Source: a virus. Taken from it: a stretch of DNA of 34,606 nucleotides. Each line of letters begins with the position of its first letter. Position 1 is the stretch's first letter. A program made the position numbers and the translations under genes. Below the pieces are notes generated by a model. It worked only from the letters and a program-made list of their open reading frames with translations. It made no database searches and had not been told where the DNA came from. This document shows, piece after piece, positions 1 through 34,606 of the stretch. The stretch spans positions 1 to 34,606 of IMG/VR virus record IMGVR_UViG_3300037827_000058; one strand, written 5' to 3'.

Positions 1-127
1 ACCGCATTCCTTATGAAATGGCCGCAGAAGCCAATGGTATATGTCTTGAAACGCTATATGAATGGTTGCGGATTGGCAAACAACATCGTATGGATGGAAT
101 TGAGTCAGATTACACCATTTTTTCTGA
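1..127. repeat. Terminal direct repeat: bases 1-127 are identical to 34480-34606, consistent with an assembly overlap of a circular or circularly permuted genome
   Basis: Read directly. The string accgcattccttatgaaatgg...acaccattttttctga occurs at both ends of the window. Confidence 0.95.
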
Positions 128-341
128 GTCCTTAAAGAGGTCAGAGATGACAAGAGTCAGGCAGCATATGGATATAATCGCTGATAGACCCGAAAGATGG
201 CAAGCTGATTCATGGCTTTTAGAACGCAGGTGGCATAAGCATTTCGGTGCAAATGCACAGCTTAATGAGTTAAACAATAAACTAGACCAATTATTAGATG
301 GAGAAAAGAATGAAAAAGGAAATGCAGAAGGAAGTGACTAG
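1..341 (+). CDS. 3' part of the junction-spanning HTH protein, a terminase small subunit candidate. The gene starts at 34374 and totals 148 aa once the repeat is collapsed.
   Basis: The reading frame is continuous with 34374..34606 through the 127-bp repeat. Motif GRPSKFTPERRASIIDAISHRIPYEMAAEANGICLETLYEWL followed by WLLERRWHKHFG is typical of HTH-type TerS proteins. It sits at the head of the late operon. Confidence 0.55.
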   Translation, partial: RIPYEMAAEANGICLETLYEWLRIGKQHRMDGIESDYTIFSESLKRSEMTRVRQHMDIIADRPERWQADSWLLERRWHKHFGANAQLNELNNKLDQLLDGEKNEKGNAEGSD

Positions 342-471
342 AAAAGCCGTTAAGAAGATGATTAATAAAGATGATAAGAAAATGGAAAAAAAAGATGTGA
401 AGCAAGATAAAAAGATGATGGGTAATGAAGTGTTAAAAGCCAAGATGAAAAAGAAGGACTGCAAATACTAA
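310..471 (+). CDS. Lysine-rich microprotein, 53 aa, ending KKKDCKY
   Basis: ATG at 310 lies 5 nt after GGAGA. The ORF is below the track cutoff and was translated by eye. It appears paralogous to 1549..1647. Confidence 0.4.
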   Translation: MKKEMQKEVTRKAVKKMINKDDKKMEKKDVKQDKKMMGNEVLKAKMKKKDCKY

Positions 472-482
472 GGAGAAATAAA

Positions 483-653
483 ATGGGCGCAAGATACACA
501 TCACCTAAACCAGATGGTTATAAGGCTACTCGCAACAACATTTACCTTGAGCGTGAAGCAGTTCAACAAGTTCGTACCTACAAAGAAGCCGGTGCGTCTC
601 GTAATCTTCCAGAACAAAGCAAAGAGAACTATGGCAAGAAAAAGGGCTATTAA
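483..653 (+). CDS. Hypothetical protein, 56 aa
   Basis: Strong SD (AAGGAGA) precedes the ATG at 483. The stop forms a TAATG overlap with the next ORF. Confidence 0.5.
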   Translation: MGARYTSPKPDGYKATRNNIYLEREAVQQVRTYKEAGASRNLPEQSKENYGKKKGY

Positions 654-808
654 TGAAAGAAATTTATATAGAGGAATATATAAATCATCTTGAGAATGAA
701 ATAAATCTAATTTCTGGTACTGATGAGGAAATGAGAGAAAAGCTCTTAATATTTGTTTCTCGCATTATTTCTGATTTAAAAGGGATGTTTTTGAATGGAT
801 TTAATTAA
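653..808 (+). CDS. Hypothetical protein, 51 aa
   Basis: TAATG coupling to the preceding ORF. The region is AT-rich. Confidence 0.4.
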   Translation: MKEIYIEEYINHLENEINLISGTDEEMREKLLIFVSRIISDLKGMFLNGFN

Positions 809-950
809 TTCTAAAGAGGATATGGAAATTTATTTGTCTAGTTTAATTTATTTAGTAGAAGAACTTTACAATGAAAATATATCTATCGATGAAAAGAAAA
901 TTAAACTTATCCAACTTGCTCATGAGGTAATGAGGCATGCAGCTTCCTAA
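795..950 (+). CDS. Hypothetical protein, 51 aa
   Basis: ATG at 795 overlaps the preceding ORF by 14 nt. The predicted protein has helical, acidic composition. Confidence 0.4.
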   Translation: MDLINSKEDMEIYLSSLIYLVEELYNENISIDEKKIKLIQLAHEVMRHAAS

Positions 951-1188
951 AAAACTAGATAAAAGGATTCTTACAAGACGCACATTAGTTTGGCTTGGTG
1001 GACTAGGGGATGGGTATATGGTTATTGATATATCCAGTGATAGAGAAACATTTTCCGTTTTAGATGTAAGGAATGATAGGAATGAAGGGGTTTTAAATAA
1101 AAAATTTAACTCCCAAGATATTTTATTTTATACCAATAAAATAAAGCCTCATCATGCAGAGATTTTGATTTCTATGAAGGGTTTTTGA
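937..1188 (+). CDS. Hypothetical protein, 83 aa
   Basis: Track ORF with GAGGT 8 nt upstream of the ATG. Confidence 0.5.
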   Translation: MQLPKKLDKRILTRRTLVWLGGLGDGYMVIDISSDRETFSVLDVRNDRNEGVLNKKFNSQDILFYTNKIKPHHAEILISMKGF

Positions 1189-1205
1189 TTAACAAGGACT
1201 GTTAC

Positions 1206-1376
1206 ATGATTACATTGGACGTATTGCAACAACGTAGAGAATCTTTAGCCAATACCCTAGCCACAAGCGGAGTCGATTTAGAGATGCTTAAGGAAAGGGT
1301 AAAGGTGATAAAGAAGGAGATTGCGAACATACAGGGCGCAATCATTGAAATCGATCACATGATCGAATCGTTATAA
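1206..1376 (+). CDS. Hypothetical coiled-coil protein, 56 aa from the internal ATG
   Basis: ACAAGGA lies 8 nt upstream of the ATG at 1206. The track ORF begins at a TTG at 1185. Confidence 0.5.
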   Translation: MITLDVLQQRRESLANTLATSGVDLEMLKERVKVIKKEIANIQGAIIEIDHMIESL

Positions 1377-1388
1377 GGACATAACACC

Positions 1389-1559
1389 ATGAGTTTACTT
1401 AGTTCTATTATCCTTCCTAAGCTCGAAGCTGAATTGCTAGCCCAAGAGCCAGCTATTGCCGAGTTCCTACTCAAACAAGTACACACCTTAGCCACCGAAG
1501 TAATCGCATGGGCACAAGCCAAGGTTCCAGCTTTAGCAGGTGATCAGAATGCCAGCTAA
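1389..1559 (+). CDS. Hypothetical protein, 56 aa
   Basis: Translated by eye as MSLLSSIILPKLEAELLAQEPAIAEFLLKQ... It fills the gap between neighbouring ORFs. Confidence 0.45.
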   Translation: MSLLSSIILPKLEAELLAQEPAIAEFLLKQVHTLATEVIAWAQAKVPALAGDQNAS

Positions 1560-1647
1560 AAAACCTATGAAGAAAGAAGCCCCTAAAAAGGACATGAAGA
1601 AGAAAGACGGCAAAGACATGAAGAAATCAAAGAAGGATTGCATGTAA
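1549..1647 (+). CDS. Lysine-rich microprotein, 32 aa, ending KKSKKDCM
   Basis: AGGTGA lies 6 nt upstream of the ATG. Composition and C-terminus resemble 310..471. Confidence 0.3.
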   Translation: MPAKKPMKKEAPKKDMKKKDGKDMKKSKKDCM

Positions 1648-1698
1648 TATCCAATATTAAACTTGTTTATGATATGATATCCATTTAATGAGAATATC

Positions 1699-2181
1699 AT
1701 GACAACAACGTACGAGAAAGTTAAAGAATGGCGTAAGAACAATCCTGAAAAAGTGGCTGAACAAGCTAGAAGGTATAGAGAAAAGCATCCTAATACAGGT
1801 GCGAAAGCTAGCAAGAAGTACTATGAAAAGGATATTGAAGCATCAAGAGAGAAACATAAACTAAGGGCTAGAGAGTACAGAAAGACTAAGCCAGAGTTAC
1901 AAAAGGCAAGAATTGAAAGGTTTAAGATTAAAAACGAAGCTGCACTTTGGGAAATAGCTGGTCGTCCTAGAGCAGATAAGTGTGAGTTATGTTTTATTGT
2001 TATTTCTACGGTGTTTGATCATTGTCATGATGGAGGACACTTTAGAGGGTGGATATGTGATAGATGTAATCGTGTACTCGGATCCGTTAAGGATGACGTG
2101 ATGTTGCTGCAAGCAATGATTAATTATTTGGAGAATGACCGTGACAAAATTGACAACAAAGAAGCGAAATGCCTTACCTAA
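1699..2181 (+). CDS. HNH endonuclease, recombination endonuclease VII type
   Basis: C-terminal motif CELC...FDHCHDGGHFRGWICDRCNRVLG, with a basic helical N-terminal region. Confidence 0.8.
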   Translation: MTTTYEKVKEWRKNNPEKVAEQARRYREKHPNTGAKASKKYYEKDIEASREKHKLRAREYRKTKPELQKARIERFKIKNEAALWEIAGRPRADKCELCFIVISTVFDHCHDGGHFRGWICDRCNRVLGSVKDDVMLLQAMINYLENDRDKIDNKEAKCLT

Positions 2182-2353
2182 AGGTGATTTTGCTGGAGCT
2201 GAAAGGAGTTATCCAGTAAATGACAAGGCTCATGCTCGTAATGCTAAGGCCCGTGCGTCTGAGATGGAACATAAGGGTAAGCTATCTGCATCGAGTAAAG
2301 CTAAGATTGATGCAAAAGCTGACAAGGTACTTGGGAAGTCTAAAAAGAAATAA
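2135..2353 (+). CDS. Conserved phage protein with an LPxxxFA...YP..DxAHxRNAxAR motif (DUF6582-like, from memory)
   Basis: Sequence ALPKGDFAGAERSYPVNDKAHARNAKARAS. The start is uncertain because the ORF overlaps the HNH gene by 47 nt. Confidence 0.5.
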   Translation: MTVTKLTTKKRNALPKGDFAGAERSYPVNDKAHARNAKARASEMEHKGKLSASSKAKIDAKADKVLGKSKKK

Positions 2354-2361
2354 GGTAAGAC

Positions 2362-2547
2362 ATGGCTGTTATACCGAATAAGTGGGTTGAAAAGGAGAAG
2401 AAGAAGCGTGCTGCTGAAACCGCACCTGCTTTTGAGACTGATTTAACCGACACATGGCAACCCAGTAAAACGGAGAAGCCAAAGGCACGCCATTCTCCTG
2501 CTTCGGTCGCGACAATGCGTAAAACATTAAGAGGCATAAGGCGATAA
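2362..2547 (+). CDS. Hypothetical basic protein, 61 aa
   Basis: Track ORF with AAGGT upstream. The antisense ORFs here look like shadows. Confidence 0.4.
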   Translation: MAVIPNKWVEKEKKKRAAETAPAFETDLTDTWQPSKTEKPKARHSPASVATMRKTLRGIRR

Positions 2548-2548
2548 G

Positions 2549-2743
2549 ATGCAATGCAAATCGTGCAACTATCCCGATTCGCGTATTGTAGAAACGACTC
2601 GGGATGAAAAGACAAATCAAGTCTACCGCAGGAGAGAATGCATTAAATGCGGCAATCGCTTTACCACGCAAGAACATTTTAGAGACAACTACAAACGCTC
2701 AGACTACAAAACCCCTCCTCCTCGAAAGGTGCTTGATAAATGA
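2549..2743 (+). CDS. NrdR-like zinc-ribbon protein lacking the ATP-cone, 64 aa
   Basis: MQCKSCNYPDSRIVETTRDEKTNQVYRRRECIKCGNRFTTQE aligns without gaps to the NrdR N-terminus (MxCPxC...V.DSR...RRRRxCxxCxxRFTTxE). The stop overlaps the TerL start as ATGA. Confidence 0.7.
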   Translation: MQCKSCNYPDSRIVETTRDEKTNQVYRRRECIKCGNRFTTQEHFRDNYKRSDYKTPPPRKVLDK

Positions 2744-4293
2744 GAACTGCATCAGAGATTAGAAAGCACATTGCTGAGATTCAGCATCAGCGCAAGAAGG
2801 GCGTGGAACGCCAGATAACAGTAAAAGATAAAGGGATGATTATTCATGCTAATGACCAAGATAAAATCTATGTTCCGACTGCGACTGGTCGTATTGCTCA
2901 CCTCGATGACAGCTTTGTGCGTGTCATTATGGGCCCTTACGGAAGTGGTAAGTCTACATGGGCTCTTACAGAAATCGTCCAGCGAGCTTGTAGTGTGCCA
3001 GTGTGGCATGCTGGAAGACGTAGGAGCCGATGGGGAATTGTTAGGAACACAAGCGGAGAATTAAGCAGCACGACGCTTGCCTCGTGGCTATCATGGTTTG
3101 AAGAGCTTGGAGATGTTAGGAAAAGACAAAAGCCTGTTATGACTTACGAACACAGTTTTAATGATGGTCATGGCATAGTAGAGCTAGAATTGCTGTTTAT
3201 AGCCCTAGATAGACCCGAGGACGTGCGCAAGATTAAATCCTTGGAGTTGACAGGATGTTACATCAACGAGCTATCAGAGGTGCCACAGGCAGCTTTAGCG
3301 CATATGAAGGGTCGTGTTAATCGTTATCCTTCTAAAGCATTCTGTCATGAGCCTTATTGGTCAGGCATTATTGCTGATACGAACCCTCCAGAGGATGATC
3401 ACTGGATATACAAAGATTTTGAACAGAACACGTATGAGCATCACCGACTATTTAAACAACCACCAGGATTACTGAAACATGACGGTAAATGGGTACGTAA
3501 TCCTAACGCTGATAATGCTAGTCACTTACCTGACAATTATTACGAAATGCTTGCGGAAGGACAATCACAAGAGTTTATTAAGGTCTTTTGTCTTGGCGAA
3601 TATGGTTCTGTGGGTTTTGGTAAGCGTGTATACCCAGAGTTTAATCCTGACTTCCATGCAGTGGATTCACTCTCGGCTATCCAAGGTGAACAGCTCATAC
3701 TTGGTTGGGATTTTGGTCTTACTCCTGCTTGTGTTGTTGTGCAGTTGTCAGCTCGTGGACAATTGTTAATATTGAAAGAATATGTCGGCGATGGGATGGG
3801 AATCAGAACCTTTGCTGAAGCTATTGTAATCCCTAGCATCGCTAAGGATTTTCCTTATTGTAAAGTGGGTTTATCCATAGGAGACCCAGCAGGAAATGCG
3901 AGGAATGAAATTGTTGAAGAAATGTCCTGTATCGGGGAGCTTAATAGTCTGGGAATACCTACGACTTCTGCTCGCACCAATGACATTGATCCTCGCCTTG
4001 GTTCTGTCCGTTACTTTCTCAATCGAATGGTTGATGGAAAGCCTAGTCTTCTTCTTGATAGGCGTAATTGTCCTACACTGTTTAAGGGATTTGTTAAGGA
4101 CTATGTATTTGCACGGATTGCTGTATCAGGCGAGGAACGGTATAAAGATAAGCCTAATAAAAATATGTCCAGTCACCCGATGGACGGCTTGGGTTATGCG
4201 TGCCTTGAGATAGCGAGTGATAGGATTACGGCTGATAAAATGGGTGAGCAAAAGCATGTTGATATGTTTAACCCTGTTATGAGGATATTTTAA
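2740..4293 (+). CDS. terL: Terminase large subunit
   Basis: 517 aa with Walker A GPYGSGKST and Walker B-like CYINELSE. C-terminal nuclease-type acidic motifs are GWDFG, IGDPAG and HPMDG. Confidence 0.9.
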   Translation: MRTASEIRKHIAEIQHQRKKGVERQITVKDKGMIIHANDQDKIYVPTATGRIAHLDDSFVRVIMGPYGSGKSTWALTEIVQRACSVPVWHAGRRRSRWGIVRNTSGELSSTTLASWLSWFEELGDVRKRQKPVMTYEHSFNDGHGIVELELLFIALDRPEDVRKIKSLELTGCYINELSEVPQAALAHMKGRVNRYPSKAFCHEPYWSGIIADTNPPEDDHWIYKDFEQNTYEHHRLFKQPPGLLKHDGKWVRNPNADNASHLPDNYYEMLAEGQSQEFIKVFCLGEYGSVGFGKRVYPEFNPDFHAVDSLSAIQGEQLILGWDFGLTPACVVVQLSARGQLLILKEYVGDGMGIRTFAEAIVIPSIAKDFPYCKVGLSIGDPAGNARNEIVEEMSCIGELNSLGIPTTSARTNDIDPRLGSVRYFLNRMVDGKPSLLLDRRNCPTLFKGFVKDYVFARIAVSGEERYKDKPNKNMSSHPMDGLGYACLEIASDRITADKMGEQKHVDMFNPVMRIF

Positions 4294-4734
4294 TTGTACG
4301 TCATTCATAGAAGAGCAAGCCCAAACAAGATTAGGGATATAAATATTGCGATTGCCTATCATAATACGGGCAGAAGTCTTAAAGATGTTGCCAAGGAATA
4401 TGGTATGTCATCCGGCAATGTGGAGAGGATACATCATAGCCTTGTCCGACATATTGCAAGATGTGTAGGCTTGGATGATATCTATTTTCATACTGAAAAG
4501 AAGAACCATAGCGAGCAAATGGCGGTTTATTTACAAGAATATAAATATTTATTAGAGGGGAAAGAGTTGAAAACAGAAATTACTTTAAATGATGAAGATG
4601 GCCAAGAAGCTCTTGTGGTTTCATCATGTCATGAGAACGAATTTGTGAATATCCGATTACTAGATGAATGCACAAGCTGTGAGATTTCTATTGAAGATTT
4701 AAAAGCTGCTTTAAGAAAATTATCTGCCAAATAG
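4294..4734 (+). CDS. HTH DNA-binding protein, sigma-70 region-4-like N-terminus
   Basis: Sequence GRSLKDVAKEYGMSSGNVERIHHSLVRHIARCV. The track ORF uses a TTG start, so the true start is uncertain. Confidence 0.5.
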   Translation: MYVIHRRASPNKIRDINIAIAYHNTGRSLKDVAKEYGMSSGNVERIHHSLVRHIARCVGLDDIYFHTEKKNHSEQMAVYLQEYKYLLEGKELKTEITLNDEDGQEALVVSSCHENEFVNIRLLDECTSCEISIEDLKAALRKLSAK

Positions 4735-4743
4735 GAGATGAGT

Positions 4744-4896
4744 ATGCGTGATGTTAGATGCACTTATTGCTCAAAGTATTCAAAGAAGTTAGTGGAAAAT
4801 GGACGCTGCGAGGAATGTAATAAGGAGTATAAGGAAATTGTAGCAGGAATTATCAAACGCTACGGTGGAGCAATAAAGAAACTAGCCGAGAGGTAA
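4744..4896 (+). CDS. Small zinc-ribbon protein, 50 aa
   Basis: AGGAGA SD upstream. The CxxC...CxxC arrangement is CTYC and CEEC. Confidence 0.5.
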   Translation: MRDVRCTYCSKYSKKLVENGRCEECNKEYKEIVAGIIKRYGGAIKKLAER

Positions 4897-4898
4897 CT

Positions 4899-5069
4899 AT
4901 GGACGAACAAACTATATTGCATGGTTTAAAAGACTTAGCACTTAAAGTAACAGACTTACATGCTCGTATTAATGCTATAGAAAAGAAGTTGGAAAAGTGT
5001 AAAACTCTAAAACATATTTGTACTTGTCATGAGTATGACTGTGAAGAGGACTGTAGGGAAACAATTTAA
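4899..5069 (+). CDS. Hypothetical protein, 56 aa, with a Cys-rich C-terminus
   Basis: Translated by eye. It is tightly packed against the previous stop codon. Confidence 0.45.
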   Translation: MDEQTILHGLKDLALKVTDLHARINAIEKKLEKCKTLKHICTCHEYDCEEDCRETI

Positions 5070-5087
5070 TTAAACGGAGATTATAAA

Positions 5088-5348
5088 ATGGCTGGACAAT
5101 CAAATATCACATTATTGCTTAACTTTGCAGGTCAGGCAAATTCAGTAATTCCCAGAGATGGCAGACTTTATTGCCCAAACAATACACTTGCACAAGTTGC
5201 TGCTGCTGGATTCCTAGATAACTACTTATTGACTCAAAGTGTAAGCCTTTTACCTACTGACTTTGTATTTGCTGTGGCATCAGACGGTCACCAAATATAT
5301 AAACCCGTGTTCACCAATGGCTCATGCCAATTAACCGTTTTACCATAA
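5088..5348 (+). CDS. Hypothetical protein, 86 aa
   Basis: Track ORF with a GGAGA SD. Confidence 0.6.
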   Translation: MAGQSNITLLLNFAGQANSVIPRDGRLYCPNNTLAQVAAAGFLDNYLLTQSVSLLPTDFVFAVASDGHQIYKPVFTNGSCQLTVLP

Positions 5349-5368
5349 ACCAAAAAGGAGAAGTAAAT

Positions 5369-5641
5369 ATGTTGTTTTCAGAAGCTTTAGCACAATTGAA
5401 AGCGAGAGTACCCGTTTACCGTAAAGGCTGGGAGCCACAAGATGGTTATTTGACTTTAATGCCTGGCATGACTCACGTCTGGAAGATTGTTCTACAACCT
5501 GCGCCTAATGCTGGTAATTATATATTCTCAGTTGCTGACTTAGAAGGTGACGATTGGGATGTATATAACGAGCCTAAAGAAGTTGTTGAGGCAGCAGTAG
5601 AAGAAAAAGCCGCAGAAGCAGCTAATTACCTCTTAGTTTAG
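5369..5641 (+). CDS. DUF2829-family protein, Tad2-like, 90 aa
   Basis: The internal ATG at 5369 follows AAAGGAGAAG. Sequence is MLFSEALAQLKARVPVYRKGW...ADLEGDDWDVY. Confidence 0.65.
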   Translation: MLFSEALAQLKARVPVYRKGWEPQDGYLTLMPGMTHVWKIVLQPAPNAGNYIFSVADLEGDDWDVYNEPKEVVEAAVEEKAAEAANYLLV

Positions 5642-5719
5642 AGGTTTAAAAGGCGACTTTGACGAATAGACGTTGAAGTCGCACTTTAAGGACAATTAAC
5701 CCAACGGACGGGGAAGAGC

Positions 5720-7918
5720 ATGGAAATCATTGCCGATCAATTAGGCGTTGATGATGTTAACTCTATGAATGATGAGTTACTCCAACGACTTGAAGAAGCA
5801 GATATAGATGAAGCCGAAGTATTAAAATCAGCCCGTGATGATATGGTTCTATGGGATGGTTATTTTGGCGAGAATTCAGTACGTGGCAAGGATGACATGA
5901 ACTTCTTACTGCGTGACCAATGGTCAGCCGTTGAGCGTTCCGAATTTAGTCGTTTATTTAAACCTGCCATGACGTTTAATAAATTATACGATACAACCAA
6001 GAAAGTAGTAGGCGAACAACGGAAAAACAAGCCAGACTTAATGGTACGATCGCTAACAGGCAAAGCGACGCAAAAGCAAATAGACCTCCGCGCAGATTTA
6101 GTGCGCACGATTTCATATCAGTCACAAAACGATTTAGTTTATCAAACAGCATTTAAGCAATCCCTTATGATGGGTTATGGTGCTTTTGAAATCTGCTTAG
6201 AGTATGAAAATCCCAAAAGCTTTAATCAAATCATCCGTTATGAATTAATTCCAGATGTTACCCGTACATCCTTTGACCCAACAGCCATGAAACCACACAA
6301 AGGAGATGGTAACTTCTGTGCAAGACAGTATGTTTATACCAAGGAAGAATTTTATGCAACATATCCTAACGTCCTTAACCCTGTATCTTACGCTGACCCT
6401 CGTTCCTTGCTCGACTTCCAATGGGAAACCCGTGACACTATCGTGGTATGTAAGTACACACGCAAAGAATGGTACCCAGTAAAGCTTTATCTTCTTTCTG
6501 ATGGTCAGGCAGTAACCGAAGATGAATGGGAAGAGATGCAAGATGACATCAAGATGCAAACTGATTTAGCGGATTCTTCGGAGGTTGTAGGAGATATCAT
6601 TCGCAAATCCATACCAACTATTGTTGGTGAGAGGATGAGCAAAGACTACAAGATTCGCCAATATGTGCTGACTCAAAACCAAATCATTGAATTTACTGAT
6701 TGGCCATCAAAATATCTGCCGATTATATTTGTTGATGGAGATTCAAACTTCATTAACGGACAACAATATACCCGTTCATTTATCCATGAAGCTAAAGATG
6801 CTCAGAAATTCGTGAACTATGTGGGTTCTGAAATTGCCGCTGAAATTAAGAACAGGAGACGTGAGCAATGGATGGGCACACCGGATAACATTCTTGGTAA
6901 TGAACAAATGTGGCGAAATCCTGAGCTACAATCAGGAATATTAATCGCTAAGCCAGACCCAAAAACAGGTGCAATGCCAACCAAAATGCCGCCATGGGAA
7001 CTATCCCCTACTCTTCTACAACAATTCCAACGTGGTTCACAAGATATGCGTGAAATACTTGGATTTTCCGAAAATGAAGCACTTCAAGGTCATGACATGT
7101 CCGGTAAAGCCAGGCGTGAACGTAAACTTGAAGGTTCAATGTCAGCTTTTGTGTGGTTTGACAATCTTAACCAATCAATAGAACAAGGAGGGCGGGTTGT
7201 CCTTGACTTATTGCCTGTGATTGCAGGAGAAAATGAACGCCATATGGTTATATCAAAGGCAGATGGTCGTACTGATTCCATTACTTTAAACAAACGAACT
7301 GGTGAAGATGAAAATGGAGAACCTATTCTGGACAATGTTTTGGATCAAGGAAATTATGACATTGAAATTGACACAGGCCCTAGTTTCGCTGTTCAAAAAG
7401 ATATGGCGTTGGAGTTCTTCCAGCAAACGTTGCAAGCTAATCCGCAAGTGTTCCCCCTTATTGCAGACCTTTGGGCTAAGAATCTGGATGTACAGTATAT
7501 GCCTCAGATTGCCGAACGATTCAAAACCCTTGTTCCCCCTCAAATATTGGCTAAAGAAGAAGGAAAACAATTGCCGCCACAACCTCCAAGTCCTCAAGAG
7601 CAAATGGCGCAACAGCAAATGATGCAACAGCAACAAATGATGAAGATGAATGAACAAAAGATGGCCATCGAAGAACAACAACTCATGGAACGTGCAGAAG
7701 AGTTGAAGATTCGTAAAGAAAAACATCTCCTTGAACAGGCTGAAATGATTCTAAAGGCACAGGAAATGAAGCGGAAAGCAGGATTAGAAGAGCAGCATTT
7801 GAAAGTTGAACATGGAAAGCTTCTACTTGATGCTGATAAGTCAGAAAAAGACTTTTCGTCTAAAATTGCATCAGTGCTGTCTGAGATACATAGGCATAAC
7901 AATCCGCATCATAAATAA
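5720..7918 (+). CDS. Portal protein, P22-like, with a C-terminal Gln/Met-rich coiled-coil barrel
   Basis: 732 aa, positioned after TerL and before scaffold and coat. The last ~120 residues are helical. Confidence 0.8.
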   Translation: MEIIADQLGVDDVNSMNDELLQRLEEADIDEAEVLKSARDDMVLWDGYFGENSVRGKDDMNFLLRDQWSAVERSEFSRLFKPAMTFNKLYDTTKKVVGEQRKNKPDLMVRSLTGKATQKQIDLRADLVRTISYQSQNDLVYQTAFKQSLMMGYGAFEICLEYENPKSFNQIIRYELIPDVTRTSFDPTAMKPHKGDGNFCARQYVYTKEEFYATYPNVLNPVSYADPRSLLDFQWETRDTIVVCKYTRKEWYPVKLYLLSDGQAVTEDEWEEMQDDIKMQTDLADSSEVVGDIIRKSIPTIVGERMSKDYKIRQYVLTQNQIIEFTDWPSKYLPIIFVDGDSNFINGQQYTRSFIHEAKDAQKFVNYVGSEIAAEIKNRRREQWMGTPDNILGNEQMWRNPELQSGILIAKPDPKTGAMPTKMPPWELSPTLLQQFQRGSQDMREILGFSENEALQGHDMSGKARRERKLEGSMSAFVWFDNLNQSIEQGGRVVLDLLPVIAGENERHMVISKADGRTDSITLNKRTGEDENGEPILDNVLDQGNYDIEIDTGPSFAVQKDMALEFFQQTLQANPQVFPLIADLWAKNLDVQYMPQIAERFKTLVPPQILAKEEGKQLPPQPPSPQEQMAQQQMMQQQQMMKMNEQKMAIEEQQLMERAEELKIRKEKHLLEQAEMILKAQEMKRKAGLEEQHLKVEHGKLLLDADKSEKDFSSKIASVLSEIHRHNNPHHK

Positions 7919-8041
7919 CTTATGGTCGTACATATGGGGTAATAATCTTTTTAGAACGGTCTATAATTGTATTTAGCGAGAGAAGGATTCTCTCAGGGTT
8001 TCAGGCCTACCGTATGGTCTAGGGCACTAGAATGTGTCGAG

Positions 8042-8887
8042 ATGGAGAATAACGTCATGGACGATGACAGAAATGCTTTTGCTGGACAGGTAAGCGGTGA
8101 TGATGAAGATGGTCAAAGTGGTGCTGTAGATCCAGGTTTTGTTGATGAGGCGGAAGCTAATGCGACAGAACAGGAAAATGCCCACGAAGACCCACAAACC
8201 GTCATAAAAAAACGGTTAGGGATGCAAGCAAAGAAGCATCAGCGTGAGATGCGGCAAATGCAAGAGCAGATGATGCAAATGCAAGCGCAGTTTCAAAACG
8301 CTAATATGGATTCTGCTAATCCTGCAAATCATCAAAGTCACAATAGCAATCCTTATCCTTCACCAGGTCAGCCCAATCCGCCTGGAATGTCGGAAGAGGA
8401 ACGTATACAAAAGGCAGTACGCTACGCGCTCGGAGCGAAGGAACACGAAGAACGCCAAGCTAAAGAAGCCCAACATGCGACACACGTACATAAGCAGTAT
8501 CAACGCTTAAATGACGAGTTCGATAAAGCTTCTGATAAGTACGATGATTTTGACGATGTGGTACGAGGGGAAGACATTCCTTTCACACCTCATGTGCGGG
8601 ATGCACTGTTGCTCGTTGAAAATCCAGCCGAAGTTGCGTACCGATTAGGCAAGAACAAATCTGAACTTGAAAGAATTTCAAGACTCCATCCGCTAGACCA
8701 AGCACGTGAAGTGAATAAGTTGTCGTTTTCTTTGATGGGCAACAAAGACGGTAAAACGTCTAGTTCTTCTAAGGCCAGTCCTTTAGGAGCCATCAGACAA
8801 AATCCAGCGCATTCATCCACTGCTGTTACGGATAAGACTCCTCCTTCTGAAATACGAAGGAGGATGAAGGCTGGCACATGGAAGTAA
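8042..8887 (+). CDS. Scaffolding protein candidate
   Basis: Lies between portal and coat. Composition is acidic and Gln/Met-rich helical. The start is uncertain: ATG at 8042 or 8057, while the track ORF starts at a TTG at 7967. Confidence 0.55.
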   Translation: MENNVMDDDRNAFAGQVSGDDEDGQSGAVDPGFVDEAEANATEQENAHEDPQTVIKKRLGMQAKKHQREMRQMQEQMMQMQAQFQNANMDSANPANHQSHNSNPYPSPGQPNPPGMSEEERIQKAVRYALGAKEHEERQAKEAQHATHVHKQYQRLNDEFDKASDKYDDFDDVVRGEDIPFTPHVRDALLLVENPAEVAYRLGKNKSELERISRLHPLDQAREVNKLSFSLMGNKDGKTSSSSKASPLGAIRQNPAHSSTAVTDKTPPSEIRRRMKAGTWK

Positions 8888-8954
8888 GCGAGGGTTTTAA
8901 GGATTAAAACTCGGTAAACCCAAGGTACATCCAAGTGCCCATTTAAAGGATTAA

Positions 8955-10181
8955 ATGGAGACTTGCCAAATGGCTAACCAATTTATTACCACTGACCTAG
9001 TGTCAAACACAGCGTTAGCAATGTTTGCTAACAACGCGCCTTTCGTGATGACTGCATCACGTATTTATCAAGATGACTTCGTGTCTTCTGGATATAAGAT
9101 TGGCGATACTCTACAAGTTCGTAGACAAAACCATTTCATCGTTGGTGATGGAAGTGTAGCGACTCCTCAGTCAATCATAGAAACTGTTGAGACTATCGTA
9201 ATTGCGCATCAATACCATGCGTTGATTGCATACACTATTCAAGATTTGTCTTTAAGAATCGAGGATTTCTCCAGATTGTTTATTGCTCCTGCTATTCAGG
9301 AAGTAATTACTCAGATGGAAAAAGACATCGCTTCTGCTGCTGAACAAGAGCTAAACTTCTTTACAGGTACCGCAGGCGTTGCGATTAACTCCTTTACTAC
9401 TGTTGACTTAGCTGGTGCTAAATTGCTTGAGCAAGGTGTAAATATTGCTTCAGATGCATACATGGCAATGACTGTACGAGATGGTTCTAGTCTTAAAGGT
9501 GCATTGCTTAATAACTTCACTCCTGTATTTAACGAAGATATCGTGCGTTCTTCTGCAATTGGTCATTTGTCCTATTTTGACATATTCCAGTCTCAGAACA
9601 TTAAGCATCATATTGCTGGTGCTGGCCCCAGATTGCATTCATCTGACACCTTATTGGTGAATGGTGCTGTATCTTCTGGTAACACCATTATTATGGATGG
9701 TGCAACAATCAGCGTTACTGATTACTTTGTAGTTGGTGATTTGATATCCATTTCTGGTGTTCAGTCTGTTAACCCTGTGGGTCGTGCTTCTACTGGACAG
9801 GATATGCAATGGGTAGTAACTGCCAATGCTGCTTCTGATGGTTCAGGTAACATTACTGTTCTAGTTAGTCCAAGTATTATTTCTGATGCGGCTAATCCTA
9901 ACCGTAACGTTAGTAATGCTGTTCCTGATGATGCTCCTGTCACAATGGTTGGAAGTCATAACGTAAACGTGGCTTATCCTTCTCGTGGATTGGATATCGT
10001 TTGTCCTCCGCTTTACAAGTTGCAAGTTCCTTATGCTTCTGTTGCGGTCGATCCTGAAACTGGCCTGAGCCTTGCTGTTACCCAAACTGGTGACATTCTT
10101 GGTTATCAGAACTACATGCGTATTGACTTGTTGTGTGGCTTCTCCTGGCATCAACAATATGCCGCTGTTGTACTGTCATAA
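8955..10181 (+). CDS. Major capsid protein, P22 coat-like
   Basis: About 400 aa in the expected position, with composition and layout like P22 gp5. The ATG at 8970 (GGAGA 8 nt upstream) may be the true start. Confidence 0.75.
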   Translation: METCQMANQFITTDLVSNTALAMFANNAPFVMTASRIYQDDFVSSGYKIGDTLQVRRQNHFIVGDGSVATPQSIIETVETIVIAHQYHALIAYTIQDLSLRIEDFSRLFIAPAIQEVITQMEKDIASAAEQELNFFTGTAGVAINSFTTVDLAGAKLLEQGVNIASDAYMAMTVRDGSSLKGALLNNFTPVFNEDIVRSSAIGHLSYFDIFQSQNIKHHIAGAGPRLHSSDTLLVNGAVSSGNTIIMDGATISVTDYFVVGDLISISGVQSVNPVGRASTGQDMQWVVTANAASDGSGNITVLVSPSIISDAANPNRNVSNAVPDDAPVTMVGSHNVNVAYPSRGLDIVCPPLYKLQVPYASVAVDPETGLSLAVTQTGDILGYQNYMRIDLLCGFSWHQQYAAVVLS

Positions 10182-10192
10182 GGATTAGCCCA

Positions 10193-10390
10193 ATGCTTAC
10201 ATGTGTCCATCATCCAATCGACCCGATGAGGGTCGTTGAACAAGATGAAGCAGAAAGATTAAAAGCAACGGGTGTCTGGTTTGATTGTCCATCGAAAGCG
10301 AAGCAATACAGAACAAAAGTAGAAGATGAGATCAAGCAGGAATCAAAGGAGGTTGAAAAGCCTCCTAAGACCAAACAAAAGGGGAAATAA
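10193..10390 (+). CDS. Hypothetical protein, 65 aa
   Basis: Internal ATG with AAGGA 8 nt upstream. Confidence 0.5.
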   Translation: MLTCVHHPIDPMRVVEQDEAERLKATGVWFDCPSKAKQYRTKVEDEIKQESKEVEKPPKTKQKGK

Positions 10391-10391
10391 T

Positions 10392-10595
10392 ATGAAAGAC
10401 AATAAAATGGTTCAGTCTAACAATGCATTCGTTAAAGCTGAACAGCAAAAGATGAAAGGCAAGATGGGCAACCGTCCTGTCATGAAGCGTGAAATGGAAG
10501 AGTTCAATGCTTATATGAGTAACGATGGCGAAAATGCACAAGATTTCGCTCGTAAACTTTGTTCAGGCATGGAAGATGCATTTCCTTTGAAATAA
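10392..10595 (+). CDS. Hypothetical protein, 67 aa
   Basis: Internal ATG preceded by AAGGGGAA. Confidence 0.5.
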   Translation: MKDNKMVQSNNAFVKAEQQKMKGKMGNRPVMKREMEEFNAYMSNDGENAQDFARKLCSGMEDAFPLK

Positions 10596-10609
10596 TAAGT
10601 CGATGCAAT

Positions 10610-10649
10610 CGACATGTTAACTCAACATGTCGATGTTTCATGTTTTTTT
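10610..10649 (+). terminator. Rho-independent terminator candidate downstream of the capsid block
   Basis: 9-bp stem cgacatgtt/aacatgtcg with loop aactc, followed by atgtttcatgttttttt. Confidence 0.6.
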
Positions 10650-10696
10650 AAATATGAAATAGCATTTAGTAAAGTTTCGCCTGACATCTAGTTCCA

Positions 10697-10705
10697 TGTT
10701 ATAAT
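10697..10705 (+). promoter_or_regulatory. Extended -10 promoter candidate (TGTTATAAT) upstream of the HNH gene
   Basis: TGnTATAAT lies 24 nt upstream of the ATG at 10729. No good -35 element is present. Confidence 0.3.
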
Positions 10706-10728
10706 ATGGGATTTAGAGTTCTAGTGTT

Positions 10729-11304
10729 ATGAGAAATGAATTTTGTAAATGTGGTAATTTAAAAGAACGGCAGAGTGCTGGACAGTGTAATACATGCCAT
10801 TCTACTTATACTAAACAATGGAAAAAAGACCATCCATTAACCGATGAACAAAAAGAAAAAGCCAAGATAACAAGAAAGAAATATGAAGATAAAAAGCGCG
10901 AAGGAACCAGGCAGAGAAATCCTAGATTGGGTGCAAGACCTGGAATTTTAAGGCCTTTGTGTTCTTGGTGTGATACGGTTATAGAGAATTTTAAGAAGAA
11001 GAATTTTTGTAAGCCGTGTGCTGCTAAATATAACAGGGAATGGAAAAATAAAAATCCATTAACTGGCGAGAAATTGTTAAGAGAAAAGGTAAGATTAAAA
11101 ACTTACTATGAAATTAAAATGGGAAGATTGATAAGAAAACCTTGTGAAGTTTGTGGTCAGTTAAAGGTTGAAGCCCATCACGATGATTATTCTAAACCAT
11201 TTGATGTGAGATGGTTATGTGGACAACATCATAGAGATCATCACATGATGAAAAGGAGATCCGATGGCTCAAGTGACGAAGACCGTAAATCAACTGATAG
11301 TTAA
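10729..11304 (+). CDS. HNH endonuclease with tandem N-terminal zinc-ribbon repeats
   Basis: Two repeats of C..C...C..C...Y..(Q/E)WK(K/N).(H/N)PLT, then CEVCG...EAHHDDYSKPFDVRWLCGQHHRDHH. Confidence 0.75.
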   Translation: MRNEFCKCGNLKERQSAGQCNTCHSTYTKQWKKDHPLTDEQKEKAKITRKKYEDKKREGTRQRNPRLGARPGILRPLCSWCDTVIENFKKKNFCKPCAAKYNREWKNKNPLTGEKLLREKVRLKTYYEIKMGRLIRKPCEVCGQLKVEAHHDDYSKPFDVRWLCGQHHRDHHMMKRRSDGSSDEDRKSTDS

Positions 11305-11998
11305 TTCTTTATACCTTCTCGGGGAACTTGGCGTGGGCGAAGCACCTGATTCCTTTATGCTTTCCTCAGGTCTTGATTTATTAAACGAGTTGCTCACAAA
11401 GTTTGCAGCAGATTCTATTTATATTCCCTATTTAACCGAATTAAGCTTTAATCTAATAGCTGATAAACCAACTTATTCTATATCCGATATAGTACCTGCT
11501 GATGTTACAGGCAACAGAATCGTTGACCTATCCTATGCCAATTATACCGTACCCAGTGCCGGACAAGGGATAATCTATCCTTTGCAAATCATCAATAAAG
11601 CACAATATTTTGGCGTGACACGGTTATTGCCATTAAATACACGTCCTGGATTTATCTTCCTAGACAAACAAGATACCGAAAGTTTTATCACCTTATACCC
11701 TGCTCCTGACCAGCCTTATCCATGCTTATTGGGTGTTAAGAGTATGATTGACAGTCTCGGTGCTAATGACAGTCTTGAAGAATTGCCTCCTTTTTATTAT
11801 GGGTTTTTGAAATATTGTATGGCAAGAAAATTCTTGTCCTATTATCCCTCTGGAAATTGGCCACAAACTGCCGAAGATGAATATCAAGATTATTTTAATA
11901 CCATTAAAAATGCCAACGAAACTGACGTAACTGTAAGACCGTCAGCCATATTAAGCAGACCAGAGCCGTTCTACTGGCAAAATATTTTGGCGTACTGA
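11264..11998 (+). CDS. Head-to-tail adaptor or tail tubular protein A-like
   Basis: Positioned after the coat gene. The N-terminus IVNSLYLLGELGVGEAPDSFMLSSGLDLLNELL resembles podovirus adaptor families, recalled from memory. Confidence 0.45.
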   Translation: MAQVTKTVNQLIVNSLYLLGELGVGEAPDSFMLSSGLDLLNELLTKFAADSIYIPYLTELSFNLIADKPTYSISDIVPADVTGNRIVDLSYANYTVPSAGQGIIYPLQIINKAQYFGVTRLLPLNTRPGFIFLDKQDTESFITLYPAPDQPYPCLLGVKSMIDSLGANDSLEELPPFYYGFLKYCMARKFLSYYPSGNWPQTAEDEYQDYFNTIKNANETDVTVRPSAILSRPEPFYWQNILAY

Positions 11999-11999
11999 T

Positions 12000-13847
12000 A
12001 TGCGTAAAGACTATGACCTTGTTGGCAGTTACGATAATCAACGTCTTAGCACGATTAATGCTGAACGCACGGTCAACATGTTTGAATATATGGATGCTGA
12101 CGGTAAACGCCCAAAGGTATTGCTTTCTACTGCTGGCCTGATTAATGCAGATGTTAATTTTGGCATATTAACAGGTGGCGCAAGAGCGGCATTTGTTTTT
12201 GATGATGCAATCTTTCAAGTTTATGGTAATGCGGTATTCAGAACCACAGGAACAACTGGATTTTTATCTACCACAAGGATTGGCACGTTATCAACGACAG
12301 TGGGTTATGTTGGCGTAGATGCAAATACATTCCAAGTAATTTTTGTTGATGGATTGCAGGGCTGGATATGGGATATCAATGCCCTTACATTTAAATTAAT
12401 TACCGATCCAGGATTTCCAACAAGACCAGTTGATGTATGTTATTTGGATGGATTTTTTCTTGTAGCTAATGGTGGAACAAATAATTTTCAATTATCAGAA
12501 TTTAATCAAGGTATGGTATGGAGCGGAGGAACAGCAACATTTACGGCAGTAGCCATTACTGACATTCTTACTTTAAGTACTAATGGAAATAATTTTGCAA
12601 CTGGTGTGCCTATTACCGTTACAACTACAGGAACATTGCCTACGCCATTGGCATTGGATACGACTTATTATGTAATATTGATAACCGATCCCGGTGTTTC
12701 TCCTGCACAGATTAAATTGGCAACATCTTATGCTAATGCAATAGCAGGAATCCCAATTGACATAACTGGTGCTGGTGCTCCTACAAACACTATTACTGTA
12801 CAAGGTGAATTGCAACTCGGAAGTATTACCTCTCATCCTGGAACAATTGTTGGATGTCGTACCTTACATAGACGCATATTTTTATTTTCTCAGAACTTTA
12901 CCGAAGTTTGGGAGAATGCTGGACAAGGTACGAATCTCCCTTTTAGACGTAATAATTCTCTGCTTATGGAAGTTGGAACTCCTGCTTTGGGAAGCATTGT
13001 TGTCGGATTTGATAGAATGTTCTTCTTAGCCCAAGACAAAGATGGTCTTGCAGGAGTAATGGAAGTAAAAGGTACGGAATCAATTCCTGTAAGTAATAGG
13101 GCATTAGATTTCCAATTAGCCCAATATGCTGCAGACCCATTAACAGGTGTTGCAGATGCTAGAGGAATATTGGTTAAAGAAAATGGGATTATCTTTTATA
13201 GGCTTAATTTTACTCTTGCTAACCATACCTTCGTATTAAATGTATCTATGAGCACGAATGAGGCTCCTAAATGGCATGAAGAAGAGGTGTTAAATGGCGA
13301 TAGGCACCCCGCCCAAACTCACGCTTATTTTGATGGTGTTAATTATTACGGTTCTTATTTGGCACCAGTTTTTTACATAGTAAGTGACCAAACATCAACC
13401 AATGATGGCGAACCTATTAGACGCATGAGAATTGGTAGACAAATGACGCCAGAAGGATATAACCGCCTCAGAATTGATAGATTTCAGATTGACGTACTGC
13501 AAGGTGCGAATGATGTTACGCAATTTGTTGATATTGATTTGCTCACTGAAGACAGCATGGAATTACTTACCGAGTCTGGTGTGGATATTATAATTGAAGA
13601 CGAGATTGAAGTAGGTAATGGTCAGCCAGTTATATTTTTGTCGGTTTCAAGAGATGGCGGCCAAACTTATGGAAATCATTTAATTGCTACTATGGGAAGA
13701 TTGGGTGAGCGTACCTTTAGAACGGTATGGCGAAAGATAGGTACTACACCCAGGGGTCAAGGATTTGTGCCGAAGATTGAGTTTTTTAATGAGATTCCTT
13801 TTATTATTCTGGGTGCTGCTTGGGATTATGATGTATTACCGGAGTAA
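12000..13847 (+). CDS. Tail nozzle protein (P22 gp10 / T7 gp12-like)
   Basis: 615 aa. Motifs LDGFFLVANGGTNNFQLSEFNQG and LFSQNFTEVWENAG match my memory of the Phage_stabilise family consensus. Synteny also supports the call. Confidence 0.55.
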   Translation: MRKDYDLVGSYDNQRLSTINAERTVNMFEYMDADGKRPKVLLSTAGLINADVNFGILTGGARAAFVFDDAIFQVYGNAVFRTTGTTGFLSTTRIGTLSTTVGYVGVDANTFQVIFVDGLQGWIWDINALTFKLITDPGFPTRPVDVCYLDGFFLVANGGTNNFQLSEFNQGMVWSGGTATFTAVAITDILTLSTNGNNFATGVPITVTTTGTLPTPLALDTTYYVILITDPGVSPAQIKLATSYANAIAGIPIDITGAGAPTNTITVQGELQLGSITSHPGTIVGCRTLHRRIFLFSQNFTEVWENAGQGTNLPFRRNNSLLMEVGTPALGSIVVGFDRMFFLAQDKDGLAGVMEVKGTESIPVSNRALDFQLAQYAADPLTGVADARGILVKENGIIFYRLNFTLANHTFVLNVSMSTNEAPKWHEEEVLNGDRHPAQTHAYFDGVNYYGSYLAPVFYIVSDQTSTNDGEPIRRMRIGRQMTPEGYNRLRIDRFQIDVLQGANDVTQFVDIDLLTEDSMELLTESGVDIIIEDEIEVGNGQPVIFLSVSRDGGQTYGNHLIATMGRLGERTFRTVWRKIGTTPRGQGFVPKIEFFNEIPFIILGAAWDYDVLPE

Positions 13848-13850
13848 ATA

Positions 13851-14150
13851 ATGGCAAGAGACTTTGACTTTTTCCCTACATATGATCCTCTTGTAAAAGA
13901 CAATGTGTATTTGAGTAATGTTTGGTCTGATTTCATGGCAACATTTGTGGAATCACTACGCGAATATTTATCAGCAGATGGTATTTTTGTTCCGCGATTA
14001 ACATTAGCACAAAGAAATTTAATACAAACGCCCCAAGAAGGGCAAATGATTTATGTAACTGATTCAAATACACCGACTTTACCCCGAACGGCACAATTAC
14101 AGATATGGCAAGTAGTTGCAGGTGTAGGACAATGGACAGTAATTGTATAG
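13851..14150 (+). CDS. Hypothetical virion protein, 99 aa
   Basis: Track ORF in the position of P22 gp26/gp14. Confidence 0.5.
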   Translation: MARDFDFFPTYDPLVKDNVYLSNVWSDFMATFVESLREYLSADGIFVPRLTLAQRNLIQTPQEGQMIYVTDSNTPTLPRTAQLQIWQVVAGVGQWTVIV

Positions 14151-14184
14151 AATGAAATGATGAAATATCACAAGGAATGTGACT

Positions 14185-14793
14185 ATGGCTTTTGACAGCG
14201 GAATGTTTGGTAGTGGCCTTGGAGGTTTTCTGGGTGGCATGTTTGGCGACTCCGGCAAACCCTATGATAAGGCGATGGAACAATATCAACAATGGGCAAA
14301 CAAAGCCCAAGGTACTCAACAGCCTTTTTTAGACGCTGGAACAGGTGCAATTCCACAATACCAGGAATGGCTTGATAAGCAGAAAGATCCAACAAAGTTT
14401 ATCAATGACACTATGGGTCAATACCAAGAAAGCCCTTATGCGCAATACTTACAAAAACAATCTTTGCGTGCTGGTCAAAATGCAGCATCAGCAAGTGGTA
14501 TGTCTGGAAGCACTCCTTTAATGCAGCAAATGCAGCAAAATGCAGGAAATATTGCATCACAAGATCAGAACCAATGGTTACAAAATGTTTTAGGTATCAA
14601 TACGCAATACGGTCAAGGTCAAAACAATTTAATGACTGGCGGTCAAAATGCAGCTAACTCACTGACCAATATGTATAATAATATGGGCCAACAAATGGGT
14701 CAGGCAGCTTACGGACAGGAAGCTGGCAAGAATCAAGATAGAAATAATATGTTTGGTGGAATTGGAAGTTTGATTGGAAGCTTCTTCCTATAG
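14185..14793 (+). CDS. Ejection / internal virion protein candidate, Gln/Gly/Asn/Met-rich
   Basis: Low-complexity composition, and synteny with P22 gp7. The ATG at 14185 lies 8 nt after AAGGA. Confidence 0.5.
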   Translation: MAFDSGMFGSGLGGFLGGMFGDSGKPYDKAMEQYQQWANKAQGTQQPFLDAGTGAIPQYQEWLDKQKDPTKFINDTMGQYQESPYAQYLQKQSLRAGQNAASASGMSGSTPLMQQMQQNAGNIASQDQNQWLQNVLGINTQYGQGQNNLMTGGQNAANSLTNMYNNMGQQMGQAAYGQEAGKNQDRNNMFGGIGSLIGSFFL

Positions 14794-14799
14794 GGGTGA

Positions 14800-16128
14800 A
14801 TGATGGCATTACCATTACCAAAAGTTGTTGCTGACGTAGGCCCAGGTGGAGGCATTGTTACCGCTATGGGTGGAATGAACTCATTGGCTAACGATATGTT
14901 GCTGCGTCAGATGAATCAAATTAAAAAGCAATATTTGCCTACAACTATGCAAGCAGAAGCTGCTAGCAAACTAGCCTATGCCAATTTAATGGGGCCCCAA
15001 TTCCTTGCTAAATTATTAGGAAACCCTGGCGCTATAGCTAATATGGGTGATGATGCTGCAAAAGCTGCCTTACAAAAAGCAGTTGGCGCTGGCATGGGTC
15101 AAGGTTCTGCAATGAATTCGTTTAATCAAATGCAAGGCGGTCATCCTTCAGGAATTGGTCAACCAGGTACTAATTCATTATCAGGATGGTTTGCAAATAA
15201 GCTCAAAGAAGCATTTCATCGATCTCCTGAGCAAACATCTAATCCTTTTGCACAAGGTACGAGTATTCCTGGTCAATACAACGGGGATTCTCAATATTCA
15301 AGCCCTCCTGCGCCACGTAATGAGATGTCTTCATCAAGACCACCGGATGGAGTAATGAAAGAAGGTGAGCAATGGTATAACAGTAAAGGCGAGCCCGTTT
15401 ATGCAGATGACGATCAAGAATCTGGTCAGAATCCGATGCAAATGGAATTAACTGAAGGTCGTCGCGAACCTACTTGGGCAGAAAAGACAGGAAGGCATCA
15501 AGGAACTATCAAACAAGGGGAAGAGGCTGGAAAATACCGTGCTCAAGCTCAAAAAGATATAGGACAAAGTCAGCTTGCGTTAAGTAATTCTGGTTCCTCA
15601 TTGCATCGTATGGCCTCAATTATTAAGAATCCAGTTATTCAAGAGATGAGGTCTAAGATTCCATTTTTTCAAGATAAGCAATTAGGTTACTTAGAGAAGA
15701 TGGGAACACCTGAACAAAAGAAACTAATTGGTGACTTTATTACAACAGGCGAGCAGATTATTGCATCTGGTGTACAGGCATTCGGTGGAAAGCCTCTAGT
15801 TAGAGAATTTGATTTACTTCAAAGACAAAAAATTAATAGAAACGATCCTATTCATGTTGCCGAAGGAAAGTTGCAAGCTTCTATAGCGCTTCATGATATA
15901 GCCGAAAAGAAGAACGAAATTATTAATGACCTTTTAGATCGAGGTGTTAACGAAGCAGATGCCGTAAGACAAGCCAATAAAATGGTGGATGTGAGTGCTA
16001 TTGAGAAGCAAACACAAGATTTATTGCGTGATAAGCCAACAGAAGAAGACATCAATTATATGGCCAAGAAACGTGGCATATCTCCAAATGAAGTTAAGAA
16101 GCTCTTAAAAGCCAAGGGGTTATATTAA
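14800..16128 (+). CDS. Ejection / internal virion protein candidate
   Basis: 442 aa, by synteny with P22 gp20. Confidence 0.45.
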   Translation: MMALPLPKVVADVGPGGGIVTAMGGMNSLANDMLLRQMNQIKKQYLPTTMQAEAASKLAYANLMGPQFLAKLLGNPGAIANMGDDAAKAALQKAVGAGMGQGSAMNSFNQMQGGHPSGIGQPGTNSLSGWFANKLKEAFHRSPEQTSNPFAQGTSIPGQYNGDSQYSSPPAPRNEMSSSRPPDGVMKEGEQWYNSKGEPVYADDDQESGQNPMQMELTEGRREPTWAEKTGRHQGTIKQGEEAGKYRAQAQKDIGQSQLALSNSGSSLHRMASIIKNPVIQEMRSKIPFFQDKQLGYLEKMGTPEQKKLIGDFITTGEQIIASGVQAFGGKPLVREFDLLQRQKINRNDPIHVAEGKLQASIALHDIAEKKNEIINDLLDRGVNEADAVRQANKMVDVSAIEKQTQDLLRDKPTEEDINYMAKKRGISPNEVKKLLKAKGLY

Positions 16129-17153
16129 TGGCTAATCCACGCGATTTCTTAGAAGATGATTACGAGCCTGCACAAAGTTCGAGTACTCCTAGAGATTTCT
16201 TGGAAGAAGAGGCGCCTCAAGAGTCGTTAGGGCAAGCAGCGTTATATGCAATTCCTAGAATTGGAGAAGATGTTCTGAAGGCTGGCTATGAAGGTTTGCA
16301 GAACGTTCCTGAATATTGGCAAAAAGCTAAAACCGAAGTTCCAGGGTTTTTTAATCCTAAGAACTGGCTAATGCATCCTATTGATCGTGGCGCACAAACT
16401 CTTGCTGGTCTTCTTGAATTAGGTCAGAAAATAAATCATGCGCCAAGAACTGCTGCGCAATACGCAGCTAATAGATTGCATTTAATTCCTCAAGAATTCG
16501 CTGATAAGGTTCCTCAAGCACCCGACTTAGATGAAGACATAGAAAAGTATATTGGTCAGCCTAAGAACCCAGGTGATGCTTTATCACGAGGATTAGCACG
16601 CAATTCTGACTTGTTATTAGCTGGAAATGCATTAGGAAAGGCTATGCCTCACCTAACAAAACGAGGTGCTCTTAAGAAATTGAAGAAGGGTCAGAAATTA
16701 GCATCTGAAAGAGAGATAGGAACACTTAATGTTGATCCAGAATTAATTAAAGATGCTGAACAATATTTACCTAATAATTTGTCAGAGCGTAATTTAATAG
16801 AAGGTTCTAATTATGGGGATTATGATTCATTATTTAGGTTGCAATCTGATTTAGGAAAGATTTCATCAGCAAGAACAGGTAAATTAAGTAAATTGTTTTC
16901 ACCCGATACTAACCTTAAAGGTCAGGCAGGATTAAGATCTAGAAATAGCCTGTTAAATTCTATTCATGAGAATTTACAAGGAATGGGTCATAATGATATT
17001 TCTGACTTATTAAGACAAGGGCAAGAAGACTACAGAAGGTATATGAACTTTAGGAAATACCCTAGATTGTTGGGTGGAGCGGTAGCGGCCTATGCTGTGC
17101 CTAAAAATCCATTAACTGACTTGTTGAAAAAACTTTGGTCACATGGTGGCTAA
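16128..17153 (+). CDS. Ejection / internal virion protein candidate
   Basis: 341 aa, TAATG-coupled to the previous gene, by synteny with P22 gp16. Confidence 0.45.
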   Translation: MANPRDFLEDDYEPAQSSSTPRDFLEEEAPQESLGQAALYAIPRIGEDVLKAGYEGLQNVPEYWQKAKTEVPGFFNPKNWLMHPIDRGAQTLAGLLELGQKINHAPRTAAQYAANRLHLIPQEFADKVPQAPDLDEDIEKYIGQPKNPGDALSRGLARNSDLLLAGNALGKAMPHLTKRGALKKLKKGQKLASEREIGTLNVDPELIKDAEQYLPNNLSERNLIEGSNYGDYDSLFRLQSDLGKISSARTGKLSKLFSPDTNLKGQAGLRSRNSLLNSIHENLQGMGHNDISDLLRQGQEDYRRYMNFRKYPRLLGGAVAAYAVPKNPLTDLLKKLWSHGG

Positions 17154-17362
17154 TAACGAAAGCCGATCCATTCATCCTTCTCTGCTCTTGAACGATGAAT
17201 ATCGGTAATAATGTCGATAACATTATAACAAAAGTAGCCGAACAGTATTAAAGACAACATAATTAACCCTCCAATTAATTTGGTTAATTATAGAGCACTG
17301 TTAGGATAAAAAACAAGCATTATTTATATTAGCAGGGATACGATACAATAGATAAAAAAATT

Positions 17363-17803
17363 ATGAGAAATTTGATGTCACTAAATTGTAAGATAATAGA
17401 TTGCCAAAGAAAGTATTATGCAAAAGGACTTTGCCAATGCCATTATCAAAATTTCCGTAAGCATGGAAAGGCTAATGGAAAGTATATTCGAGTAAAAAAA
17501 GGAGCGACCCTAAAAGAAAGACTCGAAAATAAATCTGTAGTTAATGAAGAAACTGGATGTATGGAATGGATTGGAGTGACTAATGGCACAGGATATGGAA
17601 AATTAGAAATTAATAAAAAGACATGTTCTGCGCATATTGTTAGTTTTGAAATTTATAAAGGACAAAAAGTAAATGATTTACAGGTTCTTCATAAATGTGA
17701 CAATAAAAAATGTATAAATCCAGAACATTTGTTTCTTGGTACACAATCGGACAATATGTTTGATATGCATAAAAAGAAACGACATCCATATAGTAAGATG
17801 TAA
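17363..17803 (+). CDS. HNH_3-type homing endonuclease
   Basis: Motifs NGTGYGKL and HKCDNKKCINPEHLFLGTQSDNMFD. The gene is AT-rich and free-standing between intergenic gaps. Confidence 0.8.
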   Translation: MRNLMSLNCKIIDCQRKYYAKGLCQCHYQNFRKHGKANGKYIRVKKGATLKERLENKSVVNEETGCMEWIGVTNGTGYGKLEINKKTCSAHIVSFEIYKGQKVNDLQVLHKCDNKKCINPEHLFLGTQSDNMFDMHKKKRHPYSKM

Positions 17804-17835
17804 ATAAATTACAACGTTTCACAAGGAAGGTGACT

Positions 17836-19470
17836 ATGGCAGTAACATTTTCATTAGCACCAGAACCAGTATGGATTTTAATCAATCTAGTGGGTACTAC
17901 TGCTGGTGGCGGCTACATTAAAACCTGGCGTTCTTTGAATAAGGTTCAGCCAAAAGCTATTTATATGGATGCTGCTGGTGAAGAAGCTTGGCCTAATCCT
18001 ACATTCTTTGATTTAAATGGTGTTCAAGGGCCATTTTATTGGCAAGTAGACAGCTCAAGCCCTGATGACACTTATTTTGTTCAGGCATTTGATGCAGAGG
18101 ATAATCTTCTTTGGGAAATAGACGGATTTGACCCTACGGGTTCAGGTGGTGGGGGTAATGTTACCGTTTATATTCCTATCCAAAATTACATTGCCAATAA
18201 TGTATTTGTAGATAATAGCGATCCCATTACTGTAGCGGCTAATGTAACAAATTATGTAATTGCTCCTTCCAATCATAAAGGCTTTACTCCAGCAGCACTT
18301 AATCCAGTAACTACGGTTTATGGAACCGTTGGGCCTGATATACGGTTTAACAAGAATGATACAGGTCTTTTAAGCGATCAAATAACTTATCCATTGTTTC
18401 CTTTGGCTAGTGCTCCTCTTACAGGTGACGTCACACCTGTTAATTATATTCGATATCAATGTACTGGTAGTCCTACGGGTGAAACATTTAAAAACTTTCA
18501 GTTTCCTGTATGTCAAAAGATTAAAAATTTATCAAATCAGGCAATGACATTTTCAGTATGGGCAGCAGTTACTGCAACTCCTGTTAATATAACTGCTTAT
18601 GCATTTCAATATTTTGGTTCTGGAACAGCCGCTAGTGCGCCTGTGAGAGCAACAATAGGAACTTTAGCACTTACAACCACCTGGACAAAGTTTGTTTTTA
18701 ATTTTACGGTTCCTGATGTTTCTGCACAGTCCCTTGGAACACCTGGTTTGCAGACAGATGATGATGCGCTTTATGTCCAATTAGAAATGCCATTGAGTAC
18801 AAATTGTGATGTATTGTTTACAAAACCTGCGCTTTATCTTGGAACGATTAATCCAACGATAGACTTTGAAGATTATGATCAGATTGATAGCGTTAATTTA
18901 ACACCAAGAACAGGTGATATCAAAGTAAGTCTAATGGTAGGTTCTTTAGGTGGATTTTCAACACTTAATGGTTGGATTCCAATGAATGATGGGTCTATAG
19001 GTAATGTGAATTCATTAGCTTCAATACGACGTAATGCAGATTGTTTTCAATTATATAAAACAATTTGGGATAGTGTAACTAATACTTGGGCACCTGTTTC
19101 TGGTGGTCGAGGGGCAACGGCAATTGCAGATTTTCTAGCAGGTAAAACACTGACTCTTCCATTGGCTTTAGGACGAGTATTGGGTGGTGCAGGATTGGGA
19201 TCAGGATTAACCTCAAGGGCCTTAGGTGAATCTTTGGGATCGGAAACAATATCGATTGCTGCAATGCCCCAACATAATCATCCTGGAAGTACTGTTGCAT
19301 TAGGATCAGTAAGCATTGGCTCTGGCACAAGTGGAGTAGTAGCTGGATTAAGCGCAGGCCCAACTGTTGTTACTGTGGCTCCTCAAGGAGGTGGAATTTT
19401 AAACACTTCTGGTGCAGCTGATGGTAATATGCAGCCGTCCACATTTATGACGTTGTTTATCAAACTTTAA
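17836..19470 (+). CDS. Tail fibre protein with a C-terminal phage tail-collar domain
   Basis: Sequence LNGWIPMNDGS...FQLYKTIW...LTLPLALGRVLGGAG...LGSETISIAAMPQHNHPG matches the Collar domain pattern. Confidence 0.7.
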   Translation: MAVTFSLAPEPVWILINLVGTTAGGGYIKTWRSLNKVQPKAIYMDAAGEEAWPNPTFFDLNGVQGPFYWQVDSSSPDDTYFVQAFDAEDNLLWEIDGFDPTGSGGGGNVTVYIPIQNYIANNVFVDNSDPITVAANVTNYVIAPSNHKGFTPAALNPVTTVYGTVGPDIRFNKNDTGLLSDQITYPLFPLASAPLTGDVTPVNYIRYQCTGSPTGETFKNFQFPVCQKIKNLSNQAMTFSVWAAVTATPVNITAYAFQYFGSGTAASAPVRATIGTLALTTTWTKFVFNFTVPDVSAQSLGTPGLQTDDDALYVQLEMPLSTNCDVLFTKPALYLGTINPTIDFEDYDQIDSVNLTPRTGDIKVSLMVGSLGGFSTLNGWIPMNDGSIGNVNSLASIRRNADCFQLYKTIWDSVTNTWAPVSGGRGATAIADFLAGKTLTLPLALGRVLGGAGLGSGLTSRALGESLGSETISIAAMPQHNHPGSTVALGSVSIGSGTSGVVAGLSAGPTVVTVAPQGGGILNTSGAADGNMQPSTFMTLFIKL

Positions 19471-19485
19471 TTAAGGAGCCTAATA

Positions 19486-19788
19486 ATGGCAGTTCAATTA
19501 GTAAATGTTCCAGCATTAGATCCAAATGCTTACACTGGCCCCACACGTGTTATGGCCGGAGTTGCTCGCACCGGAGATGTTACATTAGATACCTATTATG
19601 GTGCGAATGGTTCTGTAGAATTTGCACGCTGGCTTTATGTTGGCGTGACTGGTAACGTTTCATATATGAAATGGGATGGTACCAATCAGACTCTAATCGG
19701 GTTGGCAGCAGGTGTATGGCATCCAGTGTTTTCCATCAAGGTTAATACTGCGTCAACGACTGCGACTGGCTTGGTGTGGGGAAGTTAG
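19486..19788 (+). CDS. Small spike-base-like protein (resembles the RcGTA Rcc01079 family, from memory)
   Basis: 100 aa with the pattern ARWLYVGVTGNVSY...LAAGVWHPVFSIKV...STTATGLV. Confidence 0.4.
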   Translation: MAVQLVNVPALDPNAYTGPTRVMAGVARTGDVTLDTYYGANGSVEFARWLYVGVTGNVSYMKWDGTNQTLIGLAAGVWHPVFSIKVNTASTTATGLVWGS

Positions 19789-19835
19789 CTAACTTCAGGA
19801 CGTAGTAATATTACTAATCTAAAAAGGAATTTAAA

Positions 19836-21086
19836 ATGACTACAAGTTTATCTCAAACCGTTTTTTCACCCTGGTTAACACCTGTGCGATTGGCGTCTAC
19901 GTCAAACGTTGCAGGCACATACTATAATGGGCCAAATAACAATGGCGTTGGAGCTACTTTAACCGTTGCTGCATCTTCGCTGACTATTGACAGTGTTGTT
20001 TGTAATGTAGGTGATAGAGTATTGCTTCAAACTCAAACCACCACTTACCAGCAAGGTATTTATATTGTTGAAAGTATTGGTTCTACTGTTGTTCTACAAC
20101 GTGCTGCTGACCAACAATCATTAGAGCAATTGAAAGCGGGTGAATATGTTGCGGTTGGTGCTGGCTCTGTGAATGCTGGTAACTTCTATACTCTAGTTGA
20201 GCCATTACCACAAGCAATTGGCGTTGATGCTATTGTGTTTAATGCTGATCCATCTGCCGGAGGCGTAAGCTTCTCAAATGGCCCATCAGTTGCCAATGCA
20301 ATCCCTGTATTCTCCGATACTTCTGGAAATATCAAACCAGCTAATGCTGCCCCTGTTACTTTGGGTCAAAATTTGGCGGTTACTGGTACTGGCGTATTCT
20401 CTGGTGCTCTTAGCTCCACTGCTGGAAACATCACATCAGGTTCTTCTGGTGATGCAGGTACATTTATTTCATTCCCTGCTACTGCTGGTAATGGAACATT
20501 GATATTGCAAGCCGTTAATGCAGGTGGTGCATTTAACACTACGATTGCTTCTGGCACAATTGGACAATCTTCTGTTATTACGATTCCTGATCCAGGTGCT
20601 GCAACTGCAAACTTCATGTTAGATGCAGGTACTACAACTGCAAAAACCATTACAACATTAACTTCAACAACAGCCAATATCACCAATTTGAAATATGGTG
20701 CTACTCCTGTTGCTCAAGTTGACCCAGCATCTTGCACTATTACTGCTGCTGCTGGTGCTGCAAACACTGCCACTGTAACGGTACAGTTGAAAGATGGAAG
20801 CGGAACCAATATGACTCGTATTATTCCATTCAGAGTTTATGCGTCTTCCGCTGCCGATGGTTTAACACTTGCAAGTGCTGCTTCTACTGGATTTTCTGTA
20901 GCAAGTGGTGGCTTGAGTCTGAACAACGGTGCTGCAATTACTACCCAGATTTCTTGTATGTCCAGTGCTACTGGCGGATGTGTTCTTAGTCTGCTTGATA
21001 CTGGAAAACAAACAAGTTACCTGGTATTGGTTCTTGCGAACGGATGTAAAATATCTGCTCAATTATCTGCTGGAAGTTATGGTTAG
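19836..21086 (+). CDS. Fibre or spike protein, Ala/Thr/Gly/Ser-rich
   Basis: 416 aa with fibre-like composition, directly downstream of the spike-base-like gene. Confidence 0.5.
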   Translation: MTTSLSQTVFSPWLTPVRLASTSNVAGTYYNGPNNNGVGATLTVAASSLTIDSVVCNVGDRVLLQTQTTTYQQGIYIVESIGSTVVLQRAADQQSLEQLKAGEYVAVGAGSVNAGNFYTLVEPLPQAIGVDAIVFNADPSAGGVSFSNGPSVANAIPVFSDTSGNIKPANAAPVTLGQNLAVTGTGVFSGALSSTAGNITSGSSGDAGTFISFPATAGNGTLILQAVNAGGAFNTTIASGTIGQSSVITIPDPGAATANFMLDAGTTTAKTITTLTSTTANITNLKYGATPVAQVDPASCTITAAAGAANTATVTVQLKDGSGTNMTRIIPFRVYASSAADGLTLASAASTGFSVASGGLSLNNGAAITTQISCMSSATGGCVLSLLDTGKQTSYLVLVLANGCKISAQLSAGSYG

Positions 21087-21145
21087 TAGTTAATTGCGTC
21101 ATAAATGGTGGGGCATGAAGCCCCACATCTTAAAGGGAATTATCG

Positions 21146-21289
21146 ATGCAAGGTGCATATGGTGGGTTAATTGTTATTTTAATGTATGCGGCAGCCGAAG
21201 GTGCTATTGAAGAGCAGTTTGAGTTGATTACGCAAAACAATTTATTCATTTTCACTCAAACATCCCAAGGAATTTTGGTAACGGAGTAA
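21146..21289 (+). CDS. Hypothetical microprotein, 47 aa
   Basis: AAAGGG SD upstream. Translated by eye as MQGAYGGLIVILMYAAAEGAIEEQFELITQNN... Confidence 0.3.
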   Translation: MQGAYGGLIVILMYAAAEGAIEEQFELITQNNLFIFTQTSQGILVTE

Positions 21290-21298
21290 CACATGGCA

Positions 21299-21829
21299 TT
21301 AAATATGGTACCAAGTTTTACGGTCTCTAATAGCATAAATAGTACTGCTATGGACTCCATACCATCTTGCAATCTGTGTGCATTTTATTTCAATTCCAAG
21401 AAGTTTTCTTATTTGGAGGACATCAGTTGTGGATAATTTGCTATTAGGCAGCATTTCCATAGGACATCCAGATAAATTGTTTTTAGATCGCCTTCCTTTT
21501 TTTGAGCTATCTAAAATATTATCTATATTTGTTCCCAGAAATAAATGCTTTGGATTGACGCAAGGAGGATTGTCACAATGATGACATACGAACATTCCTT
21601 CAGGAATTGGCCCAATAAATCTTTCATAAGAATAGCGATGAACTCTCATTCTTTTCTTATTGAATGGCTTTATTCTTCCGTAACCATTTTTATCTCTTGC
21701 GCCCATCCATTCTATGCATCCTTTTGCAGTAGGTTGAGAGCATTTTCTTTCAAATCTTATTTCAACTGGATCACCTATTCCTGTCTCGCCCATATGTTCA
21801 CCATTTATAAAAGAATTAATATTATACAA
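21299..21829 (-). CDS. HNH_3-type homing endonuclease with a C-terminal HTH
   Basis: Motifs NGYGRI and CHHCDNPPCVNPKHLFLGTNIDN, with C-terminal IARWYGVHSSTIYAIRDRKTW. It is a paralogue of 28031..28531 and the only minus-strand gene in the late module. Confidence 0.8.
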   Translation of the reverse strand: MYNINSFINGEHMGETGIGDPVEIRFERKCSQPTAKGCIEWMGARDKNGYGRIKPFNKKRMRVHRYSYERFIGPIPEGMFVCHHCDNPPCVNPKHLFLGTNIDNILDSSKKGRRSKNNLSGCPMEMLPNSKLSTTDVLQIRKLLGIEIKCTQIARWYGVHSSTIYAIRDRKTWYHI

Positions 21830-21867
21830 AATATGGATGGCAAAATCAACTTTAAGGAGAAGCCATA

Positions 21868-23070
21868 GTGGCCGGAATCAAGATTACTGACCTCCCTGCA
21901 GCCCCATCGGCACTATTAACCGATGTCTACCCTGTCGATCAATTACCAGGGCCGGTAACTTATAAAGAATCTAACGCACAACTTTTATCATTATTTCAAT
22001 CAAACGGTGCAGCGTTAACAAGTGTTAATGATACCAATGTCACGGTGACATTAGGTGGCTCACCGACAATTGCATTATTAAATGCAACCTCAATGACTCT
22101 AGGGTGGACTGGACTATTGTCAGCATCAAGAGGCGGTACTGGAATTGGGGCACTAGGAACTGGTGTTGCGACAGCATTGGGAATAAACATTGGTTCCCCT
22201 GGAGCATTTGTAACCTTTAATGGTGCGCTTGGAACTCCAAGTTCTGGAACCTTAACTAATGCTACAGGTCTTCCCCTTACGACTGGAGTTACAGGAAACT
22301 TACCTGTAACGAATTTAAATAGCGGTACAAGTGCTGGGGCTACAACCTTTTGGCGCGGAGACGGAACTTGGGCAATACCTGCTGGAACTGGAATAACAAC
22401 AGTTGCCATACAGAAATTTACTGGAAATGGAAGTTACACATACACCCCAACTTCTGGAATGAAATATTGTGTTGTTGAATGCATTGGTGCTGGTGGTGGT
22501 AGTGGTGGCGCTGCGACAACTTCTGCTGTTCAATGTACTGCTGGAGGAGGTGGTGGCGGAGGTGAGTATACTCGAATCGTGTTGTCAGCGGCTACAATAG
22601 GAGCCTCAAAGACTGTTGTCATTGGTGCCGGAGGTACTGCTGGTGCGAATACAGGAGGCAATGGTGGAACAGGAGGAAACACCACATTAGGCAGTACATT
22701 AGCTACAGCAGTTGGTGGCTCAGGTGGAACTGGAATGGCCGCTCAAGGAGGCACTGCAACTGCTGCTGGTGGTTCTGGAGGAACAGGCGGTACGGGAACT
22801 TTTGCTGTACCTGGTGGCGATGGCGGCCAAGGGGTCGCTGTGTTTGTGGCTACAGCTTATAGCGTTATAGGTGGCCAGGGTGGTGATTCAGTTTATGGAA
22901 CTGGTGGAATTAGTCAGATACGAATAGCTGTAAGTGGTGGCGCTGCATCAGGAATTGCTGGAACCGGTTATGGGGCAGGTGCAGGTGGTGCAATTATTTC
23001 AATTAGTGGCCCTGCTGGTGTAGGAGCCGCTGGAAATGATGGAGCAGTCATTGTGACTGAATATATTTAA
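21868..23070 (+). CDS. Tail fibre with a glycine-rich C-terminal domain
   Basis: GTG start after AAGGAGA. The N-terminus is [14 protein letters not shown]. The C-terminal half has [10 protein letters not shown] and GGGGGGGEY runs. Confidence 0.65.
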
Positions 23071-23112
23071 TGAATAATGATAAACTCCTAAAAAACCCAA
23101 AGGAATCAATTA

Positions 23113-23952
23113 ATGTATAAATTTTTCTTAATTATGGGATTAGGTTTCTTATTAATGAGCAAAGCTTTTTGCTCATTGCCGCCTGATGTCGAAACAGACA
23201 ACATAGGTAGAGTTATCAAATATCCAGGAAAAACAGCGGTTTCTTGCCCTATACAAGATAACAAAACCGCTGTTATTCTTGTCATTGGTCAATCTAATTC
23301 AGCCAATCATGGAGAAAAAATATTCACGACAAAATATCCAGATCAAGTATTTAATTATTTTGAAGGAAAATGTTATATTGCTTCTTCTCCTTTGCTAGGT
23401 TCTACAGGAATTCAAGGGGAATTTATTACGCCAATGGCCGACCAACTAATTGCTAATGGAGATTATGAAAAAATAGTTATCATATCATTCGGTATTGGTG
23501 GAACAACTATTAGTTTGTGGGAAAAAGGAGCTATTTTTAATAATATTTTACAAAAAATATTATTCGATCCAAAATTAAAATTTAATATTACAGATATTAT
23601 TTGGCATCAAGGAGAAAGTGATTTTAATCTTCTTACTACTACAGAACAATATACAGATAGATTTCATTCTTTAATTAATTCGATAAGAAAGCCTTATTCA
23701 TCGTTTCCTAATGTTTATTTAGCTGTAGCAACAAAATGCGGAGAAAATCCTGATTGGAAAGCTATTAATGCAGTATCAATAGCACAAAAATATTTAGAGG
23801 ATAAAAATCATAATATTTTTTTAGGTGCTAATACTGATGATTTACTTTTATATGATGATAGAGATATTGCACATTGTCATTTTAGTGAATCTGGACAAAT
23901 AAAAACAGCTAATGCTTATGCTGAGTCGATTCATAGGAATCATAATATATAA
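23113..23952 (+). CDS. Secreted SGNH/SASA-type carbohydrate O-acetylesterase candidate
   Basis: N-terminal signal-like segment MYKFFLIMGLGFLLMSKAFC. Motifs are IGQSNSANHG, IWHQGESD and DIAHCHF. The gene is markedly AT-rich. Confidence 0.65.
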   Translation: MYKFFLIMGLGFLLMSKAFCSLPPDVETDNIGRVIKYPGKTAVSCPIQDNKTAVILVIGQSNSANHGEKIFTTKYPDQVFNYFEGKCYIASSPLLGSTGIQGEFITPMADQLIANGDYEKIVIISFGIGGTTISLWEKGAIFNNILQKILFDPKLKFNITDIIWHQGESDFNLLTTTEQYTDRFHSLINSIRKPYSSFPNVYLAVATKCGENPDWKAINAVSIAQKYLEDKNHNIFLGANTDDLLLYDDRDIAHCHFSESGQIKTANAYAESIHRNHNI

Positions 23953-23985
23953 AAATTAACCATTAAATTTAAAAGGAATTAAATA

Positions 23986-24786
23986 ATGGGAATTAAAATA
24001 AGTCAATTACCACCAATTATAACTCCAGCATTAAGTGATGTATTTCCTGTGGTTCAAAGTGGTGTTACCTATAAAGAGACATTTTCTCAACTTAGTAGTC
24101 TTTTTGCTAATTCTCCTGTAAATACCAATATAACTTCAATGACTGGATTAACAGGTGATTTAAAAGCACCAACTGGAATAATTGATGCAAATGGCAATAG
24201 GGTTTTATTATTCACGGAGGTAACAAATGCAGTTAATTATATTGATATATTAAATAATTCAACCGGCATGGGCCCATTACTTATTGCTGAAGGGACAGAT
24301 ACAAATATAACAATCAATCTTAGAGGAAAAGGTACAGGAGGAGTCAACGCTCAAACTATAGGCAATATTCCATTTATTACTTTCACAGGCGCTACATTTC
24401 AACATGTTACTAATTTTGTAATGGCAACAACAAATGCAACGAGAACAGTAACTTTCCCTGATGCAACAGGTACAGTTAATTTAGCCACTAAAGCAAACGG
24501 CACTGAGGCCGCAAATGCAGTTACAGCTAGTGGTACGGCAGGTGTCATTACTACATCGGCATTAACTTTAGCAGGAGCCGCAAATTATGCTATTACTTGG
24601 ACTAATACTTTTATTACTACTGCTTCTACCATCTTATTAACAATAATGGGCGGAACAAACACTGTTCTAAATATTACATTAACCGCGACCGCCTCAAATG
24701 GCACAAGTACATTAACCATTTACAATAATACAGCCGCTACAGCCCTTAATGGTACGCTCTTTATTGGTTATATGATTATCCCTTAA
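23986..24786 (+). CDS. Second fibre protein sharing its N-terminal domain with 21868..23070
   Basis: MGIKISQLPPIITPALSDVFPVVQSGVTYKETFSQLSSLF compares with [43 protein letters not shown]. Confidence 0.6.
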   Translation: MGIKISQLPPIITPALSDVFPVVQSGVTYKETFSQLSSLFANSPVNTNITSMTGLTGDLKAPTGIIDANGNRVLLFTEVTNAVNYIDILNNSTGMGPLLIAEGTDTNITINLRGKGTGGVNAQTIGNIPFITFTGATFQHVTNFVMATTNATRTVTFPDATGTVNLATKANGTEAANAVTASGTAGVITTSALTLAGAANYAITWTNTFITTASTILLTIMGGTNTVLNITLTATASNGTSTLTIYNNTAATALNGTLFIGYMIIP

Positions 24787-24790
24787 AAGA

Positions 24791-25021
24791 TTATTGCGCA
24801 ATGAGTTCGTAGCCGCGACTCTTGCGCCTTTTAATCATTTTATCGATAAATTTTTTAACTTCTTCTTCGGTTTGCACAAGAATATTTTTGCGCCCACCAC
24901 GATTTGAATTACAGCCACCCCAACGGTGATTAAGTACAATATCATTAGTTCCATCTTTTTCTACTGTGATTTTATAATATCGGGCTTTTTCTCTATTTAA
25001 CCATTCATAAACATTAGGCAT
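24791..25021 (-). CDS. Stand-alone WGR-domain protein, 76 aa
   Basis: Sequence YYKITVEKDGTNDIVLNHRWGGCNSNRGGRKNILVQTEEEVKKFIDKMIKRRKSRGYELI fits the WGR pattern (F/Y-hydrophobic strands, WG-x-G, K...GY). Confidence 0.6.
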   Translation of the reverse strand: MPNVYEWLNREKARYYKITVEKDGTNDIVLNHRWGGCNSNRGGRKNILVQTEEEVKKFIDKMIKRRKSRGYELIAQ

Positions 25022-25136
25022 AGGTACTTAACATCTCCGCTATGGCTTCCTGCTGGGCAAACATAAGGTCTTCTTCAATGAAAAACTTAGGGTCTTGAAC
25101 ATCTACTTCATTACCGTCTACATCAAAAAATTGCAC
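25014..25136 (-). CDS. Possible acidic microprotein, 40 aa, GTG start
   Basis: Translated by eye as (M)QFFDVDGNEVDVQDPKFFIEEDLMFAQQEAIAEMLSTYA. The stop overlaps the WGR start by 8 nt. The start abuts a strong hairpin, so this is doubtful. Confidence 0.3.
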   Translation of the reverse strand: MQFFDVDGNEVDVQDPKFFIEEDLMFAQQEAIAEMLSTYA

Positions 25137-25165
25137 ATGCACACCTTATCTGAAAAGGTGTGCAT
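25137..25165 (-). terminator. 11-bp perfect hairpin, a possible leftward terminator or attenuator
   Basis: Stem atgcacacctt/aaggtgtgcat with a 7-nt loop. On the minus strand it is followed by GTGCAATTTTTTG. Confidence 0.35.
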
Positions 25166-25211
25166 CTTACGAAATTCTGATCTTGTGTGCAACATAGATG
25201 TCAACAAAAAT

Positions 25212-25252
25212 TGTCTGACAGAATGTCTGTCATATGACAGAGGACTTGTCAT
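25212..25252. promoter_or_regulatory. Operator-like cluster of TGTCA/TGACA half-sites, including a 16-bp perfect palindrome
   Basis: tctgtcatatgacaga at 25226-25241, tctgacaga at 25214-25222, and ttgtca at 25247-25252. Confidence 0.4.
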
Positions 25253-25343
25253 GAACATTATGAATAAATACTATACTAAAATACGGTATAAATCTTAACC
25301 ATGTTGTGGAGCAGTTTTTGACCAGTATAACATCGGTACAAAA

Positions 25344-25541
25344 TCATCCTAAATTATACCTATTGAATCTAATGTACACTAAAAATGTACTAACTACGGC
25401 CTTAGGTCTGATTATCAAACTAACCAGATATTTATATATGATGTATGTTATAATCAGACTTTTGACAGATGTAGCGTAACCCATAACAAGAAGCAAACGT
25501 TGGTTCATTTGTATTAGCTTGTCGATATTGTCAGGCGTCAT
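25344..25541 (-). CDS. Possible small hydrophobic protein, 65 aa
   Basis: ATGA start/stop overlap with the DUF2829 gene. The ORF is very AT-rich and may be non-coding. Confidence 0.3.
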   Translation of the reverse strand: MTPDNIDKLIQMNQRLLLVMGYATSVKSLIITYIIYKYLVSLIIRPKAVVSTFLVYIRFNRYNLG

Positions 25542-25912
25542 AATTCAATCCAATCTTCGGCCACAAATGATTCAAAGTCAGGAATAAAAGGAAATATTTC
25601 CATTGATTGCACCGCAAGAAGCCTTGTCGCTCTATCCAAAAATATAAACATTTCATTCCAATCTTTTAATTTAGCTTTGGATCCATTAACCAATAATGGA
25701 ATGATTTCACAGAATTTGTACTCAGTAGGTAAATCATCAACTAGCCATCCATCCGATACCATGATGTCTTCATTGTATGAATAATTAATCAATCTTGGTT
25801 GGAATGACTTAACATCTTCGCCTACCATTTTAAAATACACCCCTTCGCGCCACGGATGACGAGTTACCTTTGCCCCTGCTTTCAGGGAATCCATTGCATC
25901 ACAAAATTTCAT
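25538..25912 (-). CDS. Internally duplicated DUF2829 (Tad2-like) protein, 124 aa
   Basis: The two halves are KFCDAMDSLKAGAKVTRHPW...SDGWLV and KFCEIIPLLVNGSKAKLKDW...VAEDWIEL. The start overlaps the upstream phosphoesterase stop as ATGA. Confidence 0.6.
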   Translation of the reverse strand: MKFCDAMDSLKAGAKVTRHPWREGVYFKMVGEDVKSFQPRLINYSYNEDIMVSDGWLVDDLPTEYKFCEIIPLLVNGSKAKLKDWNEMFIFLDRATRLLAVQSMEIFPFIPDFESFVAEDWIEL

Positions 25913-26457
25913 TGGTCTATCTCCTTTATTCTATCCATGATTACGCTGCTGTTTACTGGCCTTAGATTATGTTGCTCTACACTTACATTAAAATAATTAG
26001 GGTCATCACCACCTGGCCAAACAACTTCTCCTTGATGAATTAATGTATTTCTCCAAACTCTTCTGCTATGCAAATGCCCATGAACATTAAGAAAAAATCT
26101 CTGTCCTAGATTATCAGGATGAACAGGAATATGCGTTAATATACATCTCTTCCAATGGTACGCACCAAACAACCTTTGAAAATGAGAAACATATAAATCG
26201 AAGCTATGACAATCGTGATTCCCCATAATGAGACGCTTGTGACCATGAAGCCTGTTAGCGATAGCAACATTGCTAGCCCCAAAAGCAAAGTCACCGAGAT
26301 GGAATACAATATCTTTCGGATTAACCGTCTCGTTCCAATTGGTAATAAGCTGTTCATTCATTTCCTCCACGGTTTCAAATGGTCGAGCTTCCTTCTCATA
26401 TTCAAGGATATTACGATGCCCGAAATGGGTATCTGAGGTAAAATAAGTCTCAGTCAT
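25909..26457 (-). CDS. Calcineurin-like metallophosphoesterase
   Basis: Motifs FTSDTHFGH, HLGDF, GNHD and HGHLH. The internal ATG at 26457 is preferred because the longer track ORF would overlap the HNH-AP2 gene. Confidence 0.85.
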   Translation of the reverse strand: MTETYFTSDTHFGHRNILEYEKEARPFETVEEMNEQLITNWNETVNPKDIVFHLGDFAFGASNVAIANRLHGHKRLIMGNHDCHSFDLYVSHFQRLFGAYHWKRCILTHIPVHPDNLGQRFFLNVHGHLHSRRVWRNTLIHQGEVVWPGGDDPNYFNVSVEQHNLRPVNSSVIMDRIKEIDQ

Positions 26458-26908
26458 AATACTTCCTTTGCGCATTAAGCACAGCTTGATAGGCTGCTTC
26501 TTGTGTTTTATAAACACCTAAAGAAATTCGTTTATATGCAACAGATATTCTTGCTCTCCAATTTCCATCGTGATGCTTTGTTACTCCTCTGTATCTACTT
26601 TCGCCTCCACGACTTTTTTGATACTGAATATTTTGTGCATGGGTGCATACTCTTAAATTGCTTTTTCTATTATCTAATGTATTACCATTGATATGGTCTA
26701 CTTCCATCCCATCAGGACAATTCATAATTTGCCTGTGCATTTTGACCTTGAGTCTCGTGCCTGATTCATCGGTCCCATTATTTCTAATCGCATAGAATCC
26801 ATTTTTTAATCTAGTTGGTTGTGCTTGCCATTTAAAGGCGATTATTTGTTTATAATCTTCTTCATCTATTCTCGCATATTGACCTTTTGTTAATTCAACC
26901 AACATCAT
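26450..26908 (-). CDS. HNH endonuclease with a C-terminal AP2 DNA-binding domain
   Basis: HNH motif VDHINGNTLDNRKSNLRVCTHAQN. AP2 motif YRGVTKHHDGNWRARISVAYKRISLGVYKTQEAAYQAV. Confidence 0.85.
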   Translation of the reverse strand: MMLVELTKGQYARIDEEDYKQIIAFKWQAQPTRLKNGFYAIRNNGTDESGTRLKVKMHRQIMNCPDGMEVDHINGNTLDNRKSNLRVCTHAQNIQYQKSRGGESRYRGVTKHHDGNWRARISVAYKRISLGVYKTQEAAYQAVLNAQRKYYD

Positions 26909-27062
26909 TCTCGCCTAATTCCTTTAGTAAGTTAGTTGCAGCCTGATTTATCCATGATATTGTTTCACGGTTTTGTAAATCGCCACCTGTCGCAATTGAT
27001 TCATTGGCAATCATTTTTACAAACTCAACTAGTCTGTCATATCTTTGACACAATTCCATCAT
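26895..27062 (-). CDS. Hypothetical protein, 55 aa
   Basis: Translated by eye as MMELCQRYDRLVEFVKMIANESIATGGDLQNRETISWINQ... It has an ATGA overlap with the upstream gene and a 14-nt overlap with the downstream gene. Confidence 0.45.
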   Translation of the reverse strand: MMELCQRYDRLVEFVKMIANESIATGGDLQNRETISWINQAATNLLKELGENDVG

Positions 27063-27331
27063 TTATCCTTTTGCTTATGGTCTACCCACCTAAGGGCTAA
27101 TTTAACTTTATCCATATACTGTTTTAAAATAAACTCTCTGCGTATTTGAAATGTTCCAGCTACTTTATCTATTATCTCCGCTGCAATGGCTGATGGCGCA
27201 GTTAAACATTGTTGAATAAAATATTTTCTATCATTCTCATAATCTCTTGGATCAATACATTCTATAAACTTCTGCACAAACTCATTAGTTAAGTCAGTTA
27301 GCTTCTTCAAATCCTCAAGTTTCTTATCCAC
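27059..27331 (-). CDS. Hypothetical helical protein, 90 aa, GTG start
   Basis: Track ORF with GGAGAAGG upstream of the GTG at 27331. Confidence 0.55.
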   Translation of the reverse strand: MDKKLEDLKKLTDLTNEFVQKFIECIDPRDYENDRKYFIQQCLTAPSAIAAEIIDKVAGTFQIRREFILKQYMDKVKLALRWVDHKQKDK

Positions 27332-27344
27332 CTAATACCTTCTC

Positions 27345-27530
27345 CATAAAAGGGTGGGATAGAGGGATTTTCACCCTCACCTACCTCGTTAGCTTACTTG
27401 TACCAGCCCTTTTCTATTTCTAGCGGGTCACTCGCGACTCAGGTTTCCCATTGCCCTTTCCTATTCAGCCTCGGCTATGCCAAAATGAGGCGCTCTTCGA
27501 TCACGCGCGTCTTTTCGAGCTCTATCCCAT
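27345..27530 (-). ncRNA. Candidate structured RNA or cis-regulatory leader, family unrecognised
   Basis: No ORF on either strand, and visibly GC-richer than its surroundings. A 9-bp long-range helix pairs 27520-27528 with 27356-27364. Local hairpins are present. At the 3' end on the minus strand, stem AGGGUG/CACCCU is followed by UUUUAU. Confidence 0.35.
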
Positions 27531-27536
27531 AAACAA

Positions 27537-28031
27537 TTAAAACGCTATATCATCATCAGCGAAGGGATCGTCTTCTGCCTTTTTAGCTAGTGGCTTTTGA
27601 TCTTCCTTCTTGATATAGTCCTCAACTTTGTTCTTATCTGGGTACTTACTCCCAGCAGGTTTCCCTTTTAACTTATCTTGTGGAATTTCGCCACCTTCTT
27701 CAATAGTAATTTTTACTCGAACCCGATTGCCAATGGCGACTTCTGAACATAATTTACCAGACTCATATTGTGGTAACAGTCCTGCTGAATCAGCAAAATG
27801 AATAACCTTCCACATCATGCTCTTCGTAAACACAAGGAAGTCTCGAACATCACGGGCCTTTCCATCTTCATCAAAAACCTGCAAGGTGATGTCCATCATA
27901 GGGTTACCGCTATTGGCAGAAACCTTATCTTGTGAGGCAGATATTACCGCCTCATACTCACCTTCTTTAAGAAGGTTAAATCGCTCTTCGATAGCTTCCT
28001 GCTCTGACATTACTGAATATTGAAATGACAT
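27537..28031 (-). CDS. SSB-like protein (DUF669-type) with an acidic C-terminal tail
   Basis: The C-terminus DDPFADDDIAF resembles the SSB tip. The gene is a neighbour of the Sak4-type ATPase. The start at the ATG at 28031 has GGAGA 9 nt upstream and TAATG coupling. Confidence 0.6.
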   Translation of the reverse strand: MSFQYSVMSEQEAIEERFNLLKEGEYEAVISASQDKVSANSGNPMMDITLQVFDEDGKARDVRDFLVFTKSMMWKVIHFADSAGLLPQYESGKLCSEVAIGNRVRVKITIEEGGEIPQDKLKGKPAGSKYPDKNKVEDYIKKEDQKPLAKKAEDDPFADDDIAF

Positions 28032-28531
28032 TATATATTTCTCCATGTTATGTTACGAACGATTCTATCTATTGCACTTATTGAGGTGCCATATATTTTT
28101 GATAACTCTGTGCAATTCATTGTTTTTGAATAAGACATTCTTATTTTTATGATATCTTCTTCTTTTAGCTTAGCCGTCCCATTCCGTTCACCAAATGACC
28201 CAACATATCCATTTCTATTCTTTTGAAACATGTCTTGCGTGTTATCTTTTTTTGTTCCTAGCCATAGATGCTCTGGATTAACACATTTCCTGTTGTCACA
28301 GGAATGCAGAACGCACATCCCCGCAGGGATCAATCCAATAAAAAATTCATAAGAATATCTATGGGCATGAATCCATTTTTTATTTAGAGTTTTAAACTGT
28401 CCATATCCATTAGACTTTATTGTTCCTCTCCACTCCAAGCATCCGTTATTGCTAATTAAGATGTTTGAATAAAATCTATTTTTATTTGTATTCAATATTC
28501 CAGAATCTCGAATATATCTATGGCTAGTCAT
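28031..28531 (-). CDS. HNH_3-type homing endonuclease with a C-terminal HTH
   Basis: Motifs NGYGQF and LHSCDNRKCVNPEHLWLGTKKDN, with C-terminal LSKIYGTSISAIDRIVRNITW. Confidence 0.8.
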   Translation of the reverse strand: MTSHRYIRDSGILNTNKNRFYSNILISNNGCLEWRGTIKSNGYGQFKTLNKKWIHAHRYSYEFFIGLIPAGMCVLHSCDNRKCVNPEHLWLGTKKDNTQDMFQKNRNGYVGSFGERNGTAKLKEEDIIKIRMSYSKTMNCTELSKIYGTSISAIDRIVRNITWRNI

Positions 28532-28532
28532 T

Positions 28533-29375
28533 TTATCCCTCTATCTGCTTTTTTAAATGATCGATACATTTCTGTATTTGTTCAGAAGTCATTTCTTCAA
28601 AACAGGTAGACTCTGATTTTGATAACCATTTATCTGTTATTTCTTGAGACACCTTCAATAGCTCTATTAATCTTTTTATCTCTGTAATTTGTTCAGATGA
28701 TGCCAATACCTGAGGAACAGAATCTTTTTCTAATATTTCTTTTCCATATCTCTTAGACATTTCTTTATAACTAAAAGGGAAAGTATCCCCATCCGGGAAG
28801 CTTTCTATGCGTGATTTCCTAACCAGACCCACTCTTTCTTTTCCTCTTTTTTGGATTTCAAACACTAAATCAAACAAATAATCCAATTTTTTATAGCCAT
28901 CGAAGGTTTGCCCGAGAACAGATAAATTTGCTCCATATTCATTCTTGCTATGACAAGTAATAATTACATTCATATCAAGTCTGAAAAGAAGATTAAGCAA
29001 TTGCTTCATTCTCTTATTTCCTTCGCCATAATGCCTTCCAAACTCTGTGCCCACCTTGCGCTCTGCTTTCTCTAACAAGTCGTTGTATAACAGCGTCAGC
29101 GAGTCTATAACCAGGGTCTTGTATTCGTGCTTGGTCGTTAAAAGCTCGCGGACTTCATTAACCATCTCATCGAAATCTACGGTCATCAGTACCGCGCCGT
29201 CCACCTCTTCAATCGCTCTGACGTACTGAGGCTTGTTCGTTGAGCCCTCAGTGTCGATGATGTAAGGTCTTGGGAATTGGATTGCAGCCATCGTCTTACC
29301 GACACCGGCACAACCATAAAACAATGCCTTAAGTCGTGACTCAATCATTGCTGGTTTCTTTGCTTTTAACGCCAT
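28533..29375 (-). CDS. Sak4-like AAA_24 ATPase (RecA-like single-strand annealing / recombination protein)
   Basis: Walker A GCAGVGKT and Walker B LVIDSLT, followed by the IITCH motif. Size and context are typical for this family. Confidence 0.75.
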   Translation of the reverse strand: MALKAKKPAMIESRLKALFYGCAGVGKTMAAIQFPRPYIIDTEGSTNKPQYVRAIEEVDGAVLMTVDFDEMVNEVRELLTTKHEYKTLVIDSLTLLYNDLLEKAERKVGTEFGRHYGEGNKRMKQLLNLLFRLDMNVIITCHSKNEYGANLSVLGQTFDGYKKLDYLFDLVFEIQKRGKERVGLVRKSRIESFPDGDTFPFSYKEMSKRYGKEILEKDSVPQVLASSEQITEIKRLIELLKVSQEITDKWLSKSESTCFEEMTSEQIQKCIDHLKKQIEG

Positions 29376-29547
29376 TTTACTTCTCCACTAGTTATGACCA
29401 TTTAAGGTCTTACGAAATCAATTCCATATACGCACCATATTGTTTACATCAACAAAATGGTGCGCATAAAGCATTTATCTCTTCTTGAACAACCATAAAT
29501 ATTTAGCTCTCTTAAAATTCAATCGTTCAGATGGCTTGATGTAATCT

Positions 29548-29751
29548 TTAATCATTTTGTGGCCCCTCTTCTAGTAATGAAATGTGTCCTATTGCTGCGT
29601 ACCGCGCTTCCTGTTCTGAGTCAAAACTATCTTGTGACTCAATAACTCCATCATCATAAGGAGGGCACCCCTCACCATAGATTTCATAATTAAAAGTCTT
29701 CTCTGCTTCCTTAACGACTTTGAATTGATAACAACTGTATTTCTCAATCAT
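29548..29751 (-). CDS. Small acidic hypothetical protein, 67 aa
   Basis: Track ORF, TAATG-coupled to the upstream gene. Confidence 0.55.
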   Translation of the reverse strand: MIEKYSCYQFKVVKEAEKTFNYEIYGEGCPPYDDGVIESQDSFDSEQEARYAAIGHISLLEEGPQND

Positions 29752-30281
29752 TAGAACTTACCCCAATAAATTTCACCGGTTTCGCGGTCTTGTTGGGCGT
29801 ACAATCCTTGCTCGTTGTTAATCATGTGGTGATAGCTGTTGCACGCATCATCAAGAACATCTTCAAGAGATGATGCGTAGTAAGTGAGTAGGTTTTTTCG
29901 GGTAACTTCTGCGAAGTGTTCTCTTGTTTCAAGGCAATCGTTCTTCAACATAGAAAGCATGGCACACAAATAATCACTGTTAATGGATTCGTCTTCACCA
30001 TAACAAGCGTATTCAATTTCACGGTCTATTGATTCTATGTAAAGACGGACGAGTTCATTCTGTTCGTCTGTTGGAAGCATATCGAGGGAAAGCTCGTATT
30101 GCTCGTTCACAAATTTTGCGTAACTAGCAACCAATTCTTCGGCGTAGTTTGTTAAGGTTCTCTTGTGACTCATTCGTTTTGTCACTCCTTTGACTGCATT
30201 CGTTCCTAGTTGGAACGGGTCATCAATCCATGATGACTGTTGATTTTGCACATAGCTGTGCGCTAAACTAATTACGTTCAT
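29751..30281 (-). CDS. Acidic hypothetical protein, 176 aa
   Basis: Track ORF with an AGGAGA SD. I count about 30 D/E against about 14 K/R residues. Confidence 0.6.
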   Translation of the reverse strand: MNVISLAHSYVQNQQSSWIDDPFQLGTNAVKGVTKRMSHKRTLTNYAEELVASYAKFVNEQYELSLDMLPTDEQNELVRLYIESIDREIEYACYGEDESINSDYLCAMLSMLKNDCLETREHFAEVTRKNLLTYYASSLEDVLDDACNSYHHMINNEQGLYAQQDRETGEIYWGKF

Positions 30282-30356
30282 TATTATCTCCTGCTACGGA
30301 TGTATTATGTTCATCGGGGTGAATGGTTCGAGCCACTCATCCCAACGCCTTACCTA

Positions 30357-30509
30357 TTACGCTAACTTTAAAAAGTGCAAAACGATGGGAACAATCCATC
30401 CACCAACTACTAACCCCATTGTCCAATTCATTTTATTTTCAAGAATTCTAAACTTTTCATCATGAACACGTAACTTAACTTCATGTTCTATATATTGTTC
30501 GTCTTTCAT
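30357..30509 (-). CDS. Small C-terminally membrane-anchored protein, 50 aa
   Basis: GGAGAT SD upstream. Sequence is MKDEQYIEHEVKLRVHDEKFRILENKMNWTMGLVVGGWIVPIVLHFLKLA. Confidence 0.45.
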   Translation of the reverse strand: MKDEQYIEHEVKLRVHDEKFRILENKMNWTMGLVVGGWIVPIVLHFLKLA

Positions 30510-30543
30510 GTTTTTATCTCCTAACATAACCACTTATGTACAA

Positions 30544-30735
30544 TTATACATGTGTATCCAATCGTGTCAACTTACTTTCAATCTTTTTTTTGTGCTTCTC
30601 TATGCATTCCACTATAATCTGAGTCATAGAAGTCTCTTTTGCTGCGGCTTCTGCTTTTAAAAATATCCATAATTCTTTTGCAATTCTCATGTTAAAAATC
30701 TTTATTTCACTATCTTGTTTAGACATCTTACTCAC
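30544..30735 (-). CDS. Ribbon-helix-helix (Arc/CopG-like) regulator candidate
   Basis: Sequence FNMRIAKELWIFLKAEAAAKETSMTQIIVECIEK has a strand-helix-helix pattern. It is the first gene of the leftward unit. Confidence 0.55.
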   Translation of the reverse strand: MSKMSKQDSEIKIFNMRIAKELWIFLKAEAAAKETSMTQIIVECIEKHKKKIESKLTRLDTHV

Positions 30736-31182
30736 CCTTTTTATTTAACATCAATGTACATTTAATTAAGTGTACCAATGATTATATGTACACGCAAGAC
30801 AAATAACAAAAAGTTACACATCTGAATAAAAGTGTAAATAGGGCTTATGTTTGTGTGCGATTTGTATTAGGATCAGGAGAATTTAGGTTACACTAGAAGG
30901 GTTAGCAGCTAAGTTACATCATGTTCCTTGCTGCTGGAACTTTTATAAACAGCGCATGATTGACTGACCGCCAAGTTACCCAATCGTGCTTATTAGAACT
31001 ACCGGACGCCAAAGATTGGCAAACATCGGCTTGGTGCGTCCATACGTGTTAACGTCAATTAACGAGGTAATTATAAACATGCTAGCCTATAACCGCAACC
31101 TTTCTTTGCTCTGTTCCATTCCAAACCCTATACTGATTCCTTGTACACGATGTGCATTCATCCAATCTATAGGGAAGTAGAC
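30736..31182. promoter_or_regulatory. Divergent control region between the leftward and rightward units
   Basis: About 450 nt with no convincing ORF. It contains palindrome atgtacat, inverted repeat gtgtac-N12-gtacac, three (A/G)GTTACA(C/T) direct repeats, and hairpins at 30901-30940 and 31004-31041. Confidence 0.45.
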
Positions 31183-32001
31183 ATGAGCATAGTTAAGAAC
31201 ACACCCCATATTTTAAAGCATTGCCGTTCAGGCTGGACAAACTTACAAAACAAAACAATCGATGCCATCAAAGACCCCGGAACCCTTGGGGTGTATGTAT
31301 ACCTTGCAAGCAAATCTGAGAACTGGAACATCTCCGAAACCAACCTACAAAACAGATTTGGCAAAGGAAGGGATTATATTCGCGCACGATTGGCAGAATT
31401 GAAGCATGTAGGCTTACTGAAAACCCACGCAATAAAAGATAATTTAGGCCGCATAATCCGCTGGGAGACTGTACTTTATAACGAAGTCCAGATTACGGAT
31501 TGTCAGGAAAAACCGCCTAAAGTCCAGATTACTGAAAATCCACATTCTGGAAAACCCAGTGATCTGGAGAATCCACCTACTACGAAAGAAAGAGATCTAA
31601 AAAAGAAAGAGATTAACAATCACACACACAGCGTGGAGTGCGATTTGTTTTTGGAATCTGAATCACAAAGAAAAGCCCTGATGCTAAGAGCGAAGACGGT
31701 GAAGCATGAAAAGTGCAAGGAGCTATACGAGCAATTGCCCCAAGAAGTAAAAGACGATAAAAGCTTTGAAGACATTCACGATGAATGTGTAACCCACTAC
31801 GCAACCCAGACAGAGCCACAAATGGTAAGTCCTCAACGGCTCATGTCATGGATTAAGCGCGACATTAAATACCACGCCAGCCAACCTACAAAACCAGCCA
31901 GTTACCAAAAGCCCGGTGATTCGTTCAACAACTATATGAAATCTCAAAAAGCAGGTAATACGTATGACCAACACGGTAATACATATGACCCACTCCGTTG
32001 A
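31183..32001 (+). CDS. Replication initiator, lambda O-like winged-helix protein
   Basis: N-terminus VYVYLASKSENWNISETNLQNRFGKGRDYIRARLAELKHVGLL. Iteron-like repeats lie within the gene. It precedes the P-like gene. Confidence 0.55.
   Translation: MSIVKNTPHILKHCRSGWTNLQNKTIDAIKDPGTLGVYVYLASKSENWNISETNLQNRFGKGRDYIRARLAELKHVGLLKTHAIKDNLGRIIRWETVLYNEVQITDCQEKPPKVQITENPHSGKPSDLENPPTTKERDLKKKEINNHTHSVECDLFLESESQRKALMLRAKTVKHEKCKELYEQLPQEVKDDKSFEDIHDECVTHYATQTEPQMVSPQRLMSWIKRDIKYHASQPTKPASYQKPGDSFNNYMKSQKAGNTYDQHGNTYDPLR
31484..31620. repeat. Iteron-like repeats plus an A-rich tract: candidate origin of replication
   Basis: aagtccagattac occurs twice (31484, 31520). CTG(G)A(A/G)AA(T/C)CCA occurs three times (31532, 31547, 31564). 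aaagaaagagat occurs twice (31585, 31602). Confidence 0.45.
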
Positions 32002-32875
32002 TAGGGATTTAGTTAATCGCTTATTCGCTAAGTTCGCCAGTAAATACGGCAAGCTTTGGACTACACGGCTCGGTGAAGGTGGCGATTGGGCTGGCTGCGT
32101 TGATGATTGGTTTGATGAACTATCCAAGTTCTCACTTGAACAGGTGCGAGCAGCCGTCAACAAAGGGTTAACCATTTACCGAGACTTTCCACCAACCCAA
32201 GGGCAATTGATTGATTTATGCTTGGCTGAGAGTGGCGTACCGGATTTGAAACAAATCATTCGCGCAATGGTAGCCCGTGACTTTGGCCATCCGCTTGTGA
32301 AAATGGTGTATGACAAGATTGGCTCTTGGACATTAACCAATGGCAAAGAAACAGAAATTAATAGCAAAGCCAGTGCAGCATATAGCGAGTGTCTAGCTGA
32401 TTTCACTATTGACCCTCAATCATGCTGGCAAAAACTAACCGATTTCAACGCCAAGCCAAAGGAACTTCCAGCTCCTTCAAAGATTCCAAGCACCAGCGAA
32501 AGCAAAGCGTTTCGTGAGTGTATGACTAAGTGCCAAGAGTTACTTAGCCAAAAAAAGATTGCTGGTGGTGGCAAAACCTATAAAGAGTTCCCGGCCAATC
32601 AAATAAAAAAAGGCCATAAAGAGTTTGACCAAGCTATTTTTGATGAGTACAAAGCGTACTTATTGAGTATTCCAGAAACTGAAACGATGATTTTACCGCC
32701 TGTTTATCTCATGGAGCGCAACAAGTTTTTAAACATGGCAAAGCAAGCAGAATGGTTAAAGAAGCAAGGCTACGTACCGCCTAAAGAGCGGGAAGGGTTT
32801 GCATCTCCGAAAGGCTCTGATAGAAGTGGGAATGGTAAACCCACCAAGATTTATAAAAATTGGGCGCATGACTGA
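31964..32875 (+). CDS. Replication protein, lambda P-like helicase-loader candidate
   Basis: Its layout resembles lambda P, with LFAKFASKYGKLW and FPPTQGQLIDLC compared to lambda FLPSPGQFVAWC. It sits after the initiator. The start is either 31964 or 31985. Confidence 0.45.
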   Translation: MTNTVIHMTHSVDRDLVNRLFAKFASKYGKLWTTRLGEGGDWAGCVDDWFDELSKFSLEQVRAAVNKGLTIYRDFPPTQGQLIDLCLAESGVPDLKQIIRAMVARDFGHPLVKMVYDKIGSWTLTNGKETEINSKASAAYSECLADFTIDPQSCWQKLTDFNAKPKELPAPSKIPSTSESKAFRECMTKCQELLSQKKIAGGGKTYKEFPANQIKKGHKEFDQAIFDEYKAYLLSIPETETMILPPVYLMERNKFLNMAKQAEWLKKQGYVPPKEREGFASPKGSDRSGNGKPTKIYKNWAHD

Positions 32876-33105
32876 TGAATAAAGGGCTATGGATAGCCAG
32901 AAAGAATTACTTGTGTACATTGATTAAGAAAGTATCAGATGGTCATGGTGGTGATGACATTGAATTTCTTAGACAACATTGCAAAGAAGTAATCGAGGCA
33001 CATCCAGATGAAAAGATTGAAGAAGCTATCGCGTGCTATCAGGAGATGATAGAGCAATTAAAATATTACCCAGAGAGAGTTATTAAAAATGGGAAGAAGA
33101 GTTAA
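32875..33105 (+). CDS. Hypothetical protein, 76 aa
   Basis: Track ORF with a 1-nt stop/start overlap to the previous gene. Confidence 0.55.
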   Translation: MNKGLWIARKNYLCTLIKKVSDGHGGDDIEFLRQHCKEVIEAHPDEKIEEAIACYQEMIEQLKYYPERVIKNGKKS

Positions 33106-33161
33106 GAAGATTGTAAGTTTGCACGACCATAAAGCCATGATGGCGCTACTTAAGGATTTAT

Positions 33162-33575
33162 ATGGCAGTGATACGGTCAAGGACGACCAAAAGGTTTGTG
33201 ATACCGACAGAGCGCCAGGAACAAAGGGCGCTAGTGAAGTGGTTAAGTTACCATCCGATATTGCATGAGTTCTTTTGCAAGAATAATAACGAGGGGAAAA
33301 GAACACCCGCACAGACACACAATTTAAAATTGGAAGGTTTACGACCAGGCGTGAGTGATTTGTTCATTCCATACCCCAGCAGAACTGGGAAATTCCCAGG
33401 ATTATGGCTAGAAGTTAAACGTGATATGCATTACCCGCCATCAGCCATGAAGACCCAAACATGGTTGCAACAGGTAGAGTGGATTGAGCGCATGAAAAGG
33501 GTTGGCTATGAAGGAAAATTCTGCTACGGTTGGATTGATGGGAAAAAAATTATTGAAAGTTACCTCCTGGCTTGA
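33162..33575 (+). CDS. VRR-NUC domain nuclease
   Basis: Sequence EQRALVKWL...GLRPGVSDLFIPY...GLWLEVKRD shows the D...ExK pattern. AAGGA lies 7 nt upstream of the ATG. Confidence 0.7.
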   Translation: MAVIRSRTTKRFVIPTERQEQRALVKWLSYHPILHEFFCKNNNEGKRTPAQTHNLKLEGLRPGVSDLFIPYPSRTGKFPGLWLEVKRDMHYPPSAMKTQTWLQQVEWIERMKRVGYEGKFCYGWIDGKKIIESYLLA

Positions 33576-33618
33576 TGATACTGTCCATTATTTCCGTTTT
33601 AAACAACTTCCTTGTTTA

Positions 33619-33645
33619 GCCCACTTCGGTGGGTTTTTATTTTTG
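33619..33645 (+). terminator. Rho-independent terminator
   Basis: Stem gcccac/gtgggt with tetraloop ttcg, followed by ttttatttttg. Confidence 0.7.
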
Positions 33646-33684
33646 TGCTAATATTAAATTATCTACTACACAAGGAACGTGCAT

Positions 33685-34098
33685 ATGCCTAAGTTCAGTC
33701 AAGAATCATTTTCTAAGCTCACTACCTGCCATCCTGACTTACAAGCTCTCTGTTATGAAGTGATTAAGTATTATGATTGCACCGTATTGCAAGGCTACCG
33801 AAATGAAGTAGACCAAGAAAAAGCATTTGCAGAAGGCAATACCAAGCTTCACTATCCGCATGGAAAACACAATCATCAACCGTCCATGGCTGTAGATTTA
33901 ACGCCATACCCTATAGACTTTAACAATGAGAAATTGGCTCTCTGGTTTGGTGGATATGTCTTAGGCTTAGCGCAGAAACTTAAAGATGAAGGTAAAATGA
34001 CGCATAGTGTTCGTTGGGGCGGCTCATGGAATGGTTTAGGTGATTTAAACACCCCTCACATGCTTAATGACTTGGTGCATTTTGAATTAGTGCAGTAA
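33685..34098 (+). CDS. Endolysin, peptidase M15 (VanY / L-Ala-D-Glu peptidase-like)
   Basis: Sequences HYPHGKHNHQPSMAVDL and DLVHFEL give an H..D..H zinc-ligand layout. The ATG at 33685 follows AAGGAA. Confidence 0.75.
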   Translation: MPKFSQESFSKLTTCHPDLQALCYEVIKYYDCTVLQGYRNEVDQEKAFAEGNTKLHYPHGKHNHQPSMAVDLTPYPIDFNNEKLALWFGGYVLGLAQKLKDEGKMTHSVRWGGSWNGLGDLNTPHMLNDLVHFELVQ

Positions 34099-34113
34099 AT
34101 ACCGGAGGGAATC

Positions 34114-34332
34114 ATGAAATTGCTGCGTGATTACATAAAGAACAAGCCTACTCATGCGTTATCTGTGCCAGCTATATTGTGTTTTATCCAGTTTTTAACT
34201 AATCTTTGGCAAATTATTAAGACAGGTGTGTTTGATAGTAATGCAATGAACCAATTACTTTCATCTGCTGATGGCTTTGAGGCTGTTGTGTTGTTTGCGA
34301 TTATGATAGCCTTGAAGAGTAAAAAAAAGTAA
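34114..34332 (+). CDS. Holin candidate, 72 aa
   Basis: Two hydrophobic segments and a basic C-terminus KSKKK, adjacent to the endolysin. Confidence 0.5.
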   Translation: MKLLRDYIKNKPTHALSVPAILCFIQFLTNLWQIIKTGVFDSNAMNQLLSSADGFEAVVLFAIMIALKSKKK

Positions 34333-34373
34333 GATACATTTATTGAAATCTATATAACTAAAGGATTAGTTAA

Positions 34374-34606
34374 ATGGCTGGAAAACCACAACCCAAGAAA
34401 GAATACGTCCAAGAAGGTAGTGGACGACCATCTAAATTCACCCCTGAAAGGCGTGCTTCTATTATTGACGCTATTTCTCACCGCATTCCTTATGAAATGG
34501 CCGCAGAAGCCAATGGTATATGTCTTGAAACGCTATATGAATGGTTGCGGATTGGCAAACAACATCGTATGGATGGAATTGAGTCAGATTACACCATTTT
34601 TTCTGA
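34374..34606 (+). CDS. 5' part of the junction-spanning HTH / TerS-like gene, continuing at 128..341
   Basis: AAAGGA SD upstream, with ATG at 34374. The frame is open to the window end and continuous through the repeat. Confidence 0.55.
   Translation, partial: MAGKPQPKKEYVQEGSGRPSKFTPERRASIIDAISHRIPYEMAAEANGICLETLYEWLRIGKQHRMDGIESDYTIFS
34480..34606. repeat. Terminal direct repeat copy, identical to 1-127
   Basis: Read directly from the sequence. Confidence 0.95.

Follow-up and report, generated by a model that had tools for sequence, protein, structure and literature searches.

Two overlapping genes in the genome of an uncultivated phage raise the question of whether their products act together against an immune signal. 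Few phage counter-defenses are as widespread as the sponges of the Tad2 family, whose known ligands are very diverse, including gcADPR, His-ADPR, N7-cADPR, cCMP/cUMP, and cyclic dinucleotides. In the window (the whole 34,606-nucleotide stretch that was analyzed, IMG/VR record IMGVR_UViG_3300037827_000058), the gene for a calcineurin-like metallophosphoesterase (MPE) runs into the start of a gene for a DUF2829/Tad2-like protein, here called the tandem protein, and the initial annotation proposed that the two form a hydrolase-plus-sponge counter-defense pair. We have analyzed the identity of each protein, the organization of the genes, and their distribution among phages. All features described below lie on the minus strand.

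Domain Structure of the Tandem Protein

The tandem gene (25538–25912) encodes 124 amino acids that match the Pfam profile PF11195 (Tad2-like) with 44.4 bits (cut-off 25; E = 2.4e-11) in two separate stretches. Each half also matches the profile alone: residues 1–60 with 26.4 bits (E = 1e-5), and residues 61–124 with 22.8 bits (E = 1.4e-4), slightly below the cut-off of 25, over profile positions 2–71 of 73. Aligned with each other by hhalign, using a 45-sequence family alignment, the halves give a probability of 94% and an E-value of 1e-7 over 25 columns with 32% identity, and a tblastn search aligns half 2 of the window protein to the first half of a relative (E = 1e-5). These matches bear out the initial annotation, which had read the protein as two DUF2829-like halves, each beginning with KFC (MKFCDAM, YKFCEII) and ending in a (D/E)(G/D)W motif (SDGW, AEDW). 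A family profile search of PDB sequences recovers SptTad2, ModTad2, SPO1 gp34.65, and HgmTad2/AcrIIA7.

Domain 1 (residues 1–58; 25739–25912), supported by the PF11195 match and secondary structure, contains W21 and the invariant alignment columns E48-D49-I50-M51 and W56; domain 2 (residues 65–124; 25541–25720), supported by PF11195 and by hhalign against domain 1, contains W85, F109, D120, and W121. HMMER aligns Tad2 to residues 2–51 plus 104–121, as a single DUF2829 domain with a large insertion might; this architecture was rejected because residues 61–124 alone span the Pfam profile and because the halves match each other. Judged from the alignments, the duplication far exceeds chance expectation, and the tandem gene encodes a Tad2/DUF2829 fold that was duplicated internally long ago.

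The AlphaFold2 model of the tandem protein (pLDDT 93.2) runs through a helix, three strands, a short helix, and a strand, twice over. A Foldseek search with this model, a check that the initial annotation had suggested, returns Tad2 as the top six PDB matches (probability 0.91–0.99, TM on target 0.50–0.57, E only 0.04–0.2), and most top matches in BFVD are Tad2-like. Overall, the E-values are weak (0.002–0.2) and the superpositions poor (rmsd about 12 Å) because a two-domain query is set against one-domain targets. The profile and structure matches together establish the domain identities, the duplication, and the fold.

In SPO1 Tad2, the ligand is contacted by W25, N26, W73, and D79 (bioRxiv 10.1101/2023.05.01.538930). 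The equivalents of W25 are W21 in half 1 and W85 in half 2, both conserved (129 and 128 of 138 diverse family members, respectively); those of W73, namely Y44/Y46 in half 1 and F109 in half 2, are aromatic and conserved, with F or Y at position 109 in 123/138. R22 and N86, which correspond to N26, are variable, and D79 is matched by D49 in half 1 and by S115 in half 2. The aromatic residues of the pocket thus appear to be kept in both halves and the polar Tad2 contacts to be partly kept.

Comparison with Tad2 and with Sponge Fusions

The tandem protein resembles Tad2 (SPO1 gp34.65, HgmTad2, SptTad2, MoTad2; PF11195/DUF2829) in the profile match of both halves, in the predicted order of secondary-structure elements in each half (an N-terminal helix, then an antiparallel sheet with short helices), in the hallmark motifs G-x-K-V-x-R-x-x-W and A-E-D-W, in the conserved W25/W73 aromatic equivalents, and in being encoded by a small early phage gene. 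It differs in packing two strongly diverged domains into 124 amino acids, whereas Tad2 has one domain of about 75–100 amino acids and forms a homotetramer, and also in the lack of conservation at the N26 equivalent and the serine at the D79 equivalent of half 2. In the Tad2 homotetramer, the pockets lie between protomers. The linker of the tandem protein is about 6–8 residues long, so the two domains probably pack together.

Sponge–sponge fusions are known (Tad2-Acb4, Tad2-Sequestin, and Sequestin-Acb4; PMC12265669), and two signal-sponge domains per polypeptide, the layout that the tandem protein would share, are an established counter-defense theme. In these fusions the partners come from different families and are each modelled as a separate homo-oligomer, whereas the tandem protein duplicates a single family. 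The suggestion that a tandem-repeat Tad2 had no prior description held up: none was found in the searchable literature, where only Tad2 fused to Acb4 or Sequestin is reported (PMC12265669).

The family is large, with at least 159 representatives at 50% identity (E ≤ 1e-10), nearly all of 120–145 amino acids, matching end to end and sharing the two-domain layout; a separate homologue search gave 64 clusters, all of about 125 amino acids. No cultured-phage member was found in INPHARED, either by megablast of positions 25000–27500 or by tblastn with the window protein or two remote family members as queries, and hence no host or annotated neighbor could be transferred. A scan of GTDB genomes gave one match, in a metagenome-assembled genome from Gammaproteobacteria on a contig of 9 kb, which is too weak for a host assignment.

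The Metallophosphoesterase

The MPE gene (25909–26457, ATG at 26457) encodes 182 amino acids. Its identification as a calcineurin-like phosphoesterase from the motifs DTHFGH, GDF, GNHD, and HGHLH proved correct: the translation reads SDTHFGH, LGDF, GNHD, and HGHLH; all five calcineurin-like motifs are present (D9-T-H11, G55-D56, G79-N-H-D82, H109, and G127-H-L-H130); and these are invariant across a 28-sequence alignment (A2). The active site, judged by its motifs, is intact. The protein matches phrog_547 "phosphoesterase" (E = 4e-51) and PDB entry 1xm7, Aquifex aq_1665 (sequence E = 5e-11; Foldseek E = 1.3e-10, TM 0.66). Against Pfam Metallophos_2 it scores 18.2 bits, under the cut-off of 27, and many close homologues carry a precomputed PF00149 match. 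By profile and structure, MPE is a member of the calcineurin-like metallophosphoesterase superfamily; its own family extends to 2559 phage records and 2563 clusters.

Within the superfamily, aq_1665 (1xm7)/PHROG 547 is the closest comparison. It shares with MPE a minimal fold of ~180 amino acids without a cap domain, and aq_1665 is both the best sequence match, at an identity of only about 25%, and the sole strong structural match. Because aq_1665 and its phage family are uncharacterized, the comparison yields no substrate for MPE; literature searches on aq_1665, 1XM7, AQ1575, and phrog_547 returned nothing relevant and no family member with a defined substrate.

The initial annotation had pointed to CpdA-type phosphodiesterases and ADPRibase-Mn as precedents for hydrolysis of a signalling nucleotide. 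Both share the calcineurin-like superfamily with MPE; searches of Pfam, NCBIfam, and PDB sequences found no similarity specific to CpdA/Rv0805 or ADPRibase-Mn, and Rv0805 is a weak, generic Foldseek neighbor (E = 0.017, TM 0.39) among LpxH, Vps29, and Mre11. With the uncharacterized aq_1665 as the only strong structural neighbor, this kinship was not sustained. The best NCBIfam match, TIGR04123 (PdeM), reaches 20.6 bits against a cut-off of 150, and Mre11 appears among the Foldseek neighbors at E = 0.03–0.06, scores that do not place MPE in the Mre11/SbcD/PdeM group.

Among phage enzymes that degrade immune signals, neither Acb1, with its 2H fold, nor Apyc1, with a metallo-beta-lactamase fold, resembles MPE. 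For these and for Acb5, the likeness would be functional, as metal-dependent phosphodiesterases, were MPE to act on such a signal jointly with the tandem protein. The literature searched contains no calcineurin-like or metallophosphoesterase enzyme that cleaves Thoeris or CBASS phage-defense signals.

Two other early-expressed calcineurin-like phage phosphoesterases are Bxb1 gp47, a recombination directionality factor, and A10ZJ24 gp48, which is reported to damage host DNA and so to help in evading defense (PMC12287305). They have 255 amino acids, compared with 182 in MPE, and show no detectable specific homology to it. Membership of MPE in their group was considered and rejected (BLASTP E = 0.019 over 31 residues; hhalign probability 0.9%), and the literature on those proteins is therefore not transferable to it.

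Elsewhere, MPE homologues lie among genes of nucleotide, DNA, and RNA metabolism. Immediately next to 80 of them we found, among others, RNA ligase (2), T4-type RNA ligase, RtcB, endonuclease VII (2), Thy1, the small subunit of ribonucleotide reductase, dGTP diphosphohydrolase, RusA, and pyrimidine-dimer glycosylase.

Organization of the Early Operon

The overlap of the two genes described in the initial annotation is real. Positions 25909–25912 read tcat on the plus strand, which is ATGA on the coding strand, so that the TGA stop of MPE overlaps the ATG of the tandem gene. A ribosome-binding site for the tandem gene, AAGGAG (25921–25926), is located within the 3′ end of MPE, 8 nt 5′ of the ATG; the reverse complement reads ...ATAAAGGAGATAGACCAATG.

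Just 5′ of MPE, and overlapping its start by 8 nt, is an inserted gene for an HNH-AP2 homing endonuclease (26450–26908; PF13392 E = 2e-11, AP2 E = 1.6e-5, phrog_99 E = 3e-30), which is missing from the MPE-bearing relatives of the first locus set (L034, L035, L042, L043, and L045). Farther upstream are the conserved anchor genes of the operon (27537–29375), identified by Pfam and PHROG matches: an AAA_24 gene (28533–29375), a second HNH gene (28031–28531), and a DUF669/SSB-like gene (27537–28046). Locus comparison shows that the stretch separating DUF669 from the tandem gene is a variable cargo slot (26895–27331), which in the window holds p90, p55, the HNH-AP2 gene, and MPE, and which across relatives ranges from 20 to 2011 nt with 0–8 ORFs. 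By consensus match, a perfect sigma-70 sequence (TTGACA-16-TATAAT, 12/12 positions; 30543–30570) is likely the early-operon promoter, and a putative terminator, a hairpin followed by a T run (25216–25232), lies 3′ of the tandem gene.

Overlaps are the rule in this operon: seven of its nine junctions overlap, by 4–16 nt, and an eighth has a 1-nt spacer. In relatives that lack MPE, the tandem gene overlaps whatever small gene precedes it, such as a p55-like gene by 8 nt. For both of these reasons the ATGA overlap is generic rather than particular to the pair, and, with the tandem gene also having its own AAGGAG, the arrangement does not indicate translational coupling specific to MPE and the tandem gene. 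The best explanation of the overlap is the tight packing of the operon genes, not a dedicated partnership.

Distribution among Related and Unrelated Phages

Relatives were sampled independently of both genes, by way of the AAA_24 gene (n = 41). The tandem gene is present in 30/41 and MPE in 3/41, counts that give no significant association between the two (hypergeometric p about 0.38). The 11/41 relatives without the tandem gene are close ones that share the AAA_24-DUF669 genes, so the tandem protein is not a core replication component; being common yet dispensable is the pattern expected of an anti-defense gene. A Pfam scan of 58 ORFs found no known alternative anti-defense family in the same slot of the relatives that lack it, which leaves the idea of an anti-defense island unsupported at this slot. 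The tandem gene is a frequent, non-universal early gene in a clade of uncultivated ~35-kb phages.

In all related loci with an upstream flank long enough to include them, AAA_24 and DUF669 precede the tandem gene. This consistent position after recombination genes also fits a role related to DNA or RNA, and to that extent speaks against reading the protein as a sponge.

MPE comes and goes within the clade. The loci L035 and L040 differ by a clean insertion or deletion of the MPE cassette between flanks that are 84–92% identical; the closest relatives of the tandem gene (71–74% identity) lack MPE; and on the tandem-gene tree its presence is patchy, with near-identical tandem genes found both with and without it. 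Both this gene distribution and the insertion or deletion of the cassette are direct observations. Wherever the clade has MPE (the window, L034, L035, L042, L043, L045, and L050), it immediately precedes the tandem gene and overlaps it, an arrangement that keeps a functional link in play. L051 and L055, which are sister lineages, also have both genes, but apart from each other and in reversed order.

Outside the clade, a DUF2829 gene adjoins MPE in 1 of about 72 MPE loci. This is L076, from an unrelated phage, where an MPE with 42% identity to that of the window is followed, after about 120 nt, by a single-domain DUF2829 ORF. Counting all immediate neighbors of MPE homologues, 4/135 are Tad2-like, and three of these four come from the window's own clade. 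In related and unrelated phages alike, then, the two genes show neither a conserved adjacency nor a consistent co-occurrence; the initial annotation had itself named a lack of conserved adjacency in related phages as grounds for giving up the pair, and the AAA_24-sampled relatives, the closest tandem relatives, and the L035/L040 difference all supply it.

Interpretation

We consider it probable, with room for doubt, that the locus encodes a two-domain Tad2-type sponge beside an unrelated accessory phosphoesterase cassette. The tandem protein would most likely act as Tad2 does, binding an immune signal derived from a nucleotide, as in Thoeris, CBASS, or Pycsar, and sequestering it; 65 of 84 tested homologues in the sponge families Acb2, Tad1, and Tad2 inhibit at least one signalling defense (PMC12393519). 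With two domains, each chain would amount to a covalent pseudo-dimer, and a pair of chains could restore a four-domain assembly whose pockets are not equivalent. That such an assembly forms and has a ligand range unlike that of homotetrameric Tad2 is a tentative proposal, to which we give the smaller share of the odds. MPE would be an independent accessory gene, a minimal aq_1665/phrog_547 phosphoesterase carried as a cassette in the cargo slot just 5′ of the tandem gene.

What MPE does in that position is a separate matter. Independently of the tandem gene, it may act on nucleotides or the ends of nucleic acids in phage replication, repair, or RNA repair, with a 2′,3′-cyclic or 3′-phosphate phosphoesterase or a small nuclease as candidates; we rate this at a little under an even chance. 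The RNA ligases, RtcB, endonuclease VII, and RusA beside its homologues point this way, as do the nature of its best NCBIfam match, weak as that is (PdeM is a ligase-associated endonuclease), the presence of Mre11 among its structural neighbors, and the ties of the other phage clade, Bxb1 gp47 and A10ZJ24 gp48, to DNA replication and damage (PMC11795197, PMC12287305). Against this, MPE shares only superfamily motifs with Bxb1 gp47, the PdeM score falls far below its cut-off, and the aq_1665-like family offers no member with a defined substrate. The alternative that the tandem protein is no sponge at all, and works instead as an accessory to AAA_24/DUF669 recombination and replication or as a nucleic-acid binder like AcrIIA7 (with a DNA, RNA, or protein partner), seems to us unlikely while deserving some weight. 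AcrIIA7 belongs to DUF2829 as well, with tracrRNA and not a signal as its reported target (PMC13133391), the tandem gene holds a fixed place downstream of AAA_24-DUF669 wherever the flank reaches them, and the polar gcADPR contacts of Tad2 are conserved only in part; yet the gene is absent from more than a quarter of the relatives that share AAA_24-DUF669, a cargo slot of up to eight ORFs can separate it from DUF669, its aromatic pocket residues are kept in both halves, and the majority of the sponge-family members assayed do act as signal sponges (PMC12393519).

The pair first proposed, a dedicated and translationally coupled module in which MPE degrades the same immune nucleotide that the tandem protein sequesters, is in our judgment very improbable. 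Its attractions are the genuine ATGA overlap, the position of MPE directly upstream of the tandem gene in all MPE loci of the clade, the similar neighborhood in L076, and the intact active-site motifs. They are outweighed by the disparity in frequency between the two genes (3 against 30 of 41 relatives) and their lack of significant association, by near-identical tandem genes and closest relatives that do without MPE, by the separated and reversed genes of L051 and L055, by the generic nature of overlaps in an operon where the tandem gene is preceded by a ribosome-binding site of its own, by the rarity of Tad2-like genes as neighbors outside the clade, and by the want of either specific CpdA/Rv0805 or ADPRibase-Mn similarity or a calcineurin-like precedent for cleaving phage-defense signals in the literature searched. 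A looser version, in which MPE enhances the sponge as an optional, mobile cassette that hydrolyzes the same signal (or one released or left uncaptured) and has been repeatedly retained at one insertion point, strikes us as just as improbable.

An attractive, unsupported hydrolase-plus-sponge operon can accordingly be dropped from the candidates, and an overlap of stop and start codons, where the early genes of a phage are tightly packed, should not be taken as a sign of functional pairing. Should the enhancer reading nevertheless be true, MPE would be the first calcineurin-like anti-defense enzyme that degrades a signal, and the locus the first enzyme-plus-sponge module. If the two-domain protein is a sponge, as we favor, it would represent a large subfamily, as yet undescribed, whose chains each carry two diverged Tad2 domains, and in which duplication would be shown to break the symmetry of a homo-oligomeric sponge, giving rise to asymmetric pockets and possibly to new or dual ligand specificity.

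Genome Layout and Early Operon

The window looks like a complete phage contig of approximately 34.6 kb. Structural genes occupy the plus strand up to approximately 24.8 kb, and an early operon runs leftward on the minus strand from approximately 30.5 kb to approximately 25.2 kb. A putative sigma-70 promoter (30543-30570, minus strand; TTGACA and TATAAT separated by 16 nt, a 12/12 consensus match) points into this operon, and a terminator-like hairpin (25216-25232) lies on the same strand just past the region of the DUF2829 gene that is our subject here. Between the upstream anchor gene encoding AAA_24 and the ORF that follows the DUF2829 gene, seven of nine junctions overlap, by 4-16 nt; the others are a 1-nt spacer and the sole real gap, of 205 nt, between the gene for DUF669 (SSB-like) and the small ORF p90.

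Two HNH homing-endonuclease genes are carried in the early operon on the minus strand, one encoding an HNH_3 protein (28031-28531) and the other an HNH_3 plus AP2 protein (26450-26908). Each overlaps its neighbors and is found in some relatives only, a combination that is usual for mobile intron-less homing genes. The phosphoesterase cassette has the HNH-AP2 gene immediately upstream.

The early region ends with an acidic 42-aa ORF (25014-25142, minus strand) that precedes and overlaps a gene for a stand-alone WGR-domain protein of 76 aa (24791-25021, minus strand; PF05406, E 5e-7), a pair kept at this position in most related phages. In PARP enzymes, the WGR domain adjoins NAD+/ADP-ribose catalytic machinery; given that context, the location of a WGR protein near a Tad2-like gene is suggestive. 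A 65-aa ORF (25344-25541, minus strand) overlaps the stop codon of the DUF2829 gene through an ATGA. Conservation (in the related loci L045, L050, and L008) is confined to the first 26 residues, the rest being AT-rich and of low complexity; a deletion within a poorly coding stretch of approximately 320 nt (25143-25465) probably cut short a once longer gene, leaving this ORF as its remnant.

A Tandem DUF2829 Protein

The initial annotation described a calcineurin-like metallophosphoesterase (MPE) gene ending in an ATGA overlap with the gene for a protein of two DUF2829-like halves, and this reading is confirmed in all details. The MPE gene (25909-26457, minus strand; 182 aa) contains the motifs SDTHFGH, LGDF, GNHD, and HGHLH, and starts at an ATG at 26457 that is preceded by an AAGGAAG ribosome-binding site and at which homolog alignments begin. 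The 124-aa ORF that follows (25538-25912, minus strand) encodes the tandem protein. The plus strand reads TCAT at 25909-25912, so that on the coding strand the MPE stop and the tandem-gene start overlap as ATGA; the tandem gene also has its own ribosome-binding site, AAGGAG, 8 nt ahead of its ATG.

Both halves belong to the family proposed. The whole protein matches the Pfam "Tad2-like" profile PF11195 over two stretches with 44.4 bits (cut-off 25); scanned alone, residues 1-60 score 26.4 bits (E 1e-5) and residues 61-124 score 22.8 bits, below that cut-off (E 1.4e-4), while covering profile positions 2-71 of 73. The halves also align with each other (hhalign with a 45-sequence family alignment; probability 94%, E 1e-7), and half 2 aligns with half 1 of a relative (tblastn, E 1e-5). 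An AlphaFold2 model computed from the family alignment (mean pLDDT 93.2, pTM 0.71) shows the order helix, three strands, short helix, strand twice. The top six Foldseek matches to this model in the PDB are all Tad2 (SPO1 8smf, 8smg, and 8wje and Myroides 8v3e among them), with probabilities of 0.91-0.99 and TM on target of 0.50-0.57; the E values are weak (0.04-0.2) and the rmsd is large, as is to be expected from superposing a query of two domains on targets of one. The best BFVD matches are Tad2-like proteins, either 60-107 aa long or larger fusions; the two-domain protein is not matched end to end by any of these top entries. Searched against PDB sequences, the family profile recovered SptTad2 (E 2.5e-4), ModTad2, SPO1 gp34.65, HgmTad2, and AcrIIA7.

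A word-indexed search yielded 64 clusters at 90% identity, all of approximately 125 aa and many on contigs of 33-36 kb. An exhaustive search of representatives of 50% identity clusters gave 298 at E<=1e-3 and 159 at E<=1e-10, nearly all of 120-145 aa and matching the profile from position 1 to approximately 124, and both motif sets are visible in distant members. The two-domain layout is thus an established subfamily and no one-off. By tblastn, no member was found in 50,697 deposited phage genomes, and GTDB species representatives yielded one only, on a short contig of a metagenome-assembled gammaproteobacterial genome. Tad2 has been described as a single-domain homotetramer or fused to Acb4 or Sequestin (PMC12265669; 10.1101/2023.11.15.567273), and the Tad2 papers within the searchable literature make no mention that we found of a tandem or duplicated form. 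The subfamily is therefore real, sizeable, so far confined to uncultivated phages, and undescribed in that literature. In a sister phage (L053:2800-2982, plus strand), a 60-aa single-domain DUF2829 ORF approximately 1 kb upstream of the MPE gene is close in sequence to the tandem-family halves (half-domain HMM, E 2e-15) and could be a single-domain relative of the duplicated form.

Association with the Phosphoesterase

Among 46 related loci gathered through the tandem gene, 43 have enough upstream sequence to reach AAA_24 and DUF669, and in every one of these the tandem gene is downstream of the two; the other three (L005, L010, and L013) have <1.7 kb of upstream sequence each. MPE is directly upstream in only five of the 46 (L034, L035, L042, L043, and L045); elsewhere a p55-like or other small ORF takes this place, often with an 8-nt overlap. 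Between DUF669 and the tandem gene lie 20 to 2011 nt with zero to eight ORFs, which marks a variable cargo slot, and the region downstream of DUF669 is a hotspot of gene turnover.

Sampling through AAA_24 instead gave an unbiased set of 41 loci, each extending at least 3 kb downstream, of which 30 contain the tandem gene and three contain MPE. MPE lies beside the tandem gene in 3/3 of these cases, which against the 30/41 background is not significant (hypergeometric p ~0.38, calculated by hand). On the tandem-protein tree MPE presence is patchy: near-identical tandem genes occur with MPE (L048, L049) and without it (L040, L041, L036), and the nearest relatives of the window protein (71-74% identity) have unrelated genes of 96-134 aa upstream instead of MPE. 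Between L035 and L040, 84-92% nucleotide identity flanks both sides of a clean replacement, in which the MPE-bearing segment 5332-5986 of L035 corresponds to 105 nt in L040. From the other direction, eight of the best 80 IMG/VR loci found via MPE have a DUF2829 ORF within 4 kb. Seven of these come from this clade or sister lineages, and three of the seven (L051, L053, and L055) have their DUF2829 gene upstream of MPE without being adjacent to it; in the unrelated phage L076 a single-domain DUF2829 ORF lies approximately 120 nt downstream of MPE.

Seven loci of close relatives, with AAA_24 77-83% identical (L134, L135, L139, L142, L147, L151, and L153), lack the tandem gene downstream of DUF669; its place is taken by unrelated small ORFs that match nothing in Pfam, with an occasional resolvase, IS66 TnpB, DUF6378, or DUF7694.

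The tandem gene is maintained in phages that lack MPE and presumably functions there; MPE is an accessory cassette that by happenstance occupies the slot beside it. The proposal that the two form an operon, one product degrading and the other sequestering an immune signaling nucleotide, is not supported, and we regard it as very improbable; the patchy occurrence of MPE, the L035/L040 replacement, the generic nature of the overlaps, and the tandem gene's own ribosome-binding site count against it.

The Phosphoesterase

MPE matches phrog_547 "phosphoesterase" (E 4e-51), a very large family (2559 deposited phage genomes; 2563 clusters at E<=1e-10). Among proteins of known structure, its sole strong relative is the uncharacterized Aquifex protein aq_1665 (PDB 1xm7; sequence E 5e-11; Foldseek E 1.3e-10 with a model of pLDDT 85.5). 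The other structural neighbors are generic, all with E>=1e-3 (a COG0622 protein, Vps29, LpxH, the MJ0936 phosphodiesterase, Rv0805, and Mre11), and the top NCBIfam match, PdeM, reaches 20.6 bits where the cut-off is 150. The kinship with cyclic-nucleotide phosphodiesterases or ADPRibase-Mn thus reduces to a link at the superfamily level, with no specific affinity. Sequence comparison also rules out membership of the Bxb1 gp47/A10ZJ24 gp48 group, so what has been reported on its members' part in replication, excision, and damage to host DNA (PMC11795197, PMC12287305) is not transferable.

Four of the 135 immediate neighbors of MPE homologs scanned with Pfam are Tad2-like; others include RNA ligases, RtcB, endonuclease VII, Thy1, RNR, dGTP diphosphohydrolase, NADAR, RusA, and similar proteins. 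RNA-repair genes (RNA ligase, T4-type RNA ligase, RtcB) recur beside homologs in other phages (within L047-L126), a hint that some phrog_547 members may act in the healing of RNA ends. The most defensible prediction for MPE is a metal-dependent phosphoesterase with nucleic-acid ends or nucleotides as its substrates, in a context of replication and nucleotide metabolism.

Proposed Role of the Tandem Protein

The main alternative to a sponge is that the tandem protein binds nucleic acid or protein. Its fixed position after the recombination genes would suit such a role, and AcrIIA7, a DUF2829 protein, has been reported to bind tracrRNA (PMC13133391). Presence in 30 of 41 loci marks a common yet dispensable gene, which fits an anti-defense function better than a core replication one. 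When three sponge families were tested across their diversity, 65 of 84 members inhibited at least one system, the Tad2 homologs tested covering CBASS, Pycsar, and three Thoeris types (PMC12393519). Distribution and the activity of most members of these families together lead us to favor a Tad2-type sponge, the ligand of which is not predictable from sequence.

SPO1 Tad2 contacts gcADPR through W25, N26, W73, and D79 of two protomers (bioRxiv 10.1101/2023.05.01.538930). Read from family-profile alignments to PDB Tad2 sequences, the equivalents in halves 1 and 2 are W21 and W85 for W25, an aromatic residue at 44/46 and F109 for W73, and D49 (within the invariant E48-D49-I50-M51) and S115 for D79; those of N26 vary across the family. 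Among 138 diverse members, the aromatic positions are strongly kept (W21 in 129, W85 in 128, F or Y at 109 in 123) and the polar ones are mixed (D, S, or N at 49; D, C, or S at 115). This pattern is compatible with a retained pocket of altered polar specificity and is no proof as to ligand.

The pockets of the Tad2 tetramer lie at the interfaces of its protomers (10.1101/2023.11.15.567273; bioRxiv 10.1101/2023.05.01.538930). One chain of the putative tandem sponge, in which approximately 6-8 residues link the two diverged domains, would be a covalent pseudo-dimer, and two such chains could rebuild the four-domain body with pockets that are not equivalent.

Follow-up and report, generated by a model that had tools for sequence, protein, structure and literature searches.

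The gap between the stop codon of a DUF669/SSB-like gene (27537-28046, minus strand) and a GTG start codon at 27331 of the viral record IMGVR_UViG_3300037827_000058 holds a genuine, conserved and structured RNA that is encoded on the minus strand. The RNA is a four-way junction that has the connectivity of tRNA and loops that are not those of tRNA. We named it family A and collected 26 distinct copies from uncultured phage and metagenome contigs, which are drawn from at least two phage lineages. In the stretch of DNA analyzed here (34,606 nt, hereafter the window) we place the RNA gene between 27528 and about 27352 on the minus strand (~177 nt).

Covariation reveals a conserved minus-strand RNA

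The gap had been singled out by an original prediction, made from the letters of the window, as being free of ORFs and richer in GC than its surroundings. The GC profile agrees (0.475-0.48 inside the gap vs 0.30-0.41 in the flanks) and so does the reading of the minus strand, which opens with ATG GGA TAG and is therefore noncoding; the sole ORF in the gap is a 44-aa frame on the plus strand. A small protein encoded in the gap was rejected because of the same ATG GGA TAG start and because the length differences between copies are not multiples of three.

Relatives of the phage were collected by searching IMG/VR with the SSB-like protein, which yielded 55 syntenic loci with 55-88% identity. In blastn comparisons among the syntenic loci, both ends of the element were conserved in a subset and the middle differed. 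A covariance model built from 11 copies was run over the loci, and further copies were added through scans of IMG/VR and of a metagenome collection, in which exact patterns were used. Neither blastn of the element and its flanks nor tblastn of the SSB-like protein produced a match in 50,697 phage records. The homolog search suggested along with the original prediction thus came out empty in these records, and the relatives are found in IMG/VR and metagenomes instead. No cultured relative was present among the 50,697 records, and the large terminase (TerL) shares just 39% identity with its counterparts in ~34-kb phages, among them Pelagibacter phage Hodr and Methylophilales phage MEP301. No family A copy was contained in the exact-pattern matches from 185,579 representative genomes. 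One hairpin pattern, AGGYAGGTGNNGGTGAAANNCC, occurred in 62 genome stretches from very diverse bacteria. We regard these as chance matches, with no credible match to the family A model among them, and a scan of 15 of their loci against Rfam found two tRNAs and nothing else. Matches to the 5' pattern at L149, L155, L160, L162, L165 and L166-L168 were dismissed as chance hits in GC-rich coding DNA.

Known families did not account for the RNA. Rfam 15 gave no match at gathering score across the whole window, and up to E = 10 the region itself attracted only chance snoRNA and lncRNA matches. ARAGORN detected no tRNA in the window at default settings, nor with thresholds lowered to 80% and introns allowed, and it detected no tmRNA there, also at relaxed thresholds. 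A cobalamin riboswitch, which had been suggested by GGUGAAANNCC, was rejected because RF00174 and RF01689 did not match up to E = 10. In the literature, from which a catalogue of 10,006 viral candidate RNAs was left aside, we found no described phage RNA family like family A. The idea of a novel, noncoding structured RNA that belongs to no known family has therefore held up, both by the negative Rfam results at either score level and by the covariation across 26 copies.

This covariation carries the structural evidence. In the 26-copy alignment the core comprises five helices with 23 pairs and is 99.3% paired, and 17 of the 23 pairs show compensatory double changes (62 cells). Not one of 500 column shuffles equaled the core in any of the measures, and pairing fell to 36-49% when the 3' partners were slid by 1-3 columns. 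From 12 short copies that were aligned independently with MAFFT, RNAalifold recovered P1, P2, P3, P3a and P4 (Table 1). A mutual-information scan added two helices, the P2a hairpin inside P2 and the closing helix of P3b, and found no tertiary partner for T-loop positions 6-7. G-U pairs are frequent on the minus strand only, with P3 column 84-388 being G-U in 21 copies, which indicates that the RNA is read from this, the gene strand. Furthermore, at each of 24 unpaired core positions the same nucleotide is found in 24 or more of the 26 copies, which points to a constrained tertiary core.

Folding energy, in contrast, does not set the element apart. The 205-nt region has a minimum free energy (MFE) of -54.8 kcal/mol compared to -53.7 +/- 3.9 for shuffled sequences (z = -0.29) and 77 of 200 shuffles are at least as stable, so that the element cannot be called 'highly structured' on energetic grounds, as it had been. 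Constraining the window copy to the consensus gives -44.5 kcal/mol, 5.7 above its MFE of -50.2 kcal/mol, and the consensus fold is not seen in the single-sequence MFE; folding of single sequences is uninformative or misleading in this case. The structure is supported by covariation and not by folding energy. Shuffling, by which the original prediction would have been refuted on its own terms, was the wrong test, and the other check proposed at the outset, covariation in homologs, is borne out by the compensatory changes described above.

The individual helices proposed from the single sequence fared unevenly on the alignment. The long-range helix between GGGAUAGAG (27528-27520) and CUCUAUCCC (27364-27356) is indeed complementary and closes the RNA, but only its first 6 bp are conserved; of the last 3 bp, a GAG/CUC extension, the A-U pair is found in one of 26 copies. 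The GGC-AUA-GCC and ACGCGCGU hairpins are both present and correspond to helices that covary in relatives (P3a and P2a in Table 1). A local GCCUC/GAGGC helix did not survive: it is 75% paired with zero compensatory changes, no better than shuffles, and GCCUC pairs long-range with the GAGGU of P3 instead. The same is true for the terminator-like AGGGUG/CACCCU hairpin, which is 69.9% paired and has its outermost pair in 2 of 26 copies, and a terminator scan returned nothing on the minus strand here. This pairing reflects only an invariant GGUG that faces the frequent ACC tail, and the eight copies without a CC tail keep GGUG. The interleaving of a terminator with the closing helix is accordingly a peculiarity of the window and is not conserved.

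A tRNA frame with remodeled loops

Table 1. Features of the family A RNA in the window. Counts, pairing and compensatory changes refer to the alignment of 26 copies.
Feature	Position	Strand	Pairing, conservation and variation
5' leader UUAU	27529-27532	minus	Directly before the first paired G; U(-1) in 26/26, A(-2) in 22/26
P1, 5' strand, acceptor-like, GGGAUA	27523-27528	minus	Pairs with 27356-27361; 100% paired in 26 copies, 5/6 pairs compensatory; 6 bp in the window, 7 bp in L003, L130, L134 and L143, 4-8 bp overall
Linker GA (tRNA positions 8-9)	27521-27522	minus	G in 25/26, A in 26/26
P2 arm (D-arm position)	27492-27520	minus	GCUC 27520-27517 pairs with GAGC 27495-27492; 99% paired; encloses a conserved purine loop, GAAAAG / GAUCGAA, with invariant loop purines
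P2a, short hairpin ACGCGCGU inside P2	27510-27503	minus	Covaries; columns 31-75 and 32-73 are 100% Watson-Crick with three and four pair types
P3, 5' strand GCCUC (anticodon-stem position)	27487-27491	minus	Pairs with GAGGU 27383-27387; 99.2% paired, 4/5 pairs compensatory, e.g. CAUC/GAUG, CCUU/AAGG, CCUA/UAGG
Three-way junction	27470-27486	minus	AUUUU 27486-27482, P3a GGC-AUA-GCC 27481-27473, GAG 27472-27470; 3/3 P3a pairs compensatory; junction A, U and U invariant
P3b, variable 'payload' arm	27392-27469	minus	Arm of ~78 nt; GCU-GAA ... AGUA-AGC closes a ~70-nt domain; closing helix covaries at columns 209-376 and 211-374
UAAC junction and P3 3' strand GAGGU	27383-27391	minus	A and C invariant
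AGGU (variable-loop position)	27379-27382	minus	Each position identical in 24-26 of 26 copies
P4 (T-arm position), GAGGG-UGAAAAU-CCCUC	27362-27378	minus	100% paired, 4/5 pairs compensatory; in the 7-nt loop UGAAA nearly invariant, last two positions variable
P1, 3' strand UAUCCC	27356-27361	minus	Abuts P4 directly, in tRNA fashion
Tail: A (discriminator position), CCC, UUUU	27348-27355	minus	Discriminator A in 24/26; NCC encoded in 18/26, A followed by a U-rich sequence in the other 8; ACCC in the window, not ACCA
SD-like GGAGAAGG and GTG start of the next gene	27329-27345	minus	Outside the RNA

The order and size of the helices are those of the tRNA cloverleaf (RF00005), with stems of 7/4/5/5 bp and connectors of 2, 1 and 4-5 nt, P1 ranging from 4 to 8 bp. 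Family A and tRNA share a closing stem of 6-7 bp, a 2-nt linker, a 4-bp GCUC/GAGC stem, a 5-bp stem, the AGGU connector and another 5-bp stem, which carries a 7-nt loop and directly adjoins the closing stem. They also share the discriminator A, a CC(A) that is encoded in 18 of 26 copies, U(-1) and the setting in arrays. A U-rich stretch follows the RNA on its 3' side in most copies. As AGGU is kept in the eight copies that have no CC tail, its conservation is not explained by pairing with the tail.

The loops, however, differ from tRNA throughout. Where tRNA carries a 7-nt anticodon loop with U33, P3 of family A opens into AUUUU, P3a, GAG and the payload, so that a three-way junction with a lineage-specific, swappable module of 30-190 nt takes the place of the anticodon loop. 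Nor does family A have the elbow of tRNA, formed by D-loop G18 G19 and T-loop U54 U55 C56. Its T loop reads UGAAANY compared to UUCRANY in tRNA, with U54 and A58 retained and U55 and C56 gone, and its D loop is a purine-rich internal loop plus hairpin (GAAAAG-hairpin-GAUCGAA) with no GG. The RNA reaches neither the Rfam gathering threshold for tRNA nor an ARAGORN call. A tRNA with an intron was rejected as well, since ARAGORN calls some relatives so at 80% thresholds only and the window never. The tRNA ancestry of family A, with loss of the anticodon, is clear, and the lack of an anticodon loop makes a role in decoding very unlikely.

The payload arm is the most variable part of the RNA. The P3b domain of the window is common to L004, L050, L145 and L134, whereas other copies carry shorter and different modules, and between sublineages the arm ranges from ~25 to ~190 nt. 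In IMG/VR the P3b signature of the window was found inside family A copies only, and it was found in 0 of 185,579 representative genomes; the notion that the payload is a module used elsewhere was therefore rejected. By eye, the GCU-GAA ... AGUA-AGC closure looks like a loop-E or sarcin-ricin motif. A K-turn in P2 was considered and rejected as a poor fit to the consensus, also judged by eye.

Mimicry of tRNA by noncoding RNAs is known from tmRNA, YrlA, yjdF, viral tRNA-like structures and engineered tRNA scaffolds. The tRNA-like domain of tmRNA resembles family A in that the two ends of the RNA close an acceptor stem and T arm, the 3' end is of the ACCA type and the anticodon arm has given way to a long helix with a large inserted domain beyond it. 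In contrast to tmRNA, family A lacks the T loop GUUCRANYC, is far shorter and has no conserved tag frame. The third P1 pair (columns 11-417, position 3:70) is GC in 22 copies, AU in three and CG in one and is never G-U. In the absence of a G3-U70 pair, the alanine identity element of tmRNA, and with a negative ARAGORN result, identity with tmRNA was rejected. In the engineered tRNA scaffold a foreign structured RNA reportedly replaces the anticodon stem-loop, and the chimera is said to be processed and stabilized like a tRNA. That scaffold is a laboratory design, whereas family A is natural, has remodeled D and T loops in addition and is only putatively processed. In YrlA, a bacterial Y RNA, the two ends of the RNA come together in the Ro-binding stem, and its tRNA-like part has retained the canonical D and T loops. 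The ends of family A, in contrast, form an acceptor-like stem, its loops are noncanonical and it has no Rfam match; no Ro/Rsr gene was found among the ten neighboring proteins that were scanned. What the two have in common is that they are noncoding RNAs of bacteria or phages and have a partial tRNA shape without decoding (PMC4201824).

Genomic setting and further tRNA look-alikes

The RNA gene is located in the replication/recombination module. Along the minus strand it is preceded by genes for a Sak4-like AAA_24 protein, an HNH endonuclease and the DUF669/SSB-like protein, and it is followed by those for a 90-aa and a 55-aa protein without assignment, an HNH-AP2 endonuclease, a phosphoesterase and a Tad2-like protein (Thoeris anti-defense 2-like domain, E = 2.4e-11). 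An SD and a GTG start directly after the element had been pointed out before and are present; the 90-aa product of this next gene has no family match. A promoter and terminator scan predicted neither on the minus strand near the element.

We compared the interval between the DUF669 and the Tad2-like gene in 56 syntenic loci and found it to be a variable accessory region: the two genes are adjacent in some loci, and in others they stand up to 1.5 kb apart, with small ORFs and RNAs in between. Fifteen of the 56 loci carry family A, and many relatives have no such RNA between the same genes. Directly downstream of the RNA lie at least seven unrelated types of ORF, including a phosphoesterase, a CxxC protein and several unknowns, or else another RNA or nothing. 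About 15 of the 26 copies have an SD and a start codon within ~17-45 nt on the 3' side of the RNA.

Scanning the region for an acceptor stem combined with a T arm revealed further designs. Family B (GACAAUCG ... GG-UGCAAUU-CC ... CGAUUGUC-ACC) is represented by nine distinct copies, and its stems covary. In L037/38, L062, L130, L134 and L157 it precedes family A by 5-10 nt, and in L007 it comes after family A. Family C (L021, L036) shares with family A a T loop of the UGAAAUC type and combines it with a giant D loop and a true anticodon loop, CUGUAAA. Moreover, the Rfam tRNA model was passed in the same region by L045 (52.7 bits), L054 (42.6), L043 (40.0) and L051 (38.1). The sequences of L043 and L054 have canonical D and T loops and an anticodon stem that is capped by a UUUU-type loop too short for an anticodon. 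An A-UUUU comparable to these caps also occurs in family A, straight after the anticodon-stem strand. The acceptor/T-arm module is the constant feature of families A, B and C, and (U/A)AU precedes the RNAs of all three families as well as the tRNA-model sequences in relatives, U(-1) being common to all. In the relatives with tRNA look-alikes, tRNA mimicry probably serves something other than the reading of codons.

Possible functions of the RNA

We lean, by a narrow balance of probability, towards family A being a processed, trans-acting tRNA mimic, i.e. a tRNA-derived noncoding RNA. RNase P favors a U at position -1 and recognizes the acceptor/T-arm stack together with an RCCA tail, while for genes that do not encode CCA the 3' end is completed by RNase Z and the CCA-adding enzyme. 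The RNA would be co-transcribed with the early operon (Sak4, DUF669/SSB) and released by the tRNA-maturation enzymes of the host, with a predicted RNase P cut after the invariant U(-1), followed by trimming of the 3' end and by CCA addition where CCA is not encoded. The predicted cut is suggested indirectly by U(-1) in all 26 copies, by the organization in arrays and by an RCC tail. The RNA may then work in trans, standing in for the tRNA body as a stable mimic in which the tRNA frame would provide processing and stability and the replaced arm would be the working, specific part. We speculate that the most likely target is a host factor that reads the acceptor/T-arm side of tRNA, and a defense toxin acting on tRNA acceptor ends would be a candidate. 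Phage tRNAs counter tRNA-cleaving defenses (PMC11555353, PMC10802454), and toxins that inspect or modify the acceptor ends of tRNA exist (10.1101/2024.07.05.602228, PMC10435456). The anticodon-less design argues against a decoy for anticodon nucleases, and readers of acceptor ends or of the tRNA body fit better; any decoy or anti-defense role of family A is speculative. Several observations speak against the tRNA mimic. The D-loop GG and the T-loop UUC are absent and the Rfam tRNA model and ARAGORN are negative in the window. As P1 varies from 4 to 8 bp, the acceptor and T stack is not the fixed 12 bp that RNase P and the tRNA 'rulers' expect. Finally, the proximity of an SD and start codon in about 15 copies makes a cis effect on the next gene possible.

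Such a cis effect is the essence of an alternative that we consider unlikely, a cis-acting leader that would be either a riboswitch with its aptamer in the junction core or a translational enhancer of the tRNA-like yjdF type. Aptamers are typically built as a multi-stem junction with nearly invariant unpaired nucleotides, of which family A has 24, and family A does have the conserved, covarying core of a riboswitch as well as, in over half of its copies, the nearby SD and start. There is also a precedent: the yjdF aptamer is a tRNA homolog derived from tRNA-Lys that shares with family A a tRNA-derived four-way junction, altered loops and a location shortly before an SD and start codon, and translation is activated when authentic tRNAs are grafted into leaders (PMC9142559). 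Family A differs from yjdF in that it matches neither the Rfam yjdF model nor any other riboswitch model, is not followed by a conserved gene and occurs in arrays together with other RNAs, and a limited look found no conserved SD-sequestering helix of the yjdF kind. Riboswitches are consistently found upstream of related genes, but the ORFs that follow family A fall into different clusters (90-aa protein, phosphoesterase, CxxC protein and others) or give way to another RNA or to nothing. Likewise, the alignment supports no conserved expression platform, be it a terminator or an alternative helix, and no conserved hairpin with a U-run as expected of an intrinsic terminator or attenuator. With the terminator not conserved, the downstream genes differing, tandem arrays with other tRNA-like RNAs and a tRNA cloverleaf as its frame, the riboswitch- or attenuator-like reading of the original prediction is not supported. 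No better odds are given to a pure processing signal ('tRNA punctuation'), where RNase P and 3' enzymes would cut the early polycistronic mRNA and the released RNA would be functionless. The invariant U(-1), the acceptor/T-arm module that stays constant across families A, B and C and the position at gene boundaries are all in line with punctuation. However, an acceptor/T minihelix would suffice for this purpose, yet family A also keeps its junctions, including the three-way junction, and the P2 internal loop almost unchanged in phages that share just 55-88% identity in their SSB-like proteins; two or three such RNAs in an array would be redundant, and many relatives do without the element between the same genes.

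Two further explanations are far less probable. Small ribozymes are frequent in phage genomes, and the highly conserved unpaired core could belong to a new self-cleaving or catalytic RNA with a coincidental four-way junction. We give this little credence, as no known ribozyme family matches, no candidate cleavage site is apparent and the tRNA cloverleaf explains the architecture point by point. Close to refuted is a decaying tRNA pseudogene or a DNA-level element, such as an origin or attachment site, with no function as RNA. It would suit the location in the replication/recombination module and the missing canonical tRNA loops, but it is at odds with the compensatory changes in 17 of 23 pairs, with G-U pairs that are A-C mismatches on the other strand and with 24 unpaired positions that stay invariant in 26 copies, which represent two or more phage lineages.

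The preferred reading, a processed tRNA mimic acting in trans, can be extended to the neighboring RNAs. Families A and B, the UUUU-capped cloverleaves of L043 and L054 and others might constitute a toolkit of anticodon-less tRNA mimics, in which an exchangeable effector arm would sit on a processed, stabilizing tRNA scaffold and serve counter-defense or host takeover. One mode of action of such a toolkit would be to soak up host proteins that recognize tRNA acceptor ends or bodies. We put this forward as a tentative and rather doubtful generalization.

The tRNA genes of phages are usually explained by codon supply or, more recently, by the replacement of host tRNAs that are cut by defense nucleases. 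For a tRNA frame that has no anticodon loop, either role is very unlikely. Family A draws its interest from the quality of the covariation, from a tRNA ancestry combined with a lost anticodon and from arrays of mimics beside an anti-defense-like gene. It is well defined by 26 copies, a covariance model and exact boundaries, and it illustrates that uncultured phages hold a whole group of tRNA-derived genes that escape Rfam and the standard tRNA finders. If they are processed and stable, family A-like RNAs would indicate an undescribed function of tRNA mimicry in phage infection and would represent a natural counterpart of the engineered tRNA scaffold. Should the toolkit reading be true, they would constitute a new class of phage RNA effector.

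Further tRNA-like RNAs in the variable region

Besides family A, the tRNA-shaped RNA of the window whose anticodon loop is replaced by a three-way junction, the variable region next to the DUF669/SSB-like gene holds a second tRNA-like family in relatives. None of this family B lies in the window. Its layout is GACAAUCG-CG-[GCGUG GACAGUGA CACGC]-variable domain-[GCAGG UGCAAUU CCUGC]-CGAUUGUC-ACC, with covariation in the acceptor, D-like and T stems, and family A is often found 5-10 nt downstream of it. Family C, likewise tRNA-like, ends in U73-CCA. Its 7-nt anticodon loop is a true one and reads CUGUAAA (GUA, Tyr-type), and its D loop is giant, at about 30 nt. Its T loop (UGAAAUC or UGGAAGC) is of the non-canonical type common to family A.

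Four further sequences of the region passed the Rfam tRNA model with 38-53 bits. Canonical D and T loops occur in those of loci L043 and L054, but because UUUU or CUUUUC closes off the anticodon stem, neither offers a usable anticodon. ARAGORN reports 'anticodons' of 2 or 4 nt in L043, L054 and L045.

In three relatives the SSB-like gene is separated from the tRNA-like RNAs by another conserved non-coding stretch, which starts with AAAGAAYUC and ends in a candidate T-loop-like hairpin (GCGGG-UGAGAAG-CCCGC followed by AACCA in L010, GGCGG-UGAGAGG-CCUCC in L038). Three others hold one-off elements of 97-200 nt. Each combines a closing stem and a T-arm-like hairpin with an NCC(A) tail, and none fits families A-C.

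Features of the variable region and its surroundings
Feature	Source	Coordinates	Strand
Family B	L007	3756-3950	
Family B	L008	2167-2316	
Family B	L017	3526-3662	
Family B	L037	3638-3776	
Family B	L130	297-453	
Family B	L157	383-502	
Family B	L161	4157-4278	
Family B	L062	5282-5408 (reverse-complemented locus)	-
Family B	L134	251-413 (reverse-complemented locus)	-
Family C	L021	3508-3606	
Family C	L036	5600-5702	
Rfam tRNA match	L043	3603-3671	
Rfam tRNA match	L054	5006-5075	
Rfam tRNA match	L051	3677-3750	
Rfam tRNA match	L045	4773-4856	
AAAGAAYUC stretch	L010	3507-3718	
AAAGAAYUC stretch	L006	3501-3646	
AAAGAAYUC stretch	L038	3489-3637	
One-off tRNA-like element	L012	3515-3616	
One-off tRNA-like element	L051	3575-3672	
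One-off tRNA-like element	L055	5910-6110	
Small hydrophobic ORF	L001	3517-3631	
Small hydrophobic ORF	L003	3505-3640	
Small hydrophobic ORF	L007, L013, L002		
Tad2-like gene	window	25538-25912	-
HNH_3 + AP2 endonuclease gene	window	26450-26908	-
HNH_3 endonuclease gene	window	28031-28531	-
Family A	L163	5580-5822	-
Family A	L143	11230-11365	-

Palindromes and a short frame inside family A

The loop of P2a, a short hairpin at the D-arm position (window 27503-27510, minus strand), is often self-complementary across copies (CGCG, GCGC, AUAU). In the payload, the arm inserted in place of the anticodon loop, the palindrome UCGCGA (27433-27438, minus strand) is kept as UUGCAA in L050 and lost in L134. 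Judged from these sequences, family A RNAs could possibly dimerise by loop-loop contacts through the P2a loop or the payload palindrome.

The payload also contains a 9-codon frame, GCA AUG GGA AAC CUG AGU CGC GAG UGA (27428-27454, minus strand), of equal length in L004, L050, L134 and L145. This frame is probably non-coding because its substitutions resemble hairpin changes (GGGAAACC to GGAUUAAUCC).

Neighbouring genes and other phage lineages

The far edge of the RNA-holding region is formed by the Tad2-like gene, which is kept in 44 of the 56 syntenic loci. Its 124-aa product matches the Thoeris anti-defence 2-like domain PF11195 (E = 2.4e-11), best at residues 1-42. In the window, two HNH endonuclease genes flank the SSB-like gene and the RNA, one on each side. 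In L001, Sak4 adjoins DUF669 and no HNH gene intervenes; the upstream gene of the window thus resembles an inserted free-standing homing endonuclease. In several relatives the SSB-like gene is followed by a small hydrophobic ORF (about 38-45 aa) that precedes the RNA; the stop codon of the ORF lies directly 5' of the RNA's UUAU leader.

Family A also occurs in contigs whose gene content is unlike that of the syntenic loci: L163, with ORFs of terminase and portal size about 1 kb downstream, and L143, which also carries four canonical tRNA genes (8463-8803). The family A RNA thus moves between phage lineages.
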